Assembly: GCA_038064195.1 (NCBI GenBank)
Contig: JBBTTO010000003.1
Span: 244,428 to 292,591, forward strand
Length of the DNA stretch: 48,164 nucleotides
Origin: Patescibacteria group bacterium
Lineage (GTDB): Bacteria; Patescibacteriota; Microgenomatia; Levybacterales; UBA12049
Direction: 5' to 3'
Shown: positions 1 through 48,164 of the stretch, one piece after another
Numbering within the stretch: position 1 is the stretch's first letter
Layout of the letters: the number at the start of each line of letters is the position of its first letter
Made by a program: the position numbers and the translations under genes
The notes under the pieces: model-generated
Seen by the model: the letters and a program-made list of their open reading frames with translations, nothing else
Told to the model about the DNA's origin: nothing
The model's database searches: none

Positions 1-1043
1 CGACGCAAAATAATGATTTCAAACAGACTATGTCGGGGCAGTTTACGGGAATTGGCGCGGAGCTCGGACTTAAAGATAAGCAAATTATTGTTGTGGCCCC
101 AATTGACGGAAGTCCGGCTCAAAAAGCTGGTATCAAGGCAGGCGATGCGATAGTCAAAGTGAATAGGGACTCTACTCTTGGATGGTCAGTCAGCCAGGCG
201 GTCGATAAGATTCGCGGCCCCAAAGGAACGAGTGTACTACTTAGCGTCCTGCATAAAAATGAAGGTTCTCCTAAAGATATTAAAATCGTTCGTGACACGA
301 TCACTGTCAAAAGTGTGACGTCATGGGTAAAACCGGTTGAGGACATCAGCTCTGTCACTTCACCATCCAAAGTCAAGATAGATCCGACCACCGGTAAAGC
401 AGAACCTACAGCAACACCTGCGTCAGCGCCACAACTTTTGGGTAAGGGGGGTAAAAAAGTTGCTTATATTAGACTTTCCCAGTTCGGGGATAACACCAAC
501 CAGGAGTGGCTCTCACTCTCTAATAGCCTGGCACTTTCTATCCAAAAAGATAAAACTATCAAAGGAGTGGTCCTTGATCTGCGTAATAATCCCGGCGGTT
601 ATGTAACTGACGCGGTCTTTATCGCTTCAGAATTTCTGCCTGTCGGCAAAACAGTTGTCGTCCAGGACTTCGGCGGGGGACATAAAGAGGAGCTGACAGT
701 CAAGCGTAGCGGCCTCATGCTTACTGTCCCGCTTGTCGTCCTCATCAACAAAGGCTCAGCCAGCGCGGCTGAAATTGTCGCGGGATCACTGCGTGATTAT
801 AAACGGGCCATTCTGATCGGAGAGGATTCATTCGGTAAAGGCACGATGCAAAATGCTGATGATCTGGGTAACGGAGCAGGACTCCATGTCACGATAGCGC
901 GTTGGCTGACTCCCAACAGTACATGGGTAGGAAATGGTAAGAATGGTCAGGGACTCAAACCCGATATTGTCGTAACACTTGACACTAAAGACCCGACCCA
1001 TGATACCCAACTTGAAAAAGCGGTTGAAGAGCTGACAAAATAG
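1..1043 (+). CDS. ctpA: S41 carboxyl-terminal processing protease with PDZ domain (5' truncated by window edge)
   Basis: GIGAEL/PDZ, DLRNNPGG, SASAAEI and FGKG motifs. The frame is open from position 3 to the ATG at 30, so the true start lies upstream. Confidence 0.93.
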   Translation, partial: TQNNDFKQTMSGQFTGIGAELGLKDKQIIVVAPIDGSPAQKAGIKAGDAIVKVNRDSTLGWSVSQAVDKIRGPKGTSVLLSVLHKNEGSPKDIKIVRDTITVKSVTSWVKPVEDISSVTSPSKVKIDPTTGKAEPTATPASAPQLLGKGGKKVAYIRLSQFGDNTNQEWLSLSNSLALSIQKDKTIKGVVLDLRNNPGGYVTDAVFIASEFLPVGKTVVVQDFGGGHKEELTVKRSGLMLTVPLVVLINKGSASAAEIVAGSLRDYKRAILIGEDSFGKGTMQNADDLGNGAGLHVTIARWLTPNSTWVGNGKNGQGLKPDIVVTLDTKDPTHDTQLEKAVEELTK

Positions 1044-1058
1044 TTAGAGAAAAGTGAT

Positions 1059-2240
1059 ATGCGAAAACTAATCATTCTTGTTGTCATTTTGATCGTTTTA
1101 TTGGGACTTTTGAGTATCAGTACCTCATCTCTTCGGGATCTTAGTCACCTCATTAATCCAGTACAAACTGTTTTACCCGGTTCAATAGATACTGTTAAAA
1201 TAGTCTCTGAAGAATCAGTCGTTATTGCCGTATCCAAAGACGTTGCCCCTTCAGTTGTGACTATTGCAGGCAAGTTCAGCCAGTCTCCGGAGACTTCGAA
1301 TCAAGTAAATCCCTTTTTCTTTTTCGGGTTGCCCTTCCAGGAGGAACAACCTTCCCGCCCTGGTGAGCCTCAAAATATCGGCAGCGGTTTTATCGTCACT
1401 AAAGACGGGCTAATCGTGACCAACAAGCATGTCGTCAATGACACGTCGCTTAAATATAGTGTGACGACCAATAACGGGAAGACCTATTCAGTCCAGAAAA
1501 TTTACCGTGATCCGTTAAATGATATCGCGATCATTCAGATTAATCCCTCTGACAATGCCGGCAACACCTTAAAGCCTGTCAGGATGGGGGATTCATCACG
1601 TCTACAGGTAGGCCAGCTCGCAATTGCTATCGGTACGGCACTGGGAGAATTTAATAACACCGTGACGACAGGTGTAATTTCAGGGCTTGGCCGTGGTATT
1701 ACCGCGGGTAGTCAGTTGGAAGGGACTGTTGAGGAGCTAAGCGATGTCATCCAGACTGACGCCGCGATCAATCCGGGCAACAGCGGTGGCCCTCTGCTTA
1801 ACGCGAGTGGTCAGGTGATCGGTGTTAATACGGCTGTTTCACAAAGCGGTCAAAATATCGGTTTTGCCCTGCCGATTAACAAAATCAAAGATTCCATTAA
1901 TAACTTTAATTCAACAGGACAGTTTAATAGGCCGTATTTAGGCGTTGCATATCAAGTCATTACTCGGGATATGGCTCTCCGCAACGATTTGCCTGAAGGA
2001 GCGTATATCCAGACAGTGGTCGCTGGCTCCGCGGCCGATAAGGCGGGGATTAAGGTTGGGGATATCATCGAAAAAGTTGATGGTGAGAAATTGGTGGCAG
2101 GGAAGGTAGAGTTATCAACTCTGATCGGCCGGAAAAAAGTCGGCGACAGTATGACATTGGTAATATATCGTGAGGATGATTCAGGTACAGCTTCCACCTT
2201 TGAGAAAAAAGTGATACTCAACTCAGCTCCTGAACAATAG
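1059..2240 (+). CDS. htrA: HtrA/DegP-like trypsin serine protease with N-terminal anchor and one PDZ domain
   Basis: GSGFIV, TNKHVV, DIAII and QTDAAINPGNSGGPL motifs; C-terminal PDZ. Confidence 0.93.
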   Translation: MRKLIILVVILIVLLGLLSISTSSLRDLSHLINPVQTVLPGSIDTVKIVSEESVVIAVSKDVAPSVVTIAGKFSQSPETSNQVNPFFFFGLPFQEEQPSRPGEPQNIGSGFIVTKDGLIVTNKHVVNDTSLKYSVTTNNGKTYSVQKIYRDPLNDIAIIQINPSDNAGNTLKPVRMGDSSRLQVGQLAIAIGTALGEFNNTVTTGVISGLGRGITAGSQLEGTVEELSDVIQTDAAINPGNSGGPLLNASGQVIGVNTAVSQSGQNIGFALPINKIKDSINNFNSTGQFNRPYLGVAYQVITRDMALRNDLPEGAYIQTVVAGSAADKAGIKVGDIIEKVDGEKLVAGKVELSTLIGRKKVGDSMTLVIYREDDSGTASTFEKKVILNSAPEQ

Positions 2241-2271
2241 CTTTTGTCCCGATAGTAGTTTCTATACGGGA

Positions 2272-2300
2272 TTCCGATGATAAGATCATCGGAACTTTTT
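2272..2300 (+). terminator. Intrinsic terminator after htrA
   Basis: TTCCGATGAT-AAG-ATCATCGGAA hairpin followed by CTTTTT. Confidence 0.75.
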
Positions 2301-2328
2301 GTGCGGATTTTAACTGAAGTATTGCCTC

Positions 2329-2356
2329 TAGACTTTTCTTTTTTTTTAGTTATAAT
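2329..2356 (+). promoter_or_regulatory. Sigma70-type promoter, leaderless configuration
   Basis: TAGACT-16-TATAAT; ATG 2363 lies 6 nt after the -10 box. Confidence 0.6.
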
Positions 2357-2362
2357 TAGATT

Positions 2363-3124
2363 ATGGCAACAAGAAAAACCACTACAAGAACTGTTAAAAA
2401 ATCCTCTAAAGCTCCGGTAAAAGCAGCTGCTTTAAAAACTACTAAGACCAAAAAACCCGAATCTCAGATGACATCTACCCGTCCGACAGTTAGTACTCCG
2501 GGTATTCTTCGTTCACGAATTAAGGTTAAGCGTCGAACAGCTATTATCGCGCTTGTTATTATCGCCCTCGTCGGGCTTGTTGTGTATTATCGAAGTCTCT
2601 TTGTCGTTGCTACGGTTAACGGTCAACCGATTTCACGGCTTTCATATATTCAGGAAACTGAGGCAGTCTATGTACCGGATGCTCGAGTTACCGCGGGTAA
2701 GCAAGCGATGAATCAAATCATTACTAAGACCCTGCTATCTCAGGAAGCAAATCGCCGTCATATTACCGTCAGCGATAAAGAAATCAATGATTCAGTTAAT
2801 AAGACTCGAGAAAGTCTGAAGAAATCAGGACAGACGCTGGAATCGGCCTTAGCTCTTCAGGGGGATAGCTTGCCTGCGTATAAAGCCCGCATCAGGATTC
2901 AGATGATTCTTGATAAATTGGTCGGAACTATCACTGTCAGTGACAAAGAAATCGCCGGTTATATCGAGAAGAACAAAGCTTCACTCCCTGCTGATGCCAG
3001 TGAAGCAGATCTCAAGACACAAGCGAAAGAGTCTCTCCGCCAGCAAAAATACAGTGAAAAAGTCCAGGCACTTATCTCAGGGTTACAGCAAAAAGCAAAG
3101 ATCACCTACCTCATTCCTCAGTAA
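2363..3124 (+). CDS. Membrane-anchored SurA-N/PrsA-like foldase with basic N-terminal tail
   Basis: TM helix followed by VVATVNGQPIS and ITVSDKEI repeats typical of SurA_N; no parvulin domain seen. Confidence 0.75.
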   Translation: MATRKTTTRTVKKSSKAPVKAAALKTTKTKKPESQMTSTRPTVSTPGILRSRIKVKRRTAIIALVIIALVGLVVYYRSLFVVATVNGQPISRLSYIQETEAVYVPDARVTAGKQAMNQIITKTLLSQEANRRHITVSDKEINDSVNKTRESLKKSGQTLESALALQGDSLPAYKARIRIQMILDKLVGTITVSDKEIAGYIEKNKASLPADASEADLKTQAKESLRQQKYSEKVQALISGLQQKAKITYLIPQ

Positions 3125-3149
3125 CTCCGTCCTCATAACAATCTCCGAT

Positions 3150-3175
3150 CCCGACTTCGCCTAGGCTTCGTCGGG
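3150..3175. repeat. 26-bp palindromic element (family C)
   Basis: CCCGACTTCGCCTAGGCTTCGTCGGG, 20/26 identical to 3292-3317. Confidence 0.7.
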
Positions 3176-3291
3176 CGAAGTAAATCGGGGTTGACAACTC
3201 ATCTCTCAGGTACTGTATTATAAGTAAGAGGGCTTGCCCCTCCGGAGCCCGAGGACTAAGCTTGGGATTAAAGTAAACCTTAGGAGCGAGA

Positions 3292-3317
3292 CCCCACTTC
3301 GCTAAAGCTACGTTGGG
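3292..3317. repeat. 26-bp palindromic element (family C)
   Basis: CCCCACTTCGCTAAAGCTACGTTGGG, similar to 3150-3175. Confidence 0.65.
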
Positions 3318-3322
3318 GGCGA

Positions 3323-3364
3323 CCCGCCTGCAAGCGCCTAGAGCGCTAGCGATTGGCGGGCAGG
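3323..3364. repeat. 42-bp palindromic element (family B)
   Basis: Shares CCCGCCTGCAA...GCGCTAGC...ATTG...GGGCAGG with 7813-7848 inside prfA. Confidence 0.8.
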
Positions 3365-3378
3365 AGGGGGGTGAGTGT

Positions 3379-3819
3379 ATGCCTAAAAAGAAAAAAACAA
3401 CAACACATCGTGCTCGAAGTACGAGATCTTCCTACAATGGCGGTATTGACGATCATTCTTTTTTAATTATTGCCGGAGGTGGACTGGTAGTTCTTCTTAT
3501 TGTCGGGTTCATGATCTTTAATGGAAAGACTCAGACTGCAACAGTTCCTACCCAGACGACTGCCAACCAAACGCAGAACACGGTGGTTATCAAGGATTTC
3601 GCTTTTGCACCAGTTAGTACGACAGTGAAAGTAGGTACGACAGTTATCTGGGAAAATAGTGACAGTGTCGAACACTCAGCAGTTGCTGATGACGGGACAT
3701 TTGAGACCAACGTATTGGCACCGGGTGCCAAAGGGAGTTTCACATTCACTAAGGCTGGCAGTTATACGTATCATTGCGGAGTTCATCCGAGTATGACCGG
3801 GACGATAGTTGTGGAGTAG
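3379..3819 (+). CDS. Membrane-anchored cupredoxin (plastocyanin/amicyanin-like)
   Basis: Type-1 Cu ligands in N-x4-H and YHCGVHPSM; TM helix. Start moved to ATG 3379, which follows a strong SD (GGAGGGGGGTGA). Confidence 0.85.
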   Translation: MPKKKKTTTHRARSTRSSYNGGIDDHSFLIIAGGGLVVLLIVGFMIFNGKTQTATVPTQTTANQTQNTVVIKDFAFAPVSTTVKVGTTVIWENSDSVEHSAVADDGTFETNVLAPGAKGSFTFTKAGSYTYHCGVHPSMTGTIVVE

Positions 3820-3824
3820 TAGCA

Positions 3825-5357
3825 CTACACTGACTGATAGGTTACACCCAAGTCTTTGCTATTTGATAATGTTCTAATACGAGCTTGACTCTTATTGGAG
3901 AAGAGGTAGCGGATAAGTATTTTGTACGTATCGAGATCAAAGTCATAGCTCATCTCGTTCTCATTAAGACTGCCAAGCATATCAGTTTTTATATTGCCCA
4001 GATAGCACCATTTGTCCACCAGAAAATATTCATTTTTGCCGGTCAATTCGTTTTTCTCCTCAATCAGTATCGGGCCTTTGTAGGGCCAGGGTTTGATTCG
4101 GCTTTTACTGAATGCGCCGATAAAACGCATGTTGTAGGCAAGCGGTAGCTCCTTTTTAACACAGGCTCCTTTGCAGCGTTCAAGTCTGTAGCCAAAGCAG
4201 CTGGTCGTTGTCTTTTCAAGTTCAAGTAATTTCTCACAGAGTGAGTTCTCCTTGGCCAGATTTGCCAAATAGTCTCTGGCCTGGCGACGCGAGCGAAAAA
4301 ACCCGATGTAGGAGTCGAGTTCGTCAGGCTTAACTTGCGTGACAGGATTGAGGCTGACGCATAAATACCCGTCACTGTCTGTATATGACCTGAGAGCTAT
4401 CAGTTCCTGTTTGGTTCTAAGCATTTTATTGTAAATCGGAAGTTTGGTCTTGATCAGATGTGATTCCAAAAGCAACGCCCCCAATTCACCGGCTGTCTCG
4501 ATTGCCTCAAGACTTTCCACCTGCTGGGCTATTTTCATCTCTAAAGGGGAGTGGATGTCTCCCGCAAAGTGGGAGAGCACGCGGTCACGGATATTGACAC
4601 TTTTTCCGATGTAGAGGGGGATAGATTCATTTAAATTCGAAGCACGAATATCGAAGTTCGAAACAATTTTTGTTTTGGATTTTTGATCATTTGAGTTTGT
4701 CTCGGATTTCGAGTTTTGGTATTCGGATTTTCCATAAAATATGTACACACCTGGTGTCTCAGGAAGCTTATCGAGGATATTGTGGTTGAGTTTTACTGGC
4801 AAATATGGTTTCTTGAGGACGAGTCCGAGTGCCGCTTCAAATATTTCGGGGCTGACTTGTTTTTTTGCCAGATCATAAAATGTCTGGATTGCTAAAGCAT
4901 CTCCTAAGGCGCGATGTCTGTTCTCACACTTGATCTCAAAACGTTCGATGATGCTGTCTAAATTATGTCTTTTGTGTCTGGGGAAGAGTGTACGTGAGAG
5001 TCTGACGGTACAGAAATGTCGGGGTGAAAAAGAAGCACCCAAGCGTGCAAACTCTGCTTTGAGGAAGCCATAGTCAAATCTGACGTTATGTGCGACGAAA
5101 GTATAGTCGCGAAGATGCATGAGGATATCACCGGCAACCTCCCGAAAGGTGGGAGCGCTCTCTAAGTCCTGGGACCTAATGCCGGTCATTTGCTCGATTT
5201 CAGGCGGGATGCTTGCCTGGGGGTTGATGAGAGTTGAATAGGTATCGATCAGTTCACCATTATCTGTTTTGACAATGCCAATCTCAATAACGCGGTCCCA
5301 TGTAGAGCGGGTACCGGTGGTTTCGATGTCAACGAAGGCTAATTTACTCGGCAGCAT
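3825..5357 (-). CDS. DnaQ (DEDDh) exonuclease fused to a UvrC/Cho-like GIY-YIG endonuclease
   Basis: FVDIETTG, AHNVRFD and HRALGDA; PGVYIF...LYIGKSVNIR; Cys cluster C-x9-C-x6-C-x3-C. Confidence 0.88.
   Translation of the reverse strand: MLPSKLAFVDIETTGTRSTWDRVIEIGIVKTDNGELIDTYSTLINPQASIPPEIEQMTGIRSQDLESAPTFREVAGDILMHLRDYTFVAHNVRFDYGFLKAEFARLGASFSPRHFCTVRLSRTLFPRHKRHNLDSIIERFEIKCENRHRALGDALAIQTFYDLAKKQVSPEIFEAALGLVLKKPYLPVKLNHNILDKLPETPGVYIFYGKSEYQNSKSETNSNDQKSKTKIVSNFDIRASNLNESIPLYIGKSVNIRDRVLSHFAGDIHSPLEMKIAQQVESLEAIETAGELGALLLESHLIKTKLPIYNKMLRTKQELIALRSYTDSDGYLCVSLNPVTQVKPDELDSYIGFFRSRRQARDYLANLAKENSLCEKLLELEKTTTSCFGYRLERCKGACVKKELPLAYNMRFIGAFSKSRIKPWPYKGPILIEEKNELTGKNEYFLVDKWCYLGNIKTDMLGSLNENEMSYDFDLDTYKILIRYLFSNKSQARIRTLSNSKDLGVTYQSV
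4632..4730 (-). repeat. 99-bp heptamer-based palindromic element (family A) inserted in frame
   Basis: First 16 nt and last 21 nt (reverse complement) are identical to the ends of 7132-7260; encodes 33 aa. Confidence 0.88.
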
Positions 5358-5364
5358 GGGGAGT

Positions 5365-5432
5365 TAGTATACAGAATTTAGTATAAAGTATAAAGAACTA
5401 GCTTAATACTATCTACTGTATACTGTATACTG
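5365..5432. repeat. Inverted heptamer array (NNAGTAT / ATACTNN) in a divergent promoter region
   Basis: ttagtat-acagaat-ttagtat-aaagtat ... aatact-atctact-gtatact-gtatact. Confidence 0.6.
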
Positions 5433-5437
5433 AGTAT

Positions 5438-7129
5438 ATGGAGAGTATTTTTTTCGAGATTGCCCTGGTCATTATCGTTGCGGCTGTCCTTTCAATCGTA
5501 TTCCGTTACCTCAGGCAGCCCTCAATTCTTGCCTATATTCTTACCGGTATTATTCTTGGTCCACTTGGCCTGTTTCACTTGAGTAATTCAGCATCTCTCC
5601 AGACATTGGGGCAGCTCGGCATCACGTTGCTTCTCTTTATGTTAGGCCTTGAGCTGAAATTGCATGAGCTTAAGTCGATAGGGAAGACAGCAGCGATTAT
5701 AGGCACGTTGCAGATGGCTTTGACAGCTGTCTTAGGATATGGCCTCTGTATTGCTTTAGGCTTCTCAAACACTGTTGCCATCTATGGTGCGATAGCTCTT
5801 TCTTTTTCGAGTACGATCGTTATTGTTAAATTACTTTCAGACAAAAAAGATCTCAACAGTCTGCACGGCAAATTAGCTATCGGTATTCTTTTGATGCAGG
5901 ATTTCTTCGCTATTTTGACCATCATTTTCCTGAATGGTTTTCATCTCGGTTCACCCGCCGAGGTACTGCAACAGATTCTCTTAGTTGCTCTGAAATTAAG
6001 TGTGCTTGTCGGCTGGATTTTACTTTTCAGCCGTTATGTTTTCCCGAAAGTCCTGCACAAATTATCTAGTTCTGATGAATTACTTTTTCTCTTCAGCCTG
6101 GCGTGGGTCTTTGCCGTGACAGCCCTTGTCACCTGGCAGCCGATTGGTTTTTCAATTGAGATCGGAGGCTTTTTGGCGGGACTTGCCTTGGCGAATACGC
6201 ATGAGAATTACCAGATTATCGCGCGTATGAAAGCACTCCGGGATTTTTTCATGACGATATTTTTTGTGATGCTCGGGATTAATATGACCTTTGCCAATGT
6301 CGCCTCAAGTATCGTCCCGGCAATCCTCCTGTCTCTTTTTGTCATTATCTTCAAGCCATTCCTGGTCATGCTTATTACCGGCATTTTGGGGTTTCGTAAA
6401 AGAACATCATTTTTTGTCGGGATCACTATGGCTCAGATTTCTGAGTTCAGTCTGATTATTTTATTCCTGGGCCAAAGTAAGGGAATTATTCCGCAAAACG
6501 TCGTAACGACTATGATTATTGTCAGTATGATTACCTTTACTGCCTCAACATACCTCATCCAAAATACCAATAAGTTGTATAAAATATTCGGTAAGTGGCT
6601 TTCACTCATTGAACTGCGTAAAACTCCTAACGATCATGATTTGACGAGTGGTGAAGAGTTCGTTGATTTTGACAAGCATGTTATTCTCATTGGGGGACAC
6701 CAGATGGGTAAGAGTATCATGCATGCGCTAAAACAAAGTAAAGAGCAAGTGCTGGTCGTCGATTTTGACCCGGATGTCATCGAAAGACTGAAAAAAGAGA
6801 AAACACCTGCCATGTTTGGCGATATTGCCGATCCTGATATCCAGGAACGGGTCGGTTTTGAACGCGCCAAAATGGTCATCTCGACAGTGCCTGATCTTGA
6901 AGACAATCTATTACTGATTGAGGGTCTCACTCATTTGAACAGAAGGGCTAAAATTGTAGTAATGGCTTTTGAGGCCAACGACGCCAAGCAGTTATACAAA
7001 GCCGGAGCCGATTATGTCGTCCTGCCACATTTAGCAGGTGGGCATCATCTGGCTAAAATTTTACTCAACGATGATGATCTGGAGATGATAGAGAAATATA
7101 AAAAAAAGGATCTTGAATACCTCAAGTAA
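5438..7129 (+). CDS. CPA2/Kef-type cation:H+ antiporter with C-terminal TrkA-N (RCK) domain
   Basis: LFMLGLE, SFSSTIVI, ILLMQD and QISEFS motifs; C-terminal Rossmann-like domain (ILIGGHQMG, FGD). Confidence 0.9.
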   Translation: MESIFFEIALVIIVAAVLSIVFRYLRQPSILAYILTGIILGPLGLFHLSNSASLQTLGQLGITLLLFMLGLELKLHELKSIGKTAAIIGTLQMALTAVLGYGLCIALGFSNTVAIYGAIALSFSSTIVIVKLLSDKKDLNSLHGKLAIGILLMQDFFAILTIIFLNGFHLGSPAEVLQQILLVALKLSVLVGWILLFSRYVFPKVLHKLSSSDELLFLFSLAWVFAVTALVTWQPIGFSIEIGGFLAGLALANTHENYQIIARMKALRDFFMTIFFVMLGINMTFANVASSIVPAILLSLFVIIFKPFLVMLITGILGFRKRTSFFVGITMAQISEFSLIILFLGQSKGIIPQNVVTTMIIVSMITFTASTYLIQNTNKLYKIFGKWLSLIELRKTPNDHDLTSGEEFVDFDKHVILIGGHQMGKSIMHALKQSKEQVLVVDFDPDVIERLKKEKTPAMFGDIADPDIQERVGFERAKMVISTVPDLEDNLLLIEGLTHLNRRAKIVVMAFEANDAKQLYKAGADYVVLPHLAGGHHLAKILLNDDDLEMIEKYKKKDLEYLK

Positions 7130-7131
7130 AT

Positions 7132-7260
7132 AAATCCGAATACCAAAGCACGAAATTCGAAGTAATATCCAAAAAATAAATCTTTAAATCAAAAATATAG
7201 GTCATTTTAATTTTGAGATTAGGATTTGTTTCGGATTTTGATATTCGTGCTTCGAATTTA
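7132..7260. repeat. Intergenic family A palindromic element between convergent genes
   Basis: AAATCCGAATACCAAA...GATATTCGTGCTTCGAATTTA; inverted heptamer units. Confidence 0.85.
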
Positions 7261-8193
7261 GGATTCGTTATCATCCAATGTAGGTGAATCTTCTGTGGGG
7301 TGTTCCTCAGGTATCGCTCCGTCCATAATAACCGGCAAATTACCCCATGATTTACCCAGTCGATGATCTGTCAGACGATCTTGCGGGAAATTGTAGGTTT
7401 TGATTTTCTCATTTCGCATACCACGTCCGACCTGTGTTGCTTTGAGGGAGGCGTATTCTTTTTGCTGTTTTTCAACTTCCATTTCCCAGAGGCGGGCGCG
7501 AAGCAAGGTCATGGCTATCTCCCGATTTTGGATCTGAGAACGTTCGGCTGAGGAGACAACCGTCAAGCCTGTTGGCTTATGGATGAGACGGACGGCGGTT
7601 GAGACTTTGTTGACGTTTTGACCGCCATGACCGCCACTCCGGAAGGCCTCAAAGGATATTTCATCAGGGCTGATATGTAAATCAATATCCTGTAGCTCAG
7701 GGAGGACAGAGACTGTTACTGTTGAGGTATGGATGCGACCTTTTTTCTCAGTCTTGGGAACCCTCTGGACACGATGGACGCCTGATTCATATTTAAGAAT
7801 GTTAAAGACCCCCCCGCCTGCAACGCTTGCGCTAGCATTGTGGGCAGGCTTACCTGATATCTCAAGGACTTTGTCTTCCAAAAATTCGGCTTTGTAGCCT
7901 TTTCGCTCGGCAAAACGCATATACATTCGCAGCAATTCTTCAGCAAAAATACTCGCCTCGTCTCCTCCTGCGGCACCTTTGATCTCAAGGAGCACATTAC
8001 GTGTGTCAAGATCATCGCTTTTTGCGTTTTCCTGACTTTGCTTAAGACTGTCCTCAAGTGCTTGCTTTTGGAGATTGAGTGAAGACAGTTCCTCCTGCGC
8101 TAACTCCTGCAAAGCAGGATCAGTCATCAGAGACTCAGTCTCCGCAATTTTTTTGGCAAGTTCTTCTAATTGGACGTAGCGGTAGTCGTTCAT
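7258..8193 (-). CDS. prfA: Peptide chain release factor 1
   Basis: [11 protein letters not shown] (PxT, RF1-specific), GGQ and [13 protein letters not shown]; adjacent to rpmE. Confidence 0.95.
7813..7848 (-). repeat. 36-bp family B element inserted in frame in prfA
   Basis: Encodes [12 protein letters not shown]; homologous to 3323-3364. Confidence 0.85.
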
Positions 8194-8198
8194 AGGAA

Positions 8199-8268
8199 TG
8201 ATTGACGCGGATTTAATAACTGATTTTCACAGATCTGTGTCTATCTGTTTCCAATCTGTGGTTATCAT
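8199..8268. repeat. Imperfect inverted repeat (family D, ~10-bp CGGATTT/AATCTGTG units)
   Basis: Similar organisation to 38360-38441. Confidence 0.55.
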
Positions 8269-8275
8269 ACAAAAG

Positions 8276-8575
8276 TTATTTGAGGGCCATGAGCATCTCG
8301 CGGAGAGACTTTGGTGCTTCACTTGCTTTTTTCTTTTCTTCCTGTTTTTTGATATGAGTTGCTTTATATTCGGTTGCGGTTTTGATCTTTGTTTCAAATT
8401 TTTGGATACGGGAAGCCGTATCGACGAATTTTTGTTCGCCTGTATAGAAAGGATGGCATTTATTACACAACTCAACGTGGATTGTCTCTTTGGTTGAACC
8501 GATAGTGAAGCGGTTACCACAGACACAAACGACATTAGTTGCGTCAAAATATTGGGGATGGATTGCAGTCTGCAT
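8276..8575 (-). CDS. rpmE: 50S ribosomal protein L31, Zn-binding type, with C-terminal extension
   Basis: IHPQY, CVCGN and CNKCHPFYTG motifs. Confidence 0.95.
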   Translation of the reverse strand: MQTAIHPQYFDATNVVCVCGNRFTIGSTKETIHVELCNKCHPFYTGEQKFVDTASRIQKFETKIKTATEYKATHIKKQEEKKKASEAPKSLREMLMALK

Positions 8576-8655
8576 AATATTGCTTTTTAACTCATGCGTA
8601 TCTATAATACGCCAGGTTAAGTCATTATAGCCTAAAAATGACTTTATTTCAAGCT

Positions 8656-9132
8656 ATGTCTATTGAAAATTCATTTATACCCTCTGAGGCTCTTAGTCCA
8701 CACGATGGAGGGGGAGGGGGATCATCATCCGGGGAGACTCGCTTACCCTTATCACTTGGAGACAGAGTCAATTCACAAGCAGATTATGTCTTAGGAGAAT
8801 TGGGTATAGTCGGTATGGCTTTTAACACTCGAGGATTTCAAATCTATCGGGAAGAAGGATCTGGGGATCATAAGAAGCTGCTGCCTAGGTACGATCAAAA
8901 AATCATGGAATTTATTAGAGCTTATTTTGCATGTAAATTAAAAAGTCGCATCACTCCTGAACACCAAAGGGAGATCCCTGATTTATCACTTGATACTGTT
9001 TTGGATACTTTTGATCCTGAGGGGAATTTATTTTCTACTGAGATTATCGGTCCTCAAGGAACTGAGATAACTCTCATGGAGGTTGTAAAAGTACTTAATG
9101 GACAAGCTGACGCCCTCAGAAAGCCTCATTAG
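8656..9132 (+). CDS. Hypothetical orphan protein (alternative start 8638)
   Basis: Fills the gap between rpmE and the EamA gene; no recognisable motif. Confidence 0.55.
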   Translation: MSIENSFIPSEALSPHDGGGGGSSSGETRLPLSLGDRVNSQADYVLGELGIVGMAFNTRGFQIYREEGSGDHKKLLPRYDQKIMEFIRAYFACKLKSRITPEHQREIPDLSLDTVLDTFDPEGNLFSTEIIGPQGTEITLMEVVKVLNGQADALRKPH

Positions 9133-9139
9133 ACCTAGC

Positions 9140-10054
9140 TTAAGTGCCTCTGAAAAGTTTATGGAACGGGTGGTAATGGATGCGTTTTTCAGCCACGTAA
9201 ATTCCCAAGAAGACGAAAAATGCACCCGTCAGGAAAGCTGGTGTGATGTTCTCATGGAGGAGCGGGACTGCGACGAGTACGGTGACCAGCGGATCGACAT
9301 AGAGGAACACCCCGATTTCACTGGCCTTAATATGTTTGACCCCGAAATTATAGAATAAATAGCCAAAAATTGACGTAAAGATAGCTCCGAAAACAATCCC
9401 GATGATCGCTTGCTCATTTAAAAGACTGAGGATATGGTGTTGTGACGATTCCATCAGGAAAAAAGGAAAGAAAATAACTGTTGCGTATGCGAAAAGATAA
9501 AACGTTACGGTCACTGATCGCAGGTGGGTCACATAGTTTTTTAGTAGCAGGGTATAACCCACAAAGGTCAGTGTTGACAGAAGAAAAAGCAGATTGCCGA
9601 GGATTGTTCCGTCCAGACCCTCATCGATAATCGGGCGGAGGATGATGATTGCGACTCCCAAAAGACTGATCACCGTACCGAGGATAATTCTGGTCCTGAC
9701 ATTTTCTTTATAAAAGAAGATTGAGGAGGTGATCAGAAATATCGGAGCGGCTGTGGCGATGACTGAGGAGTTCACGCTACTGGAAGTTGTCAGGCCAAAA
9801 AGGAGTAAGCCTATATGGAAGAAAAAACCGATGACTGCCAGGACAAATAGTGACACAGCATCGTGCTTTGTGATTTTCAGACGATGCAGTGTCAAGGGCA
9901 GGAGGATCAGTGAGGCGAGGAAAAAACGGAGAAAGGCAAAAGTAAATGGCGGTATTGATTCAAGCGACCAGCGGAAAATAGGTATACTTGCTCCCCATAT
10001 GATATTAGTCCCGATGAGTGCCAGGACAGCCAGGTGATATTTACTAAAGCGCAT
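9140..10054 (-). CDS. EamA/DMT family transporter
   Basis: IIWG, FLRF and two 5-TM repeats; about 10 TM helices. Confidence 0.9.
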   Translation of the reverse strand: MRFSKYHLAVLALIGTNIIWGASIPIFRWSLESIPPFTFAFLRFFLASLILLPLTLHRLKITKHDAVSLFVLAVIGFFFHIGLLLFGLTTSSSVNSSVIATAAPIFLITSSIFFYKENVRTRIILGTVISLLGVAIIILRPIIDEGLDGTILGNLLFLLSTLTFVGYTLLLKNYVTHLRSVTVTFYLFAYATVIFFPFFLMESSQHHILSLLNEQAIIGIVFGAIFTSIFGYLFYNFGVKHIKASEIGVFLYVDPLVTVLVAVPLLHENITPAFLTGAFFVFLGIYVAEKRIHYHPFHKLFRGT

Positions 10055-10116
10055 AAATCCATTGTTACATTAGCGCTTTAAAGTTGCAAGAGAGATCTCA
10101 GGATGATACTTAGCGT

Positions 10117-11316
10117 TTAGTCTTTAGATAACAGCTTACAAGCTTCCTCAAAGGTAACCTGTTTTTGCTCACGCTTTCTTAGATCTTTAAGTGTAACTTT
10201 TTCTTTTTTTACTTCCTCAGGTCCGATGACAACGACATAGGGAATACCTTTTTGGTCAGCGTACTTGAGTTGTTTTTCCATTTTAGCGTTCGGGTCAAGA
10301 TACAGTTCAGTGGCTATGCCCTCAGCCCGTAATTTGTAGCAGGCCTCAATTGACTGATCCAGTAATTCAGGGGAGAAAACAGTAACCAGGATCTGTGTTC
10401 CGGCCAGATCCTGTGGGAAAAGATTTAGCTCTGTCATCGCATCGACCACCCGATCAAATCCGAAAGCGAAGCCTACAGCGGGAACCTGCCTGCCGGCGAA
10501 CATCCCGACTAAATTGTCATAGCGTCCGCCGCCGCCGACTGATCCGACAGTGTAGCCCTCAATCTCTACCTCAATAATAATACCGGTATAATAGTCAAGA
10601 CCCCGAGCGAGTGTCGGTTCAAATTTAATCCTGTTTTTATCCACTCCAAATTCTTGAGCACTGACCAAAATTTGTTTGAGATTCTCAGGAAGTGTTGCTC
10701 CCATCAGTTCATCCAGTTTTTCGCCTTTTACACCAAGTAGCTCTAGCTCTTTTTTAACCGCATCCGCTCCGATTTTTTTCAATTTATCAATCGCGATAAT
10801 AGCTTTCGGCGAGAGATCCGCAAAAAGAGTTCGGTCATTAACAAGGAGGGTAAAGCTTTTAAATCCGAGAGCCTCAAATGAGTCATTAATGATTGCAAGT
10901 ATCTCAGCATCGGCAAAGACGCTATTCGTCCCGACTGTGTCGATGTCACACTGCAGGAACTCCCGAAAGCGGCCACGTTGCGTATTCTCAGCCCGCCAGA
11001 CCGGCTGAATTTGATATCTTTTAAAGGGCAAGGGGAGTTCGTTTTGATACTGAGCAACTACCCGCGCGAGAGGCACAGTCTGGTCATACCGCATTGCCAC
11101 ATTTCGACCACCGTTATCTTTAAAACGATACATGAGCTTGTCGCCCTCTTCACCGTATTTACCGTTCAGTATTTCTTCGTATTCAAGGGCCGGAGTCTCA
11201 AGAGGCTCAAAACCATAAGACGAGAACACGTCTTTAAGCGTGCTTATCACATACTGTCTTTTTCTTGCAGTGCCGGGTAAAAAGTCCCGGAAACCTTTTA
11301 ACGTTTGTACTAACAT
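10117..11316 (-). CDS. hisS: Histidine--tRNA ligase
   Basis: KGFRDFLP, RYDQTVP, RGRFREFLQCDID, ARGLDYYTG and GGGRYD motifs; anticodon-binding domain. Confidence 0.97.
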   Translation of the reverse strand: MLVQTLKGFRDFLPGTARKRQYVISTLKDVFSSYGFEPLETPALEYEEILNGKYGEEGDKLMYRFKDNGGRNVAMRYDQTVPLARVVAQYQNELPLPFKRYQIQPVWRAENTQRGRFREFLQCDIDTVGTNSVFADAEILAIINDSFEALGFKSFTLLVNDRTLFADLSPKAIIAIDKLKKIGADAVKKELELLGVKGEKLDELMGATLPENLKQILVSAQEFGVDKNRIKFEPTLARGLDYYTGIIIEVEIEGYTVGSVGGGGRYDNLVGMFAGRQVPAVGFAFGFDRVVDAMTELNLFPQDLAGTQILVTVFSPELLDQSIEACYKLRAEGIATELYLDPNAKMEKQLKYADQKGIPYVVVIGPEEVKKEKVTLKDLRKREQKQVTFEEACKLLSKD

Positions 11317-11321
11317 ATTCT

Positions 11322-12041
11322 TTATCTTAACATGAATAATACCCGATCTGGGTTTTCCAAATCAAGGACATCATTCACTATCGTATCAGTGACCTTAATC
11401 TCTCTTTGTTCACGATCTATCTCTGCTTGTGGTCCCATCAGCTGAGTCATATTGAATCTGTCAGCGACAGCTATCATAGGAGACTGTGCATTTGTTCTCA
11501 TAATCAGCGGAAGTCCGGCCCATCGAGCAACGTTCACGAGGGAGCCACTCAGCTTGTTACTATACCCTTTGCCACGGCTATTAGAATCAACCCCGCATTC
11601 GGAAAAGTAGAAGAATTTACTGTCAACGCCATTTTGCGCTAATAATTCACTCATACCACCTCTCATTTCGGGAGTGCGATACTTATCAAAGCTAAACTGA
11701 TTTGGCGACTGATAAGGAAATCCCCACGAGAAGCCAACAACCTCAGTGCCTTCTTTCATAGTAAATCCCTTTGCATCTGTCCTCCCAAGCTCTTTTTTAA
11801 TGTAGCCTATTGTTTCAGCAAGAGGGTATGCTTCAGCAAGTTTTGACTTAAAGCATTCACAATCTTGCCCGACTTCGGTCTCGGCGCCAAAGAATTTCCC
11901 GCAGCCACACCGAGTGACTTCATTCCACGGCTCTCCAGCGAAAACGCTTGCATAGAGCTTGGCTACGTTGGTCACTTCATTTGTTAGGAAAGGTATAAAG
12001 CGTTGGGGCTCATCCTGTCCTAATCTTTCACGATCAATCAT
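11322..12041 (-). CDS. GNAT-family N-acetyltransferase with a CxC...CxC putative Zn insert
   Basis: VFAGEPWNE, VVGFSWG and YFSECGVDSNSRGKGYS (motif A); overlaps the upstream M20 gene by 4 bp; SD GGAGGTGA. Confidence 0.7.
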   Translation of the reverse strand: MIDRERLGQDEPQRFIPFLTNEVTNVAKLYASVFAGEPWNEVTRCGCGKFFGAETEVGQDCECFKSKLAEAYPLAETIGYIKKELGRTDAKGFTMKEGTEVVGFSWGFPYQSPNQFSFDKYRTPEMRGGMSELLAQNGVDSKFFYFSECGVDSNSRGKGYSNKLSGSLVNVARWAGLPLIMRTNAQSPMIAVADRFNMTQLMGPQAEIDREQREIKVTDTIVNDVLDLENPDRVLFMLR

Positions 12042-13198
12042 TTTTGTTCACCTCCTTTCAGTTCAAGAATTATCTTTTTATAGATGTTTTCAAGTACTGG
12101 AAGTTGGTAGAGTGGAATATTTTCATCTTCCCGGTGTACTGTTGTTCCGTCACCGGCACCAAAAGTACAGCAGGGAGTATTCGGTAGAGCTTGGGCGAGA
12201 AGCTGAACATCAATAAATCCTCTTTTACCAGAGTCAGTCCAGCTGAGTAAGGTTTCCGTGCTAATCACACGAGCGACATTATTCAGTTGCTCTTTTGGAG
12301 TAATCCATGCTCCTAAGTCATGTCTGGTTGTTATCGAGTCAAGGGTGAGCCCTTCATCAGCGATGAATCCTTTGAGTAGAGATGATACTCTTTCAGCATT
12401 CAGTGTAGGTATGCTTGGACGAATATCTAAGACAAACTCCGCAAAATCAGGAATATTATTTCCTTGTTTACCTAAGATTAACTCTGAGGAGCTCTTTTTT
12501 TGTAAGAGCCCGCCTTGCATATAGGCTAAGTTAATAGTTGATCTGCCCAATTCTTGGCTACGGCAGAACTTCTGAAAATATTTTTGGAGCCTTCTGATCA
12601 CGGCATAGCTACGGGTTATTGCATTTACGCCGCTGAGAGGATTTGAGGCATGTCCTGTTTTTCCTTTTACACGTACTGTTAGTTCAATCAAGCCTCTGCA
12701 ACCGTTTCCGAGAGTTAGATCGTTTCCATCACCTGACAGAATAAGTTGAGGAGAAATTTTGCTTTTATACTCACGAATGAAGGCTTTCATTCCTGCAAAG
12801 TCATATTCCTCATCAATATAAAGGAGTGCTGCAATGCCTTTTGTTTTGCCGATCTTTTCCCACGCAGTGAGAAATGCAGCTATGTTTCCTTTCATGTCAG
12901 CAGTTCCAAGTCCGTACAGTTTTTCCCTGCTAATGAATGAGCGAGTGTTAAGTCGGTTTTGTAAAAATTTTGGTTGGACTGTATCAAGATGTCCAAGATA
13001 CAGAAGGCGAGTGGGATACCCATCGGAGATCAAGATATTGTACCTGCCGTTGAGAATGGGTTGTTTGGTTACCTGCCAATTCGGCACCTTACTACAATAT
13101 CCCACGACAAAATCAGCTATGCCAATCTCATTACAAGAACTGTCAACGAATGACTTAATAGAAATCAATTTTTTTGTAAGTTCTAATGTTTTCTCCAT
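12038..13198 (-). CDS. M20 family metallohydrolase (ArgE/DapE-like)
   Basis: GHLDTV, YGLGTADMKG, DEE, GKTGHAS and C-terminal H-x-x-DE motifs. Confidence 0.88.
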   Translation of the reverse strand: MEKTLELTKKLISIKSFVDSSCNEIGIADFVVGYCSKVPNWQVTKQPILNGRYNILISDGYPTRLLYLGHLDTVQPKFLQNRLNTRSFISREKLYGLGTADMKGNIAAFLTAWEKIGKTKGIAALLYIDEEYDFAGMKAFIREYKSKISPQLILSGDGNDLTLGNGCRGLIELTVRVKGKTGHASNPLSGVNAITRSYAVIRRLQKYFQKFCRSQELGRSTINLAYMQGGLLQKKSSSELILGKQGNNIPDFAEFVLDIRPSIPTLNAERVSSLLKGFIADEGLTLDSITTRHDLGAWITPKEQLNNVARVISTETLLSWTDSGKRGFIDVQLLAQALPNTPCCTFGAGDGTTVHREDENIPLYQLPVLENIYKKIILELKGGEQK

Positions 13199-13250
13199 AA
13201 AAAAACTCCCGTTCTTTACACACCAAAAAATGATGTGTAAGGAACGAGAG
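13199..13250 (-). terminator. T-box-controlled intrinsic terminator that also sequesters the SD of the M20 gene
   Basis: 20-bp stem (19 pairs including GU) followed by U7 ending at the AUG; GGGAG lies in the 3' arm, 7 nt from the AUG. Confidence 0.88.
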
Positions 13251-13420
13251 GGTACAAAAAAAGGACCTCCCGCGGTCCCATCCTTATTGTCTAATTATTA
13301 CTAATCAGACCTCTTTATGGCGACTCCGCGTGTGCGACATCGTCTGTTGTCTTTTACGGTTCAACCTCCGTAGAGCATTTTGGCTCTCAGCTCCTGGATC
13401 GTGACTCCAGTCAGCGCTTT
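13199..13420 (-). ncRNA. T-box riboswitch, His-specific (CAC), ultrashort Stem I
   Basis: K-turn Stem I (13420-13389) with apical loop GUCACGA, Stem II, Stem IIA/B pseudoknot, Stem III, antiterminator AAGGA-UGGGACC-GCGGGAGG/CCUCUCGU-UCCUU, and terminator; hisS is downstream. Confidence 0.88.
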
Positions 13421-13440
13421 ATACGTTAAATTGTCTGTCT

Positions 13441-13468
13441 ATTATACCAGATAGGACAATTATGTCAA
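13441..13468 (-). promoter_or_regulatory. Consensus sigma70 promoter driving the T-box leader
   Basis: TTGACA-16-TATAAT on the minus strand. Confidence 0.85.
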
Positions 13469-13487
13469 GTTACTCTAGGACTTGAAG

Positions 13488-14549
13488 CTAAGTAAGTTTG
13501 ACGAGTTTTCCGTCCTGGATTGCGAAAAGGTCTTCGATGCGGACGCCGAATTTTCCTTCGAGATAAATTCCCGGTTCGAGGGAAAAGGCCATTCCATCCC
13601 CTATGGTTTCTTTAGACGTAGGAGAGAGCGCTGGGGCTTCATGAACTTCTATGCCTATGCCGTGTCCTAGTGAGTGGGGGATTGAGTCGTAGCCTGCTTT
13701 ATGGATAAAATCTCTCGCTTCATCATCAACGGCCGCACCTGAGATCGGTTTGTTATTCTCAAGAGAGCGTTTAATAAAATCTACTGCCAGATTTTGTGAT
13801 TGTTGCACGGTATCATAGACTTTTTGTTGTTCTTTAGTTGGTGTACCGACAAAAAAAGTACGTGTCATGTCAGAACAATAATTATTAAAGCGCACTCCAC
13901 AGTCAATAAGGGCTACGTCATTTACTTTTAGTTTAGTCTCATCGCTAAGATGATGGGGGACAGCGGAGTTTTTACCGAAAGCTACAATAGTCGGAAAAGA
14001 AAGACCGGCTCCAAGTGCTTTTACATTAGCTTCAAAAAGTACAGCAATCTGCATCTCAGTAACGTCAGGTTCTAATTTTTTTGCTGTTTGCTTGAGTGCT
14101 TTTTGGGCTATTTGACATGCTTTCCGGATGTTAGTTACTTCTTCAGCAGATTTTTTAATGCGAAGATGCCTTAAATCCACAGCGACCAGACGGCTGGGTA
14201 CATTCTCAGTTATCGTCAGGTACTCAGTAACGGTGACGTTATTGCTCTCAAAACCTATTTTTTTCAATTTATTTTTACTGACAACTTCTGCCAGATTCTT
14301 GGCGAACGGATGGTCTCTCTTGTGCTCAATGACTGTCAGTTGTTTAAATTTTTCTTTCAGCTCCAGAGCCAGCAAGGAGTGTGTAAAGAGATGGCCTTTG
14401 TTGTTTGTTACAAGCAGAAAAGCATCGCGTTCGGTGGCTGAAAATCCGGCATACGAAGTTAGGTACAGTAAGTGGGACGATGAGGAGAAAAGCATCGCGT
14501 CAAGTTTTTTTTCTTTCAGCAGAGTACGGATTGAGGAGAAGTCTGCCAT
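13488..14549 (-). CDS. M24 Xaa-Pro aminopeptidase/dipeptidase
   Basis: Creatinase N-terminal domain; IDCG, SDMTRT, HSLGHGIG, EPGIY and RIED motifs. Confidence 0.92.
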   Translation of the reverse strand: MADFSSIRTLLKEKKLDAMLFSSSSHLLYLTSYAGFSATERDAFLLVTNNKGHLFTHSLLALELKEKFKQLTVIEHKRDHPFAKNLAEVVSKNKLKKIGFESNNVTVTEYLTITENVPSRLVAVDLRHLRIKKSAEEVTNIRKACQIAQKALKQTAKKLEPDVTEMQIAVLFEANVKALGAGLSFPTIVAFGKNSAVPHHLSDETKLKVNDVALIDCGVRFNNYCSDMTRTFFVGTPTKEQQKVYDTVQQSQNLAVDFIKRSLENNKPISGAAVDDEARDFIHKAGYDSIPHSLGHGIGIEVHEAPALSPTSKETIGDGMAFSLEPGIYLEGKFGVRIEDLFAIQDGKLVKLT

Positions 14550-14551
14550 TG

Positions 14552-15349
14552 TTAGTTAAGCGGAGTAAGTTTTTTGCCACTCCCACTGGAGGTAGTTGCC
14601 TTTTTGCTATCGACAGCTTGAGGAGCATTGATGATCTTGGGGTTTTTCTGAAGAGTAGGGAAAATCAGGATACGGGATGCCACCATGCGATTGGCCTGCT
14701 TTTTATCGGCATAGCCGATGACATTAGCGCGTGTTCCCGTCTCGATTTTGGAGAAGCCGATCTTTTCAGCTGCATTGTCCGCGTCATACGACAGAGTCTT
14801 AGTGATATTTTCTATGTCGACCAGATAGCTTTTTCCATTAATCATTGAGAGAGTGACAGTAAAGTCAGTTTTATTGACCTCAGTTATTGTACCGCTGAGA
14901 TAGAGAGGGATAGTGTAGGAGTGGACGAATCGGGCCAAAAGATGCTCTGAGTCTTTGTTGTAGAGCCCGATGACGCTGATTTTTACACCCGGCTTGAGGT
15001 CTGAAAGTCCGTAGGAGTCTTTGGCTGACGGAGAAGAGAACTTGGTGATCTCATCAACATCGATAAGTCTGTTATTTCCGTTAATATCTTCAAGTGTCAG
15101 AGTCGTCCCGTTTATTTCTTTGATACTGCCGATCATTCCTCTTTTCTCCACCAGCTTGAGTTGCGCCACGCGGGAAGCAATTTTTTCTTTCAGATCAGTT
15201 ATTTCAGTCGTAAGTTTTTGCGTGACTGACTCTGATGTCGGTTTAGGGGAGGGAGACGGCCCCGATTTAATCGGGGTAGGTGTCACCGCCAGAGCCTGAC
15301 TGGAAAATGTTACGAACAGGGCACAAATGATCAAAAAATATGTATTCAT
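14552..15349 (-). CDS. Secreted hypothetical protein with two OB-like repeats (DUF5666-like)
   Basis: Signal peptide, Pro/Ser/Thr linker, coiled coil and two repeats of G-x-I-x-E-(I/V)-N...(L/I)-x-x-G-x-x-x-x-V-I-G. Confidence 0.6.
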   Translation of the reverse strand: MNTYFLIICALFVTFSSQALAVTPTPIKSGPSPSPKPTSESVTQKLTTEITDLKEKIASRVAQLKLVEKRGMIGSIKEINGTTLTLEDINGNNRLIDVDEITKFSSPSAKDSYGLSDLKPGVKISVIGLYNKDSEHLLARFVHSYTIPLYLSGTITEVNKTDFTVTLSMINGKSYLVDIENITKTLSYDADNAAEKIGFSKIETGTRANVIGYADKKQANRMVASRILIFPTLQKNPKIINAPQAVDSKKATTSSGSGKKLTPLN

Positions 15350-15774
15350 TAAAAATCATCACTAGTATAACTGATGCTGCGTTTTATAGCCTGCTCGGTT
15401 CCGTCAGGAAAGACCGAGGTGATTGAGAGGATATTGACTCCGTCACTAATTGTCTGGGTTATAGAGAAAGCTCCTGTTGTCGTGGGTTTGACTACCTGAT
15501 CATTTTCCTCACTGGAAATGATGATTGTAGCACCCGGAAGCGTTTTACCGCTAATCGTGATTGTTTTACGGTCAGCAATACTCTCATCTTTTGGACTATC
15601 TACTACCAGATAGTTAGCTGAGTTAGGGGTAGGGGTCGGATGGGATTTAATGGTGATTGAGTTATTATCGGGGGTGATTTGTTTGGTCATTTGGTAGAGG
15701 TAAAAAGCGGAGCCTGCGACAAGAAGCCCGACAAAAATGGCAATGAGTGATAAGATAATCCGTTCAGCTTTCAT
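15349..15774 (-). CDS. Membrane-anchored protein with Ig-like domain (alternative start 15792)
   Basis: TM helix, PTPTP linker and ISGKT...GAF...GVNILSI beta-sandwich pattern. Confidence 0.65.
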   Translation of the reverse strand: MKAERIILSLIAIFVGLLVAGSAFYLYQMTKQITPDNNSITIKSHPTPTPNSANYLVVDSPKDESIADRKTITISGKTLPGATIIISSEENDQVVKPTTTGAFSITQTISDGVNILSITSVFPDGTEQAIKRSISYTSDDF

Positions 15775-15880
15775 ATTAAAATAATTGATCATCTACCAGT
15801 CTGAGGGTGGAAGACCGATCAAAAAAGCGTTTACGTGACGCCCTGGGACAGCGGAGAAAAAAAGAGCAAAAGCTTTCGTG

Positions 15881-15909
15881 ATGATAGGTGAAAAGTCCTT
15901 GATTGTCAA
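15881..15909 (-). promoter_or_regulatory. Sigma70 promoter
   Basis: TTGACA-17-TATCAT on the minus strand. Confidence 0.65.
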
Positions 15910-15947
15910 GCTTGCGACCCTAGACACTCCCTCTATCTTATGCTAGT

Positions 15948-16478
15948 ATGGAGTTCATGGAAATTTCAGTGCAGGGACTTGATTCCCTCAAGATTCGTGG
16001 TAAGCACGCGGCCTTATTTATTAATCCCCAAGACAAAACATCAAGTTATAACGCGGCTATTCTCCTAGGCCATCCGGCTGTCTCATCACTGAAAATTCGC
16101 GATGACGTCGTCATTATTGACGGACCTGGCGAATACGAGGCAGGAGGGATCAAGATAACCGGTATTAAGTCTGAGGAAAACGTTGTTTACAGCATATCTC
16201 TTGACAATACAGACATTTTAGTCGGAGATCGCGGCAGCATTGAGAAAATCCAGCAAAAACTTAAAGAATATCAAGTCGTTATTATTCGCGCGGGAGATGA
16301 AGGTAATGCTTCTTTTGCCCCGTCAGTCGGTATGAACGCAGTAATAATCTATGGTGAGCATGCTCGCGCCGTCGTAGACACTGTTGCCAAAGATGAAAAA
16401 AAAGAGACGACCAAATATGTGTTAACCAGAGATAAATTACCGGCCGAAACCGAGACGGTCCTTTTAAAAAGCGACTAA
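15948..16478 (+). CDS. Degenerate MBL-fold (lactamase_B_3-like) protein
   Basis: IDGPGEYEAGGIKITGI signature present; HxHxDH metal motif absent. Confidence 0.65.
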   Translation: MEFMEISVQGLDSLKIRGKHAALFINPQDKTSSYNAAILLGHPAVSSLKIRDDVVIIDGPGEYEAGGIKITGIKSEENVVYSISLDNTDILVGDRGSIEKIQQKLKEYQVVIIRAGDEGNASFAPSVGMNAVIIYGEHARAVVDTVAKDEKKETTKYVLTRDKLPAETETVLLKSD

Positions 16479-16522
16479 ATCTGACTTGTTTTTAATTTTT
16501 TTTATAGTTTTTATTTCTCAAC

Positions 16523-17851
16523 ATGGCCAGTGTCAAAACGCTTCCTCATAACCAAGACGCGGAAAAAAGTGTTTTGGGTGCAATCCTCATAGATAAAGAT
16601 GCTATCAATCTCGTGAGTGAATTTCTACTCGGGAGTGATTTTTATGATGAGATCAATGCCGTTGTATTTGAAGCAATGCTCAAGTTATTTGAAGAGCGTA
16701 AGGCAATCGATTTGCTGACGGTTACTGACTTTCTCAAAAAGAAAAAACAACTTGGCACAATCGACTCAACCTACTTTAACGAACTTGTTGAAATCGTTCC
16801 GACAGCTGCCAACATTGAACATTACGGTCGTATTGTTAAAGAAGCCTCGACCAAAAGGGCTCTCATTCATGCCGGGACCAACATAGCAGAATTCGGGTAC
16901 GATGACAAAAAAGAAGTAAAAGAAGTCATAGAAAAAGCTGAGTCATCAATTTTTGCTATCTCCCAGGGAAATATCAGGAGGGGTTTTATACCTATCAAAT
17001 CAACACTCACCGAGAGTTTTGATCGTATCGATGAGCTCCACAAAGGCGGGGAGGGGTATCGGGGGGTTAAGACGGGATTTACCGAGCTTGATAAACTTCT
17101 CTCCGGGTTGCAAAAAGCCAATTTAATTATTTTGGCAGCCAGACCGGGACAGGGCAAGACTGCAATCACTCTCAATATCGCACAACACATAGCAACAGCT
17201 GATAAAAGGCCTGTAGCTATTTTCTCACTTGAGATGAGTAAAGAAGAGTTGGTTGATCGTTTCTTAGTTGCACAAGCTGATGTTGATGCCTGGAGACTCA
17301 AAACCGGCAAATTATCAGAAGAGGATTTTACTAAATTATCAGACGCGATGGGTCAGCTGGCTGAAGCACCGATTTTTATTGATGACACACCGGGTCTTAA
17401 TCTTTCCGAGATGCGCAGTAAGGCTCGCAGGCTTCATATGGAGCATAATGTCGGACTTATTATTGTTGATTACTTACAGCTTGTTGACCCGGGTCGAAAA
17501 GTTGAGAATAGAGTGCAGGAAGTATCGATCGTCTCTCAGGCTCTCAAGAATTTAGCGCGTGAATTAAATGTACCGGTTTTGGCCGCGTCTCAACTTTCAC
17601 GTGCCGTTGAGCATAGGGGAGAGAAGAAGCCACAGTTAGCAGACCTTCGTGAATCAGGAGCTATTGAGCAGGATGCGGATGTCGTGATGTTCCTCTATCG
17701 TCCGGATGTGGAATATGATATTAATAACCACAATATACCGACCAAAGTTTTGATAGCCAAACATCGCAACGGTCCGACAGGTGAGATTGATTTACTTTTC
17801 CGAGGTGATAGGATACGATTTTATAATGTGGAAAGGCAACACAGTGAATAG
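16523..17851 (+). CDS. dnaB: Replicative DNA helicase
   Basis: PHNQDAEKSVLG, AARPGQGKT, FSLEM, VDYLQL and DLRESGAIEQDAD motifs. Confidence 0.97.
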   Translation: MASVKTLPHNQDAEKSVLGAILIDKDAINLVSEFLLGSDFYDEINAVVFEAMLKLFEERKAIDLLTVTDFLKKKKQLGTIDSTYFNELVEIVPTAANIEHYGRIVKEASTKRALIHAGTNIAEFGYDDKKEVKEVIEKAESSIFAISQGNIRRGFIPIKSTLTESFDRIDELHKGGEGYRGVKTGFTELDKLLSGLQKANLIILAARPGQGKTAITLNIAQHIATADKRPVAIFSLEMSKEELVDRFLVAQADVDAWRLKTGKLSEEDFTKLSDAMGQLAEAPIFIDDTPGLNLSEMRSKARRLHMEHNVGLIIVDYLQLVDPGRKVENRVQEVSIVSQALKNLARELNVPVLAASQLSRAVEHRGEKKPQLADLRESGAIEQDADVVMFLYRPDVEYDINNHNIPTKVLIAKHRNGPTGEIDLLFRGDRIRFYNVERQHSE

Positions 17852-17909
17852 TTAATGGTAAATGGTTCATAGTAAAAAACATCTTTGAACTATTAACTAT
17901 CTACTATTT
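17851..17909. repeat. Inverted heptamer array (AATGGTT / AACTATT)
   Basis: gttaatg-gtaaatg-gttcata-gt ... aactatt-aactatc-tactatt. Confidence 0.55.
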
Positions 17910-17943
17910 GCTAATAACAACGAAGAAGGGAGGTGAATGAACA

Positions 17944-18177
17944 ATGAATCCAACAGATAATCAAGGTGGAATGGGTGGAGGTATGGCTACTCCCGGGGCT
18001 ACAGTTCCTGGGACTACACCTACTGCTCCAACTATGCCAGAGCCTACAGCTCCAGTTGTCCCACCAGCTCCAGAGCCTCAGGCTCCAGAGCCTGTAGCTC
18101 CGGTGACCCCTGAGCCAGCAGCACCGGAACCAGCTGCTCCTATGCCTGGAACTCCAACAGAGCAACCAGCGGCATAA
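17944..18177 (+). CDS. Small Pro/Ala/Thr/Glu-rich disordered protein
   Basis: Strong SD (GGGAGGTGA), double TAA stop and its own terminator. Confidence 0.7.
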   Translation: MNPTDNQGGMGGGMATPGATVPGTTPTAPTMPEPTAPVVPPAPEPQAPEPVAPVTPEPAAPEPAAPMPGTPTEQPAA

Positions 18178-18209
18178 TAATTCTAAGGAAAATTTATTCT
18201 GCAGAATGA

Positions 18210-18243
18210 ACTAAAACGAACACCTGAAGGTGTTCGTTTTAGT
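18210..18243. terminator. Bidirectional intrinsic terminator
   Basis: ACTAAAACGAACACC-TGAA-GGTGTTCGTTTTAGT, perfect 15-bp stem. Confidence 0.8.
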
Positions 18244-18287
18244 ATTAGCGGTGTCTTATACTACCCTACAAAATGGTATAATCAATT

Positions 18288-19097
18288 ATGCTTGGTGAAT
18301 CATTAAAGGAGACAGTTCAGCAAGGACCAGAAACGACATCTGTTATATACACTGAAAACATTAGGCCTACGGATACTGTTGTCAGTGTCGGACCGTCTGC
18401 CTCTATTTTAAAGGATGCAACGCTACTACTGGCCTCGAGTCTGCTATCAAGTGAAGGGCGACTATATATTGCAGATCCTTTATCTCCCCAAAATACCCAG
18501 ACATATGCCGAGTTGCAAGCAAGGATTGGAGGAGTGGTAACTGGCATTGGGAACGTTGAGAGGATTCTTGCAGAGATTGCAGAGCTTCAGCGATTAGGAA
18601 TGAATTTACAGACACCAGAATGGTTAGGCGAGACAAGTGCTGCCCAGAATATCCCTCTCCCAGATCAGTCAGTTGACGTAGTTTCGGACCACAATACTTC
18701 TGTTTTTTTAGCTGCAAGAGCAAGTATGGATCCAGCTTTAAGAGAACGTGCTTTAAGAGAGATCTATACAGAGTACGATAGGGTATTAAAACCAGGAGGG
18801 AGGTTACTTATTCAGACCAACAAACAATTACTTCAACAGACTAGAAATTTTAAAACTGACATTGTAAAAAAGATATTACAGGAGGTGGGTATTCGAGTAG
18901 CCGAGAAAAGACTAGAGGAGATGATAGAGGTTCCCATAGAAGCTCAGACGGCAGAGCAATTGAGAAGAGTTGAAGATGATAATAATAGTACTGTAAGATT
19001 TATCGGAAGAAAAGTGATCCAAGGTCTTGGTACTCCAAGATTGCTATTTGACCAACCTGATCATTGGAGTCCTGATTTATATTTAGGAGTCAAATAA
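18288..19097 (+). CDS. Class I SAM-dependent methyltransferase-like protein
   Basis: VVSVGP (motif I-like), IPLPDQSVDVV and EYDRVLKPGGRLLI. Confidence 0.7.
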   Translation: MLGESLKETVQQGPETTSVIYTENIRPTDTVVSVGPSASILKDATLLLASSLLSSEGRLYIADPLSPQNTQTYAELQARIGGVVTGIGNVERILAEIAELQRLGMNLQTPEWLGETSAAQNIPLPDQSVDVVSDHNTSVFLAARASMDPALRERALREIYTEYDRVLKPGGRLLIQTNKQLLQQTRNFKTDIVKKILQEVGIRVAEKRLEEMIEVPIEAQTAEQLRRVEDDNNSTVRFIGRKVIQGLGTPRLLFDQPDHWSPDLYLGVK

Positions 19098-19106
19098 TCC
19101 TGAGCT

Positions 19107-19126
19107 GTGCCGGGAGAGGGACTCGA
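19107..19126 (-). pseudogene. Isolated tRNA 3'-end fragment (Leu-like T-arm and acceptor strand)
   Basis: Minus strand reads TCGAGTCCCTCTCCCGGCAC; no matching 5' half nearby. Confidence 0.55.
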
Positions 19127-19188
19127 GTTCCGCGCTTGTCAAGCAAGCGAGCTCGGCCTTTCAGGCCTCCGCTCCACATGACCAAAGG

Positions 19189-19272
19189 TGGGCAAGGAGG
19201 GACTCGAACCCTCATAGTCATTATAACCAATAGTTTTTGAGACTATCGCGTATACCATTCCGCCACTTGCCC
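19189..19272 (-). tRNA. tRNA-Leu(CAA)
   Basis: Acceptor GGGCAAG/CTTGCCC, D-arm GCGGAATGGTATACGC, anticodon stem ATAGT-CTCAAAA-ACTAT, long variable arm, T-arm GAGGGTTCGAGTCCCTC, discriminator A; followed by CCT, so CCA is not fully encoded. Confidence 0.93.
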
Positions 19273-19353
19273 TGAATACTCCGGCTTGTCAATCCAGGCT
19301 AAAAAGCCGCATTGAGCTTGAAAATAGCTACTGTGTATTATATACTTGAAAGC

Positions 19354-20319
19354 ATGACTATTCAAGAAATCTACGAACTTGCCATAGATATGGGCATCAA
19401 GGCTGATCCCCGTGGTGCTGAGAAAGTAAAAAAATACCTCAAAAAGAAAAAGAAAGAGTTTGAAGAACTCAGTGATAAAAAAAAGCGCTACTTTGACAGT
19501 GAATCTCTAACCAATCCATATTCAGATTCCCGTATCCTCTTTGGCGATCCGAAAAAACAGGTTAAAAAAGTCTTAGCCGGGATTGATGCAGAGACTGCCG
19601 AGGTGCTCATGGTTGACAGGCTTAATGAGAAGGGTGCGGCGATTGATCTTCTTATCTCACATCATCCGGACGGTCATGCCTTGGCAAGTCTGCATGAAGT
19701 CATGGATATTCAGATTGATATGTATGAGGATATGGGTGTTCCCGCTAACGTCGCTGATGCGCTTTTTCAGGAGCGTAAGGGCGAAGTACAGCGACGGTTT
19801 AATCCGCTCAATCATGCACGTACTGTTGATGCAGCCAGGTTGATGGGAGTTCCGCTTATTGCTCTGCATACTATCTGGGATAACATGGGGAATGCATTTA
19901 TGCAGGAACAATTTACTAATAAGACTTTTGATACTGCGGGAGAAGTCCTTGAATTTATCCAGGAGATTCCTGAGTTCCTAGAAGCCGTTAAAGGTAAATC
20001 GGGCCCGGCAATAGTCTCAGGAAGTGCTACGACTCGGGCTGGGAAAGTAGTGATCGGTTTTACCGGCGGTACCAATCCGTCAGTAAAATTGTATGAACAG
20101 CTCGCTAAAGCAGGTGTCGGAACACTCGTTGAAATGCATGTCGGCGAGGATGCTGTTAAAAAGCTCCGTGAACTCCATATTAATGTCATTGACGCGGGGC
20201 ATATGGCTGCTGATTCTATAGGAGCCAACTTATTTCTTGATGCACTTGAGGCGCGTGGTGTTGAAGCAGTCGCTTGTTCAGGCCTCGTTCGCATCAAAAG
20301 AAAGGGGACTAAAAAATGA
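19354..20319 (+). CDS. NIF3-like (NGG1p interacting factor 3) dinuclear metal protein
   Basis: DPRG, NPYSDSRI, LAGID, ISHHP, HTIWDN and GHMAADSIG motifs; start moved to ATG 19354. Confidence 0.8.
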   Translation: MTIQEIYELAIDMGIKADPRGAEKVKKYLKKKKKEFEELSDKKKRYFDSESLTNPYSDSRILFGDPKKQVKKVLAGIDAETAEVLMVDRLNEKGAAIDLLISHHPDGHALASLHEVMDIQIDMYEDMGVPANVADALFQERKGEVQRRFNPLNHARTVDAARLMGVPLIALHTIWDNMGNAFMQEQFTNKTFDTAGEVLEFIQEIPEFLEAVKGKSGPAIVSGSATTRAGKVVIGFTGGTNPSVKLYEQLAKAGVGTLVEMHVGEDAVKKLRELHINVIDAGHMAADSIGANLFLDALEARGVEAVACSGLVRIKRKGTKK

Positions 20320-20870
20320 TTTCAGTTACTGATCTTCGCGCCGGAACTACCTATGAAGAGGATGGCAATTTACTTATGGTTGTCTCCTACGAACATATAA
20401 AAATGGGGCGGGGAAGTGCCAACATCAAGGTAAAGGTTAAAAATCTCAAAAGTGGAGGGACACTTGAAAAAAGTTATATAAATGGCGCTAAAGTAAGTGA
20501 TGTTCAGGTAATGAAAAAAGATCTGCAATATCTCTATAAAGATGATCAATTTGCGTACTTTATGAACCCCTCGACTTACGATCAGATCCAGATTGATTTG
20601 TTCAAAATCCCGGACCACCCTTACCTGAAAGAAGGGGAGACTTTCAATGTCAGCTTTTTAGGTGATGACGCTCTGACGGTTACCATTCCATCTAAAATGG
20701 TTTTTAAAATCGTCGACACCGCGCCAGGAATTAAGGGAAATTCCGCCACAAATGTTTTTAAAGATGCTACACTGGAAAATGGGATAAAGACCAAAGTCCC
20801 CCTCTTTATCAATATCGGAGAGTCGATCCGAGTTGATACCCGAACCGGTGCCTACTCGGAAAAAGCATAA
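20316..20870 (+). CDS. efp: Elongation factor P (tip loop MGRG)
   Basis: DLRAG, HIKMGRGSA, QYLYKD and VPLFI...VDTRTGAY. Confidence 0.95.
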   Translation: MISVTDLRAGTTYEEDGNLLMVVSYEHIKMGRGSANIKVKVKNLKSGGTLEKSYINGAKVSDVQVMKKDLQYLYKDDQFAYFMNPSTYDQIQIDLFKIPDHPYLKEGETFNVSFLGDDALTVTIPSKMVFKIVDTAPGIKGNSATNVFKDATLENGIKTKVPLFINIGESIRVDTRTGAYSEKA

Positions 20871-22141
20871 TGAAAAACCATTTTTTTGTGGCTTTCAGTG
20901 AAAGATCTTTTTTTTTGTTGTGGTTATCTGAAATTTTTACCATTCTTGCTTTTAACCTCTTTAATTTTTTTCTTATTCTTCATGTCTATGCTCTCACCAA
21001 ATCCAATACCGCGGTATCTCTCGTCGTAATTTCTTTTACATTACCTGCCATTCTCTTTGGGGTTTTGGCGGGGGTTTACGTTGATAAATGGAACAAAAAG
21101 CAGGTTCTTTTTTTTGTTAATATCCTTAGAGGAATTATCCTTATTCTTTTAGCCATTTTCCACGGTAATTTAATTCTCGTTTATTTAAGTGCATTTCTGG
21201 TATCATTTGTGACGCAGTTCTTCGTACCGGCCGAGTCACCGATTATTCCGCTGATTGTCAAAAAAGACCACCTTTATTCGGCCAATGCGCTCTTTGGTTT
21301 TGGCTTATATGCGTCAATTCTCCTTGCTTACTTACTTTCAGGGCCTGTTATTTTGTTATTCGGAGAAGTAAATACGCTTATACTTTTGGCGGTGCTTTTT
21401 TTCATCAGCTCCTTTTTTATATCGGGTATCCGGCTTTCTCCAAAAATCATCTACACCGACAAGGGTATTCTGCACATCGCCAAAACAGAGCTCTTAGCTG
21501 AAATCAGATCAGCGGTACGTATCATGCGCAACTCGCGTGATATTTACAACTCTCTTTTTCTTTTAGCTCTCTCGCAAATTCTCTTACTTGTTTTAGCAGT
21601 TATTGCTCCGGGATATGCTACGCAGATTTTGAATATCAGTATCCAAAAATTCCCGCTTTTCTTTATCGCGCCGGCTGCGCTCGGAGTGCTGGTCGGAGCT
21701 ATTATTTTAGTAACACTTTTGCACAACATTTCCAAAGAAAAATTAGCCACGCTCGGGCTTTTTATGTCAGGGATTGCCATGCTTATTTTGCCTTTCGGAT
21801 CGCGCATCGCGGCCCGTGAGATTGTTAAGGATCTCAATATGTATTTGCCGCATTTTTTTGATATAACACCGCTTCATCTTGTTGTTGTTATTGCCTTTGT
21901 ATTGGGACTTGCCAACGCGTTTGTCTTTGTTCCTTCAAATACCATGTTACTTGAGAAAACCTCTGATGAATTTCGCGGAAAGATCTATGGGGTTCTTAAT
22001 GCACTGGTCGGTATTTTTTCCCTCGTCCCGATTATATTAGCCGGGGGGTTATCCGACTTTTTTGGTGTTGATAAAGTTATCATTGCTATTGGTATTTTAT
22101 TATTGGGACTGGGGTTTTCTCGAGTATTTTTTGATTTCTGA
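20870..22141 (+). CDS. MFS transporter (H+ antiporter-3/MefA-like)
   Basis: 12 TM helices; AGVYVDKWNKK motif A; FFVPA...IP; FRGKIYG. Confidence 0.88.
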   Translation: MKNHFFVAFSERSFFLLWLSEIFTILAFNLFNFFLILHVYALTKSNTAVSLVVISFTLPAILFGVLAGVYVDKWNKKQVLFFVNILRGIILILLAIFHGNLILVYLSAFLVSFVTQFFVPAESPIIPLIVKKDHLYSANALFGFGLYASILLAYLLSGPVILLFGEVNTLILLAVLFFISSFFISGIRLSPKIIYTDKGILHIAKTELLAEIRSAVRIMRNSRDIYNSLFLLALSQILLLVLAVIAPGYATQILNISIQKFPLFFIAPAALGVLVGAIILVTLLHNISKEKLATLGLFMSGIAMLILPFGSRIAAREIVKDLNMYLPHFFDITPLHLVVVIAFVLGLANAFVFVPSNTMLLEKTSDEFRGKIYGVLNALVGIFSLVPIILAGGLSDFFGVDKVIIAIGILLLGLGFSRVFFDF

Positions 22142-22827
22142 TGCAAATACTTATTATTGTTCTTATTGTTTGTCTTTTAGTCTTTCTTTTTAGCCTGCAT
22201 ATATTAGCGAAGGAGGACCTTATATTTGTGCGAAAAAATGTGACGCTTGAAGTTCTTTTTAATGTCGCATTTTATACAATGGGAGTAGGCTTACTTTCAG
22301 CCCGGATAGTCTATATTGTTTTACATTTCAGCTTTGGTTTTCTTAACCCACTGGTTTTTTTCCTTTTTCCGTATTTTCCGGGGTTGTCACTAACGGGTGG
22401 AGTAGTGGGAGGGGCAGTGTTTGTTCTCCTTTATAAAAGAAAACGATTTCCGACCGGTCGTATTTTTGATTTTTTCACTATGGCTCTCTTGGCATCATTG
22501 CCATTCGGGTTTTTGGGGTATGAGATTCTCAACTCCATGAGTGATTTATTTACCGGCGTATTGTTGCCGATTATCTTTTTTATCATGCTGATTTTTTTCG
22601 TCAAAGTTCTCCTTCCTCTTAATATCCGCGGTGAGGTTAAAGACGGGACGCTCGGCTATCTTTTTTTCGTTATTTTCTCCTTCACGACATTACTCGCGAA
22701 ATTTGTCAGAGATAAAAATGGTTTTTCGGTTCTCACTCAGGTTGATGCTGTTTTGCTTATTCTTCTTTTCTGCGGTGGGCTGGTTTTGCTTTTCCTCCAG
22801 GAACGTGATTTGTTGCCTTTTAAATAA
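22141..22827 (+). CDS. Lgt-like (prolipoprotein diacylglyceryl transferase family) membrane protein, degenerate
   Basis: GLLSARIVYI, PGLSLTGGVVGG and FD motifs; catalytic R-x-G-N-F-x-N-x-E not seen. Confidence 0.6.
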   Translation: MQILIIVLIVCLLVFLFSLHILAKEDLIFVRKNVTLEVLFNVAFYTMGVGLLSARIVYIVLHFSFGFLNPLVFFLFPYFPGLSLTGGVVGGAVFVLLYKRKRFPTGRIFDFFTMALLASLPFGFLGYEILNSMSDLFTGVLLPIIFFIMLIFFVKVLLPLNIRGEVKDGTLGYLFFVIFSFTTLLAKFVRDKNGFSVLTQVDAVLLILLFCGGLVLLFLQERDLLPFK

Positions 22828-22830
22828 ATT

Positions 22831-23610
22831 ATGAGTACAGTTCCTTTATCGATTGTCTTTGAAGACGATTCGCTCCTGGTTATTAACAAACCTTCGGGCA
22901 TTACCGTTAACAAATCAGAGACAACGGTAGGTGAGGTCACTCTCCAAGACCAGGTCGCTGATTATCTCCACCTGACACCGGTTGTATCGTCGTCAACTAA
23001 TGAAAAAGATGATGAAGATAATGATACTTTCGTGTCCGCATTTAGAGACAGAGCAGGGATCGCGCACAGACTTGATAAAGAAACCTCAGGTATTATCCTG
23101 GTTGCCAAGACTGAAGCTGCTTTTATACGCTTGCTTGAAGAGTTTAAGGAGAGGATAGTCAGTAAGACATATCTCACGCTCGTACATGGGAGACTGGCGC
23201 CACCTGAAGGAGAGATCAATGTTCCGGTCGGCAGGCTTCCCTGGAACAGGCGACAGTTCGGTATCGTCGCAGGGGGGAGAGAATCGCTGACCAGATATCA
23301 GGTCAAGGGATATTTCCGCATGGATGATAAACGGAAAGAACAACTGAGCTTTGTTGAGGTTCGTCCGTTAACAGGCAGGACACATCAGATCAGGGTGCAT
23401 ATGCAGTATTTGGGACATCCGATTTTTTCAGACTTTCTCTATGCCGGTCGCAAAACGCAGCGGGATGATCGTAAATTGCTCAAACGTGTTTTTCTCCATG
23501 CCGCGTCTATCTCCTTTTTACACCCAGTTGGTAATGAGAAGATTAGCTTTGAAGCGCCGCTTCCTGTCGAGTTAGCAGCTGTATTTGATCATCTTGTCCC
23601 CATGGTGTAA
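22831..23610 (+). CDS. RluA-family pseudouridine synthase
   Basis: INKPSG, HRLDKETSG, TGRTHQIRVH and FLHA motifs. Confidence 0.93.
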   Translation: MSTVPLSIVFEDDSLLVINKPSGITVNKSETTVGEVTLQDQVADYLHLTPVVSSSTNEKDDEDNDTFVSAFRDRAGIAHRLDKETSGIILVAKTEAAFIRLLEEFKERIVSKTYLTLVHGRLAPPEGEINVPVGRLPWNRRQFGIVAGGRESLTRYQVKGYFRMDDKRKEQLSFVEVRPLTGRTHQIRVHMQYLGHPIFSDFLYAGRKTQRDDRKLLKRVFLHAASISFLHPVGNEKISFEAPLPVELAAVFDHLVPMV

Positions 23611-23657
23611 ACTTAGAGCAGAAGTTTAGAATAATTAAGGAAGGTGAGGTGATATTT

Positions 23658-23804
23658 ATGGCAAAAGGAGGATTTTTCAAAGGTGAAAAGAAAAAAGCAA
23701 AAAAAGATAAAGACAGGTCAATTTCAGGTGTGAATCAAAGTTCAGCTCCGGTATATTCTGTGCCTGAAGTTATCTCAAAAAAGAAAAAAAACAACGAGTG
23801 GTAG
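23658..23804 (+). CDS. Small basic protein, 48 aa (absent from the ORF track)
   Basis: SD GAGGTGA; translates as MAKGGFFKGEKKKAKKDKDRSISGVNQSSAPVYSVPEVISKKKKNNEW. Confidence 0.65.
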   Translation: MAKGGFFKGEKKKAKKDKDRSISGVNQSSAPVYSVPEVISKKKKNNEW

Positions 23805-23818
23805 ACGCTCTCCTGCCC

Positions 23819-24625
23819 ATGCGAGTCAAACAATCAGGAACAAAGTCACGTGGTAGCTTGAAGGTTCTGGGGATTTTCTGCGGGATAGTCCTTGTCGCTA
23901 TCATTGCGTCATTATTCTATCGCCTGATAGGCCTTATGGAGACGAGTAAATACGATTCGTCCCATACGTTTTTGTTGGCTTTTGCGTATAAAAGTGATCT
24001 GGATATTTTTGCTCTTCGTCCTCATGGGGAGATGTCGTCTCACCTGATCATACGAGGTGCTCCTTCACTGTCAGTTGCGCGTCAAACAGCAGGTGTCATC
24101 CCCGATACTATTATTACCCTCCCTAAGTCTTTAGGTGACCTTGAGCAGGTCTCACGTGTTCTTTTTGACGGAGCAATTAAGGGCGGGCTTAAGACAGACC
24201 TTACCAGTTATGATCTCATGAGGTTGTCATATACGACCAAAAGATTCCCGCCGCGGTTACTCCAGACTGAAGAACTCCAGGTTCCAAAAGGTGGCGACGA
24301 GTTATCTCCTCCCCAGGACTTCTTCAGTGATCAGGTGATAAGTCAGGAAAATAAATCGATAGCAATTATTAATGGTACAGGTATTCCGGGGCTTGGGACG
24401 AGACTTGAGGAAGCGATTGTGCGGTTGGGGGGAAATGTGATATCTGTCACCAACGCGAGTGAGGATCAGGATCATTCCCAAATTAGCTACACAGGTGAGA
24501 AGAGTTACACGGTTACCCATTTGAGTTTACTCTTTGGTATTTCGCCAACGCTTTCTGCTCAGGCCGGCCTGTCTGATATAATTGTTTTGATCGGGAAGGA
24601 TAAAAGCAGTATCATTCCTTACTAA
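23819..24625 (+). CDS. Membrane-anchored LytR C-terminal domain protein
   Basis: TM helix; IAIINGTGIPGLG...VISVTNA...DIIVLIGKD is the LytR_C signature. Confidence 0.8.
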   Translation: MRVKQSGTKSRGSLKVLGIFCGIVLVAIIASLFYRLIGLMETSKYDSSHTFLLAFAYKSDLDIFALRPHGEMSSHLIIRGAPSLSVARQTAGVIPDTIITLPKSLGDLEQVSRVLFDGAIKGGLKTDLTSYDLMRLSYTTKRFPPRLLQTEELQVPKGGDELSPPQDFFSDQVISQENKSIAIINGTGIPGLGTRLEEAIVRLGGNVISVTNASEDQDHSQISYTGEKSYTVTHLSLLFGISPTLSAQAGLSDIIVLIGKDKSSIIPY

Positions 24626-24626
24626 T

Positions 24627-24800
24627 ATGCAATTTCTTATTGTTTTAGCTATTTTAATTGTTATTTCGGTCGGACTCGCATATCGTTCGCTTCGCCATCT
24701 GATGCTTTTGCGTGAGGTAGGGGATGTCAAAAAAGAATTATTGAAAGGGAAAATTATTTACAAGACCGATTATTCTTCATCAAGGGGTTCCTCATCATAA
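24627..24800 (+). CDS. Small single-TM protein, 57 aa (absent from the ORF track)
   Basis: MQFLIVLAILIVISVGLAYRSLRHL...VKKELLKGKIIYK; starts 1 nt after the upstream stop and overlaps the convergent gene by 31 bp. Confidence 0.55.
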   Translation: MQFLIVLAILIVISVGLAYRSLRHLMLLREVGDVKKELLKGKIIYKTDYSSSRGSSS

Positions 24801-25498
24801 CTCTCATTATCCTCAGTTTCTGATTCTACTTTTTTGTCTGCTTTGTTTGTCCGCTGATTGGTAAGAGCACTGAAAAGCTTTACCCGTTCGGTCGGGAGGA
24901 AAGATGGCTGGTTCTTAAATTTAGCTGTCCGCTTTGTTTCACGGGCAAATATTGTTACCTTGTTGTTATCAACTGATTTGACATATGCCTCATACTGGTT
25001 GCCGCTACTCATAAAACGGATGAGACGTCTGCCGATATCATCAGGTAGCATACCGATAAATTGTTTGTCCTGATCCAGGACAAAAATTTTCATGCGTTTG
25101 ATCACGAGCTGAAGTGTTTCTCCTGATCTCAAAGGTGCTATGACTTTTTTATCAGCGACATTTAACAGATCTATGACTTTTGTTTTCCCGGGTTCTTCAA
25201 TAAAAAGATTACTGACATGTGACGGGACGAACGTCACGGATTTGCCATTACCCACACTCCCACTGAGTCTTTTTAAATTTCTCAAGGCAATAGGATTCTG
25301 GTTATCGAGATTGAGTACTTTTTGATAAAGATTTTTGGCTTCTTTTGTATTGCCTGTGCTGGAATAAGCAAAGGCAAGACGATTGAGCGTGTCAATGTCA
25401 TCGGGATTTTCGTCAAGGAGTGATTGGTTTAAAGCAATGGCGTTGTTCCAGTCGCCCAGGAGTGCGGTTTGTATCGCTTGCGTTTTCAGTTGAGTCAT
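24770..25498 (-). CDS. TPR-containing protein with conserved C-terminal domain (FIEEPGKTK) and acidic tail
   Basis: TPR pattern (AIALN...NPDDIDTLNRLAFAY...YQKVL.LD..NPIA). Confidence 0.8.
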   Translation of the reverse strand: MTQLKTQAIQTALLGDWNNAIALNQSLLDENPDDIDTLNRLAFAYSSTGNTKEAKNLYQKVLNLDNQNPIALRNLKRLSGSVGNGKSVTFVPSHVSNLFIEEPGKTKVIDLLNVADKKVIAPLRSGETLQLVIKRMKIFVLDQDKQFIGMLPDDIGRRLIRFMSSGNQYEAYVKSVDNNKVTIFARETKRTAKFKNQPSFLPTERVKLFSALTNQRTNKADKKVESETEDNESYDEEPLDEE

Positions 25499-25598
25499 TG
25501 GGGGAACTCTCTTAAATAAGAGAAATTATAAGATGAAATTGTACTCAGTTTATTTGCAAAAGTCAATAGCGACAGAGTATAATTATGACTTACAACAG

Positions 25599-25675
25599 CT
25601 GACAACTGACATCTAACAACTAACAAAATGATTATAGTTTTTAGTCAGTAGTCAGTAGTCAGTAGTCAGTAGTCA
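25599..25675. repeat. Inverted heptamer array in the yebC 5' UTR: (CTRACAA)n versus (TAGTCAG)4.9
   Basis: Perfect TAGTCAG tandem at 25642-25675, ending 3 nt before the ATG. Confidence 0.85.
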
Positions 25676-25678
25676 TCT

Positions 25679-26410
25679 ATGAGCGGACATTCAAAATGGT
25701 CAACTATAAAGCGACAAAAAGGCGCCAATGATGCCAAACGAGGCTTGGCTTTTACAAAATTAGCCAATGCTATTACTATGGCTGTTCGTCAGGGTGGGGG
25801 TATAACCGATCCGAACGGTAATTTCAGACTTCGTCTGGCAATTGATGCAGCCCGCGCTATCAATATGCCCAAAGACACCATAGAACGGGCGATTCAGCGG
25901 GGTAACGCTAAAGATGCAAGTTCGATGGTTGATGTAGTCTATGAAGGTTTCGGACCCGGAGGCTTCAGCGTCATGATTGAGGCGATTACCGATAACAAAC
26001 AACGTACCACTCCTGAGATCAAAACCCTTTTTGATAAGAACGGAGGGACGATGGGAGTTCCGGGAAGTGTGAGTTATCAATTCAGCCAGAAAGGGCAGAT
26101 TACCGTCGGTAAAGACGACCTAAGCCTTGATGATATTTTTATGGTTGCGGCCGATGCCGGAGCTGAGGATATCGAAGAGTTGGGGGAGGAAGTCGTTATT
26201 TATACGACTCCTGACAAACTCCATAAAGTTCGTACCGTCCTTGAGGCTGCAGGCATGAAAATACTTACCTCCGAGATTGTAAGTAGTCCTATAGTAAGTA
26301 AGATACTATCCGAGTCTGAAGGCCAAAGAGCTATTGATTTTCTCGAGAAATTAGAAGATCACAACGATGTTCAAAAAGTCTATGCTAATTTTGAAATTGC
26401 ATCAACATAA
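25679..26410 (+). CDS. yebC: YebC/PmpR family protein
   Basis: MSGHSKWSTIKRQKG, YEGFGPGG, TDNKQRT and DVQKVYAN. Confidence 0.96.
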   Translation: MSGHSKWSTIKRQKGANDAKRGLAFTKLANAITMAVRQGGGITDPNGNFRLRLAIDAARAINMPKDTIERAIQRGNAKDASSMVDVVYEGFGPGGFSVMIEAITDNKQRTTPEIKTLFDKNGGTMGVPGSVSYQFSQKGQITVGKDDLSLDDIFMVAADAGAEDIEELGEEVVIYTTPDKLHKVRTVLEAAGMKILTSEIVSSPIVSKILSESEGQRAIDFLEKLEDHNDVQKVYANFEIAST

Positions 26411-26427
26411 GCAGGAAAGAGTACACA

Positions 26428-27288
26428 ATGATTTTTAGACGGAAAGAGAACACAGAGCGTAAGAATTATTCTTCACCGGCAACTCAAACAAAAAGAGGGA
26501 AGAGGGTCATCACATTTTCAGTTGATAAAAGACAGAAGTTCGTTCTGAGCGTCATTGTTTTATCTGTTTGCCTGTTTATCTCAGAGTTCCAATTCGGTAA
26601 ATCGGGAATTATTGTGGCGTCACTTTTAGCACTCGTTACTGAAGGACTTCTGTACTGGTCGATCAAAGACGATCTCAAGGATAACTTCTCGATCAGTATT
26701 TTTATTCTGCCTTTTTTCTATACCTTAGCATTTGTACTGTTTTATTTCCTGATTCCTGCCAGGTTGCTTTTTCGGTTAGTATTGACGACATTATATGCTT
26801 TCGGACTCTACTCATTATTTCTCAGTGAGAATATTTTTACCGTGTCATCCATCCGGACAATTGCTCTGTTGTCGGGTGGGAGAATAGTCTCATTTGTACT
26901 TACGCTTTTGTCATATTTTTTCCTGACCAACATTCTTTTTACGTTTCATCTGAATGTCATTTTTATCATACCCGCAATTCTTTTGTATACATTTTTACTC
27001 GTTTATCAATCGTTATGGACATATAACTTACAAAAAACTGTTCCGATGATGAGGGAGTGGGCGGGAGTGATTACACTGTGCGTAGCTGAGGCTGCAGCCC
27101 TGGTATGGTTCTGGCCGAGCTCACCAACGGTCATAGCGCTATTTTTAACTGGATATCTTTATACACTCGTCGGGTTATCACATGTTTGGTTTGAAAAAAA
27201 GCTTTTTAAAAATGTGTTATGGGAGTATACGTGGGTAGGGGTGACGGTCTTTTTTGTTTTGCTTTTATTTACTGAGTGGGGAAAGTAG
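26428..27288 (+). CDS. Multi-pass membrane hypothetical protein
   Basis: About 9 hydrophobic helices; ENIF...RTIALL segment. Confidence 0.75.
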   Translation: MIFRRKENTERKNYSSPATQTKRGKRVITFSVDKRQKFVLSVIVLSVCLFISEFQFGKSGIIVASLLALVTEGLLYWSIKDDLKDNFSISIFILPFFYTLAFVLFYFLIPARLLFRLVLTTLYAFGLYSLFLSENIFTVSSIRTIALLSGGRIVSFVLTLLSYFFLTNILFTFHLNVIFIIPAILLYTFLLVYQSLWTYNLQKTVPMMREWAGVITLCVAEAAALVWFWPSSPTVIALFLTGYLYTLVGLSHVWFEKKLFKNVLWEYTWVGVTVFFVLLLFTEWGK

Positions 27289-28415
27289 AGGGGAAAGAGA
27301 AGTAGAAGTCCTATAATAAGTTGATACAGTTTGATATATTATAGGATTAAGTAGAGCTTGAAAGGAAAAGACGACGTCACTTTTCACAAAAATCTCGAGG
27401 CTAATTTATGGCTAATTTGAGGCTAGAAAGAGAATCTCATGCATATAATTGCATGGAGCACCAAAGCGCTAACGGCACCCTACGAAGAAAATACGAACAT
27501 CTGTTAATTTCTGAAGCTAAAAATACTAATTTAGATTGATAAATCAATCTAAATTAGAACACTATTCCGGCTCTCTCGAGGAGAAGAGGGAGAGACCTCT
27601 GTAAAATGTTGACTTTTCACAAACCCGGAGCCTATAAGGCTACACCTGTGGAGAAGAGGATAATCAGTCATTTATTCCCTCTGCTGGAGAGGGGTTATTA
27701 CAGCCTCAAATTCATGAATTTGTGAGTAATGCTAGCTGTGTTCCTCCTGACAGCGGAGGAGATTCTTACTCTATTAGAGAGGTTCTGGAAATGTCTCATC
27801 GACCACGTCGTACAATAATACTTTTACGACGCCACGCAGAGTCTCAGGGGAGGCCTAATCAAGCTCGAATTAACCACTATTATTTATATATGAGTTGGAA
27901 TTCCGTCTCTTATTATTAAGCACTCCTATTCTCCCTGGGAAGACTTATGTTATTTCTCTACCAGCTCCCTATTATAGGCCTATTATCTTAATAAGCGTTA
28001 TAATTAGGCTCAAAAAAACTTATTCCTGTTATGTGCTCATTTTGAAGGATGACCCATTGGTCGTCTCAATTAAATCACAGGCCTTCCAGGTCACTACAGG
28101 GCCTCGTATTTGAGCCTAATTTAAAAGGTTTGACACGTACTTCTGAAAGACGTTTTTAGCAGCCTAATGAAGGATATCCGACTATTGAGTCAGCATTATA
28201 TATTTTCTTTGTGAAACTTCTTTCACTATTTCTCTTAAATGATTTTATTTTTATAAGATATTCCAAATTACTACTTAATCAACGAGAATGTCATGGTGTT
28301 TTGCTCGATTAATTATAAAATTCCATAAATATTGTGCGACGTTAAGATATATGATATTTTCCCTTCATATAGATAATTTTTGCAAGACAGTTGCCATTGG
28401 GTATATACTAAGTCA
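27289..28415. other. 1.1-kb non-coding palindrome-rich region, putative replication terminus region
   Basis: No credible CDS; multiple inverted repeats; + strand switches from G-rich to C-rich; genes converge nearby; xer gene 0.7 kb away. Confidence 0.45.
27526..27557. repeat. Perfect 15-bp inverted repeat
   Basis: CTAATTTAGATTGAT-AA-ATCAATCTAAATTAG. Confidence 0.9.
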
Positions 28416-29045
28416 ATGAATCTCTCAACAGTTAAAAAAGTTATCTTCCTGTTCTTGACGCTTATTATCCTGACAATCCTGGCACTGGGTATCATGTCTT
28501 TGTCTAACTTTTTCACTAAGAAGTCCCCTTATGCGTTTACAGCCAACTCACGGACTGTTATCAAACAGCTCCAGGCGCTCAACAGGCTTGAGACAGCGCA
28601 GTTCACAATCGAAAAGGTGATTGATGCAGGGACTACGGGTAGCACTTTCCAGCAGTTTCTCTTTGGCGACAAATTACTGCTTATTGCCCAGGGGGATGTT
28701 ATCGCAGGTGTCGATCTCGCTGAGATTTCCCCAAGTGATGTTGTCGTTGAAGGTTCTACGCTACGTTTGACACTCCCCGCTGCACATATTTTAGTTACCA
28801 GTCTTAATAATGACCAGACGAGGGTCTATGATCGTCGTACAGGCCTGCTCAGTAAAGGCGATAAGGATTTAGAAGCCAAGGCTCGTGAACAGGCAGAAAG
28901 CATGATTACCCAGGCTGCATGTGATGGGCATATCCTGGATACTGCCACGACGAATGCTCGTAACCAACTGACCGCTCTTTTCAAATCAGTCGGCTTCACG
29001 ACAGTCATTATTTCGATCCCTCAAGCCGGCTGCCCTACTCAGTAA
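28416..29045 (+). CDS. DUF4230-like membrane-anchored protein
   Basis: N-terminal TM helix; LETA...EKVI...GDVIAGVDL...LTLP.A.I pattern; start moved to ATG 28416. Confidence 0.75.
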   Translation: MNLSTVKKVIFLFLTLIILTILALGIMSLSNFFTKKSPYAFTANSRTVIKQLQALNRLETAQFTIEKVIDAGTTGSTFQQFLFGDKLLLIAQGDVIAGVDLAEISPSDVVVEGSTLRLTLPAAHILVTSLNNDQTRVYDRRTGLLSKGDKDLEAKAREQAESMITQAACDGHILDTATTNARNQLTALFKSVGFTTVIISIPQAGCPTQ

Positions 29046-29065
29046 ATTCCAAGCGTCGTACAATA

Positions 29066-29094
29066 TTGACTCCCCTTCCCTTTTCCTGCATACT
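29066..29094 (+). promoter_or_regulatory. Sigma70 promoter of xer
   Basis: TTGACT-17-CATACT; the 5' UTR contains (NNATTCT)n heptamers at 29109-29142. Confidence 0.55.
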
Positions 29095-29146
29095 GAGTAG
29101 TAATTACTGATTCTGAATTCTTAATTCTAGATTCTTAATTCTTTTT

Positions 29147-30124
29147 ATGCCCGCTGCCCTACCTGAACTTGTGGATCAATTTTTAGAGTACTTGGAGATT
29201 GAAAAAAACTCTTCCAAGCTTACGATTCGTGATTACCGTCACTATTTAGATACATTCGTTGCCTGGCATACCCGCACTCTCCCCGATCAGCCGATTGAGA
29301 AATTAAATTTAGACAATATCCGCAAATACCGTTTTTTTCTGGCTAACAAGACTGACGGACACGGCCAAAATCTCAAAAAAGTGACGCAAAACTACTACGT
29401 CATCGCTCTTCGCTCGCTCCTTCGTTATCTCATTAAAAATGATATTGCCACCCTTGAACCGTCCAAAATTGATTTACCAAAAACCGAAAGTAGAAGTTTG
29501 AAATTTCTCGAGCGTGATCAAATCGAACGTCTTGTCGTCATGCCTGATACCGGTAAAATTGATGGCCTGCGCGATCGGGCAATCCTCGAACTTCTTTTCT
29601 CAACCGGTCTTCGTGTTTCGGAATTAGTTTCGCTTAACCACGAACAGATAAATTTAGACAGGCGTGAATTCGGTATTATCGGCAAAGGTCGCAAGTCTCG
29701 GATTGTCTTTGTCTCCTCCCGTGCCGCTGATTGGATTGCCCGTTATCTGACTGCACGTAAGGACACCTACAAACCTCTTTTTATCCGCTATTCAGGGCCC
29801 GAGATAGACCTTGATGAAGGTGAAAAAATGCGCCTGACTGCGCGAAGTGTTGAGCGTGTGGTCAAAAAATACGTCCGTTTGGCCAGACTTCCGGTTGATG
29901 CAAGTGTTCATACCCTCCGCCACTCTTTTGCTACAGACCTTTTGACAAATGGAGCCGATCTGCGCTCTGTTCAGGAGATGTTAGGTCACAAAAATATCGC
30001 GACGACTCAAATTTACACCCACATCACCAATAAACAGCTGCGTGAGGTCCATAACTCATTCCATAGCGGGAATAAAGCCTCAAGTAGTCCGCCTAAAGCA
30101 GCCTCAGCTCTAGATAAGGCTTAG
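29147..30124 (+). CDS. Tyrosine recombinase XerC/XerD family
   Basis: RDRAILELLFSTGLRVSEL, GKGRKSR, HTLRHSFATDLL and LGH...TTQIYTH; full catalytic set R-K-H-R-H-Y. Confidence 0.93.
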   Translation: MPAALPELVDQFLEYLEIEKNSSKLTIRDYRHYLDTFVAWHTRTLPDQPIEKLNLDNIRKYRFFLANKTDGHGQNLKKVTQNYYVIALRSLLRYLIKNDIATLEPSKIDLPKTESRSLKFLERDQIERLVVMPDTGKIDGLRDRAILELLFSTGLRVSELVSLNHEQINLDRREFGIIGKGRKSRIVFVSSRAADWIARYLTARKDTYKPLFIRYSGPEIDLDEGEKMRLTARSVERVVKKYVRLARLPVDASVHTLRHSFATDLLTNGADLRSVQEMLGHKNIATTQIYTHITNKQLREVHNSFHSGNKASSSPPKAASALDKA

Positions 30125-30885
30125 AGAGTTTCGTAAAAGAGGGTGACGGTTATACTTACTTTATTCTCCCCCGGTTGCAGTTGGGTTGGTGCAACAGGTG
30201 CAGTTCCCCCACCTGCATTGAATGCCATTTTGTCATACATGATTGGTCCGGGAGTACCCGAGTTGACTGATATATTGATAACCCGACCGAGTTTTATGCC
30301 GGCTTGATTACTTATCTTTTGAGCTTTTTCTTTCGCCTGTTTGATAGCCAGTGCGCGTGCTTTGTCCTCAAGCTTTGTCTTTTCATCATCATTGAGCGTA
30401 AATGTTACGCCGCTGATGATATTAGCTCCGCTTGCTGTAGCTGTGTCTAATGCTTTGTTGGCCTTATTTGCATCCTTTAGTGTAACAGTCATGGTCGTAT
30501 CGACTGTATATCCGGTAGTTGTCTGACGTGATAAAGAATAGTCGATATTAGGATTGACACTATAGTTGGTTGTTTTGATGTCGCTACCTGCTATCCCCAG
30601 ATCTTTTAAAGCGGCTGTGATTTTGGTAACTGCCTGATTTACCTGTGTCTGCGCTTCCTCAACAGTGGCAGCCGTCTTGTTGACCCCTACCACAAATTGT
30701 GCACTATCGGGGGTGCCTGTGGCCTCACCCAGCCCCTCGACCGTGAAGAAATCTGTTTTTTGTGTCATTACGCTGGTAACAGCAAAGGGTATCGGACCAA
30801 AAAGCTTAACCGTGACGAAAAAAAGGACAAGTGAAATTAATACTGTGAGGATAGGCACTTTGAGGCGGTCAATGAGGGACGGCAT
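30121..30885 (-). CDS. SIMPL (DUF541) domain protein
   Basis: TVEGLGEA..TPD.A, DIKTTNYSVNP, AIKQAKEKA and PGENKV; start moved to ATG 30885 behind TTGACA-17-TACTCT. Confidence 0.85.
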   Translation of the reverse strand: MPSLIDRLKVPILTVLISLVLFFVTVKLFGPIPFAVTSVMTQKTDFFTVEGLGEATGTPDSAQFVVGVNKTAATVEEAQTQVNQAVTKITAALKDLGIAGSDIKTTNYSVNPNIDYSLSRQTTTGYTVDTTMTVTLKDANKANKALDTATASGANIISGVTFTLNDDEKTKLEDKARALAIKQAKEKAQKISNQAGIKLGRVINISVNSGTPGPIMYDKMAFNAGGGTAPVAPTQLQPGENKVSITVTLFYETL

Positions 30886-30987
30886 GGTTATAGAGTAGAG
30901 GTTTTGGTTTGAAGTGTCAATCTTTGAACGTTCAGGGGGGGCCACCTCGCATTAGCTTGTTTGGCGAGGAGTCACCCCTTCACTTGC

Positions 30988-32088
30988 TTACTGCCATTTG
31001 AAAGTACGACTCGCCAGGATATACATGATAAGCCCCCAGATCAGAAGGCCGAGGAGATAAGGATAGGTCTCGTGAAAAGTCCCCCCTTCTGTTGTAACCT
31101 TTCTCACGGCTAAATTGAAATAAGAAAGCGGCAAATTATTGGCAACAGGTTGAAGCCATGCGGGCAGTGAGTCAGTCGGGAAAAATGTTCCCGAGAGAAG
31201 AAATTGCGGTAAAGTGATCAGGTTGGTCAGCGGACTGGCTGCATTCTCATCGCTTGAAAGTCCCGCGATAAAGTAGCCAAAGCCGAGGAAAGCGACCAGC
31301 CCGAAGGCTGAAAGAATTATCAGTTCTAAAAGAGTTATTATTCCATGCGGAAGATAAAATTTAAATACGACAACACCTATCACTAAGATGAGAATTGTTT
31401 GGAGTAAGGCCACAATCAGCCTGCTTGTTCCCTGAGAAAGGAGAATAGTCATTGCCTTTGTTGGTGTGGCAAACATCCTTTTAAGCACGAGGGCTTTTTT
31501 CAAATAGATCAGGCCAAAGACCGTACCGAAAATGGCTGTTGAGAGTATTGAAAAGCCTATTTGTCCAGGAAGTGCAAAGTCTATGTAGCGCACCTGTCGT
31601 CCGGCAATTTCCTGCTGGGTTATTGTGATTGGAGGCTCTATAACACCGCTGAGGGCTAGATTTTGCTGATCGATAATGCCGCGCATGATTCCTTGGACTT
31701 GAGCCGTTTGAATTGCGTTGGCACTTGAGGTTAGCAGGTTGACTACATAGGAGGAATTAGTTCCCGATGTGACTTTGATAATTCCGCTGACTTTACCTTG
31801 TTTGAGCTCTTTTTCAAGGCTTGCTTCATCTGCCTGATTGACCGTGATATAGCCTGACTGTTTTTTGAGTACTTGGACGATCGGGTTATTTTGGTCAATG
31901 TTACTCGGGATACCGATTGTTACTTTCGGGGTACCGCCTCCTATCACTCCGAAAATACTGATAAAGACTATCGGGAAAATAAAGCCAAAGAAAAAAGTAG
32001 CCGGATTACGAGTCTGTGCACGCAGTGACGAATAAGTCAGCCAAAGATAGGCTTTCCATTGCCCTGGTTTTCTGAATTGTTTACTCAT
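30988..32088 (-). CDS. ABC-2 type exporter permease
   Basis: YIDFALPG, LKRMFATP and FLLSGTFFP...LPAWLQ. Confidence 0.9.
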   Translation of the reverse strand: MSKQFRKPGQWKAYLWLTYSSLRAQTRNPATFFFGFIFPIVFISIFGVIGGGTPKVTIGIPSNIDQNNPIVQVLKKQSGYITVNQADEASLEKELKQGKVSGIIKVTSGTNSSYVVNLLTSSANAIQTAQVQGIMRGIIDQQNLALSGVIEPPITITQQEIAGRQVRYIDFALPGQIGFSILSTAIFGTVFGLIYLKKALVLKRMFATPTKAMTILLSQGTSRLIVALLQTILILVIGVVVFKFYLPHGIITLLELIILSAFGLVAFLGFGYFIAGLSSDENAASPLTNLITLPQFLLSGTFFPTDSLPAWLQPVANNLPLSYFNLAVRKVTTEGGTFHETYPYLLGLLIWGLIMYILASRTFKWQ

Positions 32089-32168
32089 AAATATAATTTA
32101 AATCGTAAAGCGAAAAATTTAAAACAAAATACATTTTATTTTACGTTTTTACTTTTAAGTTTTGCATT

Positions 32169-32939
32169 TTATTCATCTCTTAACGTCCTCCCTGTCAAAT
32201 GCAGAAAGACATCTTCAAGCGTTGCAGGCTGAGGTTCTACCTTCTTCTTAAATCCGCCTTCCAGTAGCTCGTCAATCATCTTTTTAGGCGTTCCTATCTT
32301 GACGATCTTGCCGTGATCCATAATAGCCAGTCTGCTACACAGCTGCTCTGCCTCTTCCATATAATGGGTAGTCAGGACGATAGTCGTACCGGTCTTATTT
32401 ATCTCCCTCACCATCTCCCAGAGGTTGATACGGGCATGGGGATCAAGTCCTGTTGTCGGTTCGTCCAGGAAGATAACTCGGGGGTTGTTAACGAGGGTGG
32501 TCGCAATTGAAAAGCGTTGGCGCTGGCCCCCTGATAACTTATTGGCAAACGATTTGGCTTTATCTTCTAACTGTACTTTTTTAAGCATTTCCATGGCATT
32601 TGTTTTGACGTCATACATCGCAGCAAACATATTGAGGAGTTCAATCAGATTGAGTTCAGGGTAGAAGCTGGCCTGCTGGAGTTGTACTCCGATACGGGCT
32701 TTGACTTCCCAGGGATGCTCAGCCACATTGATCCCGTCGACGATGACTTCGCCATCTGTAGCTTTTTGCAGTGTCTCAATAATTTCAAGGGTTGTTGTCT
32801 TCCCTGCCCCATTTGGACCGAGGATGCCGAAGATCTCACCCTCTTTAACCTCAAATGAAATGGTATCAACAGCTGTAAAATCGCCAAACTTTTTAGTAAG
32901 ATTACTGACTTTGATAATCGGTTCTTTGTTTGTTGTCAT
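32169..32939 (-). CDS. ABC exporter ATP-binding protein
   Basis: GPNGAGKTT, LSGGQ, FLDEPTTGLD and TTHYMEEA. Confidence 0.94.
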   Translation of the reverse strand: MTTNKEPIIKVSNLTKKFGDFTAVDTISFEVKEGEIFGILGPNGAGKTTTLEIIETLQKATDGEVIVDGINVAEHPWEVKARIGVQLQQASFYPELNLIELLNMFAAMYDVKTNAMEMLKKVQLEDKAKSFANKLSGGQRQRFSIATTLVNNPRVIFLDEPTTGLDPHARINLWEMVREINKTGTTIVLTTHYMEEAEQLCSRLAIMDHGKIVKIGTPKKMIDELLEGGFKKKVEPQPATLEDVFLHLTGRTLRDE

Positions 32940-33126
32940 CTACATGATTGTAACAAAAATAATTATACAAGTGAGTAGTCTTATCCTGCGCCGTTCATAC
33001 TATAGGTTGATATATTGTACGTTTATTGCTATACTTGATTTGTTAGTGGGGTAAACGGTCATTTTTGGAATTATCTAATATCCATTAACATCAAATTAAT
33101 TGCACATTTATAACTTGCTAAATATA

Positions 33127-33178
33127 TCCCTGTGAGCCAGATGCTAAGCATATGTGAATGGTGTCTGGCTCACAGGGA
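33127..33178. repeat. Long GC-rich hairpin upstream of the CPBP gene
   Basis: TCCCTGTGAGCCAGA ... TCTGGCTCACAGGGA, perfect 15-bp arms. Confidence 0.85.
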
Positions 33179-33226
33179 GCAAACTCAATCGATCAGATGC
33201 GATAAAACTGCGGGAGGAATTTGGAG

Positions 33227-33823
33227 ATGCCTTTGTTCAGCCTCGAAATCTTTGATCTCATGATGCATGCGATTGTTGCATGTATTACGATCGAGCTCGC
33301 TACGGTCATCTACCGGAGCCGGAATAGAATACTCAATGCCTACCGGCAAATCAGTATTCTCCTCCTTTTTCAGGATTTCCTGGTGCTTTGTCTGGTGATG
33401 GGCACTGCTTATGCGCTGCTCAGCTATGACTCTTCACAAATGTCGTGGTCATGGCTGAACTATCTCGGATCCAGCGGTTCCAATGTGGTAACGGCTGGAT
33501 CAAACATCAAGTACTTCGGCATCATCTTTTGCTTTCTCTTTTTGTTCGCTTTGCCGGGTTTGGCGAGGTATGAAGAGATGGTATTCCGTCTGGGTACCAG
33601 GAGCTGGAAGGATGGGATACCCAGAAGTCTCGGCTTTGGCCTTGCTCATATGCTCATGGGTGTATCACTGGGCGTGGCACTGCCTCTGTCGATTGGTGGA
33701 GTTTTCTTCACCTGTCAGTACTTCAAAGGAGGGGTTGAACGTTCAACTCAAGCTCACTTCCAGTACAATCTGATCGCGGTTTCGCTCTTGACGATTAACA
33801 GCATCGTCATCACCTTCTCGTGA
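33227..33823 (+). CDS. CPBP (Abi/CAAX protease-like) intramembrane metalloprotease
   Basis: EEMVFR, FGLAH and AHFQYN motifs; SD GGGAGG 9 nt before ATG 33227. Confidence 0.75.
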   Translation: MPLFSLEIFDLMMHAIVACITIELATVIYRSRNRILNAYRQISILLLFQDFLVLCLVMGTAYALLSYDSSQMSWSWLNYLGSSGSNVVTAGSNIKYFGIIFCFLFLFALPGLARYEEMVFRLGTRSWKDGIPRSLGFGLAHMLMGVSLGVALPLSIGGVFFTCQYFKGGVERSTQAHFQYNLIAVSLLTINSIVITFS

Positions 33824-33984
33824 TGGCTCCGACTTATTGTTGGAGCGGTGAAGAGCTTAGCAAGGAAAGGAGAGTGTACGGGCACTTTAGAGTAAAACGA
33901 AGAAGGGTCATGAGCCATGCCTCACGTTTTTACGTGACAAGCAAGACTTCAGCGATCTCGTTTTCACTGAAGTGCCCTTTTTCC

Positions 33985-35064
33985 TTAGGAGTCTTCTTCA
34001 ATTGATTTGTCCTTTGTCAGGAGTTGTCCAAAACCAGCTTCCGCAGTAATTTTTCCGGCATCAAAGACTTTTTTACCGTGAAGAGTAATTCTGAGGAGTT
34101 TTCCTTTCATTTTCCAGCCGTTAAAAGGCGTCCATTTGGACTTAGACTGCATTTTGCTTTGATCGATCACATATTCCTCTTCAGGATCAATCTCGATATA
34201 CGTATCAGGTCCCTGATCGATGCCGAAAACTGTCTTAGGGCCTGTATGGCAAAGCCTTACGACATCTTCAATGGTAAGCGCGTCCTGTGAGACAGCCGTA
34301 AGCAGAAGCGGGAGCGTTGTCTCAAGTCCCGGGATACCGTTTGGCGGATTATCGGAGTTTTTTTCCTCTAAAGTATGTGGCGCGTGATCTGATTCGATGA
34401 GGTCAATTGAGGCAAGATTTTCCCACAAAAAATCGACATCTACTTGAGGTCTGAGGGGCGGTCGCATCATCGCAAAGACGCCATATTGTTTGAAGTGCTT
34501 TTCAGACAGAAAAAGATGATGCGGTGTCACTCCGCAGGTGACCGGTAAGCCTTTGTCTTTTGCTTCAATTACCCGCTTTAACTCATAGGCAGTGCTCATG
34601 TGGCAGAGATGAACTTTGCGCGGATGTTGTTTAACGATATCGAGGACATCATCGAAAGTCTGCTCTTCTGCATGGAAAAGGATCGGGAGTTCCTCAGGCC
34701 AGCACTCAAAGATTTCAGACAAATGTTTTTTATCCAATAAGAAATTGCCGGTTGTCTGATTAAGATAGAGTTTGAGTCCTAATACTTTCCCTTTTACTTT
34801 GTCAAACTCATCAAGGTTATCCCCCATGCTACCAAAATAAAATCCCAGGTCACATACTATCTGTGTACTTGCGGTTTTTTGTTTTTCTTCAAGCTTTTCT
34901 TTAGTAGTAATGGGAACTTTGTTATTTGGCATGTCAACTATTGCGCTAAAGCCTCCTGCTAGTGCTGCCGCAGTACCCGTGTAGAAATCTTCTTTTTCGG
35001 TTTGACCGGGGTCACGGAGATGAACGTGGGGGTCGATGAGTCCCGGAAGTCTAACAGTCGGCAT
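33985..35064 (-). CDS. pyrC: Dihydroorotase, CAD-type
   Basis: LPGLIDPHVHLRDPG, GLKLYLN, PHHLFL, SDHAPH, PGLET and WTPFNG. Confidence 0.92.
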   Translation of the reverse strand: MPTVRLPGLIDPHVHLRDPGQTEKEDFYTGTAAALAGGFSAIVDMPNNKVPITTKEKLEEKQKTASTQIVCDLGFYFGSMGDNLDEFDKVKGKVLGLKLYLNQTTGNFLLDKKHLSEIFECWPEELPILFHAEEQTFDDVLDIVKQHPRKVHLCHMSTAYELKRVIEAKDKGLPVTCGVTPHHLFLSEKHFKQYGVFAMMRPPLRPQVDVDFLWENLASIDLIESDHAPHTLEEKNSDNPPNGIPGLETTLPLLLTAVSQDALTIEDVVRLCHTGPKTVFGIDQGPDTYIEIDPEEEYVIDQSKMQSKSKWTPFNGWKMKGKLLRITLHGKKVFDAGKITAEAGFGQLLTKDKSIEEDS

Positions 35065-35076
35065 ATACATATTCTA

Positions 35077-38000
35077 TCACGCTACTCGATATTCGTCCCA
35101 GGCTTTAATAGGAAGATCATCCAGTTTTTTCTCACTGAGTGCTTTGAGAAAGAGCACAGACTTTTGCTGATTGGTGAAGACTGCGATGTTATTGTCAATT
35201 GCCGCCCGTCGTATTTTATACCCGTCGTTGATATCTTTTTTGAGATCAAGATCCGGGATATTGATGACCAGGTCTATTTTGCCGGATTTGAAAAAATCAA
35301 TAACATTGGGAGTTTTTTTCTCATAGAGTTTGTAGACTCTTTTGGCACGCAGTCCGTATTTCCTCAGGAGTTTAGCGGTTTTTTCTGTTGCGAAGATCGG
35401 TAAATCGACTTCAAATAGATATGAGATCGCACTTTCGAGGAATCGGTATTTATTAATGTCTCCTCCGACACTGAGAAATATCCCCTTTTCCGGAATTTTG
35501 ACTCCGACACTCAGCTCGGCTTTGAGAAATGCTTCTTCGATGTCATCACCAAAACATGCTACCTCGCCGGTTGAGGCCATTTCGACTCCCAAAATAGGAT
35601 CTGCGCCTGTTAGCCTCGCGAATGAGAACTGAGCGGCTTTGACCGCTACGAAATCAAGATCCAGGACGTTGCTATTTATTGCTTTGACGGGACGATTAAA
35701 AAATGCGTCGGTTGCCATATCAATTAAGTTGTAACCGATAACTTTGGAGGTAAAGGGAAAAGTTCGCGAAGAACGCAAATTGATCTCGATAATTGCTATC
35801 TCGTTTTGTTTGGCCAGGCACTGGATATTAAATGGTCCGGTGATAGTAAGCGCGCGCGCGATGTCTTTCGTCATTTTACGGATTTTTCGGATGGTCTCCA
35901 CATAGAGCCTCTGCGGCGGGAGTGCAACCGTTGCGTCTCCTGAATGTACACCCGCGTGTTCTATATGTTCGGATACTATGAGTGCTTTGACCTCCCCTTG
36001 GGAAGCCACACAGTCGACCTCAATCTCTTCAGCGCCTTCGATAAATTTAGAGATGGTCACCGGATATTCTCTGGAAATACTGGCTACTTCCCTCAAAAAA
36101 TCGATTAACTCGAGCTCTGAGTGGCAGATTTTCATACTTTGTCCTGAGAGGACATACGAAGGACGGATAAGGACCGGGAAGCCGACCTTTTTGGCAAATT
36201 TGCTGGCATTCTCACTGGTTGTCAGGTTGTTCCAGGCAGGTTGCCTGATGTCCAGTTCGTCAAGGAGTGCTGAAAACCGTGTTCTATTCTCCGCCCGATC
36301 GATATTGTCAGGATCTGTCCCGAGAAGTGGCGCGCCATATGCTTTAAGCGCCTTAGCCCGATTATTCGGAGTTTGCCCTCCGACTGAGATAATGATTCCG
36401 AAGGATTGCTCAAAGTCATAAATATCCGCAATTCGTTCAAAAGTCAGCTCCTCAAAATACAGCCTGTCTGAGATATCATAATCAGTCGAGACTGTTTCGG
36501 GATTACAATTAATGACAATTGATTCTTTCCCGTGTTCCTTCATACGTCTGACTGTACTCACGCTCGTCCAGTCAAACTCAACTGATGACCCGATCCGGTA
36601 AGGGCCGGAACCCAGCACGATTACCCCTTTTTTCCCAAGCGGGGCTATATCATGGTGTGAGCCGTTATACGTGAGGTAAAGATAATTAGTTTTGGCCGGA
36701 AATTCACCCGCAAGGGTATCTATTTGAAAGACACTGGGCAGGACCACCAACCTTTTTCGAAGTGTCCGGATTTCAAGACCGGTTTTGCCGACTAGCATTC
36801 CGATTCTTTTATCCGATAGACCAATTTCTTTGAGCTTTTGTACCTTTTTTTTTGAGAGTCTCCCCCCCATCTTCAGTGACTTTTCACAGTCTACAATATT
36901 TTTAATCCTGAACAGGAACCAGGGATCAATTCCGGTCAGAGTGTAAATCTCCTCGACTGTCATTTCAATCAGGAATGCCTCGGCAAGCGCGAACATTCGA
37001 TTCGGAGTCGGTTTTCTCAACGTATCCTTAAGCTGTTCGCGTGTCGTGTGTTCAAAAAGCTTGTTATTGATTGCTCCCTCAAAATCCAGGTCAAGCATGC
37101 GGATAGCTTTTTGATATGCTTCCTCAAATGTTCGCCCTATCCCCATCACTTCCCCGACTGATTTCATGCTGCTTCCGATAGTGTCCTCAGCGAGCTTGAA
37201 TTTATTGATATCCCAGCGGGGAATTTTGACTGTCAGATAATCAAGTGCCGGCTCAAAACAAAACTGAGTAGTTTGTGTCACTTTATTGGTAAGCTCAGTT
37301 AAGTTCTTGCCCAAAGCCAATTTAGCCGCAACATAAGCGAGTGGATAACCTGTTGCCTTACTTGCTAAAGCGCTGCTGCGTGACAGACGCGCGTTCATCT
37401 CGATGACGTAGTAATCAAAAGGGACATAGGGGTCAGAAGAGCCGGAAGTACCAAATGCCTTTCCCTCCTTTGTCTCTTTTGTCCCATTTGCCCCTTCTGG
37501 ATGTGGATTTAGCGCAAATTGGACGTTACATTCACCGATAACTCCCAGGCTGCGGACGATTTTAATCGCGATTGATCTGAGGGTATGATACTCAAAGTTA
37601 GTGAGTGTTTGGCTGGGAGCGATGACGATTGACTCACCGGTATGGATACCCAGCGGATCCATATTCTCCATATTGCAGACCGCGATGCAATTATCGAATT
37701 TATCACGCACCACCTCATACTCGACTTCCTTATAATGATGTAGATATTTCTCAACCAATATCTGTTTGACAAAAGAAAATGCCTGATCTGTTATGGCCTT
37801 CAGCTCTTTCTCATTACTGGCTATACCTGAGCCCTGCCCCCCGAGTGAAAAGCCTGATCTGAGCATTACAGGATAGCCGAGTTGACGGGCGGTCGTTACT
37901 GCCTGTTCTGTCGTCCGCGCGACTTTACTAATCGGTGTTTTGACATCAATTTTACGAAGGTGTTTGGCAAATGCCTGACGGTCTTCAGTAAGTTCAATAG

Positions 38001-38355
38001 TTTTGACCGGTGTCCCCAGGACTTGAACCTGATGTTTTTTCAGAATGCCCTTTTCGGAAAGTGCCAAACCGCAGTTCAAGGCTGTCTGCCCGCCGAATGA
38101 GAGGCAGATGCCGTCAGGTTTTTCTTTCTCAATAATTTTTGTTACAAAGAATTCATTGACCGGTAAAAAATAGACACGGTCGGCAAGAAATGATGATGTC
38201 TGGATAGTGGCTATATTAGGATTGACGAGGATAATTTCCAGGCCTTCCTCCTTCAACGCCTTGATAGCTTGTGAGCCGGAGTAATCAAACTCCCCCGCCT
38301 CCCCTATTTTGAGCGCGCCTGATCCGAGGACGAGAACCTTCTTTAATTTTTCCAT
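35077..38355 (-). CDS. carB: Carbamoyl-phosphate synthase large subunit
   Basis: GEFDYSGSQA, two ATP-grasp halves, NPETVSTDYD and C-terminal MGS domain. Confidence 0.96.
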   Translation of the reverse strand: MEKLKKVLVLGSGALKIGEAGEFDYSGSQAIKALKEEGLEIILVNPNIATIQTSSFLADRVYFLPVNEFFVTKIIEKEKPDGICLSFGGQTALNCGLALSEKGILKKHQVQVLGTPVKTIELTEDRQAFAKHLRKIDVKTPISKVARTTEQAVTTARQLGYPVMLRSGFSLGGQGSGIASNEKELKAITDQAFSFVKQILVEKYLHHYKEVEYEVVRDKFDNCIAVCNMENMDPLGIHTGESIVIAPSQTLTNFEYHTLRSIAIKIVRSLGVIGECNVQFALNPHPEGANGTKETKEGKAFGTSGSSDPYVPFDYYVIEMNARLSRSSALASKATGYPLAYVAAKLALGKNLTELTNKVTQTTQFCFEPALDYLTVKIPRWDINKFKLAEDTIGSSMKSVGEVMGIGRTFEEAYQKAIRMLDLDFEGAINNKLFEHTTREQLKDTLRKPTPNRMFALAEAFLIEMTVEEIYTLTGIDPWFLFRIKNIVDCEKSLKMGGRLSKKKVQKLKEIGLSDKRIGMLVGKTGLEIRTLRKRLVVLPSVFQIDTLAGEFPAKTNYLYLTYNGSHHDIAPLGKKGVIVLGSGPYRIGSSVEFDWTSVSTVRRMKEHGKESIVINCNPETVSTDYDISDRLYFEELTFERIADIYDFEQSFGIIISVGGQTPNNRAKALKAYGAPLLGTDPDNIDRAENRTRFSALLDELDIRQPAWNNLTTSENASKFAKKVGFPVLIRPSYVLSGQSMKICHSELELIDFLREVASISREYPVTISKFIEGAEEIEVDCVASQGEVKALIVSEHIEHAGVHSGDATVALPPQRLYVETIRKIRKMTKDIARALTITGPFNIQCLAKQNEIAIIEINLRSSRTFPFTSKVIGYNLIDMATDAFFNRPVKAINSNVLDLDFVAVKAAQFSFARLTGADPILGVEMASTGEVACFGDDIEEAFLKAELSVGVKIPEKGIFLSVGGDINKYRFLESAISYLFEVDLPIFATEKTAKLLRKYGLRAKRVYKLYEKKTPNVIDFFKSGKIDLVINIPDLDLKKDINDGYKIRRAAIDNNIAVFTNQQKSVLFLKALSEKKLDDLPIKAWDEYRVA
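37418..37497. repeat. Inverted 9-mer array (consensus AAGGGACAA) inserted in frame in carB
   Basis: aaagggaca-taggggtca-gaagagccg-gaagtacca versus ttccctcct-ttgtctctt-ttgtcccat-ttgcccctt. Confidence 0.7.
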
Positions 38356-38359
38356 ATGA

Positions 38360-38441
38360 ATGATTTATACGGATTTGATTACGGATTTACGCTGATTTTT
38401 ATAAATGTCTGTGATAATCAGTTTTTAATCGGTGTTAATCC
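38360..38441. repeat. Family D imperfect inverted repeat between carA and carB
   Basis: ACGGATTT units versus AATCAGT/AATCGGTG units; overlaps the last carA codons. Confidence 0.55.
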
Positions 38442-39513
38442 TTTCCAAAAAATAATCAAAAAGCCACTCGGTGTCAAAAGGCCCCGGTGTTGCCTCGGGG
38501 TGGAACTGCACAGACATAAAAGGAAGCTTAGTATGGATTATTCCTTCGTTGGTTTGATCGTTGGCGTTGGTAAACCAGGCTTTAAAATCTTTCGGTATAC
38601 CACTTACGGCAAAGCCGTGATTTTGGGTTGTGATATAGCACTTTGGTGATCCTTCCATGATGCAGGGCTGGTTCTGACTCCGGTGTCCGTATTTAAGCTT
38701 TTTTATGCTGCCTCCCGCGGCTAGAGTCAGGAGTTGGTGCCCGAGGCAAATACCGAGTGTCGGAATTTTATTTTCCATGGCTTTTTTGACAGTCGTGATT
38801 GTTTGTAAGACAAAAGTCGGATCCCCCGGACCGTTGGAGATCAAAATACAGTCAAAAAGCTTTGGTTTTCCCACCAGTTCATTTAATCTCTTTTGCCCTT
38901 CCCTGCTAAACGGATCAAAATCCCACGGCACGACGATCACCGACACATTTCTTTTCAGCAGTGATTTAACAATATTGCGTTTGGCCCCACAGTCAATCAG
39001 CAAAACTATGGGTGCGTTCCTTTTCCCTGATTCATGGTAGACTATCTTTTCGGTTGAGACTTGCGCCACGAGGTTTTCCCGATTCGGATCATAGTACGTG
39101 ATATCTTTGGAGATTATAATTTTTCCAAGGAGAGCCCCGTTATCACGGATATGTTGAGTTAGTTTGCGGGTATCTTTTATTTGAATAAGGGGGATTTTTT
39201 CAGCCCTGAACCATGAAGCTAGAGTCTGTTTGCATTGAAAATGTGAAGGAGTATCGATGTAGTTACTGACGATAAGGCCTGAAACCATGAGTCTGTCAGC
39301 CTCCCACAATGTCCTGTCCGGGACACCGTAGTTACCGATGATCGGGTAGGTCAATGTCAAAATCTGTCCTTTGAAGGAGGGATCAGTCAGTCCTTCGGGA
39401 TAGCCAAGCATACCGGTTGAAAAAACTACTTCTCCGCTTGCTGATTGAGCCGCTCCGAAGCTTTCAGCTTCCCATGTCGTTCCATCCTGCAAATCAAGTC
39501 GTGCTTTCGTCAT
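38425..39513 (-). CDS. carA: Carbamoyl-phosphate synthase small subunit
   Basis: GEVVFSTGM.GY, SNGPGDP, GICLGHQ and VQFHPE. Confidence 0.96.
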   Translation of the reverse strand: MTKARLDLQDGTTWEAESFGAAQSASGEVVFSTGMLGYPEGLTDPSFKGQILTLTYPIIGNYGVPDRTLWEADRLMVSGLIVSNYIDTPSHFQCKQTLASWFRAEKIPLIQIKDTRKLTQHIRDNGALLGKIIISKDITYYDPNRENLVAQVSTEKIVYHESGKRNAPIVLLIDCGAKRNIVKSLLKRNVSVIVVPWDFDPFSREGQKRLNELVGKPKLFDCILISNGPGDPTFVLQTITTVKKAMENKIPTLGICLGHQLLTLAAGGSIKKLKYGHRSQNQPCIMEGSPKCYITTQNHGFAVSGIPKDFKAWFTNANDQTNEGIIHTKLPFMSVQFHPEATPGPFDTEWLFDYFLERINTD

Positions 39514-39549
39514 AGATTCAAAATCAGGACTGGTATTAGTACTGAGCTG

Positions 39550-40524
39550 TTAGCCTATTTTGCCAAGGACCAGGCTGACTAGTGCCATGCGGAGATACAT
39601 GCCGTTTCGTACTTGTGACCTGAGATAGACAGCGCGTGGATCTGTGTCCACACTGATTGCTATCTCCCCAACACGTGGGAGCGGGTGCATGATGATCATA
39701 TCTTTTTTGGCATAGTGCTTGAGAAGCTGTGGGGTAATTGTCAGCGCGTTTTTGACTTTTTCATACTCAGTGAGGTCGCTAAAACGTTCTTTTTGAATCC
39801 TTGTCCAGTACCAGACATCAGCTGTTTTAGGAATTGCCTTCTCAGAGGAGATTTCGATCAGCTTGAGCCCTTTTTTCTTAAAGTTTTCCAGTTGCTCATG
39901 CTTTAATTTCAAACTTGTCGGGGAGAGCAGGTAAATTGTATTTCCCGGGAAAAGGGATAGTCCGCGAAGGAGTGAATGAATCGTCCTGCCGTTAAGCAGA
40001 TCCCCTGAAAAAAGACAGGTCAAATGATCAAGACGTCCGAATTTCTCATAGATTGTATAAAGATCCAGGAGTGCCTGGGTCGGGTGCTCCCCTATCCCGT
40101 CCCCTGCGTTAATAATAGGCACAAAAAAAGCCGCTTTGGCGGCGGCTTTGGCGGCACCTGTTACCGGGTGGCGCATGACGATGAGATCTGAATATGCCTC
40201 AAATACACGGATGGTATCTTTAAGTGTCTCACCTTTGGCAACCGATGAATTTTGCCCCGGATTTTGAATATCAATTGTATCGCCTCCGAGTCTTTTGATA
40301 GCCGCCGTGAATGAGCCGAAAGTACGACTGGATGGCTCATAAAAAAGCAGGGTGGTGATAGTTCCTTTTAAGAGATCAAGCGGCTGGGAATGCTGTGCAA
40401 AATACCTCATTTGTTGGGTAATTGAGAAGAGCTTGAAGAGGGAATCAATATCAAATTGATCAAGGGATAGAATATCCTGTCTTACGAAGTGTTGTTGTAA
40501 TGTTGAAGATTTGGGCTTGGGCAT
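39550..40524 (-). CDS. pyrB: Aspartate carbamoyltransferase catalytic subunit
   Basis: FYEPSSRT, NAGDG..EHPTQALLD, TRIQKER and MHPLPR. Confidence 0.96.
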   Translation of the reverse strand: MPKPKSSTLQQHFVRQDILSLDQFDIDSLFKLFSITQQMRYFAQHSQPLDLLKGTITTLLFYEPSSRTFGSFTAAIKRLGGDTIDIQNPGQNSSVAKGETLKDTIRVFEAYSDLIVMRHPVTGAAKAAAKAAFFVPIINAGDGIGEHPTQALLDLYTIYEKFGRLDHLTCLFSGDLLNGRTIHSLLRGLSLFPGNTIYLLSPTSLKLKHEQLENFKKKGLKLIEISSEKAIPKTADVWYWTRIQKERFSDLTEYEKVKNALTITPQLLKHYAKKDMIIMHPLPRVGEIAISVDTDPRAVYLRSQVRNGMYLRMALVSLVLGKIG

Positions 40525-40591
40525 AAAAAAACCAGGTCTTACAAAAGGGCTCCTGGGAAATTAGTCTAGTCAGTTTTGCTATGACTGTCAA
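40525..40591 (-). promoter_or_regulatory. pyr operon promoter plus short leader with a terminator-like hairpin
   Basis: TTGACA-17-TAGACT, then CCAGG...CCTGG-T7-ATG. Confidence 0.6.
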
Positions 40592-40598
40592 GAGGCTT

Positions 40599-41441
40599 TT
40601 AGATTGCCTCGGCAGCTTTTACCAGATTTGTCAAAAGCATCGCGACATTGACAGGACCCACCCCTCCCGGGACAGGGGTATAGTAGTTTGTTCTACCTGC
40701 CACTTCATCATCGTCGTAGTCATTGTGCATCTTGCCATCTTCTCCCCGGAAGATTCCGACGCCAATCAAGATTGCTCCATCCTTGATCATACTTGATGTA
40801 ATAATACCCGGTTTGCCTACTGCGCTGATGACAATATCTGCCTCCGTCAGGAGGTGATCTTTATCCTCTGTTTTACTGTCGATTACAGTCAGCGGAACTT
40901 TTTCTTTAGCAAAGAGTTTGATGATCGGATGTCCGGCTGTTTGGCCTTTACCTAAAATTACGATTTTTTTCGTTTGCAGCCAGTCGGAGAGTGTACGTCC
41001 CTGTTCGCCTTCCTGTTGTTGAACATCTTTGAGGATTCGCCAGACAGCGAGCGCGATGGGCGGATCAAAGGGTGAATCACTGCGGAAGCCGTCGATATCT
41101 TTACTGGCTAGGGTGCTGTTTGTGACCTTGTCTTCATCAATGTGAGGTGGCAAAGGGCGCTGGACGATCACGCCATGGACGATTTCATCGTTGTTGAGAG
41201 TGTCAATAAGAGTCAGAAGCTCATCTTCACTAAAACTTTTTTTAAATCGGTGAATGGTAATTGCCGCGCCGATTTGTTGGACTTTTAGTTCTTTTTGTCT
41301 GACGTAGGCTTTGGAGGATTCATCATCTCCTACGAGAATGACGGCCAGATGAGGAGTTACCCCGTCGCTCCGAAGTTCGGTGACTTTTTTAGTCAGATTA
41401 TCGAGGATATGTTGTGCTATGGCCTTACCGTCAATCCGCAT
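40599..41441 (-). CDS. folD: Bifunctional methylenetetrahydrofolate dehydrogenase/cyclohydrolase
   Basis: IDGKAIA, YVRQK, VQRPLP, KDIDG and TPVPGGVGP. Confidence 0.92.
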   Translation of the reverse strand: MRIDGKAIAQHILDNLTKKVTELRSDGVTPHLAVILVGDDESSKAYVRQKELKVQQIGAAITIHRFKKSFSEDELLTLIDTLNNDEIVHGVIVQRPLPPHIDEDKVTNSTLASKDIDGFRSDSPFDPPIALAVWRILKDVQQQEGEQGRTLSDWLQTKKIVILGKGQTAGHPIIKLFAKEKVPLTVIDSKTEDKDHLLTEADIVISAVGKPGIITSSMIKDGAILIGVGIFRGEDGKMHNDYDDDEVAGRTNYYTPVPGGVGPVNVAMLLTNLVKAAEAI

Positions 41442-41488
41442 TACTCTTATAGTATAGAGTAATTGCGGCTAATTTACAGGGAGGGAAA

Positions 41489-42139
41489 TTATTTTCTTTT
41501 TATAGAGGTAACTTTACGTATTAGAGTATCACCATAGGGCATGCGTCTAATTTGACGAATACCAAATTCAAGCCCATAATTTTTGATAGTTGTTACGACA
41601 GGTCGGGAGGTATCGTAACCGTAATGTTTTAGAACGTCCTCGGAGGCAACTGCTTCATCAATGTGAATACCCTGTTCTTCAAATAAAGCTACGGCTCGTG
41701 GAAGATGATGTTTGACGGTGACGAGTCTTGTTGTACCTTCGAAATTACGGTTATTCAGCATCTGACCAACCTCTTTTGCGTTACCCTCTGTATCAATTGA
41801 AATTACTTCCTTATTACGTGCAGCTTGAGGAACTTCTTCTTCAGTGAATATACTACCGATCGTCAAATCCATTGCCTCGGCTTCAGCCGGATAATTTTCT
41901 TTTGTGACTCCTGTAGAACTCAATAGTTCGTCTGTTAGCCCTTCAACATAGAGATGTCCCCCCGCAATTGCAGTCATCGCTGAATCACGGCTCAGAAAGA
42001 CCTCCGTCTCTTCAGTTAGCTCAGGAATATCTTTCTTATTATCCCAGTTTTTCCCTAGGAGAATAGTAAGATCAACCTTTTGATAAGGAAGTTTTACTTC
42101 ATGTGCTTCGGGAGGTGTAGGCGTACCAAACTCTGACAT
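41489..42139 (-). CDS. DUF218 (YdcF/ElyC)-like protein
   Basis: ILLG, EAEAM, SIDTEGNA and LVT..HHLPRA..LF pattern. Confidence 0.65.
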   Translation of the reverse strand: MSEFGTPTPPEAHEVKLPYQKVDLTILLGKNWDNKKDIPELTEETEVFLSRDSAMTAIAGGHLYVEGLTDELLSSTGVTKENYPAEAEAMDLTIGSIFTEEEVPQAARNKEVISIDTEGNAKEVGQMLNNRNFEGTTRLVTVKHHLPRAVALFEEQGIHIDEAVASEDVLKHYGYDTSRPVVTTIKNYGLEFGIRQIRRMPYGDTLIRKVTSIKRK

Positions 42140-42176
42140 GGATATATTATAGGCTTAATCGATGAATAAAGCAACT

Positions 42177-44702
42177 TTAGGCTTTTTCGATGCAAGTGGC
42201 GGCAGAGACACGATCTGCGGCATTTGAGAAGCGCATCAGGATGACTCCCTGGGTATCACGATGCAGGCGTGGGATCGAGGTTATTTCAAGCTTAACTACC
42301 TGCCCCCGCTTGCTGGTGATGATAAGTTCTTCACTATTTGTAGGGATGATTTGTGAGACTGCCACCTCACCCGTTTTGTCACTTACCTTGGCGACTTTAA
42401 CACCCTGCCCTCCCCTTTCCTGCTTGGGGAATTGTGAGACGACGGTTTTTTTCCCAAGACCATTCTCCATGATTGTCAGCAATTCGGAGTTGGCATCTGT
42501 TTTATCAAGGACGTCCATACTGATGACTTTATCAGTTGGCGCCAGCTTAATACCGCGAACACCAATAGTACCCCTTCCCAGTGGCCTTACTGACTTTTCT
42601 GAGAAATGAATTGCCTTCCCCTCTCTCGTCACGATGAGGATCTCATCCTCGCCGGTTGAAATACTGCTCCAGACCAATTCGTCTCCGGGATCGAGCTTGA
42701 TCGCGATCATGCCGTTACGCCTGATGTTCTCAAATTCTGTGATATTGGTTTTTTTGACTGTTCCTTTTCTGGTGGTAAGGAAGATATAACCCTTTTTCAG
42801 ATCTTTATTAAGGATGATAAATGATTCGACCTTTTCCCCCTGTTCGATATTAAGGAGGTTGACGATAGCCGTTCCCTTGCTGACTCTGCTGCTCTCATCG
42901 ATTTCGTAGGCACGGAGCTGATATGCCTTACCTTTATTGGTAAAGAAAATGATATTGTCATGCGTCATGGCTGATTTGATATGCGTGATAGTATCTTCTT
43001 CTTTTGTCGTCATGCCCCGAACCCCCTTACCTCCCCTGTTTTGTAACTGAAAGCTGTTCATTGATTGACGCTTGATATAGCCTGTTTGAGTCAGCGTGAT
43101 GACGGTTGCTTCGTTGGGGATGAGATCTTCCTCTGAGAATTCGTCAACTTTGCCCTTAAATACTTTGGTGCGACGGGGGTCAGCGTATTTTTGTTTGAGA
43201 TTTGTCAACTCATCACTGATGACGCTGAGAATTTTTTCAGGATGGCTTAACAGATCCTGTAAGTAGACAATGGTTTCTTTCACCATAGTTAACTCGTCTT
43301 CAATCTTCTGCCTTTCAAGCGCTGCTAATCGGCGTAACTGCATATCAAGGATAGCTGTTGCCTGAATCTCGGATAACTTGAATTTTTCCATCAAATTTTT
43401 CTTTGCTTCATCCTGATCTTTGGAGGCACGAATTGTCTGGATGACGGCATCGATATGATCAACTGCTATTTTTAAGCCTTCCAAAATATGCAGACGAGCC
43501 TGTGCCTGTCGTAACTCAAACTCAGACCGGCGTCTGATGACTGAATAGCGGTGTTTGAGGTATTCCTCGAGGATGAGTTTGAGATTGAGTGTCTGTGGAG
43601 TGCCATTGACGAGTGCCACCATGTTGACCGGAAAACTGGTCTGAAGTGAAGTGTGTTTGAAAAGGTTATTCAGGACCTTCTTAGGGGATGCGTCACGTTT
43701 TAATTCCACGACTACTCGTAGTCCTCTTCTGTCGGATTCATCACGAAGGTCAGTTATGCCTTCAATCTTTTTTTCCTTAGCCAGATCGGCAATCCGGGTC
43801 ACAAGGAGTGCTTTATTGACCTGATACGGGAGTTCGGTGATGATGATTGCTGATTTGCCCTGGCCTATTTCCTCAATTTCAGCTTTGCCTCGGATGATGA
43901 TTTTACCCCGTCCTGTGATATAGGCATTTTTAATTTCTGTCTGGTCGTAAATAACACCATAGGTCGGGAAATCCGGTCCTTTGACGAACTGGATCAGCTC
44001 ATCAATAGTCACATCACTATGGAGGGCTACAGCATCTTTTGGAGGTGTTGCTGCCCGTCCTTCAACTGCTAAAGCGGCTACTGGAGGTTTGTTGAAAGTT
44101 GTTTTTCCAATCAGGAAATGGATTGCATCGATGACCTCTCCTAAGTTATGCGGAGGTATTTTGGTAGCCATTCCGACAGCAATTCCCTCACTCCCCATGA
44201 GGAGAAGATTCGGCAGACGGGATGGTAAGAAGGCCGGTTCATCAAAACTACCGTCGTAGTTAGGGGTAAAGTCGACTGTTTCTTTGTCGATATCATAGAG
44301 CATCTCCATGGATATTGCCTGGAGTTTGGCCTCAGTATAACGATCAGCTGCTGGAGGATCTCCGTCAATTGAACCGAAATTTCCCTGGCCTAAGATAAGG
44401 GGGTAACGCATTGAGAAATCCTGCGCAAGGCGGACAAGCGCGTCATAAATTGCTAAATTACCGTGGGGGTGATATTTACCCATGACTTCTCCGACAATAC
44501 GAGCTGACTTGAGGAACTTGGCTGTGGGCCCGAGTCCCATCTCATGCATCGCGAAAAGGATGCGGCGGTGAACCGGCTTGAGCCCGTCACGGACATCAGG
44601 CAGCGCGCGTGCCACAATAACAGACATCGCGTAGTTGAGATACGATTTCTTCATCTCTGCCGAGATGTCGACTGGTTGTAATTTTCCGATATTCTGACTC
44701 AT
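42177..44702 (-). CDS. gyrA: DNA gyrase subunit A
   Basis: [21 protein letters not shown], catalytic RYTE, GyrA-box QNRGGKG and beta-pinwheel CTD. Confidence 0.97.
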
Positions 44703-44717
44703 AATTTCTCCCTAATG

Positions 44718-44805
44718 TATTCGAATTGTTAGTCCTAATTCACCCGAATAAAAAGAAATCCCTATTCGGAGTTATTCGGACTAAGCATTCGCATGCATTC
44801 GCGAT
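44718..44805. repeat. Imperfect inverted repeat with CGAAT/ATTCG units (family E)
   Basis: ttcgaat...ccgaat ... attcgg-attcgg-attcgc-attcgc between ppa and gyrA. Confidence 0.55.
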
Positions 44806-45320
44806 TATTTGAGAGACTTTTTAACAGCTTCAAGCGCAGTTGCTTTATTTTTCCATTCCTTAAGCTTGACCCATTTCCCCGGTTCCAGACTCTTATAGTT
44901 CTCGTAAAAATGCTTCATTTTGTTTTTGGTCGCTTCGGGAACATCATCGATGTCCTGTAGTACACCAAAAAGCGGATCAATCTTGGCAGTAGGTACTGCC
45001 AGGATTTTCGTGTCAATACCTGCTTCATCCTCCATCTCAAGCATCCCGATCACAACTGAGGGAATCACTGTCCCCGGTGCAACTGAGTACTCGGAGAGTA
45101 CCATCACATCAAGCGGGTCGCCATCCTCAGCTAAAGTATTTGGTACAAAGCCATAATTGGTCGGAAAGCGCATGGCTGTATGCAGGAAGCGATCGACCAT
45201 GATCACACCTGAGTCTTTGTCCAGCTCATATTTAATCGGACTGTCTTTAGGGATCTCGATCAGAACGTTGATCTGTCCGGATGCTACGTCTTTCCCCGAT
45301 GATAATTTCGTTATGTTCAT
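44805..45320 (-). CDS. ppa: Inorganic pyrophosphatase, family I
   Basis: IEIP, KYELDK, NYGFVPNTL.EDGDPLDV and YKSLE; SD GGGAGGTGA. Confidence 0.96.
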   Translation of the reverse strand: MNITKLSSGKDVASGQINVLIEIPKDSPIKYELDKDSGVIMVDRFLHTAMRFPTNYGFVPNTLAEDGDPLDVMVLSEYSVAPGTVIPSVVIGMLEMEDEAGIDTKILAVPTAKIDPLFGVLQDIDDVPEATKNKMKHFYENYKSLEPGKWVKLKEWKNKATALEAVKKSLK

Positions 45321-45342
45321 ATATTTTTCACCTCCCTAAAAC

Positions 45343-45410
45343 TTAGTATTAAGTAGAATGTATAAAGTATTATGTATAAAATTTCTCCTTATTTCCTTAA
45401 TACCTAATAC

Positions 45411-45413
<3 letters not shown>
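45343..45413. repeat. Inverted heptamer array (AGTAT/ATACT family) between gyrB and ppa
   Basis: ttagtat-taagtag...aaagtat-tatgtat ... taatacc-taatact; resembles 5365-5432. Confidence 0.55.
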
Positions 45414-48087
<2,674 letters not shown>

Positions 48088-48109
48088 CGGGGTTATTATA
48101 TATAATGTT

Positions 48110-48164
48110 CCTGCTACCTGCTACCTGCTACCTGCTACCTGCTACCTGCTACCTGCTACCTGCT
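48110..48164. repeat. Perfect heptamer tandem repeat (CCTGCTA)n, at least 7.9 copies, running off the window end
   Basis: Read directly from the sequence. Confidence 0.95.

Follow-up and report, generated by a model that had tools for sequence, protein, structure and literature searches.

The 36 nucleotides at positions 7813-7848 of the window (the whole stretch of 48,164 nucleotides that was analysed, from a Patescibacteria group bacterium) can with good confidence be read as a non-autonomous solo copy of a tiny mobile DNA element that folds into a hairpin; the copy would be translated as a surface loop of peptide chain release factor 1 (RF1). An in-frame insertion of a palindromic repeat in the RF1 gene had been proposed by a first-pass annotation, and the proposal was borne out: the segment measures 36 nt, or 12 codons, and the corresponding sites of the congeners are empty. 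The genome is that of an ultra-small groundwater bacterium and comprises 1.08 Mb in 5 contigs. The features of the window considered here are the following.

7258..8193, minus strand: prfA, the gene of peptide chain release factor 1; the product counts 311 aa with the insert and has the domains PCRF and RF-1, the GGQ motif and the tripeptide PKT
7813..7848, minus strand: hairpin element copy in prfA, 36 nt, in frame, RF1 codons 116-127
3323..3364, plus strand: hairpin element, 42-nt non-coding copy, with its 3' end 14 nt upstream of the start codon (ATG, 3379) of a cupredoxin-like gene

Insertion of the hairpin element into prfA

The open reading frame at 7258-8193 on the minus strand matched the Pfam families PCRF (2.3e-46) and RF-1 (1.2e-35), its best PDB sequence match was the RF1 of T. 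thermophilus (2.2e-72), and its model matched ribosome-bound RF1 in Foldseek with a TM of up to 0.79. The encoded protein is an RF1 by its domains, its GGQ motif, its tripeptide of the P-x-T type and its fold, P-x-T and GGQ being what we take to be the defining features of the RF1 family. On the plus strand the insert reads CCCGCCTGCAACGCTTGCGCTAGCATTGTGGGCAGG, an imperfect palindrome of 36 nt. Its right arm, GTGGGCAGG, differs from the family consensus GCGGGCAGG by one mismatch, which gives a His where the other copies have an Arg.

For comparison, RF1 genes were drawn from 30 related genomes and aligned. The site was empty in 8/8 congeners, which read ISGK|G[AV]FN with nothing between and whose proteins are 79-89% identical, and 23 of the 29 other RF1s aligned had no extra residue at the insertion turn. 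Deleting the 36 nt gives the spacing of these 8 same-genus and 23/29 other aligned RF1s, as had been anticipated, and the 12-aa segment was not conserved in the other RF1s. At the DNA level the congeners have GGT AAA GGG GTC and this genome has GGT AAG, the 36 nt and then GGG GTC; the insertion point lies between the codon of Lys115 and a Gly codon, and no target-site duplication was found at this junction in the comparison with the congeners. Short GC-rich element-like remnants stand at the same turn in two distant RF1s (L031 and L021). These alignments demonstrate that the prfA copy was inserted precisely, without target-site duplication, after the split from the 8 sampled congeners.

The filled RF1 allele was present with 0 differences in contigs of the sequencing runs X1, X10 and X12, which belong to three studies (X1 is possibly the source), and unrelated metagenome contigs matched positions 7812-7848 only, so that the borders of the element were marked independently. 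The contigs of 4 runs showed no empty RF1 allele, neither as a joint nor as an indel, contigs being known to drop rare variants. The site was thus found only filled in these contigs, with no empty/filled polymorphism, and any current mobility of the element is putative.

An AlphaFold model of RF1, computed from a 29-sequence alignment, had a mean pLDDT of 79.6. In this model the insert residues 118-125 have a pLDDT below 50 and are located between the strand 109-113 and the helix 129-136, in keeping with the surface loop that had been expected on the RF1 structure. The same turn has 1-8 extra residues in 6 of the 29 other RF1s aligned. Given the low pLDDT of the insert and this natural length variation, the model supports the reading of the insert as a tolerated flexible loop. 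Going by the reading frames, the insert would be translated as a flexible loop of 12 residues, and its survival may be ascribed to a length that is a multiple of three, to the lack of stops and to a length-tolerant turn. The RF1 insert itself gave no hint of a function, and it is most likely a tolerated passenger.

Compared with the RF1s of T. thermophilus and E. coli, the RF1 of this lineage is short and lacks about 40-55 N-terminal residues, and also about 10 residues before the ISGK strand. HMMER placed the insert on 'S-KVVFEVRGP' of T. thermophilus RF1; this placement was rejected as spurious, because the lineage lacks those approximately 10 residues there and the alignment of the relatives puts the insert after 'ISGK'.

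A family of hairpins in the genome

The two copies of the window have the exact 11-mer CCCGCCTGCAA in common, together with GCGCTAGC, ATTG and GGGCAGG, and the shared blocks reported at first reading are thus real. When up to 1 mismatch was allowed, CCCGCCTGCAA had 3 matches in the window against 0.61 expected, a number reached in 0 of 100 shuffles. The copy at 3323-3364 had been described as non-coding; this is correct, but the copy stands in a 5' leader (14 nt upstream of the ATG at 3379) and not in anonymous spacer, and its 3' end falls within an AGGAGG at 3362-3367. An Rfam scan of positions 3100-8300 of the window at E<=1 matched no family.

The element is an imperfect palindrome, CCCGCCTGC...GCGGGCAGG, of 32-45 nt, with conserved arms of 9 nt and a variable, self-pairing core. 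The two-arm pattern with at most 1 mismatch per arm had 26 matches in the genome against 0-2 in five shuffles; 22 of the 26 were kept, and C2:30707, C2:189407, C3:48883 and C3:88608 were set aside as lacking the core hairpin or the arm pattern. With exact arms there were 15 matches, against 0 in five shuffles, while a looser pattern with two mismatches per arm was discarded as noisy (119 matches vs 47-48 in shuffles). A genome-wide count, proposed beforehand as a check, therefore comes to about 22 copies, of which 9 lie inside coding sequence and 13 outside. Between the arms, pairing is interrupted by one conserved C·A mismatch and includes one T·G wobble; the cores vary from copy to copy yet pair, all 22 folding better than their core-shuffled counterparts (hand-computed mean z -1.5), and the stability of the hairpins is -17 to -19 kcal/mol.

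Each of the 9 internal coding copies has a length of 36, 39 or 42 nt, divisible by three, and contains no stop; among the 13 non-coding copies, 7 have a length divisible by three. At least 4 of the six frames are used in the reading of the copies, with peptides starting PAR.., PAS.., TRLQ.. and NPPA... No target-site motif was found in the flanks of the copies, and no orientation bias among the coding copies (6 antisense and 4 sense, the UvrD leader copy included). Two positions are favoured by the non-coding copies, one 11-15 nt before start codons (of the cupredoxin-like gene, a UvrD-like gene and two GIY-YIG genes), and the other in or beside tRNA genes and tRNA fragments.

At G000:C2:609850-610110 (L250), directly after tRNA-Thr(CGT), there is a tRNA-like remnant that was not called by ARAGORN. 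It has a D-arm-like stem, a good T-arm and acceptor 3' strand and no anticodon arm, and an element copy stands at the place of the D-loop.

Copies inside other coding genes

The host ORFs of the copies were identified with Pfam. The nine coding copies reside in a thioredoxin-reductase-like protein (TrxR), an acylphosphatase, the C-terminal tail of a 5'-3' exonuclease, alanyl-tRNA synthetase (AlaRS), an AMP-binding enzyme, topoisomerase I (TopA), an alpha/beta hydrolase, a DUF1573 protein and RF1. The same-genus orthologues found were empty for TrxR (7/7), AlaRS (8/8) and TopA (7/7), so that the empty-site alleles sought in relatives were obtained for these three hosts besides RF1 (8/8). The junctions in AlaRS and TrxR, the ones examined besides RF1, were exact and without target duplication. 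Comparison with the congeners demonstrates a recent entry of the same hairpin family into at least three further core genes here. The earlier suggestion that the repeat family is adding peptide loops to core proteins holds in terms of reading frames; what it says of the proteins themselves goes further than these.

The AlaRS copy splits GNWSLGD|YFK. In an alignment to the E. coli AlaRS (3HXU), a 12-residue gap falls between D100 and Y101, which means that a motif conserved across phyla is interrupted. GD|YFK is a surprising site for a tolerated loop and counts against the reading preferred here. The AlaRS model, for which 9 sequences were aligned, was of too low a quality to be informative (mean pLDDT 58.1; pLDDT below 50 for residues 18-108).

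The TrxR of G021 has an independent insertion 5 residues from the site that is filled in this genome. Sites are thus repeatedly hit or repeatedly tolerated, and the insertions are not inherited. In the thioredoxin reductase of G019 (L086), four tandem GSTGSPQG repeats occupy the surface loop that holds the hairpin here; they are a different kind of in-frame repeat insertion.

Distribution across genomes

Of 31 relatives, 13 have copies with exact arms; in an even sample of 401 genomes from the phylum, 46 have them (41/320 genera), and the reversed control pattern gave 0 in each of the 401 genomes. Copy number varies widely among genomes, this genome having the most (15) and the next one 12, both with exact arms. 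Identical 36-mers are present in different families, and the copy nearest to the RF1 insert (35/36 identical) is found not in this genome but in G023, which belongs to another family and has this copy in frame as well. These counts demonstrate a patchy distribution of the hairpin family in the phylum.

A scan of all species genomes returned at least 126 loci; many of its high-GC matches look like chance, of which about 330 are expected by our estimate. Among the matches listed, canonical-looking copies occur under the deposited labels Saccharibacteria, Parcubacteria and Daviesbacteria, and the deposited labels also include Verrucomicrobia, Kiritimatiellia, Desulfobacteraceae and Gammaproteobacteria. 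Among these same listed matches, L154, L157, L160, L173, L175, L189 and L194 bear the labels Pseudomonadales, Gammaproteobacteria, Kiritimatiellia and Verrucomicrobia, and one copy under these labels is identical to the AlaRS copy of this genome. The copies under these four labels could be either a real spread across phyla or mis-binned CPR contigs.

Association with miniature GIY-YIG genes and tRNA genes

This genome contains 5 small GIY-YIG genes, encoding proteins of 78-79 aa with the Pfam GIY-YIG domain only, and in 2 of the 5 the element stands 11-12 nt before the ATG. At both of these genes a duplicated tRNA 5' fragment (Arg-TCT and Gln-TTG) is split by the element, with the intact tRNA 3' of the gene. 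The NCBIfam search with the small GIY-YIG proteins gave a weak, sub-threshold match to a group I intron endonuclease model (20.8 bits).

By tblastn, 34 homologous GIY-YIG genes were identified in 30 loci, 11 of them at >=56% identity and 23 more distant. The element lies within 60 nt in 8 of the 11 closest homologues and a two-mismatch variant of it in a ninth; the 2 others have no element at all. Five of the 8 have the element upstream; in the other three it lies just downstream, in direct contact with a tRNA-Lys or tRNA-Lys-like sequence at its 5' end. Of the distant homologues 1 in 23 is near an element, a copy common to it and its neighbour.

The element abuts the 5' end of a tRNA-Lys gene at L255 (G025) and L257 (G011), and that of an uncalled tRNA-Lys-like sequence at L261 (G015). 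At these three loci the acceptor stem seems to begin with the terminal G residues of the element, and the tRNA gene would therefore stay intact. Upstream of the GIY-YIG gene at L258 (G010:C18), the element is nested in the loop of another copy of the family, which hints at folded or single-stranded DNA as the preferred target.

We tentatively propose that the home of the element is a miniature cassette at tRNA genes, composed of the hairpin and the gene of the 78-aa single-domain GIY-YIG nuclease, in this genome at G000:C2:689317-689550. The nuclease would recognise the folded, single-stranded hairpin, as Ssn does its NTS/SRM repeats, and would spread solo hairpins in trans. With slightly less confidence, the pair of hairpin and 78-aa GIY-YIG protein might rank among the smallest mobile units, an Ssn-like cassette that homes to tRNA 5' parts across CPR and perhaps PVC bacteria, its detached hairpins being pasted genome-wide into single-stranded DNA, with no duplication of the target and with a steady gain of loops of 12-15 residues.

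Comparison with known repeat systems

According to PMC10969869, Rickettsia palindromic elements (RPEs) are about 150 bp long and form ten families with a conserved encoded peptide; a large share of them lie in frame inside unrelated housekeeping genes, where the added peptide appears compatible with function. The present element likewise is a palindromic repeat found in frame in unrelated functional genes, with 9 coding copies and 4 hosts whose orthologues are empty. Unlike the RPEs, it comprises 32-45 nt with 9-nt arms and a variable core, is read in several frames into several peptides, and occurs in a different phylum; the length of about 100-150 bp and the family-specific peptide described for RPEs were not found in it. 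The likeness would thus be one of behaviour only, and the analogy with RPEs drawn in the first-pass annotation stands for behaviour and fails for size (32-45 nt vs about 150 bp).

REPs are described by Di Nocera et al. (2013, PMC3733652) as GC-rich stem-loops of 20-40 bp in many copies, some of them inside replication and repair genes, and for the CGTC REPs no transposase of their own is known. The element resembles REPs as a multi-copy GC-rich stem-loop that is in part intragenic and, as for the CGTC REPs, has no dedicated transposase known. It differs from the REPs of that source in having about 22 copies rather than hundreds, with about 40% of its copies intragenic. The 25-nt flanks of the 22 copies hold no conserved GTAG or CGTC end tag on either side, and within the family GTAG occurs only inside the core of one subfamily. 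The element therefore has the stem-loop of a REP but not its tag. MITEs, with terminal inverted repeats and a target-site duplication at a length of 70-300 bp, do not fit either: no duplication is present at RF1, AlaRS or TrxR, and the element is 32-45 nt long.

The Ssn proteins (CDD cd10448) are small and consist of a single GIY-YIG domain; as reported by Chenal et al. (2025, PMC11893778), they cleave single-stranded DNA next to hairpin repeats of their own that flank them. The same arrangement, a tiny GIY-YIG gene adjoined by a directional hairpin of 20-50 nt with solo copies scattered elsewhere, is seen here, and a small single-domain GIY-YIG gene adjoined by a hairpin repeat was found in 8/11 of the closest homologues plus one variant. 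In contrast to the repeats of that study, the element lies outside the SRM search sequence, and the cassette here is in or at tRNA genes. None of the 22 copies fits the degenerate SRM search sequence given there; this sequence had 8 matches genome-wide vs 2-5 in shuffles, and the 5 small GIY-YIG genes were free of it to a distance of 1 kb. Since 0/22 copies fit, the association is at most a new nuclease-hairpin pair and not a member of the SRM family. Ssn nucleases are known to cut DNA and not to insert it, which counts against the nuclease model as far as the pasting of the hairpin into a new site is concerned. A full-text literature search of partial coverage returned no description of the element in CPR bacteria.

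The small GIY-YIG genes of the present genomes may also be compared with a free-standing homing endonuclease gene. T4 SegB presumably offers a parallel as a small GIY-YIG gene in phage tRNA clusters, and to our knowledge it possesses a DNA-binding domain and has no associated dispersed hairpin, unlike the GIY-YIG protein that goes with the element. The likeness lies in a small GIY-YIG gene wedged between or into tRNA genes (cf. PMC13096335).

Alternative explanations

The genome encodes one Y1_Tnp ORF (PF01797, 47.4 bits, above the cut-off), and a classical REP/REPIN-type element mobilised by this RAYT-like Y1 (HUH) tyrosine transposase (G000:C2:7873-8517) has to be weighed against a GIY-YIG cassette. 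Single-strand HUH transposition of the IS200/IS605 type inserts DNA without target duplication, and the lack of a duplication at the element is consistent with it. The ORF also matches the NCBIfam model REP_Tyr_transpos, but at 56.5 bits against a cut-off of 80. Y1 homologues (E<=1e-10) were present in 32/45 element-bearing vs 96/355 element-free genomes of the 400-genome phylum sample (hand count), and in 10/12 element-bearing relatives vs 10/18 others among the 30; however, genomes that are related do not count as independent samples, the association vanishes within the same class (4/5 vs 13/19), and 13 element-bearing genomes, including G115 with its 12 copies, have no Y1 homologue. Whereas a REPtron is a RAYT flanked by its REPs, 0/12 Y1 loci have an element within +-1.5 kb, the Y1 gene has its own local GGGGTTSAACCCC palindromes, which are absent from the rest of the genome, and the missing end tag in the flanks of the 22 copies speaks against a REP as well. 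We consider mobilisation by the Y1 protein improbable.

The proteins would be unchanged if the hairpin were skipped by the ribosome, as are the byp elements of yeast mitochondria and the bypassed segment of T4 gene 60, or removed from the mRNA. The AlaRS copy, which splits a GD|YFK conserved from E. coli to this lineage, and the stable hairpin of -17 to -19 kcal/mol would suit such skipping. Byp-like elements, however, have matching take-off and landing codons and a length free of triplet constraint, whereas 9/9 internal coding copies here are multiples of three and stop-free, which a skipped segment does not need, and in RF1 the insert follows an AAG codon but itself ends in GGG, so that the two differ. 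With their lack of conservation the flanks offer no common splice helix for a removal from the mRNA, and the Rfam scan of window positions 3100-8300 likewise gave no family for either process. Skipping or removal is accordingly very unlikely. That the genome was assembled from a metagenome, and that the two window copies have only an 11-mer and short blocks in common, could suggest an artefact of assembly or binning, or a chance similarity of two GC-rich stretches. The probability of this is negligible: artefact and chance were rejected given the filled allele with 0 differences in contigs of three runs, the 22 copies against 0-2 expected and the reversed control at 0 in 401 genomes. A solo copy of a mobile hairpin, translated in RF1, remains the reading that we prefer.

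Just upstream of the Y1 transposase-like gene there are three GGGGTTSAACCCC palindromes (L001 2020-2110; G000:C2:8540-8660), and two similar palindromes precede its orthologue in G001.

Implications for CPR proteins and genomes

The colonisation of essential genes by in-frame palindromic repeats is not peculiar to Rickettsia; it has also taken place, recently and repeatedly, in ultra-small groundwater bacteria with genomes of about 1 Mb, in RF1, AlaRS and topoisomerase I. Inserts of 12-15 aa are therefore to be expected in the annotation and alignment of CPR proteins, where they flag loops that are tolerant of insertion. The tight pairing with one miniature GIY-YIG clade points to a candidate for a new sequence- and structure-specific single-strand nuclease. 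If the cassette reading is true, essential proteins would gain loops, even in the GD|YFK of AlaRS, and reduced genomes would undergo a steady innovation in protein length.

Other repeats in the window

The spacer after prfA (window 7125-7265) belongs to a separate family of AT-rich repeats about 130 nt long, for which the genome has at least 10 other matching places (68-77% identity). An inverted piece of this repeat, 35 nt long and 91% complementary, is located at 4632-4730 inside the DnaQ/GIY-YIG ORF 3825-5357. The end of the window (48110-48164) is a perfect tandem run of the 7-nt unit CCTGCTA.

Follow-up and report, generated by a model that had tools for sequence, protein, structure and literature searches.

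The window is the whole 48,164-nucleotide stretch of DNA that was analyzed, and a compact T-box leader occupies its minus strand from 13199 to 13468. Four genes follow the leader on the same strand (Table 1). The best NCBIfam match of the first protein, an M20-family deacylase, is to the ArgE/DapE subfamily, at 113 bits and thus under the cut-off of 217.6. The product of the second gene gave no Pfam or NCBIfam match at 1e-3, and a lenient Pfam search returned only a sub-threshold GNAT match (E 0.09). Neither of these two proteins has a homologue among the other His-operon genes examined. The third gene, hisS, starts 5 nt past the preceding stop codon and is presumably co-transcribed with the first two. 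An earlier note on this DNA had placed hisS downstream of the leader; the gene is indeed there, though as the third of the operon and not directly adjacent to the leader.

Just 5' of hisS there are a weak terminator-like hairpin (11366-11342) and a promoter-like site with 9 of 12 consensus matches (11365-11336). Weak matches of both kinds occur within the operon at chance frequency; in the leader region, promoter-like matches number 3 versus 0.6 expected. The adjacency of hisS and the EamA transporter gene was also found by tblastn at four other loci (L032, L035, L047, and L092). By eye, an ORF with an EamA-like N terminus follows hisS in L116, L108, L109, L102, and L097.

Table 1. Positions of the leader elements and downstream genes in the window
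Feature	Position	Strand	Details
Sigma-70-type promoter	13441-13468	-	-35 TTGACA 13468-13463, 16-nt spacer, -10 TATAAT 13446-13441
Stem I domain with K-turn	13389-13418	-	K-turn AGC-GCU-GA / GA-GCU (AGC 13418-16 / GCU 13391-89; tandem G.A at 13412-11 and 13393-92); CUGGA/UCCAG (13410-06 / 13398-94); loop GUCACGA 13405-13399; from sequence and covariation
Specifier CAC (His)	13401-13403	-	followed by purine G13400; matches the tRNA-His(GUG) anticodon
Compact Stem II	13372-13387	-	AGAGC/GCUCU; conserved loop CAAAAU
Stem IIA and pseudoknot IIB	13346-13371	-	IIA ACGG 13371-68 / CCGU 13359-56; IIB GUUG 13365-62 / CAAC 13349-46
Hairpin X	13319-13344	-	between IIA/B and Stem III; internal U.G / G.A / U.G motif conserved
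Stem III	13289-13310	-	GNRA-type loop GUAA; covariation
Antiterminator	13239-13285	-	A1 AAGGA 13285-81 / UCCUU 13243-39; bulge UGGGACC 13280-74; A2 GCGGGAGG 13273-66 / CCUCUCGU 13251-44, enclosing the antiterminator loop
Small hairpin T1	13256-13279	-	GGGACC/GGUCCU and U7 (13262-13256), inside the antiterminator loop
Intrinsic terminator	13199-13250	-	5' arm 13250-13231, loop U5, 3' arm 13225-13206, U7 13205-13199
M20-family (ArgE/DapE-like) deacylase, 386 aa	12038-13198	-	first gene; Pfam Peptidase_M20, M20_dimer
239-aa ORF of no known family	11322-12041	-	second gene; 4-nt overlap of its start with the M20 stop
hisS, histidyl-tRNA synthetase	10117-11316	-	third gene; Pfam tRNA-synt_His E 1.3e-44, HGTP_anticodon
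EamA-family transporter	9140-10054	-	Pfam EamA

Architecture of the leader

The promoter proposed in the earlier note matches the consensus at 12 of 12 positions and carries a TG ahead of the -10 element (TG-extended). Pairs resembling TTGACA and TATAAT are also visible 5' of homologous leaders. For the 251-nt leader the folding energy is -87.9 kcal/mol, with z = -6.05; none of 200 shuffled sequences reached this value. The Rfam model RF00230 matches the minus strand over 13237-13423 with 49.2 bits (E 6.5e-10 for 461 nt searched); the T-box core is aligned, and 6 nt stand in place of 75 distal Stem I positions of the model. This score does not reach the gathering threshold of 93, which agrees with the expectation that a canonical model would score this leader poorly. 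The K-turn with its 5-bp Stem I, Stem II, the IIA/B pseudoknot, Stem III, and the antiterminator all lie where they had been placed, whereas two further hairpins, hairpin X (13344-13319) and T1 (13279-13256), had been overlooked.

Of 19 full-length His-type leaders, 15 entered the terminator and antiterminator alignment and 14 the helix alignment, on which conservation was assessed. Leaders with large insertions (L040, L053, L054, L077, L080, L092, and others) were left out of one or both, and two MAFFT alignments, one of them of full leaders, were set aside because they misplaced either the 3' strands of Stem I or the Arg sibling. Across 14 leaders, the 36 pairs examined were 96.0% paired versus 27 to 42% when the strands were slid, and 21 of the 36 change on both sides; these controls are inflated, both by the kinship of the homologues and by the use of the window's sequence itself to draw the structures.

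With its 5 bp and 7-nt apical loop, Stem I amounts to 17 nt. The specifier internal loop, the AG bulge, and the distal platform of double T-loops are all missing from it. A short Stem I whose terminal loop carries the specifier, with the distal platform absent, is the mark of an ultrashort T-box, and the ultrashort Stem I with apical specifier that had been proposed is thus borne out by the sequence, the RF00230 alignment, and covariation. Pairing in the 14 His leaders is 100% for both the K-turn stem and Stem I, with two of the five Stem I pairs changing on both sides, and in a multispecificity alignment both helices covary across specificities too. The loop GGAGUCACGAUCC, which contains the CAC codon whose conservation was in question, is unchanged in all 14.

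Stem II consists of 5 bp and a 6-nt loop, and four of its five pairs change on both sides in the same 14 leaders. It seems to lack an S-turn, because the GAA...AGUA loop region of RF00230 is mostly deleted in the alignment. Stem IIA is 98% paired and IIB 96%, and all four IIB pairs change on both sides. Hairpin X (99% paired, highly conserved, -8.6 kcal/mol) lies outside the canonical model, and RF00230 handles it as an insertion. Five of the six counted pairs of Stem III (-7.9 kcal/mol) change on both sides, and its loop reads AGUAAU or AGCAAU in most aligned leaders.

The sequence AAGGAUGGGACCGCGGGA aligns to the T-box core of RF00230 and holds the 7-nt bulge of the UGGNACC form. The antiterminator (-13.7 kcal/mol as drawn) is 97.4% paired in 15 leaders versus 50 to 67% when slid. 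Its covariation says little, since the sequence is almost invariant: one pair changes on both sides, and the observed score was reached by 90 of 500 shuffles. The terminator (-26.4 kcal/mol) is 94.3% paired in the same leaders versus 46 to 51% when slid, with 5 pairs, in 20 cells of the alignment, changed on both sides. The 3' strand of the antiterminator (13251-13239) and the 5' arm of the terminator share 13250-13239, so the two folds are mutually exclusive, and both are conserved. The UGGGACC bulge and a competing terminator followed by U7 are therefore confirmed, but the 20-bp pairing ascribed to the terminator is not complete: the hairpin contains one C.A mismatch, which is kept in 14 of 15 homologues. 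A simple terminator scan of the region did not call the main terminator, which is attributed to this mismatch breaking the uninterrupted stem that the scan requires within 2 nt of the U-run; the terminator is evident from both the fold and the alignment.

The same scan reported T1 as terminator-like. T1 ties up the UGGG bulge and belongs to the minimum free energy structure computed without tRNA; its own folding energy is -9.7 kcal/mol. A U-run at the T1 offset was found in 13 of 16, 5 of 5, and 10 of 10 His-type leaders in three sets, and in L054 an equivalent hairpin is made by another pairing, ACCGC/GCGGU.

Amino acid specificity and sibling leaders

The specifier and the bulge both point to tRNA-His. 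The genome encodes tRNA-His(GUG), which is the only one of its 47 predicted tRNAs with C73 and which has encoded G-1 and CCA; an automated parse of the discriminators gave four C73 tRNAs, three of which were register errors on inspection. The specifier is thus complementary to the anticodon and the bulge to the discriminator, the fourth base of UGGG being the G that matches C73. In tRNA-His, C73 also pairs with G-1, a contact against which the fourth pair of the bulge has to compete, and for this reason TBDB disregards discriminator matching for His, according to the available excerpt of its description (PMC7778990).

The association between loop and bulge holds across homologues. Among 87 compact modules examined, all 21 that combine a CAC loop with a readable T-box have UGGG, compared with 1 of 58 others. 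New modules were drawn from the best 60 of about 90 new matches in one search and the best 20 in another. At least one genuine variant (bulge UGGGC in L192) escaped the pattern used to recognize the T-box, so that counts of modules without a T-box are upper bounds. The assignment of loop classes was likewise crude: L094 was binned as Trp and looks like Pro. The genes downstream agree with the loop. Fifteen His-type leaders were found without reference to hisS and had at least 1 kb downstream; hisS follows in 10 and hisG, hisD, or hisC in 4. A tRNA-His(GUG) gene lies directly 3' of the leader at 3 of 23 and 10 of 16 loci scanned. The genes regulated in the set also include the M20 deacylase, unknown ORFs, and histidine-racemase-like and nucleoside-phosphorylase-like genes. 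His specificity, as first proposed, is upheld by these observations.

The same scaffold occurs with other specificities. A CGC loop with a UGGU bulge precedes argH-carAB-argF; a UGC loop with UGGA precedes cysteine synthase; a CCY loop with UGGU precedes proS, ornithine cyclodeaminase, or ornithine aminotransferase; and a UGG loop with UGGC precedes trpS. Covariation and specifier switching, which the earlier note had proposed to look for across homologous leaders, are thus both seen, the switching over five specificities, and the loop class follows the class of the downstream gene.

These siblings bear on the choice of triplet within the loop. The true specifier could in principle be another triplet, for example ACG (Thr, with a UGGG:U73 G.U wobble) or GUC (Val): the tRNA-Thr genes of this genome have U73, which makes a wobble with the bulge G formally possible, and ACG followed by A fits the pattern of a codon plus a purine. 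We consider this extremely unlikely. Leaders with the CAC loop nearly always precede his genes or tRNA-His, with no thr or val gene among those identified, and MAFFT places CAC, CGC, and CCY in the same columns. Moreover, in the loop GUUGCGA only positions 3 to 5 (UGC, Cys, U73) fit the UGGA bulge and the cysteine synthase gene. For Val, the discriminator of tRNA-Val(GAC) is A73 once the 8-bp stem drawn by ARAGORN is corrected.

The compact module occurs in 64 of 151 family genomes and in 56 of 151 class genomes, and only 8 of 80 related hisS loci carry it upstream. An RF00230 search gave an over-cut-off match of any kind in just 1 of 61 related genomes, and only one same-genus match proved to be of the His type, in G007. 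In some relatives, the T-box bulge is lost altogether. Relatives also have Gly leaders of about 100 nt in which both the long Stem I platform and Stem II with IIA/B are dropped. The idea of a compact T-box variant in a genome of the CPR type (candidate phyla radiation) is therefore right as to the host; the leader is no one-off, belonging instead to a class-wide set with several specificities.

This patchy distribution, together with the loss of the bulge in some relatives, the missing Stem I platform, and the score under the Rfam cut-off, might suggest a decaying relic of a canonical T-box that has lost its response to tRNA and serves as a leaky terminator or constitutive leader. Such decay is very unlikely given that, in many genera and families, the specifier loop and the bulge stay the same as compensatory changes accumulate in the helices around them, and that codon, discriminator, and gene switch together cleanly over five specificities. 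The perfect consensus of the promoter also argues against it.

Mode of output

The leader is probably a compact tRNA-His T-box riboswitch that controls the operon formed by the M20 deacylase gene, the ORF, and hisS, possibly extending to the EamA transporter gene. From the arrangement of the elements, we infer that it binds tRNA, senses its charge, and directs either termination or readthrough. Transcription would start at the consensus promoter and give rise to the K-turn and the 5-bp Stem I, whose cap, resembling an anticodon loop, would display CAC, with the short Stem II and the IIA/B pseudoknot packing against Stem I. Uncharged tRNA-His(GUG) would then pair its anticodon with CAC and its free 3' end, C73-C-C-A, with the UGGG of the bulge. 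The latter pairing would stabilize helices A1 and A2 of the antiterminator, allowing RNA polymerase to read into the operon. With no tRNA, or with His-tRNA-His, the GGGACC/GGUCCU hairpin would take the bulge, the 19-bp terminator with its U7 would form, and transcription would stop. On full-length transcripts, the terminator hairpin may also mask ribosome binding, because the GGGAG in its 3' arm (13210-13206, 7 nt before the AUG at 13198) is the only Shine-Dalgarno (SD)-like sequence ahead of the start codon.

This last feature allows another reading, in which the switch is mainly or only translational, the long hairpin being an SD sequestrator and the U7 a mere spacer between SD and AUG. In the window, as in 11 of 18 His-type leaders, the start codon comes immediately after the U-tract, and the ultrashort T-boxes described in the literature, so far as the excerpts available go, are translational. 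We nevertheless regard a translational switch as unlikely. A hairpin followed by U6-7 has the form of an intrinsic terminator, and all 15 aligned leaders share an invariant U6-7 tract directly 3' of it. Seven of 18 leaders retain the hairpin unchanged with a start codon 10 to 105 nt past the terminator, and 5 of these have an SD-like sequence of their own, so that the hairpin cannot sequester their ribosome site. Moreover, 13 loci have an untranslated tRNA gene after the element, and nearly all non-His compact leaders end in a hairpin and a U-run. The terminator-type expression platform proposed at the outset accordingly stands, and the additional translational output proposed with it is plausible in this leader but does not generalize to the 7 leaders with distant start codons.

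Relation to known T-boxes and implications

Several features are those of canonical class I (transcriptional) T-boxes (RF00230), His-specific ones included: the K-turn, a purine next to the specifier on its 3' side, the pseudoknot IIA/B, Stem III, a UGGN bulge within an antiterminator to which an intrinsic terminator is the competing fold, and a position before aminoacyl-tRNA synthetase or amino acid genes. In other respects the leader differs from them: a 17-nt hairpin that displays the codon at its tip takes the place of the long Stem I platform, Stem II has 5 bp and a 6-nt loop and seems to leave no place for an S-turn, an extra hairpin precedes Stem III, and a hairpin with a U-run, which sequesters the bulge, lies within the antiterminator.

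Among the closest described systems are the ultrashort ileS T-boxes of Actinobacteria (Mycobacterium and Nocardia), which, in the parts of the two reports available (PMC7583486; bioRxiv 10.1101/2023.02.28.530422), likewise have a short Stem I over a K-turn and a terminal-loop specifier, make no elbow contact, and keep Stem II and IIA/B. The literature thus agrees, to the extent covered by these parts, with the earlier note in knowing this Stem I mainly from actinobacterial translational ileS leaders; exceptions may exist elsewhere. Those leaders carry a translational SD sequestrator and serve ileS and tRNA-Ile, whereas the present one, from the Microgenomates group of the Patescibacteria, ends in a hairpin and U-tract. 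In contrast with the restriction of the ultrashort class to ileS, it has a CAC specifier, a UGGG bulge, and his genes, with Arg, Cys, Pro, and Trp siblings.

Two other reduced systems can be compared. The glycine T-boxes of the glyQS type still terminate transcription, as the present leader appears built to do, but they are reduced in the opposite way, keeping the long Stem I platform and dropping Stem II and IIA/B. The T-box-like hisD leader of Corynebacterium glutamicum (Jung 2010) is also short, is a proposed tRNA-His sensor, and lies before his genes. The available portion of a review (PMC3896937) gives it a CAU/CAC specifier and a UGGA site, calls its T-box status ambiguous, and presents it as being without Stems II and III and with a poorly conserved T-box sequence; in the 196-nt hisD leader of strain AS019, the specifier is in a bulge (same excerpt). 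In contrast, the leader in the window has the full T-box core with pseudoknot, Stem III, and UGGG bulge.

Our literature search found no T-box described for Patescibacteria or the candidate phyla radiation, none for Microgenomates or Parcubacteria among the papers listed, and nothing relevant on T-box control of a tRNA operon or tRNA gene or on autoregulation. TBDB may already contain sequences of this compact kind.

Transcriptional T-boxes are described as generally needing the elbow-docking platform of Stem I for fast capture of tRNA (PMC7583486, available excerpt). The reviews consulted accept an ultrashort Stem I only for slow, reversible decisions such as those of the translational ileS leaders of Actinobacteria. 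A conserved and covarying ultrashort family that is coupled to terminators and spans at least five amino acid specificities challenges this rule. We tentatively consider a wider reading, which as a whole we hold to be possible though somewhat doubtful, in which the Microgenomates group has a repertoire of mini-T-boxes (His, Arg, Cys, Pro, and Trp types and the Gly leaders of about 100 nt) that terminate transcription without elbow docking, T1 serves as a checkpoint, and the leader controls its own ligand. If this were true, elbow docking would not be required for co-transcriptional sensing of tRNA. In the His class, T1 with its U-run would be an anti-antiterminator, either pausing transcription or serving as a first checkpoint, and so give tRNA more time to be captured, with further tertiary support from hairpin X and the GNRA-capped Stem III. 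In the many relatives where the leader drives a tRNA-His gene, the riboswitch would control the synthesis of its own ligand.

These leaders would also be natural tRNA sensors of very small size (about 220 nt in this case, about 100 nt in the Gly type), of use in mechanistic studies and in engineering. Rfam under-detects the T-boxes of Patescibacteria, and TBDB probably does too, given how its pipeline is designed.

The host is a tiny groundwater bacterium. The data sets listed as containing the stretch are DNA contigs from groundwater metagenomes, several of them possibly its source; no RNA run was among them, a blank that does not count against expression. To our knowledge, RNA-based regulation in Patescibacteria is almost undescribed, and the genes placed under these leaders hint at how organisms with reduced genomes manage their supply of histidine.

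Architecture and genomic setting of the leader

Read directly on the minus strand, the leader contained all the elements that the earlier note had listed, as described there. The terminator, given in that note as 20 bp, is a long hairpin followed by U7 but carries one C.A mismatch that 14 of the 15 homologues share. For the leader of 251 nt the folding energy is −87.9 kcal/mol (z = −6.05), a value reached by none of 200 shuffled sequences. Folding energies were −13.7 kcal/mol for the antiterminator as drawn and −26.4 kcal/mol for the terminator. The small hairpin inside the antiterminator loop (−9.7 kcal/mol) was scored as terminator-like by a simple scan and is part of the minimum-energy fold that the discriminator region takes in the absence of tRNA.

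Features of the leader and of the genes behind it
Feature	Position	Strand	Details
Promoter TTGACA-16-TATAAT	13468..13441	minus	12/12 matches; TG before −10
K-turn		minus	AGC-GCU-GA ... GA-GCU; read from sequence
Stem I	CAC at 13403-13401	minus	5-bp helix CUGGA/UCCAG, cap GUCACGA; read from sequence
Stem II		minus	AGAGC/GCUCU; read from sequence
Stem IIA/B pseudoknot		minus	Stem IIA ACGG/CCGU; loop GUUG pairs with downstream CAAC; read from sequence
Hairpin X	13344-13319	minus	between pseudoknot and Stem III; conserved U.G/G.A/U.G interior; insertion relative to Rfam model
Stem III	13310-13289	minus	read from sequence
Antiterminator		minus	A1 AAGGA/UCCUU and A2 GCGGGAGG/CCUCUCGU, bulge UGGGACC between; read from sequence
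Small hairpin	13279-13256	minus	GGUCC back-paired to bulge GGGACC, then U7; inside antiterminator loop
Long hairpin (terminator)	13250-13231 / 13225-13206	minus	then U7; AUG at 13198; read from sequence
M20-family (ArgE/DapE-like) deacylase gene	starts 13198	minus	first gene behind leader
239-aa ORF			second gene; 4-nt overlap with M20 gene; no recognised family
hisS			third gene; begins 5 nt past 239-aa ORF
EamA transporter gene			after hisS

In a permissive scan of 461 nt, the Rfam T-box model RF00230 matched along its whole length with 49.2 bits (E 6.5e-10) against a cut-off of 93, with 75 distal Stem I positions reduced to 6 nt and the T-box core aligned. The fold, the sequence elements and this sub-threshold match led us to judge the observation real, and the low score confirmed that canonical models score the leader poorly, as had been anticipated. 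At Rfam gathering thresholds nothing was reported in the whole window except a tRNA-Leu(CAA) gene (19187-19272, minus strand).

The host genome comprises 1.08 Mb in 5 contigs, and DNA of the window was seen again in groundwater metagenomes. The nearest HisRS relatives in public genomes belong to metagenome-assembled genomes labelled Patescibacteria, Daviesbacteria, Levybacteria, Woesebacteria, Gottesmanbacteria or Microgenomates, with at most 69% identity; the labels of many further ones look like placeholders. The hisS gene announced downstream is present there, but as the third gene rather than the first. Just upstream of it lie a weak terminator-like hairpin and a 9/12 promoter-like site, at a frequency expected by chance for the operon.

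Varied genes stand between His leaders and hisS in relatives (L037, L053, L054; L032, L055, L097, L108; L042, L077), including a uridine-phosphorylase-like gene, ORFs weakly similar to phosphoribosyltransferases, a weakly histidine-racemase-like ORF and large ORFs of no known family; the M20 and 239-aa ORFs of the window had no counterpart among the intervening genes compared. The only other T-box match in the same genome (L002, contig C2:339306-339446, plus strand; 26.9 bits, bulge UGGU) contains the hairpin GUCUA-CCGCAG-UAGAC, which in relatives marks a second class of Arg-type (CGC) leaders. Behind this T-box come genes for a GNAT acetyltransferase and a further M20 peptidase. From the gene order at the two loci, each T-box of this genome appears to head an M20 enzyme beside a GNAT or GNAT-like ORF.

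Conservation and distribution among relatives

RF00230 at E <= 0.01 gave matches in 23 of 61 related genomes, one of them above the cut-off. The leaders found in this way vary from the canonical form with a long Stem I down to very short ones, and three have the loop and bulge of the window. A covariance model (R1) was built from an alignment of 12 compact decoding modules that cover several specificities (A2), in which the drawn helices are 87.5% paired, versus 27-42% with the 3' partners slid, and double-sided changes occur in 12 of 18 pairs. The R1 module was found in 64/151 genomes at family level, in 56/151 class genomes (the genome of the window and G388, flagged as unpublished, included; 55/150 without G388) and in 8/151 genomes of a phylum-wide sample, the window's included and the rest mostly weak, all of these counts coming from samples of mutually related genomes. 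The element is patchy, the compact module being found upstream of 8 of 80 related hisS loci.

Among 14 full His-type leaders aligned with MAFFT (A7), pairing is 96.0%, versus 27-42% when slid, over 36 pairs from the K-turn stem, Stem I, Stem II, IIA, IIB, hairpin X and Stem III. Double-sided changes were observed at 21 pairs, the IIB pseudoknot covaries at 4/4 pairs, and 13 nt, GGAGUCACGAUCC, are invariant. This is the covariation across related leaders that the earlier note had proposed to look for. In 15 aligned discriminator domains (A6), the terminator is 94.3% paired versus 46-51% slid, with 20 double-changed cells in 5 pairs. The antiterminator is 97.4% paired versus 50-67% slid and, being nearly invariant, carries little covariation signal. 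Since all these leaders are related and the helices were drawn on the window's own sequence, the shuffle and slide controls make the case look somewhat stronger than it is.

Most of the 14 A7 leaders have a GNRA-type loop (GUAA or GCAA) at the tip of Stem III. The U.G/G.A/U.G interior of hairpin X is invariant, and this UGU/GAG hairpin also occurs in Pro- and Trp-type leaders, even in the long-Stem-I leader L003. A tetraloop-receptor contact or a tRNA contact involving hairpin X and the GNRA Stem III is conceivable.

Still smaller leaders of about 100 nt, of Gly type, were observed at L030 (G022) and L020 (G018), where a K-turn and a 3-bp Stem I capped by CUUGGCAA, a loop that reads GGC then A, are followed by a purine-rich linker, a T-box with UGGA and a terminator. 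These two have no Stem II or pseudoknot, and folding gave no evident Stem III; a 2024 paper describes Stem III in all T-boxes identified so far. Glycine-tRNA ligase is encoded downstream of both (603 and 589 bits).

Probable specificity for histidine

Loops and bulges were compared in 79 modules of the family and relatives set and 8 upstream of hisS. Wherever the T-box was readable, CAC loops were accompanied by UGGG in 21/21 leaders and other loops in 1/58. The single exception, L056 (G118), has a His-type discriminator (UGGG plus GGUCC-U6) and a Stem I loop, UUCCCCA, without a His codon; a tRNA-His gene comes directly after its terminator. In the window's own genome, tRNA-His(GUG) has encoded G-1, C73 and CCA, and inspection of the ARAGORN drawings showed it to be the only C73 tRNA among 47 predicted. 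C73 was ruled out for the Val(GAC), Phe(GAA) and Ser(ACU) tRNAs, for which the drawings give A73, A73 and G73.

The downstream genes were examined for 15 His-type leaders found independently of hisS and with at least 1 kb of downstream sequence. hisS is present in 10 (the window, L027/L032, L035, L037, L042, L047, L053, L055, L077, L092) and histidine biosynthesis genes in 4: hisG at L010 (61 bits, under its cut-off), hisD and hisC at L021, hisG and hisD at L036, and hisD at L080. The remaining one, L054, has neither within 3 kb. Loop, discriminator and downstream genes thus bear out the His specificity first proposed.

The specifier switching sought among relatives was also observed. CAC, CGC and CCY occupy the same three columns (MAFFT), each followed by a purine and then the helix-closing position. 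Arg siblings combine GUCGCGA or CUCGCGA with UGGU and precede argH at the three loci tested (L015, L058 and L034, the last with argH-carA-carB-argF). Pro siblings combine CCY with UGGU and precede proS, ornithine cyclodeaminase, ornithine aminotransferase or a CsaA-like tRNA-binding protein, and Trp siblings combine UGG loops with UGGC and precede trpS. A Cys sibling has the loop GUUGCGA, UGGA and cysteine synthase. The discriminators of the window's genome fit these bulges (Arg A73, Cys U73, Pro A73, Trp G73). The Cys sibling fixes the reading register, since only loop positions 3-5 fit both bulge and gene. An ACG (Thr) specifier could also be read in the window's loop, and U73 of tRNA-Thr could wobble-pair with the bulge G; the register of the Cys sibling argues against it.

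Output, classification and possible control of tRNA-His genes

In all 15 aligned leaders the hairpin and the U6-7 behind it keep the same form, in line with the transcriptional output first suggested. Among 18 His-type leaders, 11, the window's being one of them, have the start codon immediately after the U-tract, so that GGGAG(G) of the 3' arm is the sole SD-like sequence there; in the other 7 the start codon lies 10-105 nt further, with an SD-like sequence of its own in 5. The next gene is a tRNA at 13 loci. Given the invariant U-tract hairpin, the distant start codons and the tRNA genes downstream, the primary output is read as transcription termination. In this window the ribosome site could plausibly be masked as a secondary effect, as had been proposed.

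A small hairpin with a U-run of its own characterises the His leaders as a class, with a U-run at its offset in 13/16, 5/5 and 10/10 of them; L054 forms an equivalent hairpin from different bases. Non-His leaders have no hairpin with a U-run at this position, L016 and L009 having just U5 in the A2 helix loop. The small hairpin may act as an anti-antiterminator, a pause site or an early terminator, and would be pre-empted by tRNA-His on UGGG.

Variable hairpin insertions of tens of nucleotides were observed in the antiterminator upper loop of L047, L053, L055, L077, L080, L021 and L108, 3' of GGUCC and the U-run. They recall the insertions in helix A2 that one review describes in T-boxes of the translational and staphylococcal kinds (PMC7583486). 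In several non-His leaders (L003, L002, L006, L023, L024, L026), Stem III is followed by 5-8 U, 5' of the T-box sequence, which looks like a pause or terminator signal.

Eight leaders (L182, L184, L185, L190 and L194 at class level; L100, L162, L169) keep the CAC module and hairpin X, followed only by a hairpin and U-run that an outer helix encloses, and no UGGN bulge can be recognised in them. The five class-level loci were scanned with Rfam, which gave no T-box at E <= 0.1. A UCCCC motif recurs 3' of the hairpin. hisS lies downstream of L182, L185, L190 and L194 (tblastn) and of the hisS-anchored L100, L162 and L169, and relatives that keep the CAC module with a plain hairpin plus U-run often precede tRNA-His and hisS. 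These bulge-less leaders may have degenerated from T-boxes, or they may join the same tRNA-binding module to another expression platform.

As read from the sequence, the leader of the window has the core features of a T-box: a UGGN bulge in the antiterminator, a specifier, discriminator matching, the pseudoknot, Stem III and a competing terminator. On this basis it is predicted to work like one. It differs from the canonical T-box in lacking the features that define canonical Stem I, and from the ultrashort class as published in two of three defining features (translational output, ileS). What appears new here is an ultrashort Stem I coupled to terminator-type output, with His specificity. The Stem I platform has been argued in the review to be necessary for quick tRNA capture ahead of the polymerase reaching the terminator (PMC7583486). 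The TBDB paper describes handing sequences with a truncated Stem I to the class II (translational) model and leaving discriminator matching out for His (PMC7778990). The C. glutamicum hisD leader, a short T-box-like element, is described as being without Stems II and III, and its status is called ambiguous (PMC3896937). No published link between T-boxes and Patescibacteria or CPR was found in the paper texts searched.

In the window's genome tRNA-His is encoded elsewhere, on contig C2, and genome searches gave no other RF00230 or R1 match at that locus. Among relatives, tRNA-His(GUG) is the next gene after the leader, with the same orientation, at 10/16 class-level loci (L175-L178, L181, L183-L185, L190, L192) and at 3/23 other loci (L036, L056, L162). 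A limited literature search returned no report of tRNA-His self-control by a T-box. If the riboswitch acts at these loci, it would control the transcription of its own ligand.
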